Origin: an uncultured Verrucomicrobiota bacterium
Lineage (GTDB): Bacteria > Verrucomicrobiota > Kiritimatiellia > Kiritimatiellales > Pontiellaceae
Assembly (NCBI GenBank): GCA_964486885.1
Contig: CAZAPF010000009.1
Coordinates: 43,308 to 107,307, forward strand
Direction of reading: 5' to 3'
DNA: 64,000 nt
A program made the position numbers and the translations under genes. Positions 1-64,000 of the stretch are shown piece after piece; positions within the stretch are counted from its first letter, which is position 1, and each line of letters begins with the position of its first letter. A model generated the notes under the pieces. That model worked only from the letters and a program-made list of their open reading frames with translations, was not told where the DNA came from and did no database searches.

Positions 1-120
1 AATGGGGCCTGCAACGCGGGCGCCAGTGCGACGTGCCGTTTCGACAATTTCAGAAGCTGAAACGTCGAGCACACGGTGGTCGAACGATTTCAATCTGATT
101 CTGATTCGTTGATTCGTCAT
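1..120 (-). CDS. rpsJ: 30S ribosomal protein S10, N-terminal part (gene continues past the window edge)
   Basis: Reverse-complement translation from the ATG at 120-118 gives [40 protein letters not shown], the canonical S10 N-terminus. It lies directly downstream of fusA. It is missing from the ORF track because it is partial. Confidence 0.85.
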
Positions 121-132
121 AATTATCTCACT

Positions 133-2265
133 TTAACGGTTGAGGATAGAATCCGTCATAGTCGCAGGAACCGGTTCAAACGCTTGCGGTTCCATCGAAT
201 AGCTCGCTCTACCCTTTGATAAGGAACGCAACGACGTTGCGTATCCAAAAACTTCAGCAAGCGGAACATCCGCCTGCACAACTTGAAGATCATTTGTCGC
301 CTTGATTTCGCGGACCCGGCCGCGACGGCTGTTAAGGTCGCCCATCACATCACCCAGATGGGCTTCAGGGGACTCAATTTCCAGCAGCATAATCGGTTCC
401 AGCAGAACCGGACCGGAATTGGATGCCGCGTCGCGCAGTGCCATAACAGCAGCGGAGCGGAATGCCATTTCAGAAGATTCCGTAGCATGGGCCTGACCAC
501 CAACCACCGTAACTTCAGTGTCGATGATGGCAAAGTTACCGAGCACACCGGTCAGCAGCGCATCGGCGATGCCTTCTTCAATGCCCTTGCGGAATTCGTT
601 GGGAACAATGTTGGCGGAAACGTCGAATTCAATCTTGTTTCCTGTACCTGCAGATCTTGGTTTAACCTGTAGCGTCAGCGCGGCAAAATGGCTTTCGCCA
701 CCGATTTCGCGCTCGAAAGTAAAGTTGCCGGATCCCGTTTTCGAAACGCTTTCGCGGTAAGCAACCATCGGCTTGCCGGCGTTGGCCTGCACTTTGTATT
801 CACGCAGAATACGGTCTCGGATGATTTCGAGGTGAAGCTCGCCCATACCCTGAATAATGGTCTGACCGGTTTCTTCATTAATGCTGGTGATAAACGTCGG
901 ATCTTCGTCCGAAAGATCTCTCAGCGCATCAACCAGCGAATCCTTATCCGCAGTGCTCTTCGGCTCGATCGCCATCGAGATAACCGGCTCCGGGAATTCA
1001 ATATTTTCCAGAACGATCGGGTCATTTTCCATGCACACCGTATCGCCGGTGGTAAAGAGCTTCTGCCCCACCATGCCGCCGATTTCGCCGGCATACAGCA
1101 CATCCACATCTTCGCGATGGTTGGCGTGCAGGCGAAGCAGACGACCAATGCGCTCACGCTTACGGGTGCGGGGGTTAAAAATGTTCTGCCCTTTTTTCAG
1201 CTGTCCGGCATAGACACGTACAAAGGCCAGCTTGCCGACAAACTTATCGCTCGCCATCTTAAAGACGAGGCCGGTCAACGGTTCAAAATCAGATGTTTCA
1301 CGGATGATTTCCGCTTCGCTCTTAGGATTGATCCCGCTCACGGCATCAATATCAATCGGGGAAGGAAGATAAGACACAACGGCATCCAGCAGTGGCTGAA
1401 CCCCTTTGTTTTTCAGCGAAGAACCAACCAACACCGGTACGATCTCATTCGCAATGGTTGCACGGCGCAACGCATCAACCAGCGCCTGCTCGGAAACATC
1501 GGAGTTTTCCATGTAGGCTTCGAGCAGCTCTTCATCAACCTCAGCCACTTTTTCGATCAGCGTTGCGCGGGCTTCTTCCGCTTCGGCAGCCAGATCAGCA
1601 GGAATATCGATGTATTCAACCTTCGAACCCATGTCCTCTTCGGAGAAGGTGACGGCTTTCATTTTAATCAGATCAACCAACCCATTAAAGGTTTCGGATG
1701 CACCGATCGGGAGTTGGATTGCAAAAGCAGGAGCACCGAGCTTGGTCTGAATTTCAGACAGCACTTTATCAAAGTCTGCTCCCATGCGATCCATCTTGTT
1801 GACGAATGCAATGCGGGGAACATTGTATTTCTTGGCTTGGCGCCAAACCGTCTCGGACTGCGGCTGAACACCGCCTACTGCACAGAAAACGCCCACTGCG
1901 CCATCAAGGACTCGGAGTGAGCGTTCAACTTCCACGGTGAAATCAACGTGGCCGGGAGTGTCGATAATATTGATTTGATGATTATGCCAGAAACAGGTGG
2001 TTGCCGCGGAGGTAATCGTGATACCGCGCTCCTGCTCCTGAATCATCCAGTCCATCGTGGCTGTGCCATCATGCACTTCGCCGATTTTGTGGACTTTCCC
2101 GCTGTAATAGAGAATACGTTCGGAAGTCGTGGTCTTGCCCGCATCAATGTGGGCCACAATGCCAATATTGCGAACAGAGTTCAACGCATGCGCACGACCG
2201 TCAGCTTCCCGTTTGGGAGCTGCGCCCTTCGCTGCTTTGTCATTCTGCTGTTTCACCATTGTCAT
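133..2265 (-). CDS. fusA: Elongation factor G
   Basis: 710 aa with the G1 motif [17 protein letters not shown] and NKMD, and EF-G domains throughout. Context is rpsL-rpsG-fusA. It has a basic N-terminal extension of about 20 aa. Confidence 0.97.
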
Positions 2266-2368
2266 TTCTTTTTATCCGACAACGGAAGCTTCCAGTAACT
2301 GGAAGCTTCCTTTCCATCGGCGACCCCCATCCGTTGGGGATTTCCTATATAACCACCACTAGGGTTTC

Positions 2369-2842
2369 TTACCAGCGGTAGTGAGCAAAGGCCTTATTGG
2401 CCTGCGCCATCTTATGCGTGTCGTCACGCTTTTTGATGGCAGCGCCCTGTCCGCGGAACGCGTCGATCACTTCATTCGCCAGTGCTTTACGCATCGGCAC
2501 ACCCTTACGGTTTCCTGCATAAGAGATCAACCAGCGTGTTGCGAGTGCAATCTGACGCTTAGGTTTAACTTCCAGCGGAACCTGATAGGTAGCACCACCC
2601 ACACGGCGGGACTTAACTTCCAAACGAGGGGATACGTTTTCAACCGCAGTGGTGAATACATGTACCGGATCTTCGTCTTTCAGCTGGCTCTGGATATCTT
2701 CCAGGGCACCATATACAATTTTAGCTGCAACCGATTTCTTACCGCGTTCCATTACGCAGTTGATCATGTACGCAACCATCTGGTTGTTGTACCGGGGATC
2801 CGGAATCAGTTCGCGTTTTTCGGCTCTACGTCTTCTTGCCAT
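2369..2842 (-). CDS. rpsG: 30S ribosomal protein S7
   Basis: 157 aa starting MARRRRAEKRE...PDPRY, typical S7, in str operon order. Confidence 0.97.
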   Translation of the reverse strand: MARRRRAEKRELIPDPRYNNQMVAYMINCVMERGKKSVAAKIVYGALEDIQSQLKDEDPVHVFTTAVENVSPRLEVKSRRVGGATYQVPLEVKPKRQIALATRWLISYAGNRKGVPMRKALANEVIDAFRGQGAAIKKRDDTHKMAQANKAFAHYRW

Positions 2843-2855
2843 AGCTCAAATATCC

Positions 2856-3227
2856 TTATTTCGGGCGCTTCGCACCATACTTAGAACGACCACGCTTACG
2901 GCCGTCGACACCCAGGCAATCCAAGGCACCACGAACGATGTGGTAGCGAACACCCGGCAAGTCCTTCACACGACCGCCACGAACCAGAACCATGCTATGT
3001 TCCTGCAGGTTGTGGCCTTCACCACCGATGTATGCGTTAACTTCACGACCGTTCGTCAGGCGAACACGTGCAACTTTACGCAAAGCCGAGTTCGGCTTCT
3101 TCGGCGTCTGTGTTTTTACAAGCAGACAAACTCCCCGGCGCTGCGGGCAGGTCGTCAGTGCAGGAGACTTGCTCTTCTTGCGAGCCACTCCACGCGGTTT
3201 TCTTACTAATTGATTGATTGTAGGCAT
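2856..3227 (-). CDS. rpsL: 30S ribosomal protein S12
   Basis: 123 aa starting [12 protein letters not shown], with [10 protein letters not shown], canonical S12. Confidence 0.97.
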
Positions 3228-3240
3228 ATCGTTTTCCTTT

Positions 3241-3368
3241 ATTGCCGACTTCCGATTTTTGATTTCCGATTTATGGAACTCACTCGGCGTTGGCCTTCAT
3301 TACTTAAAGCCGTCGCAGACCCACAATTCGTCAGTCTAAAATCAAAATTCAAAATTCCGCTGCCTAAG
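3241..3368. repeat. REP-like element in the rpsL upstream region: two inverted AT-rich heptad arms around a spacer containing the 18-mer GCCGTCGCAGACCCACAA
   Basis: The left arm at 3241-3273 (ATTGCCGACTTCCGATTTTTGATTTCCGATTTA) is roughly the reverse complement of the right arm at 3336-3368 (CTAAAATCAAAATTCAAAATTCCGCTGCCTAAG). The 18-mer at 3309-3326 recurs exactly at 42407-42424. Confidence 0.5.
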
Positions 3369-3628
3369 CAGTAAAATTCCTTCCTAAAAAAGACAAGCGA
3401 CGGACAATAGAGATCCGGCGCACACTCTTCAAGCGAAACATTTAACTTATTTCGCTTTTTTCAACACTCCCCCGCGCGATCAAAATCGCCAGCCACTTCG
3501 ATATGAGAAAGGCGCAAAAGCATCTGTAGATTAATCAGTTGCAAAAATATGCGCCCTTCCGCAATTCACAAATCAACGCGAAAGGACGAGCACAATAGAG
3601 AAACTGACGGCAGATACCAGAAAAATCT

Positions 3629-4474
3629 TTAATGATTCGGCGGTATTTGGTCGTTTTTACCGCTTTCCCAAGCCTGAATCGCTTTTTTTCGGGCAATGCC
3701 CCAGTGATAACCCCCAACCGCTCCGGTTTCACGAATCACACGGTGGCATGGAATCAGGTAGGCAATGGGATTATTTCCAACGGCGGTTCCGACGGCTCGG
3801 GAGGCTTTCGGATTTCCGATAAATTCAGCTAAATGACCATAACTGATCAGCTTCCCTACCGGAATCCGGAGCAATGCCTGCCAAACCTGAACCTGGAATG
3901 CAGTTCCCCGAACATAAGCCTTTAGGGGCATACTTGAACGAATATCAGGATTGAAGATGACCTCCCCCATCTCCCGTGCTCGCTTATCATCCCGCTCCAA
4001 TTCGGCATTCGGCCAATTATCCCTAAGGCTCTGCCATGCTGCGGACATTTCATCAGGCTCAATAAACGACAATTCACATAAGCCGTGCGGATTTTCGGCC
4101 AGAAGAGCACTTCCAAACGGCGTATTCGTGTAACCCGCGGAAACAGTCCACCCCTCACCCCCGGATTTTATCTCTCCCGGCGTAGCGGCCTGAAGACTGA
4201 TACATAGGTCGTGCAATCGGCCGGGACCGGACAGTCCGGCATCCAACGACGCATCAAGCACCGCATTTCCCGCCAGCAAACTTTCCCTCGCATACTCCAG
4301 CGTTAAACACTGCAGAAAATCCTTCGGCGTAATACCGGCCCAGGACGAAAACAGTCGATGAAAGTGAGATGGGCTCAGACCGATATGATTTGCCAATGCA
4401 GCCAAATCGGGTTGCTCCTGCTGATGTTCGTCCAGATAACGAATCACCTCAGCTATGCGGTCATAATCACTCAT
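3629..4474 (-). CDS. Ada-like protein: AraC-type HTH fused to methylated-DNA-protein-cysteine methyltransferase (MGMT/Ogt)
   Basis: 281 aa. The N-terminus (LANHIGLSPSHFHRLFSSWAGITPKDF) is AraC-HTH-like. The C-terminus carries the MGMT active-site motif IPCHRVI plus the YHWG context. Confidence 0.8.
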   Translation of the reverse strand: MSDYDRIAEVIRYLDEHQQEQPDLAALANHIGLSPSHFHRLFSSWAGITPKDFLQCLTLEYARESLLAGNAVLDASLDAGLSGPGRLHDLCISLQAATPGEIKSGGEGWTVSAGYTNTPFGSALLAENPHGLCELSFIEPDEMSAAWQSLRDNWPNAELERDDKRAREMGEVIFNPDIRSSMPLKAYVRGTAFQVQVWQALLRIPVGKLISYGHLAEFIGNPKASRAVGTAVGNNPIAYLIPCHRVIRETGAVGGYHWGIARKKAIQAWESGKNDQIPPNH

Positions 4475-4588
4475 AGGAGCAATATGCCATGCTCCATTCT
4501 TTCAACCCACCCGATTCTTGCTGCCAATCCAATCCACGGATTGCACAGATTAAATGTATGCGACTCTTCGTTGTCCTCCTTGACAGGA

Positions 4589-6130
4589 CTACGTGGTCTG
4601 AGTCTTGCGGGATGCTTCCCACTGAGCTGGTGTCCAACGGACAGCTTCGGATTGATTCATGGTCGGCAAAGCCTCAAGGACTTCACGAAGATAGTCGGCG
4701 GGATTGATATCAAGTTTGCGGCAAGTTTCGATGAGGCTGTAAATGACGGCACTGGTCTGGCCGGAGTCAGGGCTGCCGAAGAAGAGAAAGTTCTTTTTGC
4801 CGATGGCCGTGGGACGGATGGCGTTCTCGACGAGGTTGTTGTCGATCTCGAGCCGTCCATGCTCGAGGTAAAGGTTGAGTGCATCCCAGCGTTCGAGGGT
4901 GTAGTGGATCGCTTTGCCAAAGTTGCTTTGCGGCAGCTGTCGGGACCGCTCGGTTTCGAGGATGGATTTTATCCTTTCCAGAACAGGGGCTGAGTGCTCC
5001 CGTCGGTAAGCGGTTCGGTCGACTTCGGGGTTGTCACGTAGTTTGCTTTCAACCCGGTAAAGCTTAGCGATGCGTTTCACGATATCTTCAGCGGTCGGGT
5101 TGCCCGGAACTTCTTTAAATTTGCGGCGGGCATGCGCCCAGCAGGCAGCATGGATGATGGCTGCTTTTTCTTCGGCATGCTTTTTGTCGTTAAGCCAGGC
5201 GGGGTACGCGCCGTAGCCGTCCGTCTGCAGCAGTCCGGCGTAGTCGGGCAGCATGGTGTCGAGACAGGTTGCGGCACGGCTGGCATGCCATTCAAAGAGC
5301 ACGCCTTTGCCTGGCGAATGATAGGCCCATAGGTATCCGTTAGGACAATGGTCCTTTTTCGGATCCTGATAGCGTATGAATGTTTCGTCGGCCTGAATGT
5401 ATCCGCTCGCGCGGATTTCATTTCGAAGCGCCTCATAAATAAGCGACAACCATTGGGCAACGAGATACATCCAGCCTCCCATGGTTTTGCGGCTGATTTC
5501 AACGCCGAAGCATTGCTTGAAGATTTGTTCCTGACGATAAAGCGGAAGGTGGTCGCAGTATTTGCTAAGAATGATATGGAGAACCAATCCGACGGAAGCA
5601 TAGGAGTTTTCGATCAGCTGCTTTGGAGCGGGTGCGATCAGCGGGGCAACGGAGCGATCGGCGCGTTTCTTGTATTTATTGCGAATAGTGATGGTCTGGA
5701 AGAAGCGTGTCGGAGTGACATCGAGTCTAACCGTGCGCACTTCGCCGATCTTTTTATACAGCTCCGGATTGGCCAGAACTTCATCCGGATCAATGATAAC
5801 GGTTTCGGTCGGGAGGTCCTTGGGGACGCGCGCATCGAGCCCCTTGCGTTTTCCGCGCTTTGATTCTTTCTGCTCCTCTTCGGCCAGTTCGGCTTTCGTT
5901 TCGGCCAGCTCCAAAGCTTCCTGCAACTCGCGCAGTTCCTCGAGTTCGAGCATGAGCTGATCCGGGCTCAGCTTTTCTGAACTCCGACCAAACAGCTTTT
6001 TCATTAGGCACTGAACCTTTTCCTGAAGAAGTTTGATCTCTGCCTTCTGATTCGCATTTTCGGCGAGTAGCTGATCAAAATTTTCCCGTGAAAAAACCAT
6101 GCGGCATATTATACCAAAACCGCTCCGCAA
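4589..6130 (-). CDS. tnpC: IS66-family transposase (TnpC, DDE)
   Basis: 513 aa with an N-terminal coiled coil plus KLFGRSSEK, then the motifs LPLYRQ and DETxxxV..., typical of IS66 transposases. The true start may be the internal Met at about 6100. Confidence 0.9.
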   Translation of the reverse strand: MRSGFGIICRMVFSRENFDQLLAENANQKAEIKLLQEKVQCLMKKLFGRSSEKLSPDQLMLELEELRELQEALELAETKAELAEEEQKESKRGKRKGLDARVPKDLPTETVIIDPDEVLANPELYKKIGEVRTVRLDVTPTRFFQTITIRNKYKKRADRSVAPLIAPAPKQLIENSYASVGLVLHIILSKYCDHLPLYRQEQIFKQCFGVEISRKTMGGWMYLVAQWLSLIYEALRNEIRASGYIQADETFIRYQDPKKDHCPNGYLWAYHSPGKGVLFEWHASRAATCLDTMLPDYAGLLQTDGYGAYPAWLNDKKHAEEKAAIIHAACWAHARRKFKEVPGNPTAEDIVKRIAKLYRVESKLRDNPEVDRTAYRREHSAPVLERIKSILETERSRQLPQSNFGKAIHYTLERWDALNLYLEHGRLEIDNNLVENAIRPTAIGKKNFLFFGSPDSGQTSAVIYSLIETCRKLDINPADYLREVLEALPTMNQSEAVRWTPAQWEASRKTQTT

Positions 6131-6166
6131 AACGCGGCATCAAGAGCTGGAAAAATGCAAAAAAAA

Positions 6167-6514
6167 TCAGCGCTGATACCACGGCTTGAACGATCCCTGC
6201 TTCAGATCAACTCCATCGAGCAACAATGCCAACGCCTCCGGGGCCAGCTCCAGCTTTTCATTTTCAGCCACGCCCTTCGGCCAAGTGAAGCAACCCTGCT
6301 CCAGCCGCTTGATCGCCACCCACATTCCGGTGCCGTCCCAGTATAATGTTTTGATCCGGTTCCGTCGTCGATTCGTAAATACATACAGCGCCCCTGAACA
6401 CGGATCCTCCTTTAAGCGATCAAGCACGATACCGTGAAGACCATTAAAGCTTTTACGCAAATCCACCGGTTCCACCGCCAGAAACACCCGGATCGAATTA
6501 TTCAATCCAAACAT
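6167..6514 (-). CDS. tnpB: IS66 accessory protein TnpB (Orf2)
   Basis: 115 aa. The run IRVFLAVEPVDLRKSFNGLHGIV...LYVFTNRRRNRIKTLYWDGTGMWV is the conserved IS66 Orf2 signature. Confidence 0.9.
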   Translation of the reverse strand: MFGLNNSIRVFLAVEPVDLRKSFNGLHGIVLDRLKEDPCSGALYVFTNRRRNRIKTLYWDGTGMWVAIKRLEQGCFTWPKGVAENEKLELAPEALALLLDGVDLKQGSFKPWYQR

Positions 6515-6837
6515 CCGGCAGCCTCCCGCAGAAGGCTTCCGAGTTTTTCCAGAGAAGGAACCGGCACCACAACCTCAACCTGGTTCGGCAGGCGAATGAG
6601 CACCTCATCAGCCAGAACCGCTTCACCGCTAAGCACTACCTCGCAAAAAGACACCTCATTATCTTTCCGCTCGATTCGCAGCCATCTGGCCAGCGTTTTG
6701 GAATTGAGATTCCATTCCCGACAGAACGCTGCCTGCGTCAAACCTGACGTTTTAAATTCCTCGATCAACTCCCGGCGTTCTTCATCCGTATACGAAGCCC
6801 GCCCCGTCCCATTGTTTTCATTCGTATCCATGCCCAA
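6502..6837 (-). CDS. tnpA: IS66 accessory protein TnpA (Orf1, HTH)
   Basis: 111 aa. It overlaps the tnpB start by 13 nt, as is usual for IS66, and contains SGLTQAAFCREWNLNSKTLARW, an HTH-like segment. Confidence 0.8.
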   Translation of the reverse strand: MGMDTNENNGTGRASYTDEERRELIEEFKTSGLTQAAFCREWNLNSKTLARWLRIERKDNEVSFCEVVLSGEAVLADEVLIRLPNQVEVVVPVPSLEKLGSLLREAAGCLD

Positions 6838-6951
6838 TAAATTATCAGGCTTTATCCGAGTTGCCTACGAGGTCGCGGAAGAGGCCTTTACGATTAAATG
6901 GATTATCTATTCATAAAATCATCGGTGTAATCAACGAAATCTATGGATAAT

Positions 6952-6985
6952 AAAAAAGCGCCCCGGCTGGGACGCTTTTTCCAGT
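6952..6985 (-). terminator. Rho-independent terminator downstream of rpoC
   Basis: The minus strand reads AGCGTCCC-AGCC-GGGGCGCT followed by TTTTTT, 18-50 nt after the rpoC stop. Confidence 0.8.
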
Positions 6986-7002
6986 AGTTGACGAATCAAC
7001 CG

Positions 7003-11190
<4,188 letters not shown>

Positions 11191-11233
11191 GGGTGTTCCT
11201 CCTGCAGTCTAAATATGGTCGATGAGAAGTGGA

Positions 11234-15001
<3,768 letters not shown>

Positions 15002-15037
15002 CCCGCACCTTCAGGTTGTCTTAATATTGGATAACAC

Positions 15038-15093
15038 TTGTTCCCCTTTGAGTTTCAAAGGGGAACAATCTACGTGCCACCGAATGGTGGCAC
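15038..15093 (-). promoter_or_regulatory. Two strong hairpins in the rplL-rpoB intergenic region (candidate attenuator or RNase III processing site)
   Basis: 15038-15068 is a perfect 14-bp stem, TTGTTCCCCTTTGA-GTT-TCAAAGGGGAACAA. 15074-15093 is GTGCCACC-GAAT-GGTGGCAC. No U-tract follows either hairpin on the minus strand. Confidence 0.55.
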
Positions 15094-15122
15094 AATCTGT
15101 ATAAGTTAAGTAAACCGGAGGC

Positions 15123-15536
15123 TTACTTAACGTCTACGGTAGCTCCAACACCTTCGAGCTTTTCTTTCATGGCGTCAGCGTCTTCCTTGGAAAGACCGGC
15201 CTTAACGCTGGTAGGAGCGCCATCAACCAATTCCTTGGCTTCCTTCAGACCCAGACCAGTCAGACCGCGGAGCTCTTTGATCACCTGGATCTTAGATCCG
15301 CCAGCAGCGGTCAGAACAACTTCGAATTCAGTCTGTGCAGCAGCACCGCCTTCATCTCCACCACCAGCAGGAGCTGCAACAGCTACAGCAGCGGGAGCGG
15401 CTGCGGTTACGCCCAGACGGTCTTCGAGAGCCGTAACGAGCTGTGAGAGTTCGAGAACCGAGATGGTTTCAACCCAATCAACGAATTCTGCCATTTTACC
15501 TTCGAGTACTACTTCATCTTTTACTTCTTCGGACAT
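15123..15536 (-). CDS. rplL: 50S ribosomal protein L7/L12
   Basis: 137 aa with an Ala/Gly-rich hinge and a C-terminal [11 protein letters not shown]...K domain. Confidence 0.96.
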
Positions 15537-15575
15537 TTTGTGCCTCCTTGAACTGCTATCTGATTCAAATTAAAT

Positions 15576-16106
15576 TTATGCTTCTTGTTCTTTTTTGTCT
15601 TTTACCGCACTCAGTACGTATACCAAACTTGCGACCTTCTGATCCAAAACGCCGACCAGCTGACTGCATGGTGCCTGGAGCGTTCCAAGCAACATGGCGC
15701 GCAATACATCCTTGGAAGGAAGCTTGGCTAACTCAACCACATCTGCAGCGGAGACAGCTTTGCCTTCAACAAAGCCGCCCTTCACTACGGGCTTTTGATT
15801 TGCTGCGGTAAATTTCTTAATAACCTTTGCAACTTCAACTACGTCACCATCACCATAGATCATTGCAGTCTGCCCTTTCAGCAGTGCTGCAGCATCTTCC
15901 GGAAGCGCACGGTTGAGCATGCGGTTTTTAACAACGTTGTAAGATGCACCGTTTTCCCGGAGTGAGTTTTTCAACTCAGTCGTTGTAGGCATGTCCATAC
16001 CGTCATAGTCGGCGAGGATCATGTACAACGCACCGGAAACGCGCTCCGTGATTTCGTTGGCTTCTGCAATCTTTTCTGGTCTCAGACCTTTTTCTTCAGG
16101 CTTCAT
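15576..16106 (-). CDS. rplJ: 50S ribosomal protein L10
   Basis: 176 aa, positioned between rplA and rplL, L10-like sequence. Confidence 0.93.
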   Translation of the reverse strand: MKPEEKGLRPEKIAEANEITERVSGALYMILADYDGMDMPTTTELKNSLRENGASYNVVKNRMLNRALPEDAAALLKGQTAMIYGDGDVVEVAKVIKKFTAANQKPVVKGGFVEGKAVSAADVVELAKLPSKDVLRAMLLGTLQAPCSQLVGVLDQKVASLVYVLSAVKDKKEQEA

Positions 16107-16115
16107 AATAAATAC

Positions 16116-16820
16116 CTACCCTTCCTTTGAGGAAAGTTCCTTTAGAGCAACCCGTAGCCCAGGACCCATGGTACTGGAGATGGAGCAACGCTTAATATAG
16201 GTGCCTTTGGCACTGGAAGGTCGTGCACCATTGATCGCATCAACGACTGCCTTAGCATTTTCCAGCAATGCGGTCTTTTCGAATGAACGCTTACCAAAAG
16301 GAACCGCAATATTACCGTTACGATCCATACGAAATTCAACGCGACCAGCTTTGAGCTGATTAACCGCAGCAGCGGTGTCATCTGTAACCGTTCCCGTTTT
16401 CGGGTTAGGCATCAGACCACGCGGACCGAGTACACGGGCAACTTTACGCACTTCTTTCATCGCGTCCGGAGTTGCAACGGCGGCATCAAAATCGGTCCAA
16501 CCATCCTGTACTTTCTTGATCAGGTCATCGAATCCCACTTCAGCAGCACCGGCTTCGCGGGCAGCTTCGGCGGCATCGCCCGTAGCAAAAACGATCACAC
16601 GAACGTCTTTACCTGTTCCGTGCGGCAACGCAACGGTGGAACGAATTGCCTGATCCGACTTAGAAGGATCAACTCCCATGCGGAAGGCAAACTCCAACGT
16701 TTCGTCGAATTTTGCTGTTGGATTTTCCTGTAGGAAACCGATAGCGCCATCAACGCTGTAATCCGTTTCCTTATTCACTTTTTCAGCAACACTGCTGTAT
16801 TTTTTACCGTGTGTAGCCAT
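16116..16820 (-). CDS. rplA: 50S ribosomal protein L1
   Basis: 234 aa with MATHGKKY...LPHGTGK, typical L1. The start overlaps the rplK stop (TAATG). Confidence 0.96.
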   Translation of the reverse strand: MATHGKKYSSVAEKVNKETDYSVDGAIGFLQENPTAKFDETLEFAFRMGVDPSKSDQAIRSTVALPHGTGKDVRVIVFATGDAAEAAREAGAAEVGFDDLIKKVQDGWTDFDAAVATPDAMKEVRKVARVLGPRGLMPNPKTGTVTDDTAAAVNQLKAGRVEFRMDRNGNIAVPFGKRSFEKTALLENAKAVVDAINGARPSSAKGTYIKRCSISSTMGPGLRVALKELSSKEG

Positions 16821-17242
16821 TATTCCACCTCGATTCCCATGCTGCGGGCTGTGCCCTCAATAATGCGTACTGCGGCATCGAGATCGTTTGCGTTGAGGTC
16901 AGCTTTCTTGACTTCAACAATCTCTTCGATCTGCGCGCGGGTTACTTTGCCAACCTTGTCGCGGTTCGGAACTCCGGAACCTTTAGCAAGGCCGGCTGCC
17001 TTTTTAAGCAGTACCGCTGCGGGCGGGCTTTTCGTTATAAACGAAAAGCTGCGATCGGTATATACGGTGATAACCACCGGAATAACCAGACCAGCCTGGC
17101 TCTGCGTTGCGGCGTTATACGCCTTGCAGAACTCCATAATGTTAACGCCGTGCTGACCCAACGCGGGTCCGACAGGCGGCGCAGGGTTTGCTTGCCCTGC
17201 CGGGATCTGCAACTTGATATACCCTGAAATTTCCTTAGCCAT
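16820..17242 (-). CDS. rplK: 50S ribosomal protein L11
   Basis: 140 aa with [32 protein letters not shown], canonical L11. Confidence 0.97.
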
Positions 17243-17259
17243 AACAATCCTCTAAATCT

Positions 17260-17814
17260 TTATTCGGCCGACCGTTCAACTTGCCAATATTCGAGCTCCA
17301 CAGGCGCAGAACGACCAAAGATCGAAACTGAGATCTTTAGTTTTCCGCGTTCCGGATCGACCTCTTCGATCATTCCGCTGAAGTTCATGAAAGGTCCATC
17401 TGTAACCTTTACCGTTTCGCCTGGCTCGAACATTACCTTCGGCGCAACCGCTTCCTTCTTTTCCTCGATTTGATGAACGATGCTATTCACTTCGTCGTCA
17501 CTCAGAGGCGCGGGTCTTTCACCACCCAGGAAACCGATAACACTCGGTGTGTTCTGTATAAATGACCAGGCTTCAGCGTTTACCACATTTCCTTCGTCGT
17601 ACAGGTTGATATTAATCAACAGGTAGCCGGGGAAAAACTTGCGGTTAACCGTCGTTTTTTTGCCTTGTTTAACTTCTGAGACCTTTTCGGAGGGGATTAA
17701 AACCTCTCCAATAATGTCTTCCATCTCTTCTTGCTGCACTCGGCTGACAATGTTCTTCTGAACTTTGAGCTCGTGACCGGAAAGCGCGTGTAGAATGTAC
17801 CATTGTTTCGGCAT
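17260..17814 (-). CDS. nusG: Transcription termination/antitermination factor NusG
   Basis: 184 aa with WYILHALSGHELKV (NGN) and a C-terminal KOW segment (GETVKVTDGPFMNFSGMIEEV). Confidence 0.95.
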   Translation of the reverse strand: MPKQWYILHALSGHELKVQKNIVSRVQQEEMEDIIGEVLIPSEKVSEVKQGKKTTVNRKFFPGYLLININLYDEGNVVNAEAWSFIQNTPSVIGFLGGERPAPLSDDEVNSIVHQIEEKKEAVAPKVMFEPGETVKVTDGPFMNFSGMIEEVDPERGKLKISVSIFGRSAPVELEYWQVERSAE

Positions 17815-17837
17815 ATGATTTTACGTCCCTGAATAAA

Positions 17838-18038
17838 TTAGCGGATGATGTAATTGAGCAAACCCATGTTCACTACATCACATAAACCCACAAACGCACC
17901 GAGAATGATGACAGAAATGACGACCACCACAGACTGACCAAACAGTTCTTTGCGGGTAGGCCACGAACATTTCACCAGCTCAACCTTCACCTCTTCGAGG
18001 AAGGTCTTCAAATTTCCGATGCTCTTAATTTTATCCAT
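17838..18038 (-). CDS. secE: Preprotein translocase subunit SecE
   Basis: Small single-TM protein between tRNA-Trp and nusG. The ATG at 18038 (MDKIKS...) is preferred over the track's TTG start at 18059, which lies only 4 nt from the tRNA. Confidence 0.85.
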   Translation of the reverse strand: MDKIKSIGNLKTFLEEVKVELVKCSWPTRKELFGQSVVVVISVIILGAFVGLCDVVNMGLLNYIIR

Positions 18039-18063
18039 TGTGCTTTCCAGTATTTTCAAAAAG

Positions 18064-18139
18064 TGGCAGGTCGGAAGGGACTCGAACCCCTAACAGCCGG
18101 TTTTGGAAACCGGTGCTCTACCAATTGAACTACCGACCT
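18064..18139 (-). tRNA. trnW: tRNA-Trp (anticodon CCA)
   Basis: The reverse complement is AGGTCGGTAGTTCAATTGGTAGAGCACCGGTTTCCAAAACCGGCTGTTAGGGGTTCGAGTCCCTTCCGACCTGCCA. It folds as a cloverleaf with a CCA anticodon in the TTCCAAA loop and an encoded 3' CCA. Confidence 0.93.
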
Positions 18140-18158
18140 GTATTCAAAATCGAATCAG

Positions 18159-18311
18159 CTACTTCGTTTCGCGATGCAAGGTATGCCGCTTATCGCGCGG
18201 ACAATACTTCTTGATTTCGCGACGACCGGTTTCCAGCTTCTTATTGCGGGTACCCGTGTAGTTGCGCTCTTTGCACTCGGTGCAGGCCAGAGTTATAATA
18301 TCTCTCGGCAT
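18159..18311 (-). CDS. rpmG: 50S ribosomal protein L33
   Basis: 50 aa, [50 protein letters not shown]. It is not in the ORF track (under 60 aa). It sits between tuf and tRNA-Trp as in many bacteria. Confidence 0.9.
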
Positions 18312-18385
18312 GGTTTTTTCCTATTTGGAATTAAACGGGACCGGGGCAAGAATAGTCCTGCCCGTCGCCCGAAAGAATACCGTTA

Positions 18386-19585
18386 TTAGTCAACGATTTC
18401 GATAACACGTCCGGCACCAACGGTGCGGCCGCCTTCGCGGATAGCGAAGCGCATGTGCTGTTCCATCGCGATCGGCGTGATGAGCTCAACATCCATAGTG
18501 ATGTTGTCGCCAGGCATAACCATTTCAACGCCTTCCGGCAGCTGAATGTCGCCTGTCACGTCAGTTGTACGGAAGTAGAACTGCGGACGGTAACCCTTGA
18601 AGAACGGAGTGTGACGTCCACCTTCGTCTTTGGACAGAACGTAAACTTCGCCCTTGAACTTGGTGTGCGGGTTAATGGTGCCGGGCTTAGCCAGAACCTG
18701 ACCACGCTGTACTTCTTCTTTCTTAGTACCACGCAGCAGAACACCAACGTTGTCGCCAGCCTGACCCTCATCGAGGATCTTGCGGAACATTTCAACACCT
18801 GTGCAGGTAGTCTTAGCAGTATCTTTGATGCCGATGATTTCTACTTCGTCGCCGGTGTGGATGATACCACGCTCAACACGACCAGTAACAACGGTACCAC
18901 GACCTTCAATAGAGAAGACGTCTTCGATAGGAAGAAGGAAAGGCAGATCCGTTACACGCTCGGGCTCTGGAATCCAGCTGTCGAGGGCATCCATCAGATC
19001 CTGGATGCACTGTGCTTCCGGACCTTCCGGGTTCTGGATTGCGCCAAGAGCGGAACCACGAACGATCGGAGAATCTTCTTCGAACTCATACTTAGCGAGG
19101 AGTTCCTGAATTTCCATTTCAACGAGTTCGATCAGCTCTTCGTCATCAACGAGGTCGCACTTGTTGAGGAATACAACGATTTTCGGTACACCAACCTGGC
19201 GGGCCAGGAGGATGTGCTCGCGAGTCTGCGGCATGGGACCGGAAGGAGCTTCAACCACCAGAATCGCGCCGTCCATCTGGGCAGCACCGGTGATCATATT
19301 CTTCACGTAGTCAGCATGGCCCGGGCAGTCAACGTGGGCGTAGTGACGCTTGTCTGATTCATATTCAACGTGCGAAGTCGCAATTGTCAGAATCTTAGTG
19401 GAGTCACGACGTCCCTGGGACTCGGATGCTTTAGCAACACTATCGTATGCGATGTACTCAGACAGACCCTTAGCTGCCTGAACGCAGGTGATGGATGCTG
19501 TTACAGTAGTTTTACCATGGTCAACGTGACCAATCGTGCCCACATTCACGTGGGGCTTTGTCCGTTCGAACTTATCCTTAGCCAT
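18386..19585 (-). CDS. tuf: Elongation factor Tu
   Basis: 399 aa with [17 protein letters not shown] and NKCD. Confidence 0.98.
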
Positions 19586-19640
19586 TTTAGTTTACCTCCT
19601 GAATCTTTTATCAGTTTTACATTATTACAAATCGAACAAA

Positions 19641-19716
<76 letters not shown>

Positions 19717-20169
19717 CTGTTTATCCAAAAAAACAGACAAACAAGCCCGCACGCACACCGGTAAAAAATGCACTCACAGAGCTTGTTCCTACAAAATTAT
19801 TCCTAAGTGCCACGTCTTTTGATTTGGCAAATAAGACGGCGGACTTTATAGAAAACCACTGCTGTGTCAACACCGAAGCTTAAAAAAACTTCAGCAAAAT
19901 CGCTATCAGGGACGATTTGCCATAAACCACAGCATTTTCAGTGGTAAGGTCGTTGTATTAAGCAGGAAATCCCGGTCCAGGTCAGCCTAATAGGGCCACA
20001 AAATCCACAACTCCGGACCGTGTGGTAAATTTTCAAATTTTTTGCTGATTATCACAAACATCCTCACGTTTATAAAACCTCCAAATACCATCCCGTCCCA
20101 TTTGAAATTAAACGGCACAATAAAGATAGCTCTGCATTCGTTCAATGAATCAGCACAGCACCCCAATAA

Positions 20170-21927
20170 GTGTTGCTTTTTCCAAACTTTGAATGGCAGA
20201 CTCCAGAGCAAATGTTAACTACGAATACAAGAATACAAGACCTACTCGAATCCACTGACCTTTTTGAACAGGAGCAGCTGGTCCAACTCTTAGCCGATGC
20301 CCGCGAAAATGGACGGCCTGTTTGCGAGGTCATTCGCGAAGTCGAGGACCTTAAGGAAGACCAATTCCTCGAAAAGCTTGCTGAAACCATGGAATTGCCC
20401 TTCCAGCGGCTAAAAGAAATCGAGATCGAAAATGAAATTCTCGAAAAACTCCCGACAAAGGCGATCTTCCAATATAATGTAATACCCCTTACCGATGAGG
20501 ATGGTTGCCTGAAAGTTGCAACCAGCGATCCTTTCCTTCCCGGACTGGTCGACGCACTCCGACTTGCTGCGGAATGCAGAATACGGCTCATCCTTAGTCC
20601 CTCCGACGATATTGCCACCTCTGCAAAACGTTTTTACGGCGTGGGTGCGGAAACGCTGGACCGCATGATGCAGGATGATCGCATAGATCTTGAAGATGAT
20701 GACGATCTCCTGAAACAGGATCTCAGTGAACTCGATCAGGAAGCATCGGTTGTAAAATTTGTAAACCAGATCATATGGGAAGCATACAACGACCGCGCAA
20801 CTGATATTCATATTGAGCCCATGGAGACGGATCTGCGCATCCGTTATCGTGTAGACGGAGTTTTACACGAAACCCCCATGCCACCTCAGTTAAAGCGCTT
20901 TCAGTCATCGGTCATCTCCCGTATTAAGGTAATGGCCAATATGGACATCGCCGAAAAGCGCCTTCCGCAGGATGGTCGCATCAGCGTGCGAATCCGTGGC
21001 GCAGAAATCGACGTTCGTGTATCCACCATGCCCACCGTATACGGCGAAAGTGTCAGCCTTCGTCTTTTGATGCGCGGGGGCGGACTCGTTACCATGGCGG
21101 ACCTCGGCCTCAATGAAAGTGACAGCACCCATTTGAAAAAGATGATCACCCGCCCGCACGGAATTCTTCTGGTTACCGGTCCAACCGGTTCGGGAAAATC
21201 GACATCACTCTATGCCTGGCTCCACACCATCAACTCGGTGGACAAGCGCATTATGTCGGCGGAAGATCCGATCGAATATGAAATGCCCGGCGTAAACCAG
21301 GTTCAGATGCGTCCCGAAATCGGCCTGACATTTGCCGACACCCTGCGAACCTTCCTGCGTCAGGACCCGGATGTCATTATGGTCGGGGAAATTCGTGATA
21401 AGGAAACTGCGGAAATTGCAATTCGCGCCGCTTTGACGGGCCACCTTGTATTCAGCACCATTCATACAAACGACTCAGCCAGCACCATAACCCGCCTACT
21501 TGATATGGGTATCGAGCCGTTTCTTGTTGCCTCATCCGTTGAAGGCATTGTTGCGCAGCGCCTTGTACGTGGCTTATGCAAAAACTGCCGCCAACCCGTT
21601 GAGCTCGACGAAGCATTCCTGCTGGAACATAATTTCCCCATTGAACGACTTGCCTCGGAAGGCCCGATTTATGAAGCCGTTGGATGCGATGAATGTCGTG
21701 GAAATGGATACAAAGGCCGAACCGGTATCTTTGAAATTCTGCCTGTAACTGATGACATACGCCCATTAGTAGTTGCACACGCTTCCGCCAGCGTCATCAA
21801 GCAGACCGCATTGGATCAAGGCATGAAAACCCTACGCGAAGACGGCTGGGACAAGGTGCTTGCAGGTGTTACCACGATTGATGAAATTCTTCGTGTTACT
21901 GAAGAGGCAGAATTTGACGAGGAATAA
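20170..21927 (+). CDS. GspE/PilB-family secretion ATPase (type II secretion / type IV pilus assembly)
   Basis: 585 aa with an N-terminal T2SSE_N-like domain, Walker A GPTGSGKST, Asp/His boxes and a C-terminal CxxC...CxxC tetracysteine. GTG start; a later start is possible. Confidence 0.9.
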   Translation: MLLFPNFEWQTPEQMLTTNTRIQDLLESTDLFEQEQLVQLLADARENGRPVCEVIREVEDLKEDQFLEKLAETMELPFQRLKEIEIENEILEKLPTKAIFQYNVIPLTDEDGCLKVATSDPFLPGLVDALRLAAECRIRLILSPSDDIATSAKRFYGVGAETLDRMMQDDRIDLEDDDDLLKQDLSELDQEASVVKFVNQIIWEAYNDRATDIHIEPMETDLRIRYRVDGVLHETPMPPQLKRFQSSVISRIKVMANMDIAEKRLPQDGRISVRIRGAEIDVRVSTMPTVYGESVSLRLLMRGGGLVTMADLGLNESDSTHLKKMITRPHGILLVTGPTGSGKSTSLYAWLHTINSVDKRIMSAEDPIEYEMPGVNQVQMRPEIGLTFADTLRTFLRQDPDVIMVGEIRDKETAEIAIRAALTGHLVFSTIHTNDSASTITRLLDMGIEPFLVASSVEGIVAQRLVRGLCKNCRQPVELDEAFLLEHNFPIERLASEGPIYEAVGCDECRGNGYKGRTGIFEILPVTDDIRPLVVAHASASVIKQTALDQGMKTLREDGWDKVLAGVTTIDEILRVTEEAEFDEE

Positions 21928-21939
21928 TTAGTTTTCTCT

Positions 21940-22626
21940 TTATTCCGGCGGAAGGATTCCCTCAGCCACCAACTGATCATCCATATCCTTAGTCAGCGGT
22001 ATCGGTAGCGGCGGCATACCCTGACGAATGACCTCCATTTGATACTGACGCAGATTTTCGCGAACTTCCTCGCGCTTTATGGCCTGCTCTTCCGGTGTTA
22101 ACTGCGGCTCCGGCGGCTTTGCGGGTTGAGGGGCCGGACGGCGGAATCCCCCGCCAAACCTACGCTGAGGCTGAGCCGTTACTTTCGCTGCAGGCTTAGC
22201 AGCACCCTTAGCCAATTCAAATGTGACCCTGCTCCCACTCCGATCAAGTGTTGCACTTGATGTTGCCAAATCAATCTCCAGCAACTTCATGCCTCGAAAA
22301 CTTTCGCCAACCATCAGCATAACACTTTTCGGGTCGCCTGCTTTTGCCGTTTTATTCTCAAATCCGGCACGAACTTCACCACTATCTGATTCCAGCAGAA
22401 AACAAAGCCGTAATTCTTTTTCCGCGGCTTTCGAAGCGGCCGCAGCCGCCGCTGCATCTTTTGCGTTTTTTGCGGCCTCTGCGGCAATCAGAGGGTCGGC
22501 ACCAAAAGGCGAGCGTTCGATAATTACCGTATAACGCTTCGCATCATACTGTGTGTCAGCAGCGAAGCCACCCGCAACCGTAATGCCCAATGCAACAATG
22601 ATTCTACTGATCTGTTTTCCAACCAT
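21940..22626 (-). CDS. Hypothetical membrane-anchored protein, possibly GspC/PilP-like
   Basis: 228 aa with an N-terminal signal anchor and an RSPFG motif. A beta-rich segment (LMVGESFRGMKLLEIDLATSSATLDRSGSRVTFEL) resembles the HR/PilP fold pattern. It has an Ala-rich and Pro-rich linker. The family assignment is by eye only. Confidence 0.35.
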   Translation of the reverse strand: MVGKQISRIIVALGITVAGGFAADTQYDAKRYTVIIERSPFGADPLIAAEAAKNAKDAAAAAAASKAAEKELRLCFLLESDSGEVRAGFENKTAKAGDPKSVMLMVGESFRGMKLLEIDLATSSATLDRSGSRVTFELAKGAAKPAAKVTAQPQRRFGGGFRRPAPQPAKPPEPQLTPEEQAIKREEVRENLRQYQMEVIRQGMPPLPIPLTKDMDDQLVAEGILPPE

Positions 22627-22769
22627 AATTGGAAGCTTCCTTTTCTAATCCACCGAAACAATGCTTGCTTGCCCTCGATTCGTCAAGTGCAACTACCGTT
22701 TCCACGACAAGAGAAATAACGCTCCATGGCGTGGAAATATTGCCCGCACTCCCCTTTTAAGCATAGGAT

Positions 22770-23660
22770 ATGTTGATGGAGCCCAAAACCATTATCATTA
22801 CCGGCGCAAACTCAGGCATCGGAAAAGCATCCGCTGCCGAAATCGCCAGACAGGGGCATCAGGTTGTGCTGGCATGCCGCAATCTGGACCGCGCAGAAAA
22901 AGCCCAAGCTGAAATAGGCGGCAATACGCTCATTGCTGAATTGAACCTTTCTCAGCGCTCCAGCATTCATGCATTTACAGAATGGGCCCACCATGAGCTC
23001 GATGGCGTGGACGTACTTATAAATAATGCCGCGGATTTTGACCTCTCCCGCAAGAGTCATGAAATGACGTTAGATGGTTTCGAAAAAATCTGGTTCACCA
23101 ACCACCTTGCACCCGTTTTACTCACAGATCGGTTGATGGATATGCTGATCGCCAGCCCGCAGGGTCGCATTCTAAATGTTTCATCCAAGGGCTTACTGGT
23201 TCACCCATTCCTCAGCGTTAACCTTAAAGATCCCATGTTTACCAAACGCCCATATTCGGTATCGAAAGCCTATTACCAATCCAAGCTGGCACAACTCATG
23301 TACACCCTCTGGTTATCGCAGCAGTTGACCGGCACCATGGTTACAGCAAACTGCATCCAGGTAGCGAATGTTCGGCTGGATATGAACCGTTTTCCAGATC
23401 TTCCGCAATGGCTCAAGAATTTATATACGATAAAAGCCCTGTTTTCCATCAACCCGGAACAAATGGCAGAAACCTATGCGCAAGCTGCCGTAGATGAAAA
23501 AACTGGAAACCTCACAGGCAAACATATTGCCCACCCCTTCAAAGAAACCGATATGCCTGCTTATGCAAAAGACCCTCTCTGCATAGAACAGGTCATGCAA
23601 CTCACCTACAGGCAACTCGGCATACAGCCATCGATTTCATACGAACCGGGCGAAGGTTAA
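22770..23660 (+). CDS. Short-chain dehydrogenase/reductase (SDR) family oxidoreductase
   Basis: 296 aa with the TGANSGIGKA cofactor motif, NNAA and a Y-x3-K catalytic pair (YYQSK). Confidence 0.88.
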   Translation: MLMEPKTIIITGANSGIGKASAAEIARQGHQVVLACRNLDRAEKAQAEIGGNTLIAELNLSQRSSIHAFTEWAHHELDGVDVLINNAADFDLSRKSHEMTLDGFEKIWFTNHLAPVLLTDRLMDMLIASPQGRILNVSSKGLLVHPFLSVNLKDPMFTKRPYSVSKAYYQSKLAQLMYTLWLSQQLTGTMVTANCIQVANVRLDMNRFPDLPQWLKNLYTIKALFSINPEQMAETYAQAAVDEKTGNLTGKHIAHPFKETDMPAYAKDPLCIEQVMQLTYRQLGIQPSISYEPGEG

Positions 23661-24958
23661 CGACGGCGCCTACCCAGCGGAACAGATAAGGTTCCATTGA
23701 AAAACTCGATGATGTGCCCCCGCTCGATAAGCCAACCCAAAGGTTGCAATGCATCCTTCGCCTCCCTCGAGGCCGGATCTAACGACGGGTGCAACACCTC
23801 TAATAAATGCTTACGCGTTGAACCCGGATGATCTTTGAGAAAAACCAGCACCTCAGCAATTTTCTCAATTGTTTTTTCAGGGCTGACCGGATTGGGCTTA
23901 ATGTGTGTGACAAAGTTAATCTTGCCCGCCTTGAACATGTAGAGGTGCATATGGCGAAACGCGGCACGCATGGCAAATGACATGGTTAGCGGAAAGCGAC
24001 TTTCCTTAGACCAAACCTGCCGGATAGCATGGGTCACATTCCGATCCGTTAAACCCTGTGCCACTTTGGCAGGTACGATTGCCCGATGCGTTGTTTCATA
24101 GAGGTCCGGCACCTGCTTCGCGAAATCAAGTTCAGCGCGTCGATGATCAAGCGGCTCGGCCTCCGGGTCGGACTTGAGTTTATAGATCGTCTGCTTCCGG
24201 CTCTCTTCTTTCCACTGCTCAACCAGCTCTTCATCCTTCACAATCTCAACATTGCGTTTGTAGTCCTCAATCGACATGTGAGCAAACCGCGCCTGATGAA
24301 CTTCATTGAGCTTCTCGGTGTAGCTATGGTGATTCGGCGGTCCCAGCAATATTCCGGTTTTCCGACAGCGGGCCACGCCCGGGAAACTGCCGGATGGCGG
24401 CTCGGCCTCAATTTCTTCTTTTTCATAAACGTCTGTCAGGTGCGTCGACATCACATGCTGCTTAAGAAGCTCTTCTGAAGCAGAAACCGCTTTGCAGCGC
24501 TTGCACTGAAACAGCTCGAAATCAGGCGCCCCTTTGCTTACCTCGATTTTCACCAGATACCCTTCCGCGTCGTGAACCAGAAGATTGGCCAGATCCATCA
24601 GCGGATAAGCGCGGCGGGAATGATGAATCTGCTTCACCAATGAAGCCAAACGTTTCTGCTCAGGAAGAAAGGATACCGTAACCGGAATTTCCTTAATCGG
24701 TTCACTCGGCGGGCGCGGGCGCTCACGGCGCTCCGGCCGTTCCTGCCGAGGGCGGCGGGGTCGGTCATCCCTGCGTCCTTCACCCCGTGGCGCACGACGG
24801 TCATCACGGCGCGGCGGCCGTTCCTTTTCGGCATAGTTCTTTTTACTATAGTGATTTTCGCCCGGAGGCTTGCGCGCCCACTGGGGAACAAAGTTGAGAT
24901 CAAGGATTACATCGTTCGAATCCTTCTGCCCATCCTGTGCGTGTGATTTATCTTCCAT
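23657..24958 (-). CDS. Hypothetical protein with an Arg-rich disordered N-terminus and one classical C2H2 zinc-finger spacing
   Basis: 433 aa. Residues around 40-85 are RRDDRRAPRGEGRRDDRPRRPRQERPERRERPRPP. FQCKRCKAVSASEELLKQHVMSTH fits C-x2-C-x12-H-x4-H. I recognise no family. Confidence 0.6.
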   Translation of the reverse strand: MEDKSHAQDGQKDSNDVILDLNFVPQWARKPPGENHYSKKNYAEKERPPRRDDRRAPRGEGRRDDRPRRPRQERPERRERPRPPSEPIKEIPVTVSFLPEQKRLASLVKQIHHSRRAYPLMDLANLLVHDAEGYLVKIEVSKGAPDFELFQCKRCKAVSASEELLKQHVMSTHLTDVYEKEEIEAEPPSGSFPGVARCRKTGILLGPPNHHSYTEKLNEVHQARFAHMSIEDYKRNVEIVKDEELVEQWKEESRKQTIYKLKSDPEAEPLDHRRAELDFAKQVPDLYETTHRAIVPAKVAQGLTDRNVTHAIRQVWSKESRFPLTMSFAMRAAFRHMHLYMFKAGKINFVTHIKPNPVSPEKTIEKIAEVLVFLKDHPGSTRKHLLEVLHPSLDPASREAKDALQPLGWLIERGHIIEFFNGTLSVPLGRRRR

Positions 24959-25059
24959 GGCATCAACCGTACGTTTAGTTTATTTGAAAACAAGTTTAGA
25001 GAAATCCCGCTTAATGAAAAGCAATAATCCACATGTAGATTTTAAACGGCATTTCATCC

Positions 25060-26253
25060 ATGAGTAACTTTCAGACCACTTTTCTGCATGTCGACATGGA
25101 TGCTTTTTTTGCATCGGTCGAACAACGCGACCATCCTGAGTTGCGAGGCAAACCGGTGGTAGTGGGTGCCCCGCCTGATCAGCGCGGTGTTGTGGCTGCT
25201 GCATCGTACGAAGCACGAGAGTATGGAATCCATTCCGCCATGCCCTCGCGAACGGCTAAACAAAAATGTCCGCACGCCATCTTCGTTTCCCACAACATGG
25301 GGAACTATAAGGAAGCCTCGCGCCAGATCATGCGCATCTTCGAATCCTATACCCCGCTTGTGCAGCCGCTATCCATCGATGAGGCCTTTCTGGATGTAAC
25401 CGGGGCACAGCGTCTGTTTGGCTCAGGCCCGGAGATTGCTGAAAAAATTCGCAGCGATATCCACAAGCAAACGCAACTCACTGCTTCGGTCGGCGTCGCA
25501 TCGAACATGTACCTTGCAAAAATTGCGTCCGATATGAATAAACCTGACGGACTGACTCAGGTCCCCTTTGAGCAAGATGCCATTGAAAAATTCCTAGCTC
25601 CACTTCCCATTGGTCGCATGTGGGGCGTCGGCAAAGTAACCCAGAAAAAACTGCTTTCCCTGGGACTGACAACCATCGGGAAGCTACAGGAATGCGATTT
25701 TGATATATTAAGAAAGGCTGTGGGTGATCGGGCGGCCCATGGATTCAGCCGACTCGCACGAGGGATCGACGAGCGCTCAATTGGGGGTGAAGTGGATGAA
25801 AAAAGTATTTCCAATGAAACAACCTTCAGCTCGGATGTGACGGATCATGATAAGATCGAATCTACATACAAAAGACTGGTCGACAAAGTAGCAGGCCGCC
25901 TCCGCAAAGCCGGTTTTTTCGCAACCACGGCGCACCTGAAAATACGTTGGTCCGATTTTTCAACCATCACCCGGCAGACCCGATTTTCCATTCCCGCCTG
26001 CGATGATGTGACTCTGCGCGAGGTCAGCATGGAGTTACTGAATGAACATCTGCGACATCGTCCTGTACGCCTTATTGGCTTCGGCGTCAGCGGGCTTGTT
26101 GAAACGGATGAATCTCCTATCCAGCAACTTAACCTGTTTGAAGCACCGGACACGGCTCTTCAGGAAAAACGCAGACGGCTGAGTCAGACGGCCGATACGA
26201 TAAAGGAAAAATACGGATCTAAAAGTCTGCGACGCGGGTCTGACCTCGGCTAA
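25060..26253 (+). CDS. dinB: DNA polymerase IV (Y-family)
   Basis: 397 aa with FLHVDMDAFFASVEQRDHPELRGKPVVVG and SIDEAFLDVT. Confidence 0.95.
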   Translation: MSNFQTTFLHVDMDAFFASVEQRDHPELRGKPVVVGAPPDQRGVVAAASYEAREYGIHSAMPSRTAKQKCPHAIFVSHNMGNYKEASRQIMRIFESYTPLVQPLSIDEAFLDVTGAQRLFGSGPEIAEKIRSDIHKQTQLTASVGVASNMYLAKIASDMNKPDGLTQVPFEQDAIEKFLAPLPIGRMWGVGKVTQKKLLSLGLTTIGKLQECDFDILRKAVGDRAAHGFSRLARGIDERSIGGEVDEKSISNETTFSSDVTDHDKIESTYKRLVDKVAGRLRKAGFFATTAHLKIRWSDFSTITRQTRFSIPACDDVTLREVSMELLNEHLRHRPVRLIGFGVSGLVETDESPIQQLNLFEAPDTALQEKRRRLSQTADTIKEKYGSKSLRRGSDLG

Positions 26254-26341
26254 CCTCTTTTATCATACGAATTTTGTCCAGTATCTGGTTAAGGTTTCGT
26301 TTTGTGCATATAGAAACTTTCTTGGTTTCTTCTTCCTATTA

Positions 26342-26386
26342 GCGGCGCAGGTGCATACCCCTCATACCTGCGTCGCTTTCTTTTTA
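26342..26386 (+). terminator. Rho-independent terminator after dinB
   Basis: GCGGCGCAGGT-(13-nt loop)-ACCTGCGTCGC followed by TTTCTTTTT. Confidence 0.75.
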
Positions 26387-26517
26387 CCCATTACTCCCGG
26401 CGCTTGGATTTGCCTTTCCCCCGAAAAACCCCTAAAAACAAACATTCTACTTTTATATTGAAATATCCGGATAAACGGATATATACATCCCAACCCTTTT
26501 AAAACGGATGATTTTAG

Positions 26518-29500
26518 ATGACTGAAAAATCAAACTTACCCGAATACACAACAAACGGCGGAAAGCAGTTTGCTGACTTACTGAAAAACCAAGTGCTGAT
26601 GCTGGATGGAGCCATGGGCACGATGATTCAAAAGCATAAGCTGGAAGAATTCGATTTCCGGGGAGAACGATTTTCCGGCCATGCATCCGACCTGAAAGGA
26701 AACAACGATCTGCTGGTCATAACCAAACCGGATCTGATTGAGGATATTCATGTCGAATTTCTAGAAGCCGGTGCAGATATCATTGAAACCAACACCTTCA
26801 GTTCCACCACGATATCTCAGGCCGACTATGCACTGGAATCGCTCGTGAAAGAGCTGAATATCGAGGCGGCAAAGGTCGCCCGAAGGGCTGTTGACCGTGT
26901 TCTCTCGAACGATCCATCTCGCACACTCTTTGTTGCGGGCTCCATCGGCCCAACGAACCGTACGGCCTCCCTCTCTCCGGATGTAAATGATCCGGGCTAC
27001 CGGGCGGTAACCTTCGATGATCTCGTCGAAGCTTATACCGAGCAAACCGAAGCTTTGATTGAGGGCGGCGTTGATGTCCTGCTTGTTGAAACCATTTTCG
27101 ATACCCTCAATGCCAAGGCTGCGCTGTATGCGATCGAAGAAGTCTTCGACAGGACCGGCACCTGCCTGCCGATTATGATTTCGGTAACCATCACCGATAA
27201 ATCCGGGCGTACCCTTTCCGGCCAAACACCAACCGCATTCTGGTATAGTATCGAACACGCCAAACCGATCTCCGTCGGTATTAACTGTGCGCTGGGCGCC
27301 GAAGATATGCGCCCCTACATTGAAGAACTTGCCGAAGTGGCCCCCTGCTACATCAGCATCTACGCCAACGCCGGCTTGCCAAACGCGTTCGGCGGATACG
27401 ACGACACCCCCGAAGACATGGCAAAAATTTACGATGACTTTGCTGAACACAGCCTGGCCAATATCTGGGGAGGCTGCTGCGGCACCACGCCGGACCATAT
27501 TCGTGCCATGGCGGGAGCAGTTAAGAACCATACCCCGCGTGTTCCTCCTGAACCCGACAACCACCCTCGCTACAGCGGGCTCGAGCCCCTTCGCATCACA
27601 CCGGAAATGAATCTGGTGATGGTCGGCGAACGTTCCAACATTACCGGCTCGCCAAAGTTTGCGCGACTCATCCGCGAAGGTGATCTCGAAGCCGCACTGC
27701 AGATTGCCCGGCAGCAGGTGGAAAACGGCGCCAACCTGATCGATATTAATATGGATGAAGGATTGATCGATTCCGAAGACATGATGGTTAAATTCCTGAA
27801 CCTCGTTGCTTCGGAACCCGACATTTGCCGTGTACCGATCATGATCGATTCTTCCAAATGGGAAGTGATTGAAGCAGGTCTCAAATGCGTTCAAGGAAAA
27901 GGCATTGTCAATTCCATCAGCATGAAGGAAGGCGAGGATGCGTTCCGTGAACATGCCCGTAAAATCCAGCGCTATGGCGCAGGCATGGTCGTAATGGCGT
28001 TCGACGAAACCGGACAGGCTGATACCACACAACGCCGAATCGATATCTGTACACGGGCCTATAATATTCTCGTGAATGAACTGGGCATCGACCCGACCGA
28101 CATTATTTTTGATCCAAACGTTTTTCCTGTGGGAACCGGCATGGAGGAGCACTTTATTAATGCCACTTCCTTCTTCGAAGCAGCGGCCTACATCCGGGAA
28201 AACCTGCCTGGCGCCATGGTAAGCGGAGGCATCAGCAACGTGTCCTTTTCATTCCGTGGCAACAACCGTGTACGCGAAGCCATTCATGCCGCCTTCCTGT
28301 ATCACGGAATGGAAGCCGGCCTGAACATGGGTATCGTGAATCCAGGCATGCTGGAAGTCTATGACGAGGTTCCGGCCGATCTGATGAAGGCGGTTGAGGA
28401 CGTGGTTCTCAACCGCGATTCGGATGCCACCGAAAGGCTGATCGATTTTGCCGAGCGCGTTAAAGCCGAAGGCGGCGGCGCCAAAAAGGAAGTCGAGACA
28501 CAGCAGTGGCGCGAAGACTCTATTGAAGATCGCTTATCCCATGCTCTCGTGAAAGGAATTGTCGACTTTATTGACGAAGATGTGGAAGAAGCCCGCGTTA
28601 AATATGGCCGCCCGCTAAAAGTGATTGAAGGCCCGTTGATGGACGGTATGGGCATTGTGGGCGATCTGTTTGGCTCCGGAAAAATGTTCCTGCCGCAGGT
28701 GGTGAAGAGTGCCCGCGTTATGAAAAAGGCAGTGGCCTATCTGCTGCCGTTCATGGATGCCGAAAAAGACGGCACATCATCGAGTGCCGGTAAAGTGCTG
28801 ATGGCTACCGTAAAGGGCGATGTTCACGATATCGGAAAAAATATCGTCGGTGTCGTACTCGCCTGCAATAACTTTGAGGTGAAAGACATCGGTGTGATGG
28901 TTCCGTGGGAAACCATTCTGAAAGAAGCCAAGGAATGGGGGGCGGACATTATCGGCCTGTCCGGCCTCATAACGCCATCGCTCGACGAAATGGTGCACGT
29001 GGCCAAAGAGATGGAACGCGAAGGCATGAAGATTCCGTTGCTGGTCGGCGGCGCCACCACCAGCAAAAAACACACGGCCGTAAAAATTGAACCTGAATAC
29101 AGCGCCCCTTCAGTACACGTGCTGGATGCTTCGCGTGCAGTTACGGTGGTGCAGTCATTGCTCAGTCAGGATATTATGTATCGACGTGGCCTGAAAATTG
29201 AATATAACGCCATCCGCGAATCCCACGCCGCTTCGCAGGAAAAGCGTGAATTCATGACAGTTGATAAAATGCGTGCCAATTCCTTTGCCCCCGACTGGAC
29301 ATCCTACGAACCTCCACAGCCGGCATTCACCGGAATCAAAGCGGTTACCGGAATCAAAGCCGAAGACGTTGTTCCCTATATTGACTGGCTTCCCTTTTTC
29401 TGGACGTGGGAATTGCAGGGTAAATATCCGGAAATCCTCGAAAACGAAGGTGAGATCGGCGAACGAGCCCGCGAGGTATTCAATGATGCGCAGGTATTGC

Positions 29501-30231
29501 TTAAACAGATTATCGACGAAGATCTGTTTAACTTCAGCGGTGTCTATGGATTCTTCCCCGCCAACCGGGTTGGCGACGACATCGAAGTCTATACGGATGA
29601 AAGCCGCGACGCGGTTAAAACCACATTCCACTTCCTTCGTCAGCAAATGATCAAGAAAGACGAAACGCCTAACCGCAGTCTGGCTGATTTTGTGGCACCG
29701 AAAGAGACCGGCATTGCTGATTACATTGGAGGCTTTGCCGTCACATCCGGAACGAATGTCGGAGAGATTGCCCAGGAATACCGCGAGGACCACGACGACT
29801 ATAACTGCATTCTCATACAATCCCTCGGCGATCGCCTGGCCGAAGCCTTTGCGGAATATCTGCACAAGGTTGCGCGCGACGACTGGGGCTATGGCAAAGA
29901 TGAGGTACTGACCAAAGAACAGCTGATCAAAGAACAGTACCGCGGCATCCGACCAGCTCCGGGATACCCGGCCTGCCCCGACCATACGGAAAAGCGCATC
30001 CTCTTCGACCTGCTGGAAGTGGAAGCCCATTCTGAGATCCAACTCACGGAAAGCATGGCCATGAATCCACCCAGTGCGGTTTCGGGACATTATTTCTCGC
30101 ACCCTGATTCGCGCTACTTCCCGCTCGGACGCATCGACCGCGCACAGGTCGAAGACTATGCTGCGCGCAAAGGTTGGTCCGTTGAAGATGTTGAAAAATG
30201 GCTTTCCCCAAACTTAGGATACGACGCATGA
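26518..30231 (+). CDS. metH: Cobalamin-dependent methionine synthase
   Basis: 1237 aa with Hcy-binding, pterin-binding, B12-binding ([11 protein letters not shown]) and AdoMet-activation domains, all recognisable. Confidence 0.97.
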
Positions 30232-32057
30232 AAAATATACTAGAACGCATATCTGAGCATCCTCTCATTTTCGACGGGGCAATGGGCACGATGATCTACT
30301 CTAAAGGCGTGTTCATTAATACCTGCTATGAACATCTATGCATCACCAGCCCGAAGCTGATTGCCGGCATTCATCAGGAATATGCCGATGCCGGAGCGGA
30401 TGTAATCGAAACAAATTCGTTTGGCGCAAACCGTCTGAAGCTGCAGGGGCATGGTCTTGCCGATCAACTGGAAGACATTAACCGGGCATCCGTACGTCTT
30501 GCCCGCAAAGCCGCCGGAGATGATGCTCTGGTTGCAGGATCTGTTGGCCCTATTCTTAAATCGGGACAGGTCTACCTGGATAGTCAGGCGGAAGAATTGG
30601 AAACAATATTCCGCGAACAACTGGCGATCCTGGCCGACGAAGGCGTCGACTTTTTCATGCTTGAAACGTTCACGCATATTCAGGAAGCACAGCTGGCCGC
30701 CAAAGTTGCCAAACAGTTCAAGATTCCGGTCTTTGTCTCTGTCACGGTAAGCAAGGAAGGCGAAACGGAAAAAGGCCGGAAGATTGAACAGCTGATTCAG
30801 ACATTGGAAGGCGACAGCAACGTCGATGGTATAGGCCTCAATTGCGGTGTTGGACCGGCAGCGGCCTATGCCAATGCCGAACGTGCCCTGCCCCATACCA
30901 CCAAGCCTTTCGTCATTATGGCCAACGCCGGACTGCCGCAGGAAGTGGATGGCCGGATGATCTATATGGCTTCGCCGGAATACTTCACCGAATACGCAAA
31001 ACGTATGATCGAGCTCGGCGTGCGCGGTGTCGGCGGATGCTGTGGAACCACGCCAGCTGATATTGCCATCATGGCCAAGAACATCAAATCGATGACCGGC
31101 GTTAAGCAGCATGTTGCCATTGCCAGCCATGCCGAACAGGCAGCGCCCGAAGTGGACGTTATTCCGATGGCAGACAAATGCGGTTTTGCCGCCAAACTGG
31201 CGCGCGGCGAAAAAGTGACGAGTGTTGAAATCACGCCGCCCCGTTCCATCGACCTTCAACCCATGCTTGATAAATGTCAGGTGTGTAAAGATGCCGGTAT
31301 CGATGCGATTAACATTCCCGACGGCCCCCGTGCCAGTGCACGGATTTCACCGATGGTGGCGGCTCTCGCGGTTGAGCGCGATGTAGGTATTGAAACCGTG
31401 CTGCACTATTGCTGCCGCGACCGCAACCTGATCGGCATGCAGTCGGACCTGCTCGGCGGCTATGCCGGCGGCCTGCGGAACTATCTCATCATCACCGGCG
31501 ATCCGCCCAAGCTCGGCGACTATCCCGATTCTACCGCCGTCTTCGATGTCGATGCCGTTGGCCTAACGCAGGTGGTCACCAACCTGAATCATGGAATCGA
31601 TGTGGGCGGGAATCCGATCAATCCTCCGACCGGCATCCTGATCGGCGTGGGAGCAAATCCCTGTGCAGTGGAACCGGAACGGGAGCTGCAGCATTACATC
31701 AATAAGATTAACGCCGGGGCGGAGTATTCCATTACCCAGCCGATCTTTGATCCTGAAGCCCTGCTGCGCTTCCTGGATACTGCCGAAGCCAAAGGCGGCG
31801 ACATCCCGGTCGTCGCCGGCGTCTGGCCGCTGGTTTCGTTCCGCAACGCAGAATTCCTCGCCAACGAAGTGCCCGGCGTGGAAGTGCCGGACGCCATCCT
31901 TGAACGCATGAGCAAGGCAAAGACCAAGGAAGACGGACGCAAGCTCGGCATCGAGATTGCCCGCGAAATCTGTGACCGCATTGCCGACCGCGTCGCCGGC
32001 TATCAGGTCAGCGCCCCGTTCGGTATTGTCGACCTCGCACTGCAGGTACTGGAATAA
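30228..32057 (+). CDS. Bifunctional homocysteine S-methyltransferase / 5,10-methylenetetrahydrofolate reductase (B. subtilis YitJ-like fusion)
   Basis: The N-terminal Hcy-binding domain has FDGAMGT and GGCCGTTP. The C-terminal half is MetF-like. The ATG at 30228 overlaps the metH stop (ATGA). The track's alternative start is 30198. Confidence 0.88.
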
Positions 32058-32123
32058 AATTGATTCAAAGGCTGGAAGTCAGGGACCGGGGCCTGTATAT
32101 AGCACCGTTTTAGTGAGGTATTT

Positions 32124-32543
32124 ATGTCCGAAGATTTAGAAAAACTGCATGCGTATTACCGCGAAGACGACAATCAATTCCAGATTGCCGGTGGCGTAGA
32201 GGGTATTACGAAACTCGCCAATGATTTTTATGACCAGATGGAAACGCTGAAGGAATCCCGCAAGATCCTTCATATGCACCCAACTGACCTGACCGTATCA
32301 CGCGAAAAGCTTGCGCGCTTCCTGTGTGGATATATGAACGGCCCGGAACTGTATGAAGAAAAATACGGCCCGCTGGCACTGGGTCCGGCACACAGCCATC
32401 TTCCCATCGGAACTCCGGAAACGGATGCGTGGTTACTGTGCATGAAAAAGGCGCTGGAGATGCAGGACTGGCCGCAGGAGTTCAAGGACTTCATGTATAT
32501 GCGTCTGTGCACGCCGGCCAGCCGGATCCAGAACCGCCCTTAA
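32124..32543 (+). CDS. Truncated (group 2-like) hemoglobin
   Basis: 139 aa. The pattern FYDQM...KLARFLCGYMNGPELY...H..LPI....DAWL.CM..AL matches the 2-on-2 globin layout. Confidence 0.7.
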   Translation: MSEDLEKLHAYYREDDNQFQIAGGVEGITKLANDFYDQMETLKESRKILHMHPTDLTVSREKLARFLCGYMNGPELYEEKYGPLALGPAHSHLPIGTPETDAWLLCMKKALEMQDWPQEFKDFMYMRLCTPASRIQNRP

Positions 32544-32559
32544 AGCATCCTTCTCATAT

Positions 32560-32835
32560 GGAGGGACGGCCTCCGTGTCGTCCTAACGGAGAATCGGAGA
32601 GCTATATTGCGTGCGAAGGACGGGACAGAGCCCGTCCCTCCACTAGGTGAACATGGAAAATGAGGGGAGCAGAAGCAATTGAAGTACCGATTTCATAATT
32701 CCAATGGCTGGAGTTTTTTCCAGTGGCTGGAACTTGCAGGGGAGCCGCCAAGCTGGCGGCGGTACGTACCGCCAGCTTCCAGCAGGCTCGGCTGTAGGGG
32801 TAACCTCCGTGTCGCCCTGTGGTGAATCGGCACAA
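32560..32835. repeat. Cluster of REP-like structured repeats filling the globin / histidine-kinase intergenic region
   Basis: 32560-32641 is a GGAGGGACGG...CCGTCCCTCC-clamped element with internal hairpins. 32699-32733 holds two direct copies of TTCCA(A/G)TGGCTGGA. 32747-32780 is a long hairpin, AAGCTGGCGG...CCGCCAGCTT. 32804-32816 is CCTCCGTGTCGCC, which also occurs as CCTCCGTGTCGTC at 32570 and exactly at 60632. Confidence 0.7.
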
Positions 32836-32852
32836 CTAAAAACACCACTCCC

Positions 32853-34802
32853 CTAACCCGGCAGGCCCACCCACTTCAGGAGCATGGCGGATAACTCCGC
32901 CACATTAATCGGCTTGGTAACATAGCCATCCATGCCCCCTTCCAGGCACCGTTCCCGGTCGCCGCTGAGGGCATGGGCCGTGATGGCGATAATCGGGATC
33001 CGGGATTCCCCCTCATTAACTTCACGTTCGCGAATAATCCGGGTGGTTTCCAGTCCGTCCATTTTGGGCATCTGCACATCCATCAGCACGAGGTCGTAGA
33101 CTTCATCCTTCAGACGTTCTATCGCATCAAACCCATCATTTACCGCATCGGCCTTGCATCCCATTTTATTCAGTGTACGAACGGCCACAGTCTGATTCAC
33201 CCGATTATCTTCAACCACCAGCACGCGAACAGTCCAATCAAGGGAAGCAATGGCCTGCCGCGTTTGCACCAGTAAATCTGTCGTGATATTCGGGTCATCT
33301 TCCTGATGATTTCTGCGTGGCTCATTTTTCTGAAAGTCAAAGGCCGTTTGAGCATTCCGAGCATTTTGCAGGTCTACCGAAATTTCAAACCAGAAAACCG
33401 ACCCCTGGCCAACTGTACTTTCCGCTCCGATATTTCCACCCATCACTTCCACAAGCTGTTTGCAAATAGTCAGGCCTAGCCCAGTACCACCATAGGTTCG
33501 CGAGGTGGACGCATCGAGTTGCTGAAAAGCGTCGAAGATATGAGCCAGGTGCTCGGGCTCAATTCCGATGCCGGTATCGCGGACTTCAAATCGAAGATGA
33601 ATATGATCCGTGTGGTGGTCCGCCAGCGTAACGCGCAGGGCGACCTCGCCTTCGTCCGTAAACTTGATCGCATTACCGGCAAGGTTGGTCAAGATCTGCC
33701 GCAGCCGGCCCACATCACCGCATAAACTGGATGGAGCCTCCGAGTCGACATACATGCTCAGCCCAACCCCCTTGCGCTTTGCCTGCAGGGCGAGAATAGC
33801 ATGAAGATCATCAAATACCTCTTTCAGATCAAAATCCAGAACTTCGATCTGCATGTGCCCCGCTTCAATCTTAGAAAAATCAAGAATGTCATTTACGATA
33901 GAAAGCAGAGCCTTCCCGCTCTTGCGGATGGTATCGGCATACTCCTGTTGCTCCGCAGCCAGACCGGAGTCCAGCAACAGCGTTGTTACCCCAATGATTC
34001 CGTTCATGGGTGTCCGGATTTCATGGCTCATATTGGCCAGAAATTCGCTCTTGGCAATATTGGCCGCCTGCGCCTCAACCGCCAGCTTGTTGGCGCGGTC
34101 GATCGCAATCTGCAGTTGTTCGTTGGCTTCCTCCAGATTTTCGCGCGCTTCTTCCGTATCCTCATTCATGCTGACGAGTACGGCAATGTTGGATTCCTGC
34201 TCCTTCAGCAATACATCACGGGCAACTTCTTCGTTACGCCTGCCCGTAATGTCCGTAGCCGAAAAAATAATCCCAGCAGACAGCACTTCTGGGTGCGTTG
34301 CCGTCAGCGTCAGCTCAATATCAAGAATGCGCCCATCCTTACATTTCCATCGGGTTTCGGTCTTCACAAACCCTTCCTGTTCGAGGACGTCATAAACAAT
34401 TTGACCGATCCGGTCATACTCTTTCTGATCGGCATAAATGATCCGGGCATCCTTGCCGATTAACTCCTCTTCTGAAAATCCCGTCAGTTCAAGGAAGGCC
34501 GGATTAACCCATTGGCAGCAACGATCCGCAACCATTCCAATACCGATGGGAACGGCCCGCACAATGCTTTTCATCTGAGCTTCATTATGCTCAATGGCCA
34601 TGCGCAACAGTTCGGCCCGGGCGCGGTCATGGTCCAGATCCGCGGCCCGCTGCTCCAACCGTTTTTTCAGCCGGCGATTCCAAAGAAGGACAACTACCAG
34701 TGCCAGCAAAGCCAACAACTGAATGGCCATAAAAAACGGCCAGATACGGGATGGGTCATACCAGGGTGCCGATGTTGCGGCTATGGCAATAAAAGTGTTC
34801 AT
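32853..34802 (-). CDS. Hybrid sensor histidine kinase / response regulator (TM-PAS-HisKA-HATPase-REC)
   Basis: 649 aa with the H-box [12 protein letters not shown]-boxes (GTGLGL) and a C-terminal receiver ([14 protein letters not shown]). Confidence 0.92.
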
Positions 34803-34844
34803 TTTTCCTGTGTTTGGAAGTGCTTTCTGCTTCCAATAGGAAAA

Positions 34845-36152
34845 CTATGACAAAAACAGTTCTATAGTGCGATCAATTCTTGCCAACACTCTGACACGTC
34901 CAAGGACGGCCAGCAGCGGAAACAGATCCGGACCGGATTGCACGCCGGACACCGCAATGCGTACGGGAGCCATCACGGCACCGAATCCCAATCCGGATTC
35001 TTCCACAAAATCATGCAGGGCTTTATCCGTACTCGCTTCGTCAAACGTTTCGAGTGATTCAAACATCGCCTTCACTTTGGCCAGCGTATCCACGACTCCG
35101 TCTTTCTGGAGTTTTTTACGGACAGCCTTTTGGTCGTATTCAAAATTATCGTTAAAGAAATACCCGACCATGGGCACAATATCGGCTACCGTTTTCACGC
35201 GCTCTCGGATTAATCCAAACACCTGCTTTGCATAATCCGGTTCCGCATTAATGCCGGCCTGTTCCAGTTGCTTAAATGCCGACGCTTCAAATTCTTCAGC
35301 AGGCAGTTTCTGCATATATTCGCCGTTCATCCATGTCAGCTTGCGCAAGTCGACCTGCGCGGCGGACGACTGGCAGCGGGCCAGATCGAAGGCCTCGACC
35401 ATTTCATCGCGCGTCATTACTTCGCGGTCATCCCCCGGCGACCACCCGAGCAGTGCGAGATAGTTAAACAATGCATCACCCAGAAAACCCTTTTCCCGAA
35501 AGTCGCCCACAAAGGCATCGCCATCACGTTTGGAATAGGGTTTACCCTGCGCATTTACAATCATCGGAAGGTGGGCAAATTTCGGTACTTCCGCACCGAG
35601 CGCCTGATACAGCGCAATATGGCGATAGGTATTTTCAATGTGGTCATCTCCACGAATCACGTGCGTGACGCCCTGCTCGATATCATCCAGCACATTGGCC
35701 AGATGAAATACCGGTGTTCCGTTAGAACGTACGATTACGAAGTCCTGCATGTTTTCCGCAGCCTTGGAAAGCGTGCCCTTGATGCCATCCTCAAAGGATG
35801 TATCGTTGCCCGGCATTCTAAAGATTACGCATTCACCCTGCCCGGTGCCACCTTTATCTTCTTTGTAGGCCATGCCCTTGGAAAGCAGCAGTTCTGCCGC
35901 CTCCAAATGGGCTTCCATACGGGTGCTCTGATAAAGCGGCTCTTCATCTACATCCAGTTTGAACCACGCCATAGCATCGAGAAGCGTCTGAATGGCTTCC
36001 GGGGTTGAGCGCTCGCGGTCGGTATCCTCTACACGGAGGAGAAACTCGCCGCCATGATGGCGCGTAAACAGCCAGTTATAAATCGCGGCGCGCATATTGC
36101 CGATATGGACATTGCCCGTCGGACTCGGGGCAAAACGTGTACGTACTTTCAT
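34845..36152 (-). CDS. gltX: Glutamate--tRNA ligase
   Basis: 435 aa with RFAPSPTGNVHIGN (HIGH) and a KMSKS-like KPYSKRDG. Confidence 0.92.
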   Translation of the reverse strand: MKVRTRFAPSPTGNVHIGNMRAAIYNWLFTRHHGGEFLLRVEDTDRERSTPEAIQTLLDAMAWFKLDVDEEPLYQSTRMEAHLEAAELLLSKGMAYKEDKGGTGQGECVIFRMPGNDTSFEDGIKGTLSKAAENMQDFVIVRSNGTPVFHLANVLDDIEQGVTHVIRGDDHIENTYRHIALYQALGAEVPKFAHLPMIVNAQGKPYSKRDGDAFVGDFREKGFLGDALFNYLALLGWSPGDDREVMTRDEMVEAFDLARCQSSAAQVDLRKLTWMNGEYMQKLPAEEFEASAFKQLEQAGINAEPDYAKQVFGLIRERVKTVADIVPMVGYFFNDNFEYDQKAVRKKLQKDGVVDTLAKVKAMFESLETFDEASTDKALHDFVEESGLGFGAVMAPVRIAVSGVQSGPDLFPLLAVLGRVRVLARIDRTIELFLS

Positions 36153-36172
36153 GAATCAAATCTCCGATTTAC

Positions 36173-36255
36173 ATAATTCGTGACCCGTAATTCGTAATTT
36201 CCCCTCGACAAGGTCAGATGCACTCGCAAAATTCATTACGCATTACAAATTACGG
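36173..36255. repeat. Inverted AATTACG-type heptad repeat arms in the divergent gltX/hpt promoter region
   Basis: The left arm CCGTAATTCGTAATTT (36184-36199) matches the reverse complement of 36240-36255 (CCGTAATTTGTAATGC) at 13 of 16 positions. Confidence 0.45.
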
Positions 36256-36271
36256 AGCCGGAGGCTACCCC

Positions 36272-36811
36272 ATGAGAGCGCACGATGTAAAAGAAATCCT
36301 GATTGATAAAATGACAATTTCGGAACGTGTCGATTCCCTGGTAGACGAAATCATTGATGAAGCCAAACCGGACAAACTGGTGGTGGTCGGCATCCTGAAA
36401 GGCAGCTTTATGTTTCTGGCAGATCTGATGCGCAGCTTTCACCGCCATGATGTCCATCCGCGCATCGACTTCCTGACCCTTTCGAGCTATGGATCGGGTA
36501 CGGTTTCGTCGGGATCCGTCGCAATTATTCACGATATCCGCGAGGACCTTTCCGGAGCCGATGTTCTGCTTGTTGATGACATTCTCGATACGGGCAGAAC
36601 GCTGGCCTTCACACGACAGCTTATGCTTAAGCGGGGTGCCAGATCGGTTCATTCCTGCGTGCTGCTCGATAAAAAGGCTCACCGGGCAGTGGAATTTGAA
36701 GCCGATTATGCAGGTTTTCCCATTGATGACCACTTTGTGGTCGGTTACGGGCTGGACTACGACAATCTCTACCGCGAGCTTCCCCACATCGCCAAAGTAA
36801 ACTTCCATTAA
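36272..36811 (+). CDS. hpt: Hypoxanthine phosphoribosyltransferase
   Basis: It has the PRPP motif VLLVDDILDTGRTL. The ATG at 36272 is preceded by GGAGG. The track start at 36218 reads through the upstream repeat. Confidence 0.92.
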   Translation: MRAHDVKEILIDKMTISERVDSLVDEIIDEAKPDKLVVVGILKGSFMFLADLMRSFHRHDVHPRIDFLTLSSYGSGTVSSGSVAIIHDIREDLSGADVLLVDDILDTGRTLAFTRQLMLKRGARSVHSCVLLDKKAHRAVEFEADYAGFPIDDHFVVGYGLDYDNLYRELPHIAKVNFH

Positions 36812-36833
36812 CCGTTTCGGCACCAATCCCAAC

Positions 36834-36934
36834 TGGAGGGCGATGAAATTGCTTCTAAGGTTGCAATTATATCCGAGCCGGCACGTGCGCAGGGGTTCGG
36901 ACTGAGCCTCACCCTCCAAATTTATATCCGCTGA
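36834..36934 (+). repeat. 101-nt composite hairpin element, copy A (GGAGGG...CCCTCC clamp)
   Basis: Layout: TGGAGGGCGA + TG + 25-nt mini-palindrome (36846-36870) + core hairpin ATCCGAGCCGGCACGTGCGCAGGGGTTCGGA + CTGAG + CCTCACCCTCCAAATTTATATCCGCTGA. It starts 23 nt after the hpt stop. Confidence 0.8.
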
Positions 36935-37040
36935 GCCGAATGTTTTGATCATTCCTTGGGAACTGGCATATCCGCCAGAATGAAGCGAGGTTTCATCCAA
37001 CCCAGCACCCACGTTTTTCTGAAGTCAGAGCCGCCTCGTG

Positions 37041-37141
37041 TGGAGGGCGAGGTTCCATCCGAGCCGTACGTGCGCAGGGAGTTCGGACATAATTGCAACC
37101 TTAGAAGCAATTTCCTCACCCTCCAAATTTATGTCCCCTGA
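37041..37141 (+). repeat. 101-nt composite hairpin element, copy B (same head, core and tail as A; the 25-nt module is on the other side and inverted)
   Basis: Layout: TGGAGGGCGA + GGTTCC + core ATCCGAGCCGTACGTGCGCAGGGAGTTCGGA (28/31 identical to A) + C + ATAATTGCAACCTTAGAAGCAATTT (37089-37113, the exact reverse complement of 36846-36870) + CCTCACCCTCCAAATTTATGTCCCCTGA. Confidence 0.8.
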
Positions 37142-37289
37142 ACAAAGCGCTCAAATCCCTGTCCAATGTAACCACTTAACCATCGTCTTTGTGGTTGAAG
37201 CAGAAGGATGATCATAATATACGTCTATTTGGTACTCGAAATGCTTAATCAGTAACCTTCTGCCCAGGTTAGAATAACAACGATAAACT

Positions 37290-39671
37290 GTGAGGATCAG
37301 ACCTGTGAAAGTTTTGAATTCTAGGCCCATTAAAATGATTTTAGCCGGTTTTGTTGCCGGAACCCTCGGTTTTTCGGCATTCGCAACCATTAATTTCGAG
37401 GCTGAGGTACTGCCTATTTTCCAGGAAAAGTGCTTCCGATGCCATAGTGGACGCATTGATGAGCCCGATGGAGATATTCGCCTTGATCAGGCGGACGCCA
37501 TTTCAGAAGGCAACGAATACGGCCCTATCATCAAAAAAATGCTGCCAAAAGACAGTGTACTGTACCAACGCATCACCCTCCCTGCTGAAAAACAGGGCAT
37601 TATGCCGCCCGCCGGAAAAGGCGACCCGTGCTCCCCGGAGCAGCTGGAAATTATTCGCCAGTGGATTAAGGAAGGCGCAAAGTTTGGAAACTGGACCGGT
37701 ATTGATAAGCCGAAAGTGATTAAACCCCCGAGAAAACAAAACAACAATTCCAGGCTCGCGATCCAAAACTATGGCACCGCAAAAGGAATACAACTCGACC
37801 TGACACCGGCCCCCAAATACCCGACACGGTTTTCTCCCAAAATGGTTAAGACCAAAGCGGCGGAAATCGATGCGCTGGTAGATAGCTTTAGAAAAGAGCA
37901 TGGCGTGAAAGCGCTGCCTGTGGCAAACGATCGAATTTTTGTACGCCGGGCCTATCTGGGAATTGTTGGCCGGATGCCGACAAACGATGAAGCTGTAGCA
38001 TTTCTTTCATCAAAGAATCCGAAGAAAAGACCAAAGCTGATTGATCACCTTATTGAGTCCGAAGGATATGTGAATCACTGGTTCAATTACTGGGCCGATT
38101 TGCTCAAAGTGGAAAGTGTGCGGTTTGTTCCCGCCATCTTTTATGCGGATTGGATCAAGGAAGCACTCCGCAATAACATGCCGTACGATAAGTTTTCCTT
38201 CGAGCTCATCACCGCCACCGGTATGCCCTACCAGAACGGCGCCACCGGCTGGGCGGCCAGCGATGAAAACATGGCACCGGATCACATGGCCAACACGATG
38301 CAGGCCTTCCTCGGCATGCAGATGCAATGCGCCCAGTGCCACGACCATCCATTTGACCGCTGGAACCAATATGAATTCCAGAGTCTCGTTTCGTATTTTG
38401 GCGGCATGCGCTGGAACGGTGTGAGCAATAAGCACTTTGTGAATCAGATTGAAAAAGCCGGAATCGAAATCTCGGTTAAACAGGAAAAATATTTCGGAAA
38501 CAACATGGGCTATAACTATCGTTATGCCATCTGGGAGCCTTCCTTTACCCGTTGGAACCGCCTTCCCAAAGATTATCAGTACGCCGATGCCAAACCGAAC
38601 CAGACCATTCCCCCGCATGTGATGTTCGGCGATCAACCCAATATTGAAGACAGTCCGCGTGAAGCGTTTGGGAAATGGGTTACCTCTGAAGAAAACGCAT
38701 GGTTCACTAAATCCATCGTCAACCGGTTATGGAAACAGACCATGGGCGTCGGCCTGATCGAACCCGTGGATCAGATTAAGTACGATACCGAGGCCATTAT
38801 TCCCGATGTGCTGACCCATCTGGAAAAAACCATGAAAATGGCAGACTATAACCTGAAAGATTTCCTGCGTATTTTGTACAACACAAAAACCTGGCAGATG
38901 GAAACCATGAGCGCCGACTTACCGGAAGATCTGGCAACCTACCAATACGAAGGACGCCCGCTGATGCGGATGACCGGGGAACAAATGTGGGACTCGCTCG
39001 TCTCGTTAGCCATTGTTGATCCGGACGAACGGAAAGGCCATGGCTCCCGCTACACAAACGATGAATATAAAATGCACGTAGAAAAAATCTATCATACACC
39101 GATCGAAGATCTGGTTGCCACCTATACGGATGAAGCGATTGATCAAGAGCGGCAGGAACAGAAAACAGCCGCAAAAGAAGCCCAGAAAATGTTCCGCTCA
39201 AAAAATCCGAAACATAAGCCGGGAAGATATGGCGTGAATGCAAACTCCTGGAGTTTTGACCATATGACCGATCCCCGCTGGCAGGGAATGGATCAGGGAC
39301 TCGTACGTGCCGCTGAACTGACTTCCCCCGCCCCTTCATATCACTTTATCCGCCAGTTCGGTCAGTCGGACCGTAAAATTATCGGCAGCGGGCGCACCGA
39401 TCCCAGTGTGACCCAGGTGCTGAATATTCTGAATGGTCCCATCCACTACATTCTCGATAACAACCTGTCTGTGCTCTCGAAGGAAGTGGCCGAGCATGAA
39501 ACGGCTGAAGAAAAAATTACCGTTATTTTCCGGAGCGTGCTCACGCGTAATCCGACAGAAGAAGATATCGAAATTGCATCCAATGTGCTGGCTCATAACA
39601 AAGGGCGCCAAGGCTACCGTATGATTCTGTGGGCCCTGCTCAACACCCGTGAATTTATGTACATCCAATAA
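37290..39671 (+). CDS. PSCyt1 / DUF1549 (PSCyt2) / DUF1553 (PSD1) family protein (planctomycete-type cytochrome-c-motif protein)
   Basis: 793 aa with the N-terminal CxxCH (EKCFRCHS), the RRAYLGIVGRMPT block, QCAQCHDHPFDRW and a DUF1553-like C-terminus. The start is either GTG 37290 or ATG 37335 (signal peptide MILAGFVAGTLGFSAFA). Confidence 0.8.
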   Translation: MRIRPVKVLNSRPIKMILAGFVAGTLGFSAFATINFEAEVLPIFQEKCFRCHSGRIDEPDGDIRLDQADAISEGNEYGPIIKKMLPKDSVLYQRITLPAEKQGIMPPAGKGDPCSPEQLEIIRQWIKEGAKFGNWTGIDKPKVIKPPRKQNNNSRLAIQNYGTAKGIQLDLTPAPKYPTRFSPKMVKTKAAEIDALVDSFRKEHGVKALPVANDRIFVRRAYLGIVGRMPTNDEAVAFLSSKNPKKRPKLIDHLIESEGYVNHWFNYWADLLKVESVRFVPAIFYADWIKEALRNNMPYDKFSFELITATGMPYQNGATGWAASDENMAPDHMANTMQAFLGMQMQCAQCHDHPFDRWNQYEFQSLVSYFGGMRWNGVSNKHFVNQIEKAGIEISVKQEKYFGNNMGYNYRYAIWEPSFTRWNRLPKDYQYADAKPNQTIPPHVMFGDQPNIEDSPREAFGKWVTSEENAWFTKSIVNRLWKQTMGVGLIEPVDQIKYDTEAIIPDVLTHLEKTMKMADYNLKDFLRILYNTKTWQMETMSADLPEDLATYQYEGRPLMRMTGEQMWDSLVSLAIVDPDERKGHGSRYTNDEYKMHVEKIYHTPIEDLVATYTDEAIDQERQEQKTAAKEAQKMFRSKNPKHKPGRYGVNANSWSFDHMTDPRWQGMDQGLVRAAELTSPAPSYHFIRQFGQSDRKIIGSGRTDPSVTQVLNILNGPIHYILDNNLSVLSKEVAEHETAEEKITVIFRSVLTRNPTEEDIEIASNVLAHNKGRQGYRMILWALLNTREFMYIQ

Positions 39672-39683
39672 CTGGAGAAGACT

Positions 39684-40952
39684 ATGTCTGATATATTCAA
39701 AACATCCTGTGAACTGGGCCGCCGCGGCTTCATCAGCAATATTGCAAAAACTGCCCTGGGCGTCGGTGTGGGAATGCCATTTCTCAACCCAGCCATGGCC
39801 AATGTACTCCCTAAGACCGATAAAAAACTGATCTTCCTCTATATGGCCGGCGGCATGAGCCATCTGGATACCTTCGACCCCCACCCCGGCACGGACGAAG
39901 CCGGGCCAGTCAAAGCAATCGGCACCAATGTGGACGGCATTCAGCTCAGCGAATTTTTCCCCGAAACGGCAAAGCATATGGATAAGCTGGCCGTCATCCG
40001 TTCCATGTATTCCACGCAGGGCGCTCATGCCCAGGGAAACTATTTTATGCATACCGGCTATGCTCCCCGCGGCAGCATCGTGCACCCCACCCTCGGAGCA
40101 TGGTCGATGCTGCATCAAGGCAAACTGAACGAAGCATTGCCGGGTAATGTAGTGATTGAACCCGGCAACTCATATCCATTTGCCGGCTTCCTTCCACCAG
40201 AACTGGGAGCCGTTCCGATCGGCGATGCCGCCAAAGGCCTGCAGCACAGCAAACGACCGGGATGGGTTAACGAACAGCAGTATCACGATCAGCTTGAGCT
40301 GGCGTCGGTATTCGATCGCGCGTTTCAGGAAAAATATAAACAACGTTCAATTACAGCCTACAAAAAGTTTTACGATGAAGCCGTAACGCTTATGGAAAGT
40401 AAGGATCTGGAAGCATTCGACATCAACAAAGAGTCGGAAGAAACGCGCGCCCGCTATGGTAAAAACTCAAAATTTGGAAGGGGCTGCCTGCTGGCCCGTC
40501 GACTGCTCGAACACGGCGTCCGCTGTGTTGAAGTAACCAAGGGCGGATGGGACAGCCATAATGAGATGCCAGAAGAAAAAGCACGCGACCTCGACCGTGC
40601 TCTCGCAGCTCTCATGCAGGACCTTTCAGAACGTGGACTGCTGGAATCCACCATCGTGGTAGTAGCAACCGAGTTCGGCCGCAACCCCAACATCAAAGCC
40701 GAATCCATGGGCCGCGATCACTGGGCCAAAGCCTTCAGCACGATGATTGGCGGCGGCGGAATTAAAACCGGACAGATCATCGGCGCAACCGACCGCGGGC
40801 ACGAAGTGATATCCGACAAAGTGCTCATCCCGGACCTGCACACCACCATCGGAACCGCCATGGGCATGCCCGTCAAAAAGGTCATCATGTCCGACTCCGG
40901 CCGCCCGTTTAACGTCGGCTACAAAGGCAACCCCATCCCCGGCCTGATTTAG
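39684..40952 (+). CDS. DUF1501 family protein (sulfatase-fold, Tat signal)
   Basis: 422 aa with a twin-arginine leader (GRRGFISNIAKTALGVGVG), LIFLYMAGGMSHLDTFDP and GRDHW. It is the usual partner of DUF1549/1553 genes. Confidence 0.8.
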   Translation: MSDIFKTSCELGRRGFISNIAKTALGVGVGMPFLNPAMANVLPKTDKKLIFLYMAGGMSHLDTFDPHPGTDEAGPVKAIGTNVDGIQLSEFFPETAKHMDKLAVIRSMYSTQGAHAQGNYFMHTGYAPRGSIVHPTLGAWSMLHQGKLNEALPGNVVIEPGNSYPFAGFLPPELGAVPIGDAAKGLQHSKRPGWVNEQQYHDQLELASVFDRAFQEKYKQRSITAYKKFYDEAVTLMESKDLEAFDINKESEETRARYGKNSKFGRGCLLARRLLEHGVRCVEVTKGGWDSHNEMPEEKARDLDRALAALMQDLSERGLLESTIVVVATEFGRNPNIKAESMGRDHWAKAFSTMIGGGGIKTGQIIGATDRGHEVISDKVLIPDLHTTIGTAMGMPVKKVIMSDSGRPFNVGYKGNPIPGLI

Positions 40953-41204
40953 AGTGGAGGGGCCGTGCGCACAGCATGCGCTGATCCAGAGTGAATGGCC
41001 ATGATTGTTGATGCGACGCCCACGTCGCATTTCCGCCGAATGGTATTCTATGCGCGTGCACGTTAAAGAAGCCCGCACCACACCCTTTAGTTACATCGCA
41101 ATGGATTCAAAATCCCCCCTGCCTTCTTGCCATCTGTAACCACTTCCTTACTATGTGCTCAGATGGAAACCGTTCCAATGACGCGTAATTAATCAGGAGC
41201 ACCG

Positions 41205-42302
41205 ATGAAACCAGGACATCTTATGAAGATCCTTCTCGCATCGACACTGTTGGCGACCTCAGCGCAGGCCACTAAGGTTTATTTCGGAACCAGTAAAAGC
41301 AAAGGGATCTACGTTGCTGATTTTGATGCAAAGGCCGGCAAACTGACGCCCCCTAAACTTGCCGTTGAAACAGAGGGCTGCGGATTTATTACCATCCACC
41401 CGAATAAAAAATTCCTTTATTCAACCGGAGCAGCAGCCTTCAAAATTAATGACGACGGATCACTCACCCACCTCAATACCCGGACCACCGAAGGCGGAAA
41501 AGCCTGCCATATCAGTATTGATAAAATGGGGCAGTGCGTGATGGTGGCCTACTATGGCGGCGGTGCTGTGGCCTCATTTCAGGTGCTGGAAGATGGTTCG
41601 CTGTCGGAAGCCAAATCCTTCTTTGAGCACGAAGGTTCCGGAGAGCATCCGAAACGCCAGAAAAAACCATACGCCCATTCCATATTTCCCAACCCCGACA
41701 ATAGTCATGCCTATGCCGCGGATCTCGGAATCGATAAAGTCATGATTTATAAGATCGATCCGGCTCAAGGAAAGTTATCCCCTGCCGGGTCTGCAGATGT
41801 TCCGGGCGGCAGCATGGGGCCCCGTCACATGAAGTGGTCAGCAGATGGGAAGATCCTCTACGTACTCAATGAACTGGATCTGAGTATTTCCGTATATAAA
41901 CCGGGAGAAACTGCTGGTTCCCTGGAATTTATTAAGACTCTATCAACCCTTCCTGAAGGGGCCGATAAAGAGCGGATGACCTGTGCGGAAATCCGCATCC
42001 ATCCTAACGGTAATTTCATATATGCCTCCAACCGCGACCTGGAAGAAACCGGCCGGGACTCGATATCCGTTTTCACTCGCTTCGAAGACGGCTTCAAACG
42101 CCTTGAAACCATCCCTGCCAAAGTCTGGATTCCGCGCAACTTTAATCTCGATCCGACCGGGGAATGGTTGCTTGTCGGAGGCCAGAAGTCGAATGACATT
42201 GCCGTCTTCAGCCTGAACCCCGAAACCGGCCGGATTAAATTCACCGGAACGAAAGTCCCGTTCGATGGCGGCCCCATCTGTATCGAGTTTCTGGATGATT
42301 AA
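41205..42302 (+). CDS. Secreted lactonase-family 7-bladed beta-propeller (6-phosphogluconolactonase / YbhE-like)
   Basis: 365 aa with a signal peptide and repeated blade pattern (YVLNELDLSISVY, IYASNRD...ISVF, LLVGGQKSNDIAVF). Confidence 0.7.
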   Translation: MKPGHLMKILLASTLLATSAQATKVYFGTSKSKGIYVADFDAKAGKLTPPKLAVETEGCGFITIHPNKKFLYSTGAAAFKINDDGSLTHLNTRTTEGGKACHISIDKMGQCVMVAYYGGGAVASFQVLEDGSLSEAKSFFEHEGSGEHPKRQKKPYAHSIFPNPDNSHAYAADLGIDKVMIYKIDPAQGKLSPAGSADVPGGSMGPRHMKWSADGKILYVLNELDLSISVYKPGETAGSLEFIKTLSTLPEGADKERMTCAEIRIHPNGNFIYASNRDLEETGRDSISVFTRFEDGFKRLETIPAKVWIPRNFNLDPTGEWLLVGGQKSNDIAVFSLNPETGRIKFTGTKVPFDGGPICIEFLDD

Positions 42303-42303
42303 T

Positions 42304-42378
42304 GGCCACAAGAGAACGCAAAGAACTCAAAACACATACGGCAGAAATATCTTTGCGCCCTCTGTGTTCTTTCGTGGC
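42304..42378. repeat. Imperfect long hairpin (REP-like) 2 nt after the lactonase stop
   Basis: GCCACAAGAGAACGCAAAG at the left pairs with CTTTGCGCCCTCTGTGTTCTTTCGTGGC at the right, with a bulge of about 9 nt. Confidence 0.5.
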
Positions 42379-42406
42379 TAATCTCTGTTGTACTTATCCG
42401 GAATAT

Positions 42407-42456
42407 GCCGTCGCAGACCCACAAATCAAAATTCAAAATTCGCAATTCAAAATTCG
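42407..42456. repeat. Second copy of GCCGTCGCAGACCCACAA followed by AATCAAAATTCAAAATTC-type heptads
   Basis: The 18-mer is identical to 3309-3326. The following AT-rich heptads resemble 3338-3356. Confidence 0.6.
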
Positions 42457-42474
42457 TCCACCTATAGTGGCCGC

Positions 42475-45400
42475 ATGAACATTGTCTATAACGCATCGGC
42501 CGGGACCGGGAAAACCTATCAGGTGACCCGGCTCTACGAGGAACTGGTCCTCAAAGAGCAAATCGATCCCCGCGAAATTCTACTGATGACGTTTACCGAC
42601 AACGCCGCAGCCGAGCTGCGCATGCGCGTTTCCCATCTTCTGCTGAAAGCCCGCCGGCATGCTGAACAGGAAGGGAATGATGAACGGGCGGAGCAGGCCA
42701 TCACGGCCATGTCCCGCCTTCCCTCCGCACCGATTGGTACGATTCATTCCTTCTGTACGCGCCTGTTGAGGGAACATGCTCTGGAGGCCGGCCTCTCTCC
42801 GGGCTTTTCGGTGCTGGTCGGCGATGACCATGACGATTTGTTAAATGACATCTGCCGCAGGGAACTGCTGAACCGACTTGAAACCGACCCCGACTTTAAA
42901 GCCTTCTGCTCGGGAGCACACATCATTGGCTCCGGCGGCGGGTTTGGCTCCAGCATTACCGAAACCGTGCCCAATCTCATCGCCCAGGCCGGCAGCCTGG
43001 GCATATCACTCGCTGAGGCAGAGAGGATGCTGCCCAATCCTGAATCTGCCGGATCGCTCCCTGCCTTTTCAGTAATCCTTAACCGCCTGAAAGAACTGCC
43101 CAAGTTAACCGCGAAGGCTCAATTGGTTGCCCAATGCCTCGAAGAGTATTTACCAACAGTCAAAACCGTGGAGGAACTGGCAGGAAAACTGAACAAGACG
43201 AAGCTGGTTAAATTCGGGCAGGGCAAAGGGCAAAAACCCATCTCCGATGATTTTTGGGAGTTGCTCAACGCCGTTAATGATTCAATTAAATACAGGGAAC
43301 GTTTTCCGGCAGCGAAAGCCTTTGCCCGTTACGTGCAGTCGGTCGTTACGCAGTTTCAACAGCGGAAACACGACATAGATGCTGTTGACTTCGATGACCA
43401 GCTGCACATGGCGGCCGACCTGCTGGAATCCGGAAAAGCGAAGCCGGAATTTAAATATGTAATTGTGGATGAAGTTCAGGATACCTCCCGCATTCAATGC
43501 CAGCTGATCCAGTCGCTTTGGGGCTCGGAAACAAACCTGGTGATCTGCGGCGATAAAAAACAGAGCATCTACACCTGGCGCGGCGCTGATCCGCAGGTTA
43601 TGCCCGACCTTGAACAAGCCATTCTTGCCCGCGAGGACAGCACGCTGGAAAACCTACAAACCAGTTACCGCTCAAAGGAGCCCATCCTTGAGGTGGTTAA
43701 CGCACTGTTTTCCTCAGTATATGGAAGTAAGGACTATGCAGAAGGCGACTGCTTGCTGCCCAACCCCGCTTTTAAAACCGGCGGAGAGAAAGCATGTGTA
43801 GAGTTTCTGCAATCCGACGCCGGAGAAGACCTGCAGAAGCAGGAAAAAGTGGCAGAGGAAATGGCGGCGGTCGCCAACCGTATTCAGCTGTTGATCAGCG
43901 GCTCCAAAGAGTGGCAACCGGGTTTCCGATATTCCGAAACATTCAGAAAAACAGAAGAGACAAATCGATACCGCTATTCTGACATTCTTATCCTCTTACG
44001 GCGCACCACCCATCAGTCCGCCCTGGAACACGCCCTCCGCCACGCCGGGATCCCCTATACCCTTGGCGGCAAGGGTCGCGGACTTTTTACCCGGCAGGAA
44101 ACCCGGGATGTATCTCTTTTCCTCAACGTGGTCACCAACCCGGACGATGCTTATGCTCTGGTCGGCTTTTTGCGTTCCCCCTGGATCGGTCTGTCCGATG
44201 AAACCATCGCTGAGCTGGCCTATTCCGACGACGGATTTTCAATTGATAACCTGAAAGAGTATTTTAGTGGCATGGGCTGCCTTCCCATGAGTCACGGGCA
44301 GGATGCCCGTGCTACTATCCTACGCTATCGCAAGCTGCTCGGGACACATCTCGCTTCCGAACTGGTTCGGATGCTAATCAACGAAACCGGATATGATGCC
44401 CTGCTGGCCGGATTGCCTCGGGGCACACAGCGGCTGGCTAATCTTCGCAAGGTTCTTGACTGGCTTCGGGAAGCCGAACGCGGGGCGCAAACAACACCGG
44501 CTTCGGTTGCCCGGAAACTGGCCGAACAAATCAACAACCCGCCCAATGTCCCGGAAGCTGCTTTGCTGGATCCTGCACAGAATGCGGTCACGGTAATGAC
44601 CGTGCATGGCTCGAAGGGACTCACCAAACGCGTCGTCGTGTTACCGGACATCAGCTTCCGGCCGGATTCAGATCGCGATTTTTCCCGCGTTGGCTTCAAT
44701 GATCATCACCAACCGTTACTGAGCGTTAAAATTACAGCCCCGGATAAATCGAGTGTGATGTCGCCCGGCTTCAAAGCGGCTAACACGCGGGCCAGAGATG
44801 TTCGTAATCACGAACTCAAGAATCTGTTTTATGTGGCCATGACGCGTGCCCGCGACCTGGTTATCACCTCGGCATCCATTGGAAAGAAGCCGGAAGGCTG
44901 GCTCGAACAGATGGAACCTTTGATTTGTTCGGCCATTCCGGCGATCCCCTACTCCCGGCTGAGCGAAGCTGCAGAGCATGCCCTGCAGCCAACCCATGAT
45001 ATCCCGATGCCTGAAAAGCTGACTGAAGCACTTCATTCCATTCCTGCACCGCCGGAGCGACCAAGAATTCAACGCATTCCTGCAACCCGGCTGGCAAAAG
45101 AAGAAGATGTGCTGGAACAGGAATTTGAACACACTAATTTTAAATCCATGAAGAAGGCTGCGGCCATGGGATCGCTCGGCCACGCGGTACTCGAACAACT
45201 GGCACTGAATGGCTGGAACGGATCGACTACCGAATGGCTGAAACAACTGTGCGATGAATTTAATTTATCCTATGCCGAAGCAAGCATTCTCACGGAACGG
45301 CTTGAGCAAACCCGGATCCTGATGATTGAGCTGACGGCTGATATGAAAGAACTCCATCCTGAATTTCCCTTTCTCCTGCAGCACGAGGATAAATTGATCG

Positions 45401-45621
45401 ACGGCTCTATCGACCTTTTGTGCAGAACGAAGAACGGATTTGCCATTTTTGACTATAAGTTTACTGAGGCCGACGACGCTGCAGTGGCGGGTCAGTACAG
45501 GGCCCAGATGAACATTTATCGTCAGGCCGCCGAAAAAAAATATCCCTATGCCGGAGAAGCAAGCACTCAGTTGATCGTGGCATCCAGCGGAAAGCCTCGC
45601 ATAATTTCATTGGATTTCTAA
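42475..45621 (+). CDS. UvrD/AddA-like helicase with a C-terminal PD-(D/E)XK nuclease domain
   Basis: From ATG 42475 the protein starts MNIVYNASAGTGKTY (Walker A). It has the DExQ box VIVDEVQD, motifs III-VI, and a C-terminal IDGSIDLL...FAIFDYKF nuclease motif. The track start at 42388 reads through upstream repeats. Confidence 0.85.
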   Translation: MNIVYNASAGTGKTYQVTRLYEELVLKEQIDPREILLMTFTDNAAAELRMRVSHLLLKARRHAEQEGNDERAEQAITAMSRLPSAPIGTIHSFCTRLLREHALEAGLSPGFSVLVGDDHDDLLNDICRRELLNRLETDPDFKAFCSGAHIIGSGGGFGSSITETVPNLIAQAGSLGISLAEAERMLPNPESAGSLPAFSVILNRLKELPKLTAKAQLVAQCLEEYLPTVKTVEELAGKLNKTKLVKFGQGKGQKPISDDFWELLNAVNDSIKYRERFPAAKAFARYVQSVVTQFQQRKHDIDAVDFDDQLHMAADLLESGKAKPEFKYVIVDEVQDTSRIQCQLIQSLWGSETNLVICGDKKQSIYTWRGADPQVMPDLEQAILAREDSTLENLQTSYRSKEPILEVVNALFSSVYGSKDYAEGDCLLPNPAFKTGGEKACVEFLQSDAGEDLQKQEKVAEEMAAVANRIQLLISGSKEWQPGFRYSETFRKTEETNRYRYSDILILLRRTTHQSALEHALRHAGIPYTLGGKGRGLFTRQETRDVSLFLNVVTNPDDAYALVGFLRSPWIGLSDETIAELAYSDDGFSIDNLKEYFSGMGCLPMSHGQDARATILRYRKLLGTHLASELVRMLINETGYDALLAGLPRGTQRLANLRKVLDWLREAERGAQTTPASVARKLAEQINNPPNVPEAALLDPAQNAVTVMTVHGSKGLTKRVVVLPDISFRPDSDRDFSRVGFNDHHQPLLSVKITAPDKSSVMSPGFKAANTRARDVRNHELKNLFYVAMTRARDLVITSASIGKKPEGWLEQMEPLICSAIPAIPYSRLSEAAEHALQPTHDIPMPEKLTEALHSIPAPPERPRIQRIPATRLAKEEDVLEQEFEHTNFKSMKKAAAMGSLGHAVLEQLALNGWNGSTTEWLKQLCDEFNLSYAEASILTERLEQTRILMIELTADMKELHPEFPFLLQHEDKLIDGSIDLLCRTKNGFAIFDYKFTEADDAAVAGQYRAQMNIYRQAAEKKYPYAGEASTQLIVASSGKPRIISLDF
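44271..44315 (+). repeat. 45-nt double-hairpin palindromic element inside the helicase-nuclease CDS, in frame
   Basis: CATGGGCTGCCTTCCCATG-AGT-CACGGGCAGGATGCCCGTG-CTAC, translated (G)MGCLPMSHGQDARAT. Confidence 0.8.
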
Positions 45622-45667
45622 CAGCAATACTTGCACCGGACTCCCTTTCCGCCTACATTTTTCCACT

Positions 45668-46408
45668 ATGAGCGATATAGACACGCTGGTCATCATACCA
45701 ACCTACAACGAAAAAGAGAATATCACTAAAATAACCACGGCGGTTCTGGATACCTCACCGCATGTGGATATTCTGTTTGTTGATGACAACTCTCCCGATG
45801 GAACCGGTGAAATTGCAGACGGCTTATGCAAGCAATTTGACCGGGTCCACGTCATGCACCGCAATTCCAAGGATGGACTGGGTCGCGCTTATATTGCCGG
45901 ATTTAAGTGGGCTCTGGAACGGGACTACCATTTCGTGATGGAAATGGACTGCGACTTTTCGCATGACCCGACTGAAATTCCAAACTTTCGCGATAAGGTT
46001 CTTGAAGGCCACGATCTTGTTATTGGCTCGCGCTATTGCGGCGGCATCCGCGTACTCAACTGGCCGATGAACCGCCTCCTGCTCAGCCGGGGTGCAGCAA
46101 TCTATGTCCGTATGATCACCGGCATGCCGATTTCCGATCCGACCGGCGGGTTCAAGTGCTTCCGCCGCGAAGTCCTTCAAGCCTATGACTTTGATGCCGT
46201 TAAAGCCAACGGTTATGGCTTTCAGATTGAAATGTCGCACAAGGCCTGGATGAAGGGCTTCCGCATTGGCGAAGTGCCGATTGTTTTCGAAGACCGACAG
46301 GAAGGCACCTCAAAGATGAGTGGCAACATTGTCTACGAAGCCCTCTGGGTCGTCTGGACGCTTGCCATCCGCAATGGTTTCAGAAGAAAGCCGAAGGCTA
46401 AGAAGTAG
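45668..46408 (+). CDS. GT2 polyprenol-phosphate mannosyltransferase (DPM1/Ppm1-like)
   Basis: 246 aa with VIIPTYNEKENI, VDDNSPDGT and MDCDFSHDP. Confidence 0.85.
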   Translation: MSDIDTLVIIPTYNEKENITKITTAVLDTSPHVDILFVDDNSPDGTGEIADGLCKQFDRVHVMHRNSKDGLGRAYIAGFKWALERDYHFVMEMDCDFSHDPTEIPNFRDKVLEGHDLVIGSRYCGGIRVLNWPMNRLLLSRGAAIYVRMITGMPISDPTGGFKCFRREVLQAYDFDAVKANGYGFQIEMSHKAWMKGFRIGEVPIVFEDRQEGTSKMSGNIVYEALWVVWTLAIRNGFRRKPKAKK

Positions 46409-46409
46409 A

Positions 46410-46466
46410 GCCGGCATCCTACCCGTTTTGGCGGCAGGGGAATCATGGGCAAGATGCCCATGCTAC
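46410..46466 (+). repeat. Intergenic, partly degenerate copy of the double-hairpin element between the convergent GT2 and rsmA genes
   Basis: GCCGGCATCCTACCCGTT (degenerate first hairpin) + 16-nt spacer + CATGGGCAAGATGCCCATG-CTAC. Confidence 0.65.
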
Positions 46467-46472
46467 CAACAA

Positions 46473-47351
46473 CTACGACAAAATCCGCGCCAGTTCCGCC
46501 CACCGCTCTATCTCGATTTTTTCCGGACGTTCGGTGTGGTCGATTTCAGCTTCAAGCAGCTTATCATCGACTGCTGCAATACCCATGCGTTTCAGAATGG
46601 TTCCAATCTGTTTGCGGCGCTGTGAAAAACAGTGCTTCACCAGTTTCTTAAACGCCGGATATTGGTCATTACTGATAACCGGAATATCACGTCGCTCCAT
46701 TTTCACCACAGCAGACCAAACTTTCGGGGGAGGAAGAAAGCAGGTAGGACTGATCTTTTTAACCAGTGTATTTATATAGAATACACCGGTCAGAATACTC
46801 AGCACACCATAATGCTTATCCCCTGCAGGAGAGCACAAGCGGTCGGCCACTTCCTTCTGAATCGTGAGCGACATTAACTCAGGACGGCGTTCGCACTCGG
46901 CAATATCCACCATCAGCCGGCTGGCTACTGAATACGGGAGATTGGCGGCCACCTTGGTGATTCCTGCGATAAAAAGCTCATTCATATCCACATCCAGCGC
47001 ATCCGATTCAATGAGTGAAAACGTAGCACGGGCATCCTGCCCGTGATCCATGGGCAGGATGCCCATGTTACTTTCAAAACGCGACTTGAGGTATTTCACC
47101 ATCGTCGGATCTTTTTCAATGCAGGTAATCAATTTTGCCTTTGGAATAATCCGTTCCGTCAGGGCTCCGAGACCCGGGCCGATTTCCAGCACAGACTCAT
47201 CCGCATGGATGTCGGCTGTATTGGCAATGATATCAAGAATGTTGGCGTCGATCAGATAGTTTTGGCCCAGCCCTTTATTCGGTCGGTGCCCCAAGCTTTC
47301 CAACAGGGCACGCACTTCCTTCGGGCTCGTTAATCTCGGTTCTTCAGACAT
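46473..47351 (-). CDS. rsmA: 16S rRNA (adenine1518/1519-N6)-dimethyltransferase
   Basis: 292 aa with GQNYLID, EIGPGLGALT and NLPY. It lies downstream of pdxA as in E. coli. It contains a 15-aa insert encoded by the palindromic element. Confidence 0.93.
   Translation of the reverse strand: MSEEPRLTSPKEVRALLESLGHRPNKGLGQNYLIDANILDIIANTADIHADESVLEIGPGLGALTERIIPKAKLITCIEKDPTMVKYLKSRFESNMGILPMDHGQDARATFSLIESDALDVDMNELFIAGITKVAANLPYSVASRLMVDIAECERRPELMSLTIQKEVADRLCSPAGDKHYGVLSILTGVFYINTLVKKISPTCFLPPPKVWSAVVKMERRDIPVISNDQYPAFKKLVKHCFSQRRKQIGTILKRMGIAAVDDKLLEAEIDHTERPEKIEIERWAELARILS
47023..47067 (-). repeat. 45-nt double-hairpin palindromic element inside rsmA, in frame
   Basis: The gene-sense strand reads CATGGGCATCCTGCCCATG-GAT-CACGGGCAGGATGCCCGTG-CTAC, translated MGILPMDHGQDARAT. 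Confidence 0.85.
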
Positions 47352-47367
47352 ATCTATCCTTATCTAT

Positions 47368-47421
47368 AGGCAGAAAAATAAACGGCAGAAACATGATCAG
47401 AACAAATGTATTTTTCTGCCT
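47368..47421. repeat. Perfect 13-bp inverted repeat (AGGCAGAAAAATA / TATTTTTCTGCCT) with extra GGCAGAAA units, in the pdxA-rsmA intercistronic gap
   Basis: The arms are at 47368-47380 and 47409-47421. GGCAGAAAC recurs in the loop and TTTTTGCC after the right arm. Confidence 0.7.
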
Positions 47422-47438
47422 TAAATATTTTTGCCTGT

Positions 47439-48389
47439 TTACTTCCAGGGGTTGGGTTTTCCGGCCATATCGATAGCTAGTTTGATTGCGTATTTCATGC
47501 TTTGCGGGGATGCCTGATTCTTTCCGGCAATGCCGAAGGCCGTTCCATGGTCCGGTGACGTGCGGATAATCGGCAGGCCGAGCGTGACATTAACGCCTTC
47601 ATCAAACCCAATCATTTTTAACGGCCCGAGCCCCTGATCATGATACATCGCCACAACCGCTTCGTAATCGCCTCTCAGCGCCTCATAAAAAATCGTATCG
47701 GCAGGCACCGCATCGGATACCTTATATCCCTTTTTCCGTGCCGCCCGAATAGCCGGATTAATCAGGTCGATTTCCTCGCGCCCAATAATGCCGCCGTCGC
47801 CTGCGTGCGGATTCAATCCACATACGCCGATCTTTCCGTTTTTCATCCCGAACAGCTTAAGCGCTTCACCGGTTAACTGAATATGATCAACTATGGTTTG
47901 TTTGTTTAATGCTTTCGGTACTTTGGAAATCGGAAGATGGCGAGTTACGAGCATCACGCGCAGACCTCCGCCCATCAGCATCATGCCGAAGTTCTTTGTA
48001 TTGGTGAGCTCTGCCAGATATTCCGTATGCCCGGGCACGTTGATACCGGCCTTATGAAAACCTTCTTTGCAGATCGGTGCGGTCACCATGGCATCCAGCT
48101 CGCCGGAGAGACAGCCTTTAACCGCCGTTCGGATTGCCTCGGCGGCCAACCGCGAAGCATCCACGCGGATTTTTCCAGGATTCCACTTCACGGCAGTTTC
48201 CAACGCCTGAAAACTGATCTTTCGCGATACCGGGAGCTTCATGGTTTTCGCCTGCGCGCGAATCATCTCTTCTGATCCCAGAATCACAAACTCCACATCT
48301 GGCGCCCAGCGTCCTCGGTTGATTGCTTTCAGCGCCACCTCCGGCCCGATGCCGTTAACATCGCCTATCGTGATCCCAATCCGTTTCAT
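47439..48389 (-). CDS. pdxA: 4-hydroxythreonine-4-phosphate dehydrogenase
   Basis: 316 aa with GDVNGIGPEV, GHTEYLA, NPHAGDGG and SPDHGTAF. Confidence 0.94.
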   Translation of the reverse strand: MKRIGITIGDVNGIGPEVALKAINRGRWAPDVEFVILGSEEMIRAQAKTMKLPVSRKISFQALETAVKWNPGKIRVDASRLAAEAIRTAVKGCLSGELDAMVTAPICKEGFHKAGINVPGHTEYLAELTNTKNFGMMLMGGGLRVMLVTRHLPISKVPKALNKQTIVDHIQLTGEALKLFGMKNGKIGVCGLNPHAGDGGIIGREEIDLINPAIRAARKKGYKVSDAVPADTIFYEALRGDYEAVVAMYHDQGLGPLKMIGFDEGVNVTLGLPIIRTSPDHGTAFGIAGKNQASPQSMKYAIKLAIDMAGKPNPWK

Positions 48390-48395
48390 ATCTCA

Positions 48396-49592
48396 TCAAT
48401 CATTTTGGCATTCGTTTTCTGCATGCTGCTGCAGGGTCTTAAAGATCTGGCTTCCGACGGGCGGACACCCGGGAACAAATACCCCGCCTTCTCGTTGTTT
48501 GACCGTACACTGGCCGATACAGAGCGTCCCTTCGGGCAGTTCTTCATGCCCCTTGCCAATTGCCACCTTCAGAACTTCGCCTTTTGGAATATAGTCTGCA
48601 AGCGAATCGCCAAAGCGCTGAAGGAACAGCAGCAGGGTTGACTGGCAGGCACTGCAGGAATTTTTATCGAGCACTTCAATATCAGGAAATTCGAACGAAA
48701 GGTTTTCCGGTGCCGCCTTGAACTCGGACGCATAATCCAGCCAGTGATCCGGAAACACCCGAATCTGTTCGAGATCGATGGTGCCGCATCCGTTTGCCGC
48801 TCCAATCCGCAGATGCGGAATATCGGAAGCATCACGTCCCATCAGCCGGCATGCAACGGCATCCGCCGCAAATGGATCCGCTCCGGCCAAAACCACATTC
48901 AGCTCTTTCGGCGTTCCGGCACCCGGTCCGAGTCCCTCCAGGCCAATCGAACCGTCAATAATGGAAAAATGCGGAGTCAGTACGGTTGCCATATCGCCTA
49001 TAGCAATATCCAGCGATTTATCCGTTGCTTCCTCCAACTGCGGCAGCATATGCAGATCAACCTTGCTGCGCCGCCAGAGGCAGCCCTTCATATTCTTAAT
49101 CGCCAGGGTTACCCCGGTGTGCATATGGATCTTCATGACCGGAATAGAAACCACGAAGTCAAAATCGGAAACGTCCGCACAAACTTTCAGGGAGTCAATC
49201 ACCCTTCCCTCCGGAATTGAAGTGATCACCGGCGTCCGCTCATCCATATCAATCAGCCGACAGTTTTTCTCCTTCGCTACAGCCGTCATGCCCGACCGTT
49301 CAAAGGCCTCCATGGTTTTGACACCTGTGATCGGGCTTTCACCGATGGCTACGGCCGCGCCGGCATCTCGGAATGCATCAATGGCCGCTGCCACCACCTG
49401 CGGGTTGGTATTCACCCCCGAACCGATTTCCGCCATCCGCCCTACATTGGGCTTCAGCAGAACGGTCTTTCCCTGCACCGGTGATAAATCCACAGCTTCC
49501 AACACGGCAATGGTATTGGCATAGGCATCGGGACCATGGGCAACATGGACTTCCGGAGACTGCGGATTCGGATTGAGCGGGTTGTCGATCAT
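48396..49592 (-). CDS. DUF362 domain protein (putative Fe-S binding)
   Basis: KPNVGR, VMKIHMHTGVTLAIKNMKG and a Cys-rich C-terminus. The ATG at 49592 is preferred over the track's TTG at 49640, which overlaps the glnN terminator. Confidence 0.75.
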   Translation of the reverse strand: MIDNPLNPNPQSPEVHVAHGPDAYANTIAVLEAVDLSPVQGKTVLLKPNVGRMAEIGSGVNTNPQVVAAAIDAFRDAGAAVAIGESPITGVKTMEAFERSGMTAVAKEKNCRLIDMDERTPVITSIPEGRVIDSLKVCADVSDFDFVVSIPVMKIHMHTGVTLAIKNMKGCLWRRSKVDLHMLPQLEEATDKSLDIAIGDMATVLTPHFSIIDGSIGLEGLGPGAGTPKELNVVLAGADPFAADAVACRLMGRDASDIPHLRIGAANGCGTIDLEQIRVFPDHWLDYASEFKAAPENLSFEFPDIEVLDKNSCSACQSTLLLFLQRFGDSLADYIPKGEVLKVAIGKGHEELPEGTLCIGQCTVKQREGGVFVPGCPPVGSQIFKTLQQHAENECQND

Positions 49593-49642
49593 CGTTTTAT
49601 CGCAAAAGAAAAAGGTATCCCGCTTTGCTTTGCCGAACAAAC

Positions 49643-49675
49643 AAAAAGGCCCCGCTTAAAGCGAGGCCTTTCGAT
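49643..49675 (-). terminator. Rho-independent terminator after glnN
   Basis: The minus strand reads AGGCCTCGC-TTTAA-GCGGGGCCT followed by TTTTT. Confidence 0.8.
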
Positions 49676-49691
49676 GAGCTGTCCGGGTCGG

Positions 49692-51725
49692 TTAGACCTG
49701 AAGCAGTTCGGCATAGCTCGGCAGCGGCCAGAGCTCAGCAGGAACGAGCGTTTCCAGAGCGTCAATAGACTCACGAAGTTCGTCCATGGCAACAATCTGA
49801 TCAGCCGGCTTTTCAGCGGCTTCCAGCTTCGAAATACCCGCAACAGCGGATTCGAGCAGGCTGGACATTTCATTCGTGAGACCAGCAACCGCAGGAACGG
49901 AAGCATATTCATTGATGGCCATAACCGTAGCCGGAACCAGCATGGTTTTAGCAATCTCAGCCGCAGTGTCCGCTTCGATACCGATGAGGGTTTCATAGGT
50001 TTCTTCGTAGATATTGAAGCGCGACTCAAGCTCTTCGTTCGTCAGCACGTTATACTTCGCGAAGAGATCCTTGGCTTTCTGCGTCTGGAGCATCGGCAAC
50101 GCATCTTCAGTCGTAACCAGATTCGGCATGCCGCGCTTGGCTGCATCTTCCAGCCATTCGTCGGTGTAGCCATCGCCATTGAAGAGGATGCGCTTGTGCT
50201 CAGTGATAACACCAGCCAGTACGCTCTGAAGAACTTCATTGAAGTCACCGCCCTTTTCGAGACCGGCTTCAACTTCGGTACAGATATAATCGAATGCTTC
50301 AGCAACGATGGTGTTGAGCACAACGTTTGCTCCGGCCGGGCTCTGATTGGAACCAACCGCACGGAACTCGAAACGGTTTCCAACGAACGCGAACGGTGAA
50401 GTACGGTTCCGGTCGGTATTACCGCGCGGAAGCTTCGGCAGCAGGTCAACGCCGAGGTGAATGTGGCCGCCGTCTTTGGATTCTTTCGCGCCACCGGCTT
50501 CTATCTGCTCAACAATGTCGGTGAGCTGGTCGCCGAGGAAGACCGATACAACTGCAGGAGGTGCTTCATTGGCACCCAGACGGTGATCATTACCAGCCGT
50601 TGCAACCGCAGCGCGGAGCAGGTCAGCGTGGGTATCAACCGCTTTCAGCAGCGCCACAACGATGGTCATAAACTTGGCATTTTCGTGCGGGTTGTCGCCC
50701 GGCTTCAGCCAGTTCTTTCCATCCGGTCCCATGATGGACCAGTTGTTGTGTTTACCGGAACCGTTGACAGCAGCAAAAGGCTTTTCGTGCAGCAGGCAGG
50801 CAAATCCATGCTTCTCGGCAGTTACAGTCAGCACTTCCATCATGATCATGTTGTGATCAACGGAAATATTGAGTGTTTCGAAGACCGGAGCAATTTCGAA
50901 CTGGGCCGGACATACTTCGTTATGACGGGTCTTAGCCGGTACGCCATACTGCCAGAGAACGGCATCGAGCTCAGCCATGAATGCCGCAACACGCGGTTTG
51001 ATGGCACCGAAGTAGTGATCGTCCAGCTGCTGGTGCTTGGACGCTTCTTTACCAAACAGGGTACGGCCGGTACGCAGGATGTCGGGACGTTCTGCAACAA
51101 GATCGAGATCGATCAGGAAATATTCCTGCTCTGATCCCAGCGTGGCCTTAGCCATGGTATCGCCACAGTCGATTCCGAAAAGCTTTCCGAGACGAACCGT
51201 CTGCTCGGACAGCACGGTCATGGAACGCAGCAGCGGAGTCTTTTTATCGAGGGCTTCGCCGTTGTATCCACAGAAGATTGTTGGAATACAAAGTGTGGCA
51301 GCGCCAACAGAGTCGTATTTAATGAATGCCGGGCTGGTCGGATCCCAACCGGTATAACCGCGGGCTTCAAATGTCGCGCGCAGACCTCCGGACGGGAAGG
51401 AAGAGGCATCGGGCTCACCCTGGATCAACTCATCGCCTGAGAATCCAGTAACAACGCCACCCTTGAAATCGGGGAAAATAAATGAGTCGTGCTTTTCAGC
51501 AGTGGAGCCGGTAAGCGGCTGGAACCAGTGCGTGTAATGAGTAGCACCCTTTTCCATGGCCCATTCTTTCATCGCTTCAGCAACTTCATCCGCGATGCTG
51601 GCATCCAGCATAGTTCCTGCGTCGATAGTTTTTTTCAATGAGGCGAAAGTCGGAGCCGACAGGCGGGCTTCCATGACCGGAAGGCCAAATACGAGTTCGC
51701 CGAACCCTTCAATGTTGTTCTTCAT
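49692..51725 (-). CDS. glnN: Glutamine synthetase type III
   Basis: 677 aa. Its length and the N-terminal block (...[21 protein letters not shown]...) are typical of GS III. Confidence 0.88.
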
Positions 51726-52032
51726 AATGTTACATCTCCTTAATAATTAATTGCCCCCGAAAACGGCGGCAATACACCCTACTTCCTAAGCCAATCCAGC
51801 TCCCAAGTCATGGGTTATTCCGTATCGGCTGATCAAGAATTACATTTCAAAACTGATCGACCATAGTGCATGTAGTGTACCAAGCGAATAGGACAACCTT
51901 AATTACCTAACAAACAGCATGTTACATAAAATGCGAAACATAATATGCCCGATATATTATTACATATATGTATTCTGTATAAAGTTATCGATACATTTAT
52001 GGCACAGATCAACCATGACGAACCAGCGATGG

Positions 52033-53058
52033 TTATTCCGACTTCAGCTTGGCAACCGCACCTTCGAGCTGCTTCACCTTATCTTTCAGCTTAGGCAGCG
52101 TAATCATGTTCGCGATCATTTTTTTCGCCTGAAGATGATTCATTGCAGGCGATCCAATCACAAAATCTTTTGGTGCAATATCTTTCATGACACCGGCCTG
52201 AGCGCCGACAATTGAGCCGTCACCTACCTCCAGATGGCCGGCCAGCCCGGCCTGTCCGGCCAGTATACAGCGCGATCCAACCGTCGTGCTGCCCGATATA
52301 CCGGACTGACCACACATGACTGTATGCTCTCCAATCACAACATTATGTGCAATCTGAACCAGGTTATCAATTTTCGAGCCTTTGCCGATTTTGGTTTTCC
52401 CAAACCGGGCTCGGTCAATGGATACGTTTGAGCCGATTTCAACATCATCCTCAATTACGACTTTTCCAATTTGCGCAATTTTTGTGCGCGAACCATCGTC
52501 TTGAACCGCATATCCAAATCCATCCGAACCTACGACGGCTCCATTATGGATGATTACACGGTTGCCAATCTCGGTAAATTCACGGGTGGATACCAGGGGA
52601 TAGATCAGACAATCGTCTCCGATAACCGATTTGTACCCGATCACACAGTTCGCTTGAATGACCGTGTTTTTACCAATTACCACGCCCTCTTCGATCGTGC
52701 AATGTGCTCCGATTGAAACCCCATCCGCCAGCTGAGCGGATTCCGCAACAACTGCAGAGGGATGAACCCCGGAAACCGGAGCCGGCACGGGCTCATAAAA
52801 CAACTCCGCCACCTCAGCAAAGGACTGGTCAGAATTTTCCACACGCAGAGTTGCACAGGATACAGAACGATCCCAATCAAGCGGGACAATGACGGCTGCT
52901 GCTGCTGTTTCAGCAACATGCGAAGCATATTTTGGATTGGCCACGAAGCTGATGTCACTTGCAGAAGCCTCTTTCAACCCGGCTACAGCCGTAATCTCAA
53001 GCTCCCCATCTCCTTCGAGAGATGCTCCCAAATGCTCTGCAATTTCGGATAGCTTCAT
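52033..53058 (-). CDS. lpxD: UDP-3-O-acylglucosamine N-acyltransferase
   Basis: 341 aa with an N-terminal LpxD domain plus left-handed beta-helix hexapeptide repeats. It is downstream of skp. Confidence 0.93.
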   Translation of the reverse strand: MKLSEIAEHLGASLEGDGELEITAVAGLKEASASDISFVANPKYASHVAETAAAAVIVPLDWDRSVSCATLRVENSDQSFAEVAELFYEPVPAPVSGVHPSAVVAESAQLADGVSIGAHCTIEEGVVIGKNTVIQANCVIGYKSVIGDDCLIYPLVSTREFTEIGNRVIIHNGAVVGSDGFGYAVQDDGSRTKIAQIGKVVIEDDVEIGSNVSIDRARFGKTKIGKGSKIDNLVQIAHNVVIGEHTVMCGQSGISGSTTVGSRCILAGQAGLAGHLEVGDGSIVGAQAGVMKDIAPKDFVIGSPAMNHLQAKKMIANMITLPKLKDKVKQLEGAVAKLKSE

Positions 53059-53061
53059 CCC

Positions 53062-53688
53062 TTATTCCTCCACCTTATCTGCTTCTACTTTAAATTCTGG
53101 AGAGGCCTCTCTTGTTCCTTCACGGCCTTCATTCATCACGGCAAGTACATCGGCTGTAATATCGACCTGGGGACTGACAAACAAAATGGCATCTGTGCCG
53201 ATACGGCTTTGCGCTGAGCGGTCGATCACAGCGGAGAAACCCTGAGCCTTTGCATAATTAATGACAATGTCGTGAATTTCATCAAACAACTTTTTCGTCA
53301 TGCGCGTATTCTGCTGCTCCATCTGCTGCATCCGGAGCTTTTCAAAATCCGTCATGTCCTGCTCTTTTTTCTGGAGCTCAACCAGCTTTTCCTCGAGTTG
53401 GTTCCGTTTATTTTCACGTACCTCATCACTGAGGGTTTCATCCCGGGAATCGGTACGGAGGACTTCGATTTCCTCCTTCATGACCTTTACTTCTTCCTCA
53501 ATTTCTTCGCGTTCCATTTTGATGTCGTCAGCCTGCTGCCGAATCTGGTCCTGCGCCAGCTGGGTTTTATAGAAGCGCTTGAAGACCTCCTGCAGGTCAA
53601 CAAATGCAATTTCATCGGCCGCACGAACACTTCCCGCAATCAATACAGCAGCCAAAACCAAGGTCTTCAAAATCAATTTCATAGCCAT
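53062..53688 (-). CDS. skp: OmpH/Skp-family periplasmic chaperone
   Basis: It has a signal peptide (MAMKLILKTLVLAAVLIAGSVRA) and a long charged coiled coil, in skp-lpxD order. The ATG at 53688 is preferred over the track start at 53805. Confidence 0.85.
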   Translation of the reverse strand: MAMKLILKTLVLAAVLIAGSVRAADEIAFVDLQEVFKRFYKTQLAQDQIRQQADDIKMEREEIEEEVKVMKEEIEVLRTDSRDETLSDEVRENKRNQLEEKLVELQKKEQDMTDFEKLRMQQMEQQNTRMTKKLFDEIHDIVINYAKAQGFSAVIDRSAQSRIGTDAILFVSPQVDITADVLAVMNEGREGTREASPEFKVEADKVEE

Positions 53689-54419
53689 TATCCTTTCGAT
53701 GAGAAACAGGCGAGGAGAGTACCCAACCCTCAAGAGCCTGACAATCAATTCATTCGGATTTTCAGACGTTAAGATTGAATTCCTCCGCACCAAACAGAAC
53801 CTCAAAACCGGTGCAATTCGGAAAAAACCAATGCCTATTGGCTGGTTGTTTTTGACAGAAGGGAACCTGCTCTCTGGCCGAGAATCCTCCGCCGCATAAT
53901 TAAAAAAGCTCCATAAATCATTTTTTCTTCGTTTTTTTTAACACCGCTTTCATTGAAAAAAATGGTTATTCTCTAATGAAATTGCATAGAACCCCTGCAT
54001 ACCGCCTTGCTGGAGCTATATTTTACTAGCCAACGGTTCGTTTAAGTGGTGTACTTCCTGACGTTCTCAGCGAGGAAGACGTATTGATGCTGAGATATGA
54101 TCTTTTATTTTTTAAAATGGGTACCGTTGTTGGGTTCCCGTTTTACGGCGCGTGGTTTCCCTCCTCTTTTCCACGCGCCGTTTTTTTTGCTTCAGCCATT
54201 TCGCTGGTATTTATAATTCTGAACGTTTCTCCGAACAACGGTCAAAGCTATCAACACCCCCTGAACGGCATGCCACGCATGCCATCTACGGTGCTTGGAG
54301 CCTCCCTCCATGCGCTGTTTTATATCGCATCGATAACGCGTGTGATTCAGGAATTTCCCTTGCATGCCACAGCAGTTGGATTACATATTCAATTTTCTCA
54401 GACAGCACGGGAGTGGCGC

Positions 54420-55115
54420 ATGAAACCGATTCAATATATACTCTATACTTTGACCCTTACCATATGCATCTCATCAGGGGACGTCCGGACCTGGACCAGC
54501 AGCTCGGGTAAAACGCTTGAGGGGAAATTCGTTAAAGAAAAATATAATATCGTCTACATCGAGACGAGCGAAGGATCGGCGAAGAAAATTAAATTATCCG
54601 ACTTATCACAAGCGGACCGGGAATGGATCAAACAGCAAACAAATCCCCCTCCCGCAAAAACAAAGAAAACACTTAACGCCTCGACCGAGCTTGTTGACCT
54701 GTTCGGAAAGGAGCTGAGAAACTCCAGAAAACAAAAGGTCTCGGTTGATTCACTTGCCGGAAAAACGATTGGGATTTACTTTTCCGCGCACTGGTGCCCA
54801 CCCTGCAGAAGCTTCACACCTGTGCTTGTCGATTTTCATAATGAGATGACTAAACAGGGAAAACCCTTTGAAATCGTTTTTGTCAGCTCGGATCGCGGCA
54901 AAAGCGAAATGTACAACTACATGAAAGAGGAGGAAATGCCCTGGCTGGCGGTTGACTACGACCAATTTAAACTCGGCATGATCAAATCCACCTTTGGAGT
55001 CAGCGGCATCCCCAAACTGGTCATCATTGATGACGAAGGAAATATAATCACCGAAAATGGTAGAAACGATGTCTCCCGCTTACGGGAAAAAGCTTTCGAT
55101 GAATGGAGCAACTAG
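54420..55115 (+). CDS. Secreted SHD1-like domain + nucleoredoxin/TlpA-like thioredoxin-fold protein
   Basis: WTSSSGKTLEGKFV...IKLSDLSQADREWI resembles an SLA1-homology (SHD1) repeat. The C-terminal domain has the WCPPC active site. The ATG at 54420 is preceded by GGGAG. The 112 upstream codons in the track ORF look non-coding. Confidence 0.7.
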   Translation: MKPIQYILYTLTLTICISSGDVRTWTSSSGKTLEGKFVKEKYNIVYIETSEGSAKKIKLSDLSQADREWIKQQTNPPPAKTKKTLNASTELVDLFGKELRNSRKQKVSVDSLAGKTIGIYFSAHWCPPCRSFTPVLVDFHNEMTKQGKPFEIVFVSSDRGKSEMYNYMKEEEMPWLAVDYDQFKLGMIKSTFGVSGIPKLVIIDDEGNIITENGRNDVSRLREKAFDEWSN

Positions 55116-56212
55116 ACGTTGAACAGGAATTCAATCACATCGCCATCCTTAACGATGTATTCCTTGCCCTCGGTGCGCAGCAGGCCGGCTTCACGGCACC
55201 CGGCTTCACCACCGTTTGCAATAAAATCGTCATAAGCCATTACCTGGGCACGGATAAAGCCCCGTTCAAAGTCAGTATGAATAACGCCGGCAGCTTTCGG
55301 CGCAGTATCTCCCCGATAAATGGTCCAGGCCCGCGTTTCCTTGGGACCCTGCGTGAGATAGCTGATAAGGCCCAGTGTGTGGTAGCCGGTATGTACAATC
55401 TGATCAAGACCGCTTTCCTTCACTCCATATTCCTTCAGAAACTCATCCCGTTCTTCATCGGACATCCCGTTTAGATCTTCTTCCATTTTTGCACAGATTT
55501 TGACGACGTCGGCACCGCGTTCGGCAGCATAACCCTTCACCGCCTTTACGTAATCATTATCTTCCAGCAGACCATCTTCGTCCACATTGCAGCAATAGAT
55601 AACCTTCTTATCGGTCAGGAACTGCGATTCCTTAAAAATGATCTGAGCCGCATCCGAATCCTTGTCTTCGAACGCATGCGCCATTTTTCCTTCACCCAAG
55701 TGAGCAACCAGCGCTTCAAAAGTCGGCAGCGTTGCCGCTATCGCCTTATCTCCACGCGCGGCTTTCTGAACGCGGCCCAGCCGGTTTTCCATCATCTGGA
55801 AATCGGCAATAATCAGCTCCGCTTCAATAATCTCAATGTCACGGACCGGATCAATTGAACCATCGACATGGACCACATTACCATCATCGAAACAGCGTAC
55901 TACCTGAAGAATGGCATCGGTCTCCCGGATGTTGGTCAGAAACTTATTACCCAGGCCCTCTCCCTGGCTTGCCCCCTTCACCAAACCGGCAATGTCAACA
56001 AAATCGACCGTAGCATGAATGGTTTTCTGGGATCCGGCCATTTCAGCCAGCTTATCCAGACGCGGATCGGGAACCGGAACGACCGCTTTATTCGGCTCAA
56101 TCGTACAAAAAGGATAGTTTGCCGCCTCCGCATTCTGCTCACGCGTTAATGCGTTAAAGATGGTCGATTTTCCGACATTCGGAAGCCCTACAATACCTAC
56201 ACTCAGTCCCAT
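55112..56212 (-). CDS. ychF: Ribosome-binding ATPase YchF
   Basis: [23 protein letters not shown] plus a TGS-like C-terminus, 366 aa from the ATG at 56212. Confidence 0.95.
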
Positions 56213-56285
56213 GGAAGTTCCCCTGATACGTGAAACGTGAGCCGTGACCATTCACGCCTCACGCTTCACTTTTCATACTTTCGAT

Positions 56286-57143
56286 TTATTTCTTTTCTGC
56301 AGCCTTTTTCTTCTGCGCCGCTTTCTTTTTCGCGGTCGTCCGCATCAGCGGTTTTTCGGAAGGAAGCAGCACGCCGCCCACATTATTCGCACCGCCATCT
56401 ACATAGATGGTCTGGCCGGTAATCTTCTTGGAATATTTCCCCAGCATGAAGACCACCGAGTTGGCCACTTCCTGCTTGTCGTTGACCACGTCCCACGGCA
56501 ACGGACTCATCTGACGCCAGGTTTTGGCGAGATGCGCAAAGTGGGGAATAGATTTCGCAGCCTTGGTAGCCAGCGGTCCTGCTGAGATGGCATTCACCCG
56601 GACATGCTCACGGCCATATTCACGTGCAAGCGCACGAACGAGAGCTTCGAGTGCCGCTTTATTTACACCCATCCAGTTATAAAACGGGAAGGCAACCTGC
56701 GACTCAAACGAGAGCGTAACAATTGACCCTCCCTTTTCCATTTTTTCGAGGGCGAAGTGAGACACGGTAGCCAACGAAGCACAACTGATATGGAAGCCTT
56801 GCTTAATATCTTCGTAGGCAGGAGTGTACATGCTGTCCCCAAGACAGGTTTTGGGATTCGCGAAACCAATGGAATGCAGCACACCATTAATGGGTCCGGT
56901 TTTTGAAAACAGGTTGCGGACTTCGTTTTCGACGGTCACGTCGCAATATTCAAAACGCATGGCATCTTTCTCTTCCTGCGTCAGATCGGGGCTGCGGTCG
57001 AAGAAGATACGCTTCATGCGCTCACTCTGAACGGAGTAGATCACATTGCCGCCTAATTCTTCGATCATCTTACCCGCTGCGTAGGCAATCGAATCAGTAT
57101 TAAGCAGACCCATCACTACGTAAGTGCTTCCTTTTTCAATCAT
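56286..57143 (-). CDS. FabI-like enoyl-ACP reductase (divergent SDR) with a Lys/Ala-rich C-terminal tail
   Basis: 285 aa with Y-x6-K (YNWMGVNK) and SAGPLAT. The tail is TTAKKKAAQKKKAAEKK. Confidence 0.65.
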   Translation of the reverse strand: MIEKGSTYVVMGLLNTDSIAYAAGKMIEELGGNVIYSVQSERMKRIFFDRSPDLTQEEKDAMRFEYCDVTVENEVRNLFSKTGPINGVLHSIGFANPKTCLGDSMYTPAYEDIKQGFHISCASLATVSHFALEKMEKGGSIVTLSFESQVAFPFYNWMGVNKAALEALVRALAREYGREHVRVNAISAGPLATKAAKSIPHFAHLAKTWRQMSPLPWDVVNDKQEVANSVVFMLGKYSKKITGQTIYVDGGANNVGGVLLPSEKPLMRTTAKKKAAQKKKAAEKK

Positions 57144-57425
57144 TTCGCATACTCCTTTCGGTTAAAATCGGGCGCAAACTTATCAGGTTACCCATTATTT
57201 GCAACCGGGTAATCCAACGATATTCAGGCGCAAAATAAACAACGAACCGCCGAAAGTTCTTAGAAACCCTGCGCCTATATATGCGAAAAACATCAGCAAC
57301 CCAAAAGCTTAAAGCGTACAAAATCTAAATATACTTATTGAGCATATGTGATTTATGTTTGTGAGGTTGAAGCACTCCAACTACACTGTTTCTTTTATTG
57401 TTATTAACTAGAGTAAGGGGTGTAG

Positions 57426-58208
57426 ATGAACATCGTGGTATGCATTAAGCAGGTGCCGGATTCAGACAAAGTCACCATTGACAGGGAGACCAACCGTCTG
57501 AACCGTGCAGGGGTTCCTAGTATTATCAATCCATTCGACGAGAACGCGCTCGAAATGGCATTGCAGCTCAAGGATGAACACGGCGGAAAGGTTACCGTCA
57601 TTTCAATGGGGCCGCCGCAGGCGGAAGAAGCACTGCGAACCGCACTTTCCCATGGCGCGGACGATGCCATTCTGGTTTCCGACCGCAAGTTTGGCGGAGC
57701 CGATACCTGGGCCACGTCCTACACCATCAGTCTCGCCATCAAGAAACTGGAAGACGTTGACCTGATTCTCTTCGGCAAACAGGCGATCGATGGCGACACC
57801 GCACAGGTCGGCCCCGGCGTTGCCCACTTCCTGGATATCCCGATGCTCACCTATGCGAAAGGCGTCGAAGTTACCGGCGATACCTTTAAGGTTAATAAGG
57901 TCACGGAAGACGGATATGAAATCTGGGACGTCGATAAACCAGCGGCCCTCACCGTTGTGAAAGAAGCCAACGATCTGCGTATGCCGTCTCTGAAAAAGAA
58001 GATGGCCGCCAAGAAAGCTGAAATCCCAACCTGGGGTGTGGAAGAGCTTCAGCCGGAAGAAGGCAACATCGGCCTCGCCGGCTCACCAACCAAAGTGAGC
58101 AAGGTCTTTGCACCGCCGGTCAAATTGAACAAAGAAATTCTCTCCGGCGAACCTGCCGAAATGATCACCGAACTTATCGGAAAACTGAAGGAGCAGCACG
58201 TACTATGA
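57426..58208 (+). CDS. etfB: Electron transfer flavoprotein subunit beta
   Basis: 260 aa starting MNIVVCIKQVPD, typical EtfB. Confidence 0.93.
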   Translation: MNIVVCIKQVPDSDKVTIDRETNRLNRAGVPSIINPFDENALEMALQLKDEHGGKVTVISMGPPQAEEALRTALSHGADDAILVSDRKFGGADTWATSYTISLAIKKLEDVDLILFGKQAIDGDTAQVGPGVAHFLDIPMLTYAKGVEVTGDTFKVNKVTEDGYEIWDVDKPAALTVVKEANDLRMPSLKKKMAAKKAEIPTWGVEELQPEEGNIGLAGSPTKVSKVFAPPVKLNKEILSGEPAEMITELIGKLKEQHVL

Positions 58209-59206
58209 GCACGACAAAAGAACTTTGGGTATATGCAGAGCAGCGCGAGGGCAAAATTGCCGGCGTGGTGCAGGAACTCCTCAGCCAGGGACAGGTCCTC
58301 TGCGAAAAATCGGGTTACACCCTTTGCGCGGTCCTTCCGTCCGCCAGCGGTGCGGAGCTCTGCCAGGAACTCTACAACTTTGGCGCCAAGAAGGTTTACA
58401 CCATCGACGATCCGAAACTGGCCGACTACCAGAACGATTATTATTCGCGGGCTGTCGCTCAACTGATCAACGAGAAGAAACCGGAAATCGTCCTCTACGG
58501 GGCAACCACTATCGGCCGAAGCCTTGCTCCGACCGTGGCCGTCATGGTTGATGCCGGCCTTACTGCCGATTGCACCGAGCTCGACTTTGATGTTGAAGAA
58601 GGCAACCTGCTGCAGACCCGCCCGGCCTTCGGCGGCAACATTATGGCCACCATCATCTGCCCGAATCACCGTCCGCAAATGGCCACGGTCCGCTCCAACG
58701 TCTTTAAGAAGACCAAGCTGTCTGATAGCGAAGGAGGCGAACAGATTCAATATGATGTCGATCTTTCCGGCGTGCCGGAACGGATGCGCCGTCTTGAATC
58801 CGTGCATGAAGCAGACGACAACACCATCGATCTCAACGCCGCACAGTTTATTGTTTCCGGCGGTCGCGGTGTCGGAAAACCGGAAAACTTCAAAGTGATC
58901 TACGACTTTGCCGCTGAGATGGGCGCCGCAGTCGGTGCCTCGCGCGCCACCGTGGATGCAGGCTGGATTTCGCACCATCACCAGGTGGGGCAAACCGGCA
59001 AGACCGTCTGTCCGGTGGTCTATATTGCCTGCGGGATTTCGGGTGCCATCCAGCATCTGGCCGGCATGCAGAGTTCCGACATGATCATTGCAATCAACAA
59101 GGATCCCGACGCTCCGATCTTCGACGTGGCCGATTTCGGCCTTATCGGAGACCTGCATGAAATCGTGCCGGAATTCCAAAAGCAAATCGCAGCATTTAAA
59201 GCATAA
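58205..59206 (+). CDS. etfA: Electron transfer flavoprotein subunit alpha
   Basis: 333 aa with the C-terminal FAD-binding block (VSGGRG...[12 protein letters not shown]). The start overlaps the etfB stop. Confidence 0.93.
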
Positions 59207-59262
59207 GTAACGTGAGGGTGCCGGCCGCAAGGCCGGCGGGGTTTAACACTAAGGAGAAAGAC

Positions 59263-60423
59263 ATGGCAATCAACTGGGGAATCAGTGAAGAGCAACAGGA
59301 AATTATCGACCTTATCGATGATTTCGGTAAAGAACGAATCGTTCCGGTTCGTGCGGAACTCGACGAAAAAGGAATCTTCCCTGCAGACCTGCTCAATGAG
59401 CTGGCGCAGATGGATCTGATGGGACTTTATATTCCGGAAGAATACGGCGGATTCGGAGCCGATCAGCTCGGCTTCTGCATGGCCATCGAAACCATGTCCA
59501 AATACTGCATCGGTGTATCCGTTTCCTACGCAGCCAACGCCCTCGGTGCCGATCCGATCATCATCGGTGGTTCCGACGAGCAGAAAAAGAAATACCTCTC
59601 CCCTCTTGCAACCGGCGAAAAATGGGCGGCCTTCGGCCTTACCGAACCCAATGCCGGTTCCGATGCCGGCGGCATCCAGACCACTGCCGTCAAGAAAGGC
59701 GACAAGTATGTCCTCAACGGCACCAAGCAGTGGATCACCAACGGTGGCGAAGCCGATATCTACACCGTCTTTGCAGTCACCAACAAAGCCAAAGGCGCCC
59801 GCGGCGTTTCCTGCTTCATTGTTGAAAAGGACACCCCCGGATTCAGCTTCGGCAAAAAGGAAGACAAACTCGGTATCCGTGCTTCCGCTACCCGCGAACT
59901 GATCTTCGAGGACTGCGAAGTGCCTGCCGAAAATATTATCGGCCGCGAAGGTATGGGCTTCCTGCTCGCCATGAAAACATTCGACGTTTCCCGTCCGGGC
60001 ATTGCCGCACAGGGTGTTGGTCTTGCACAGGGTGCGCTCGACGAAGCCGTCAAGTATGCCAAAGTACGCAAACAGTTCGATAAGCCGATCATCGCCAATC
60101 AGGGCCTGCTCTGGATGCTCGCTGAAATGTCGACCAAGGTCGAAACCGCACGAGCCATCACGTATGCCGCGTGCCGCACACTCGATGCCGGCATCAAGGA
60201 TGTCTCCAAGATTTCCGCCATGTGCAAATACTATGCAGGCGACGTGGCCATGTCCGTTACCACCGATGCGGTTCAGGTACTCGGCGGCTACGGCTTCATG
60301 AAAGAATATCCGGTCGAAAAAATGATGCGCGATGCCAAGATCCTCCAGATCTACGAAGGCACCAATCAGATTCAGCGCGACATCGTGGGCAACTCCCTTG
60401 TCAAGGAATACGCCTCAAACTAG
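59263..60423 (+). CDS. Acyl-CoA dehydrogenase (short-chain/butyryl-CoA type)
   Basis: The ATG at 59263 is preceded by AAGGAG. The sequence contains ...[13 protein letters not shown]...QWITNGG...YEGTNQIQR.... Confidence 0.92.
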
Positions 60424-60424
60424 T

Positions 60425-60470
60425 GGAGGGTCACACGGCGTGTGACCGGGCGGACAGCGTCCGCCCCTCC
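60425..60470 (+). repeat. Compact GGAGGG...CCCTCC-clamped double-hairpin element 1 nt after the acd stop
   Basis: GGAGGG-TCACACGGCGTGTGA-CC-GGGCGGACAGCGTCCGCCC-CTCC. Confidence 0.75.
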
Positions 60471-60474
60471 AGCA

Positions 60475-60506
60475 AACCCCGCCAACACGGCGGGGTTTTT
60501 CGTTTT
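60475..60506 (+). terminator. Rho-independent terminator of the etf-acd operon
   Basis: CCCCGCC-AACAC-GGCGGGG followed by TTTTTCGTTTT. Confidence 0.85.
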
Positions 60507-60515
60507 GGGGATATG

Positions 60516-60541
60516 AAAAAGCCCCGGAGCACTTCCGGGGC
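60516..60541 (-). terminator. Rho-independent terminator for the minus-strand operon coming from the right
   Basis: The minus strand reads GCCCCGGA-AGTGC-TCCGGGGC followed by TTTTT. Confidence 0.7.
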
Positions 60542-60807
60542 CACTGGGCATCAGGAGCTTTGTGTGAATCATTTGCCTGTCGACCGTGACTTAACACAAT
60601 CTGGACAAGGGCATCAGCTTATTGATTTGCACCTCCGTGTCGCCAGTTAATTTTTTAGATACTATTCTGCGAAAAATGTTCCAAAAAAAACGAAGACCAA
60701 TGAGGAAAGGTTTTCAGGAAATGTCACCATACCGTGGAGGGAGCTATAGGTGTAGTTCGCAGAACCAACGGCACTAGCCGTTCAGCACATAAAATTCTTG
60801 CCGACAT

Positions 60808-61755
60808 TTAAGGATTGCTCTCAGAGGATGCAAGGGGAAGCATTTCCCATCTCGCTTCATCGGCCACCCAAAGAATGACATTCATGTTGTCGAGATTCTT
60901 TTCCAGATTGATTTGCTCGGTCAGTAATTCAATTCGTTCGGCTTTGTTTTTCTCGAAGGATTCATAATTATTCGCTTCTGGGACGGAGAGCAGGAGCTGT
61001 TTTCGGGCATCGAGTTCTAGCTTCCGAGTATTAATAATGGCGAGGGAGTTGTGAGCATCAATCAACTTTTTTGTCCGTTCCTGCGAGTCTTCGTAAAGTT
61101 TACCCCAAAGCAGTGCCGTATTACGCCGTGTTTCACGTAGCTGGTCTCGTACTTGCAGGTTGGTATCCAGCTTCATCCGTACGGAAGCTTCAAACCGTAT
61201 GTCTTTAGCATCAAATTCGAATCCTCCCCGGTCACCTCCACTGAGGAGATAAACAGAGGGACTGTATATACGCATGTTCATCTGCGGCCAATACTGGAAC
61301 TGAATGCCGAGTTCACGCAGTCGGACTCCTTCGAGTTCAATCGCCTGCAAGGTTATGAAAAGGGTTCCGATTTTTTCAGGATTGTTCCAGTCCAGAGCCT
61401 GATCGAGATAGTTGAACTCAGGAACCCCCTCCATCGATAGTTCCCAGCGATTGGAGTAGCATCCGACAGCAGCCGAGATACCAAGCCACAGTTCTGTTCG
61501 CTCTTGCTTCTGTCGAAACTCGAGTTCGTTCCGATCCGCGCTGCTGAAGTATGGATGAGCCGCTTGAAGTTCCTGTACCATGTGATTTTTTTGTAGATAA
61601 CGTTTTTTCTTGAAAAGGTTATACAAATTTATCACCTCACCGCGATGTGTCAGTTCATATTGCACCTGAGCCTTAAAGCGGACTAAGGCCGCTGCATAAT
61701 ATTCCATTCGGAGCCGCAAAAACCCCGGTACCTGAAAAAGAGCATTCATGTTCAC
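60808..61755 (-). CDS. Hypothetical protein; alternating beta-like and long helical segments, weakly reminiscent of outer-membrane-factor (TolC-like) repeats. Possibly the 3' part of a frame-broken gene
   Basis: 315 aa from a GTG start. There is no signal peptide on this ORF. The same frame stays open upstream to 61806. Confidence 0.55.
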   Translation of the reverse strand: MNMNALFQVPGFLRLRMEYYAAALVRFKAQVQYELTHRGEVINLYNLFKKKRYLQKNHMVQELQAAHPYFSSADRNELEFRQKQERTELWLGISAAVGCYSNRWELSMEGVPEFNYLDQALDWNNPEKIGTLFITLQAIELEGVRLRELGIQFQYWPQMNMRIYSPSVYLLSGGDRGGFEFDAKDIRFEASVRMKLDTNLQVRDQLRETRRNTALLWGKLYEDSQERTKKLIDAHNSLAIINTRKLELDARKQLLLSVPEANNYESFEKNKAERIELLTEQINLEKNLDNMNVILWVADEARWEMLPLASSESNP

Positions 61756-61781
61756 ATTGAAATTATCATCCGTAATCTCAG

Positions 61782-61904
61782 TTAGCTCGACGATCTCACT
61801 ACCAGATTAATGCCGCGGTTGAAGCTGAACGAGTTTCCATCGAACACCGGCGAGGTGTTTCGCGAATAGGAGAACCTGATTCGACTGCAAGTTAGTTGTT
61901 TCAT
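61782..61904 (-). CDS. 40-codon ORF translationally coupled (ATGA) to the upstream adaptor-like gene; probably the original 5' end of the 60808-61755 gene
   Basis: MKQLTCSRIRFSYSRNTSPVFDGNSFSFNRGINLVVRSSS. The ATG at 61904-61902 overlaps the TGA at 61903-61901. Its frame and the downstream frame are both open over 61785-61806. Confidence 0.35.
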   Translation of the reverse strand: MKQLTCSRIRFSYSRNTSPVFDGNSFSFNRGINLVVRSSS

Positions 61905-62998
61905 TTTTCTGCTTCGGTTGTGGTAATGCCCAAGTGTGTTCTTCCGGAATAGAGTATTTTTGCCGTTGGCCAGATGGGTGAGATAGTTCCTTCCCAACCA
62001 GCAAAGGATCCTTTTTCGCCAGTCATGCATGCCAATTCGATTTTGGAGACAACATGAAATGATTGATCCGATTGAACCCAGAGTTCACAGGTGAGGTTTG
62101 CGCCTATCAGGGAGGTGAGGCGTTTGATCTCCTTGGGGGCAAAGGAAAAACGGTAGATCAACACATTTTGCTGGTGGATTTCCAGTACTTGCGAATCGAA
62201 GAAGGTTCCGTGAAAGACCGGGTCAGCGTCCCGTTTGAATTTAACCGACAGCTGTTGCGGGGGAATGCTGGCAATCTGCGGGTCGCGGATTGCCAGGTGA
62301 AGGTGCAGTTCGGAAACATCCCGCATCATCCCGATGGGGGTGCCGGCTGCAATCCGGAATTCAGCGCGTTCTTCAGAGGCAGGAAGGTAGATCAGCAGTT
62401 CGCCGTCAAACGGCATGACCAATTTGGAGCGTCGACTTTTTTGCTCAAAGTTTAACCGCTCAATCACGCCGCACAGGGTTAACTGTTCCTCCAGCAACTT
62501 CTTTTCTTCATGAAGTTGCTCCACTAGATTGGTGGAAACAGGGATTCGGTCTTCATAGGGTAGTTCCCGGAGAGCAGGGTCGTTCAGCATACATTCTACC
62601 CGTACAAGTTCCCGTGCGGCATTTTGAATCTCTTCCCGGAGTCGCAGTTCTTCTTTCAGGATGTTCAGTTCCAGTTCCTTCCTTCCGCTAGCAAGCTGCG
62701 CCGGATTAACTTCGGCCCATAACGTATCTTTGGTGAGTTTCTGTCGGGTCTGGGTCACATAAAAAAGAATATTCCCGTCGGCCGGCGCGGTAAGCGGAAT
62801 ACTGATCAAGGGTTTTAGTTGTGCCTGATATTCCCCTAGCAACATCCGGTCGGATTTAGGAAATGAGCCCAGTTCCCGACTGATCGTTCTTTCGCTTATT
62901 TTTTCCCGCCCCGCCGTTGGCTCGGAGCACCCATGGCACATTGTCAGCGCCAGAACCGTTGCCACCTGTAAATATTTTTTTTGCATAAGGCAAGTCAT
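61901..62998 (-). CDS. Membrane-fusion-protein (HlyD/periplasmic adaptor)-like exported protein
   Basis: Split lipoyl-like halves (ISIPLTAPADGNILFYV...LWAEVNP and LVMPFDGELLIYLP) flank a coiled coil, followed by a beta-barrel-like region. The ATG at 62998 is preceded by GGGGGAAG and gives the signal-like MTCLMQKKYLQVATVLALTMCHGC. The track start is 63070. Confidence 0.55.
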   Translation of the reverse strand: MTCLMQKKYLQVATVLALTMCHGCSEPTAGREKISERTISRELGSFPKSDRMLLGEYQAQLKPLISIPLTAPADGNILFYVTQTRQKLTKDTLWAEVNPAQLASGRKELELNILKEELRLREEIQNAARELVRVECMLNDPALRELPYEDRIPVSTNLVEQLHEEKKLLEEQLTLCGVIERLNFEQKSRRSKLVMPFDGELLIYLPASEERAEFRIAAGTPIGMMRDVSELHLHLAIRDPQIASIPPQQLSVKFKRDADPVFHGTFFDSQVLEIHQQNVLIYRFSFAPKEIKRLTSLIGANLTCELWVQSDQSFHVVSKIELACMTGEKGSFAGWEGTISPIWPTAKILYSGRTHLGITTTEAEK

Positions 62999-63098
62999 AG
63001 CTTCCCCCACAAAAAGCGAGAGGAATGCGGTTCTCGAAAGAACCGCATTCAGGTTGTTGGTAAAATCCAACCCTTTCTAAGTAATTATGGTTGACAGC

Positions 63099-63845
63099 CT
63101 ATTGCTTAGTAAAACTCGTAGTGCCTGAACCCCAAAGCGTACCGTTTACATATATACGGAAATTTACAGTCATGGATGAGGTGGAAAAACTACCATCTCC
63201 CCTGAGCTCAATGAGATCAGGCCCGTCGTAAAAACTCGCGGAAAACGTGAATGTATCTCCTGATTCGGTGTATGTTCCGGCTGCATCAGTTCCGTCGGCT
63301 GTATCCACAACTCGAAGCGAGGATCCATCAGAACTGAATGTCAGCGATGAAGTGGGTAATCCATCTTCGACCCATGTTGTTCCGGCAAGATCTCCCTCAG
63401 GTGGTGGCGGTGGGGTACCCCTTCGGGTTGCTGTGAAGGTTCCCGAGCGGACTACGCCATCTTCGGTATGTGTATATTCTACAGTCATAGTTATTCCATC
63501 AACATCAACCGTTCCGATCATTGTAAAGTTCCCACCCGGCCAATCAAATGATGCCGTGACCTTCCTTCCGCTTATAGCACATGTTCCTGGAAGATCATTA
63601 ACTCCATCGTCTGGATCCGTGTCGGTAAAATACACATCCGCGTCAGTACCAAACTCAAGCCACGCAGCGTAGTCCCAGTTGTTAATATCCCATGTACTTG
63701 AAGCCAGTTCGATTTCTGGCGTGCTACCACCACCGCTACTGCCTCCACCGCTGTCACAGCTGACCAGCGCTATGACGCAACAGATGCTCAGCGCAATCAA
63801 TGCGCCTCGTTTTATAACCTTCCACCATTCAATTTTGGTTTTCAT
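63099..63845 (-). CDS. Lipoprotein with an internally duplicated beta-rich domain
   Basis: Lipobox LVSC followed by a Gly/Ser linker. Two ~95-aa repeats each start LA(S/G)(S/T)TW and end in ...MTV...G...T(F/A)T, joined by PPPPP. The ATG is preceded by GGGAGG. Confidence 0.75.
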   Translation of the reverse strand: MKTKIEWWKVIKRGALIALSICCVIALVSCDSGGGSSGGGSTPEIELASSTWDINNWDYAAWLEFGTDADVYFTDTDPDDGVNDLPGTCAISGRKVTASFDWPGGNFTMIGTVDVDGITMTVEYTHTEDGVVRSGTFTATRRGTPPPPPEGDLAGTTWVEDGLPTSSLTFSSDGSSLRVVDTADGTDAAGTYTESGDTFTFSASFYDGPDLIELRGDGSFSTSSMTVNFRIYVNGTLWGSGTTSFTKQ

Positions 63846-64000
63846 TATATACCTCCCATTAGGTATTTTTTGATTCCCGTTAATTTACTTTTACCGCTCT
63901 CGGGTTCGTCTCTTCATCCAACCTCCTTTCTATTGGTTTGTATTCAAGACGTTGATTCCTTTTCTATTTCAACTGCGCATCCATCTGGCAGCACGTGTCT

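Follow-up and report, generated by a model that had tools for sequence, protein, structure and literature searches.

A probable mobile REP doublet in frame in a predicted surface loop of RsmA from a marine Pontiella-like bacterium

In a 64-kb stretch of DNA from a marine Pontiella-like bacterium (hereafter the window), a sequence-only reading had placed a 45-nt double-hairpin palindrome in frame inside the rRNA methyltransferase gene rsmA and had likened it to the palindromic elements of Rickettsia. The gene, the element and its relatives in the window were annotated as follows.

42388-45621, plus strand: UvrD/AddA-like helicase-nuclease ORF (Pfam UvrD-helicase, UvrD_C and PDDEXK_1), host of the second doublet
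44267-44315, plus strand: second REP doublet, in the helicase-nuclease gene, reading in frame as MGCLPMSHGQDARAT
Parts of the helicase doublet: GTGG tag 44267-44270; decayed hairpin 44271-44289; spacer 44290-44292; intact hairpin 44293-44311; CTAC tag 44312-44315
46444-46466, minus strand: single extragenic REP, GTAG-CATGGGCATCTTGCCCATG, with its CTAC tag at 46463-46466 on the plus strand
46473-47351, minus strand: host gene rsmA/ksgA, 292 aa (PF00398 RrnaAD, E 3e-51)
47023-47071, minus strand: REP tail-to-tail doublet (REPIN-like) in rsmA, 49 nt, recognised by pattern, tag and fold
Parts of the rsmA doublet, in plus-strand order: GTAG tag 47023-47026; hairpin 47027-47045; spacer 47046-47048; hairpin 47049-47067; degenerate tag TTAC 47068-47071

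As had been claimed, the sequence of 47023-47067 on the minus strand is exactly CATGGGCATCCTGCCCATG-GAT-CACGGGCAGGATGCCCGTG-CTAC, lies within the rsmA ORF and is translated as MGILPMDHGQDARAT; the whole doublet reads as (N)MGILPMDHGQDARAT in a stop-free frame. The 45-nt core is present, but the full unit comprises 49 nt once the second, degenerate tag is counted, which is GTAA in the gene sense, and the gain of 15 codons had to be corrected to a net gain over empty alleles of 48 nt or 16 codons. The predicted tryptic peptide of the translated insert is FESNMGILPMDHGQDAR. Each hairpin is 19 nt long with a stem of 7-8 bp, and the GTAG and TTAC tags point outwards. The arms 47020-47045 and 47049-47074 are 85% complementary, and the doublet can form either a pair of hairpins or a single long one, the latter being the minimum-energy fold. 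Folding of the RNA gave -39 kcal/mol (z -7.3 against shuffles) and folding of the DNA approximately -20.3 to -20.9 kcal/mol (z -6.4 to -7.5), with z ranging from -4 to -7.5 over the hairpins tested as REP palindromes. The hairpin pattern with at most one mismatch was matched five times in the window compared to 0.03 matches expected from shuffles. Gathering and E-value searches of Rfam gave no family match to the element; one sub-threshold match to a lncRNA was attributed to chance. To call the host gene essential was too strong, as ksgA/rsmA is conserved yet dispensable in E. coli.

The second copy in an unrelated gene also proved to be real. It covers 44271-44315 in the UvrD/PD-(D/E)XK helicase-nuclease ORF (called gene of 1048 aa), and the doublet there is 86% complementary to the rsmA doublet over 50 nt. 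Both have the same orientation relative to their host genes but are inverted to each other in the genome, and their shared frame is no signal, since three of the six frames of the rsmA doublet are open and every one of the six hairpin frames is used among other host genes. Among relatives, L124 shares the helicase doublet with an intact left hairpin, L125 and L128 lack it, and L207 carries a differently built one. The single REP is located in the 64-nt gap between the convergent genes for a GT2 glycosyltransferase and RsmA, which is a typical position of an extragenic REP. With one extragenic locus between convergent genes, two of the three loci in the window lie inside genes, an uncommon location for 'extragenic' palindromes, and this counts against the REP reading. 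The apparently sparse copies in Pontiellaceae DNA count against it as well, since high copy numbers are typical of REPs: three tagged loci were found in 64 kb, zero to two hairpins in each of the relatives' 10-20 kb loci, and no tagged REP loci in two relatives with 20 kb each.

Beyond the window, where a search with the element had been proposed, the repeat turned out to be dispersed over more than 120 genome loci with 136 exact matches to the hairpin. It is followed by CCAC in 81 and by CTAC in 30 of these, so that the tag is kept in 111 of 136, and the tagged hairpin occurs across Planctomycetota, Verrucomicrobiota and Kiritimatiellia. Many matches form doublets of the type GTGG-hp1-NNN-hp2-CCAC, and loop variants of hp1 recur at the rsmA and helicase sites of relatives. 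Ninety-two of the 136 matches in other genomes were not within a long open frame. Exact matches in Bordetella, Selenomonadales and Bacteroidota are untagged, lie in ordinary coding sequence and were treated as chance.

The behaviour had been thought undescribed for this kind of genome, but GTAG-19 repeats were reported in 2013 from Opitutus terrae, a verrucomicrobium of the PVC group of Planctomycetota, Verrucomicrobiota and relatives, in frame in approximately 70 ORFs (Di Nocera, De Gregorio and Rocco 2013, BMC Genomics 14:522; PMC3733652). According to that report, intragenic GTAG-19 encodes HGRDARAT, VHGQDARAT, MGVPPM and WHGRPAHDHGRDARAT, forms tail-to-tail dimers with spacers of 1-2 bp and resides in hosts including excinuclease UvrA, DNA ligase and RecD; REP-decorated UvrD/REP helicase and recBCD genes are given separately from the O. 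terrae list, across the surveyed species (PMC3733652). The family in the window is alike in its short GT(A/G)G-tagged hairpins, its tail-to-tail dimers with 1-3 nt spacers, its PVC host and its peptides MGILPMDHGQDARAT and MGCLPMSHGQDARAT, and was matched to GTAG-19 by tag, peptides and dimer architecture. It differs in its host, a member of the Pontiellaceae (Kiritimatiellota), in the loop variant AGGAT/ATCCT and in its low copy density in the DNA read, and rsmA is not among the GTAG-19 hosts named in the 2013 paper. The rsmA doublet is a new case of an already described repeat family and not a novel class.

A comparison with REPIN-RAYT systems and with E. coli REP/BIME and its TnpA-REP (Bertels and Rainey 2011, PMC3116915; Nunvar 2010, PMC2817692; Messing 2012, PMC3479197) showed the same inverted REP doublet forming one long hairpin, the same 5' GTAG 'foot', and a cognate HUH/Y1 transposase gene flanked by REPs, here in the loci L211 and L077. 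The spacer is 3 nt instead of tens of nt, the same 19-mer is common to several phyla while classical REPINs are lineage-specific, and many copies, even the RAYT gene itself, are found within coding sequence, unlike in classical REPINs. In L211 (Pontiellaceae bacterium B1224, an isolate) the RAYT gene has CATGGGCG(A/G)GACGCCCATG-CCAC-AAACC-GTGG-AACGGGCGTCCCGCCCGTT on either side, and in L077 it is flanked by doublets containing CACGGGCAGGATG(C/T)CCGTG-CCAC, REP pairs thus standing on both sides of a PF01797 gene in each locus. A RAYT-like gene was near the hairpin in two of 120 hairpin loci (approximately 12-40 nt away in L077 and 175 nt in L068), where about 0.2 of 120 would be expected by chance to have one anywhere in the locus. 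A tblastn search of the window and its direct relatives with six published RAYT/TIRYT sequences detected no RAYT, and the absence of one from the window counts against mobilisation by a RAYT. Non-disruptive in-frame REPs and a 'double foot' G[TC][AG]G...C[TC]AC are also known from tnpA-REP subclass 2.4, where the host gene is the transposase itself and not, as here, a housekeeping gene (Quentin et al. 2018; PMC6006769).

In RsmA the doublet occupies the loop that joins helix 82-93 to strand 111-114. The insert's place in the KsgA structure, which it had been suggested to check, was read from an AF2 model of the insert-bearing protein. The model keeps a normal KsgA fold (B. subtilis KsgA 6ift, TM 0.84) apart from the insert, which falls in a loop of low confidence and is modelled as coil, with a pLDDT below 50 at residues 95-101. 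Among the 120 closest Pontiellaceae orthologues, 85 have an empty site of two residues only (S/T-D), with CGT TTC TCT GAT TTC ACG as the DNA of the empty allele, indicating that the element itself makes up the extra residues of the loop, as had been supposed from a comparison with E. coli KsgA, and that the rsmA element is a true insertion and not an ancestral loop. ORF translation and orthologue alignment together bear out an in-frame, stop-free palindromic insertion. A metagenome scan with generic peptide patterns gave, among the matches listed, at least four Pontiellaceae loci, all with empty rsmA alleles. As the identical insert-bearing protein was present on 11 contigs and the three loci examined came from three different samples, the insert is not an assembly artefact. 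Allele comparisons allowed neither a target-site duplication nor a precise empty-site footprint to be defined around the insert; GTTTT/TTTTC direct repeats were rejected as such a footprint because the flanking TTT/TTY are ancestral Phe codons, present in empty alleles too. Depending on the lineage, one of three distinct palindromic inserts is found at the same rsmA codon. Within the type-1 alleles the junctions are identical throughout, and codons for conserved residues are 78-92% identical in the insert versus 42-51% in the rest of the gene (Fisher p 0.0008-0.025), suggesting that the identity of the type-1 inserts is one of DNA rather than of protein.

From its tag, architecture, distribution and the REP-flanked RAYT genes, the element is probably a GT(A/G)G-tagged REP tail-to-tail doublet of the REPIN/BIME type, belonging to a family spread across Planctomycetota, Verrucomicrobiota and Kiritimatiellia, recognised by a RAYT and carried by RsmA as a passive loop. 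The far stronger conservation of synonymous positions in the insert than in the rest of the gene might also be explained by co-option, with selection on the hairpin itself, which could regulate rsmA as DNA or mRNA (as attenuator, RNase barrier or protein-binding site), or with the peptide serving as a new interaction surface. Occupation of the same rsmA site in many lineages would fit such a role, as would the terminator-like score of the gene-strand right hairpin and the following CTACGTTTTC in a consensus scan, although the terminator match is a weak one to the consensus, in which a short T run follows only after a gap of 4 nt, and Rfam gave no match. We consider co-option unlikely, since 85 of the 120 orthologues do without the insert, the three unrelated sequences at one site speak against a specific peptide or RNA function, and other hosts read the same hairpin in all of its six frames. 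Moreover, copies decay: the right stem of the rsmA insert in L209 and the left hairpin of the helicase doublet in the window are broken, which is more in keeping with a passenger than with a structure that is required.

Slightly less probable still is another class of mobile element, RPE-like or a MITE, or a hairpin spread solely by recombination or gene conversion and independent of a RAYT. The rsmA genes of L212 and L213 are near-identical and differ by the insert and 19 mismatches clustered within approximately 40 nt on either side, a mosaic that resembles a short imported tract and suggests recombination around the insert. The insert type also does not follow the RsmA core phylogeny: the neighbour-joining tree, which is star-like and was used solely for the insert state of neighbours and not for counts of gain and loss, often joins nearest neighbours that differ in insert state. 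Recombination may therefore shuffle alleles, but it leaves the dispersal to unrelated genes unexplained, and for it, as for another class, the retention of the tag, across phyla, by 111 of 136 copies and the RAYT genes with REPs on both sides in L211 and L077 are difficult to accommodate, even if the window itself has no RAYT. A MITE is not supported: the hairpins themselves are the only inverted repeats, no target-site duplication could be made out, and the flanking TTT/TTY are ancestral Phe codons. With Rickettsia palindromic elements the doublet shares the behaviour described for them, in-frame and stop-free peptide insertion into conserved proteins, and not membership; the earlier assignment to them is contradicted by the GT(A/G)G tag, the tail-to-tail architecture, the length of 45-49 nt and the relatives that flank RAYT genes. 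RPE-1, of roughly 100-150 bp, is much longer than the element in the window. Tag, sequence and host clade differ as well. RPE-4 and RPE-6 are assigned in the 2013 report to a CGTC-tagged superfamily without an associated transposase (PMC3733652). An ancestral origin of the 15-16 residues, as an RsmA loop lost by most relatives and with a coincidental likeness to the repeat, would agree with the identical junctions of all type-1 alleles but is effectively refuted by the 86% nucleotide identity to the copy in an unrelated gene, the repeat at more than 120 loci of other phyla, the dominance of empty alleles, the B. subtilis KsgA structures 6ifs and 7v2l, which align across the region without an insert, and the other palindromes at the same site.

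For the REP doublet we propose that a RAYT (HUH/Y1 REP-associated tyrosine transposase) would recognise REPs in the form of single-stranded DNA hairpins and cleave them at the tag, and that the REP pair, with tags outward and a 3-nt spacer, would behave as a non-autonomous mobile element. One copy would have been inserted into the two-residue loop from helix alphaB to strand beta3 of the RsmA Rossmann fold, predicted to lie next to the N-terminus of beta3, across the sheet from the SAM site. The insert would persist there because it adds a net 48 nt in a stop-free frame to a disordered surface loop, and it would be translated as a passive extension of 16 residues and not as a functional module.

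Whole RAYT genes were also found in single uninterrupted reading frames with valS, alaS, sua5, ddl, ilvC and tatD across these phyla. A TatD-RAYT ORF of this kind is present in B1224. They are clearly internal to the host gene solely in valS, alaS and sua5, the internal valS case apparently having neither its own start nor its own stop codon; those upstream of ddl and downstream of ilvC or tatD may be read-through ORFs rather than internal insertions. In a previous survey, RAYT proteins of unusual length were set aside as fusions or misannotations (Quentin et al. 2018; PMC6006769). We tentatively suggest, as a possibility somewhat short of an even chance, that coding sequence is a main habitat of REPs and RAYTs in PVC bacteria: certain surface loops, among them the RsmA alphaB-beta3 loop and one AddA/UvrD loop, would be recurrent landing pads where several palindromic families are gained, swapped and lost, partly via short recombination tracts, and REP-RAYT-REP units would sit inside housekeeping genes or be fused to them in frame, the transposase being made and inherited with the host enzyme. 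We found no description of this habitat or of host-embedded RAYTs in the literature.

For annotation, the 16 extra residues of RsmA and the insert of the helicase are best taken as repeat-derived loops and not as domains, frameshifts or assembly errors, and HGQDARAT, TGRMPV or GILPV-like peptides in PVC proteins can be read likewise. At the rsmA locus a structured selfish repeat persists where only in-frame and precise changes are tolerated, and, at a single codon of a conserved gene, three palindromic families can replace one another between close relatives. The RAYT gene apparently embedded in frame in essential genes of several phyla would, if confirmed, be an unusual way for a transposase to persist and to be expressed.

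The double hairpin that the sequence-only reading had placed inside rsmA is indeed present on the minus strand, in an ORF matching PF00398 (E 3e-51). A search with the hairpin pattern, one mismatch allowed, found five matches in the window, where shuffles predict 0.03, and these five fall into three loci, listed here with the rsmA ORF:

47023-47067, minus strand: rsmA doublet, reading CATGGGCATCCTGCCCATG-GAT-CACGGGCAGGATGCCCGTG-CTAC, translated MGILPMDHGQDARAT
46473..47351, minus strand: rsmA/ksgA ORF, 292 aa
44267-44315: second doublet, in a UvrD/PD-(D/E)XK helicase-nuclease ORF, translated MGCLPMSHGQDARAT
46444-46466: single hairpin, in the 64-nt gap between a convergent glycosyltransferase gene and rsmA

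The tags of these copies are GTAG, CTAC and CTAC, with degenerate partner tags (GTAA, GTGG). The rsmA gene lies downstream of pdxA, an arrangement common in bacteria, and its allele is no assembly artefact, because an identical RsmA protein occurs on 11 contigs, the three loci shown coming from three different samples. On folding, the rsmA unit can form two hairpins or one long hairpin (RNA, -39 kcal/mol, z -7.3; DNA, about -20.3 to -20.9 kcal/mol, z -6.4 to -7.5). A simple consensus scan of the sense strand also marked the right hairpin with the following CTACGTTTTC (47027-47045, minus) as terminator-like, with a short T run 4 nt away from the stem.

Closest to the window RsmA are homologues from Pontiella and Pontiellaceae (Kiritimatiellota). 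The extra residues, which the sequence-only reading had equated with the element from the length of the loop, are absent from most orthologues: 85 of the 120 best matches have only two residues at the site (RF-[S/T][D/E/N/G]-FTLIESDAL) and a length of 275-297 aa, typically 276-278 aa, and the window protein is 16 residues longer there. In nucleotide sequence, P. sulfatireligans, with an empty allele, has CGT TTC TCT GAT TTC ACG where the window has CGT TTT GAA A-GTAA-[hairpin]-GAT-[hairpin]-CTAC-G TTT TCA. The extra residues are an insertion. An AlphaFold model based on 57 orthologues retains the KsgA fold (B. subtilis KsgA 6ift, TM 0.84). In it, residues 94-110 form a coil that links helix 82-93 to strand 111-114, and pLDDT falls below 50 for residues 95-101; the corresponding loop of other KsgA proteins has 4-7 residues. 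We take this to be the alphaB-beta3 loop of the standard class I methyltransferase topology, presumably where strand beta3 has its N-terminal end, across the sheet from the SAM pocket.

Among Pontiellaceae, the palindrome at this one rsmA codon position varies with the lineage:

Type 1, 11 alleles: REP doublet
Type 2, about 14 alleles: TGGAGGGA...TCCCTCCA double hairpin, read GG(S/T)PAS(A/L)(T/S)ADS..VPP
Type 3, 9 alleles: TCCTTCGCTGAAGCTTCGGCGGACAAG, read SFAEASADK
Compound, at least one allele (locus L210): type-2 element beside the right half of type 1

The left hairpin of type 1 varies in its loop, with ATCCT, GTCCC and TTCCA encoding the peptides GILPM, GVPPM and GFQPM. The termini of the type-2 insert, as found in L124 and L210, recur in the window at 32559-32642, where an intergenic palindromic element between convergent ORFs (TGGAGGGAC...GTCCCTCCA) has 26-nt arms, 85% complementary and 32 nt apart. 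Among nearest-neighbour protein pairs the insert state is discordant with the RsmA core, which is 98% identical between P0093 (type 2) and P0092 (empty), 94% between P0013 (type 1) and P0033 (type 3) as well as between P0045 (type 2) and P0066 (type 3), and 92% between P0002 (type 1) and P0015 (empty). The P0093 insert (locus L213) comprises the type-2 element and about 50 nt more. Its rsmA DNA matches that of P0092 (L212) at 100% identity for about 290 nt in each direction, and the two differ by the 102-nt palindromic insert, by 19 mismatches clustered within about 40 nt either side and by a second divergent block at the rsmA 3' end, in a mosaic pattern. The simplest reading would be a short recombination tract that brought the insert, with the caveat that both contigs are short and metagenomic. 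In type-1 alleles, codons of conserved residues are 78-92% identical within the insert versus 42-51% elsewhere (p 0.0008-0.025); insert identity is held at the DNA level, be it by recent spread, conversion from other copies or hairpin constraint. The helicase site shows a similar pattern: the doublet is present in the window and L124 and missing from L125 and L128, and L207 (about 6900-6960) has a differently built head-to-head pair, ...GCAGGCAAGGATGCCCGCG-CCAC-AT-GTGG-GGCAGGCATCCCTGCCTGCC. Such a hotspot may reflect a preferred target, an earlier palindrome that seeded later ones, or a scarcity of insertion-tolerant sites.

Species-representative genomes were scanned for exact copies of CAYGGGCAGGATGCCCRTG, which gave at least 120 loci and 136 listed matches, overwhelmingly from Planctomycetota, Verrucomicrobiota, Kiritimatiellia and Lentisphaerae, with a few from Acidobacteriota. 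The hairpin is followed by CCAC in 81 and by CTAC in 30 of these 136 (GTGG/GTAG on the other strand), and many listed matches are doublets of the form GTGG-hairpin1-NNN-hairpin2-CCAC. This arrangement is what defines GTAG-tagged REPs and their inverted doublets (REPIN/BIME). Of the 136 listed matches, 44 lie in open frames of 200 codons or more, with all six frames used, and our own sample confirms that intragenic copies are a general phenomenon. Hosts recognised by Pfam include:

NAD-dependent DNA ligase: match between or within real domains
IcmF-like MeaB-mutase fusion: two matches, between or within domains
DUF7948 protein: match between or within domains
Protein with HZS_alpha and 3keto-disac_hyd domains: match between or within domains
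ResIII helicase: match in the ORF, downstream of the sole recognised domain

Locus L119 (28-190) holds a tandem array of the hairpin with a 41-nt period, CACGGGCAGGATGCCCGTG-CTAC-GTTGACGCCCGTGGGACT, in at least four units. Other window repeats are a tagged hairpin of different sequence (60522-60544, minus, GTGG-CCCCGGA-AGTGC-TCCGGGG), which may be another REP family or a chance match; a MITE-like intergenic element (36834-37125) with inverted repeats of 43 nt (93% complementary, separated by 206 nt) and a 28-nt direct repeat ending CCTCACCCTCCA at 36907 and 37114; and a 58-nt repeat with AAATTCAAAATTC runs (3309-3366 and 42407-42464, 78% identity), the latter copy at the extreme 5' end of the helicase ORF.

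The Rickettsia palindromic elements (RPEs), to which the sequence-only reading had likened the insert, behave similarly but are of another family; the classic RPE-1 far exceeds the rsmA element in length. RPE-4 and RPE-6 are CGTC-type in the division of REPs into GTAG and CGTC superfamilies by Di Nocera, De Gregorio and Rocco (2013; PMC3733652), who recorded GTAG REPs for the PVC superphylum and the highest number of intragenic ones for Opitutus terrae. In their Additional file 3, about 70 O. terrae ORFs contain in-frame GTAG-19 copies, and therefore the rsmA element is a further case of the intragenic GTAG REPs already described, contrary to the supposed novelty; we found no literature on such REPs in Pontiella or Kiritimatiellota. 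The likeness to GTAG-19 extends to the encoded peptides (HGRDARAT, VHGQDARAT, GMGVPPM, MGGTPMPRGTGVPPV and WHGRPAHDHGRDARAT among them) and to tail-to-tail dimers with a short spacer, 1-2 bp in GTAG-19 (PMC3733652). The same authors emphasised repair genes as hosts (UvrA, UvrD/Rep, RecBCD, DNA ligase, DnaE2) and noted different REPs at about one shared site in recB of two Xanthomonas species (PMC3733652). In-frame REP insertions inside RAYT genes, the REP-associated tyrosine transposases, have also been described, and intragenic REPs cited as known (Quentin et al. 2018, PMC6006769).

Published RAYT sequences used in tblastn detected RAYT-like genes in 2 of the 120 listed hairpin loci, with about 0.2 loci expected by chance to have one anywhere, and none in the 64-kb window. 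In L077 the RAYT (PF01797, HVH and Y motifs) ends tens of nucleotides from the hairpin, is flanked on both sides by doublets with CACGGGCAGGATG(C/T)CCGTG-CCAC and has homologues annotated 'REP element-mobilizing transposase RayT'; the L068 match ends about 175 nt from the hairpin. The isolate Pontiellaceae bacterium B1224 (L211) has a RAYT with CATGGGCG(A/G)GACGCCCATG-CCAC-AAACC-GTGG-AACGGGCGTCCCGCCCGTT on either side of it, a REP pair with the same stem and tag as the window element; its GTCCC loop variant is also found in the rsmA left hairpin of L208 and at the helicase site of L124. In this locus (8861-10450, JAROBA010000022.1) a tatD ORF, a head-to-head REP pair (peptide HGRDAHATNRGTGVPPV) and the RAYT are read as one 486-aa product, and the pair is repeated right past the RAYT stop codon.

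A database search with the L077 segment showed that PVC-group bacteria have many single called genes combining the RAYT domain (PF01797) with housekeeping enzyme domains (proteins P0241-P0283). Together with the two loci these are:

L077, 4787-7996 (Planctomycetales bacterium 4572_13, NBLM01000021.1): complete RAYT flanked by REP doublets at both ends, in frame within a class I aminoacyl-tRNA synthetase (aaRS) gene
L068, about 1001-2299 (Verrucomicrobia bacterium V1-690): RAYT-like gene in frame in alaS (AlaRS)
PF01797 with class I aaRS domains: twelve proteins, P0241-P0253 excluding P0129
PF01797 with AlaRS C-terminal domains: for example P0262
PF01797 with Sua5/YrdC: P0272, internal, REP doublets on both sides
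PF01797 with D-Ala-D-Ala ligase (Ddl): P0269
PF01797 with IlvC: P0264
PF01797 with Helicase_C_2, isochorismate synthase, GATase, DNA methylase (N6_N4) or Pontiellaceae TatD: further combinations

Some of these ORFs are end-to-end read-through, others truly internal. In L077 the insertion lies between YPL and ATTRPETMLGD of the host, which appears ValRS-like by comparison with E. coli ValRS; no Met codon was seen immediately before the conserved N-terminal motif of the RAYT, and no stop codon separates the RAYT from the resumed host sequence. At least P0242 carries its RAYT at the identical site, and this sharing suggests long vertical inheritance. An earlier survey set long RAYT proteins aside as fusions or annotation errors (PMC6006769), and we found no description of RAYT-housekeeping single genes across PVC-group bacteria.

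The most probable explanation is that a RAYT-type system spreads the tagged hairpins by way of single-stranded DNA. Copies within genes would be kept only where their length is divisible by 3 nt, they are free of stops and the loop they enter is tolerant; the rsmA doublet is open in three of its six frames. Co-option of the insert as a regulatory hairpin or functional loop would fit its synonymous conservation and the weak terminator-like match, but the absence from most orthologues, the unrelated inserts at one rsmA site and the decaying stems make it unlikely. Slightly less credit still is due to a RAYT-independent repeat dispersed by recombination, and an ancestral RsmA loop has a negligible chance of being correct. 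Under RAYT-type dispersal, an intragenic copy may be lost less easily than an intergenic one, because only precise in-frame deletions would be viable.
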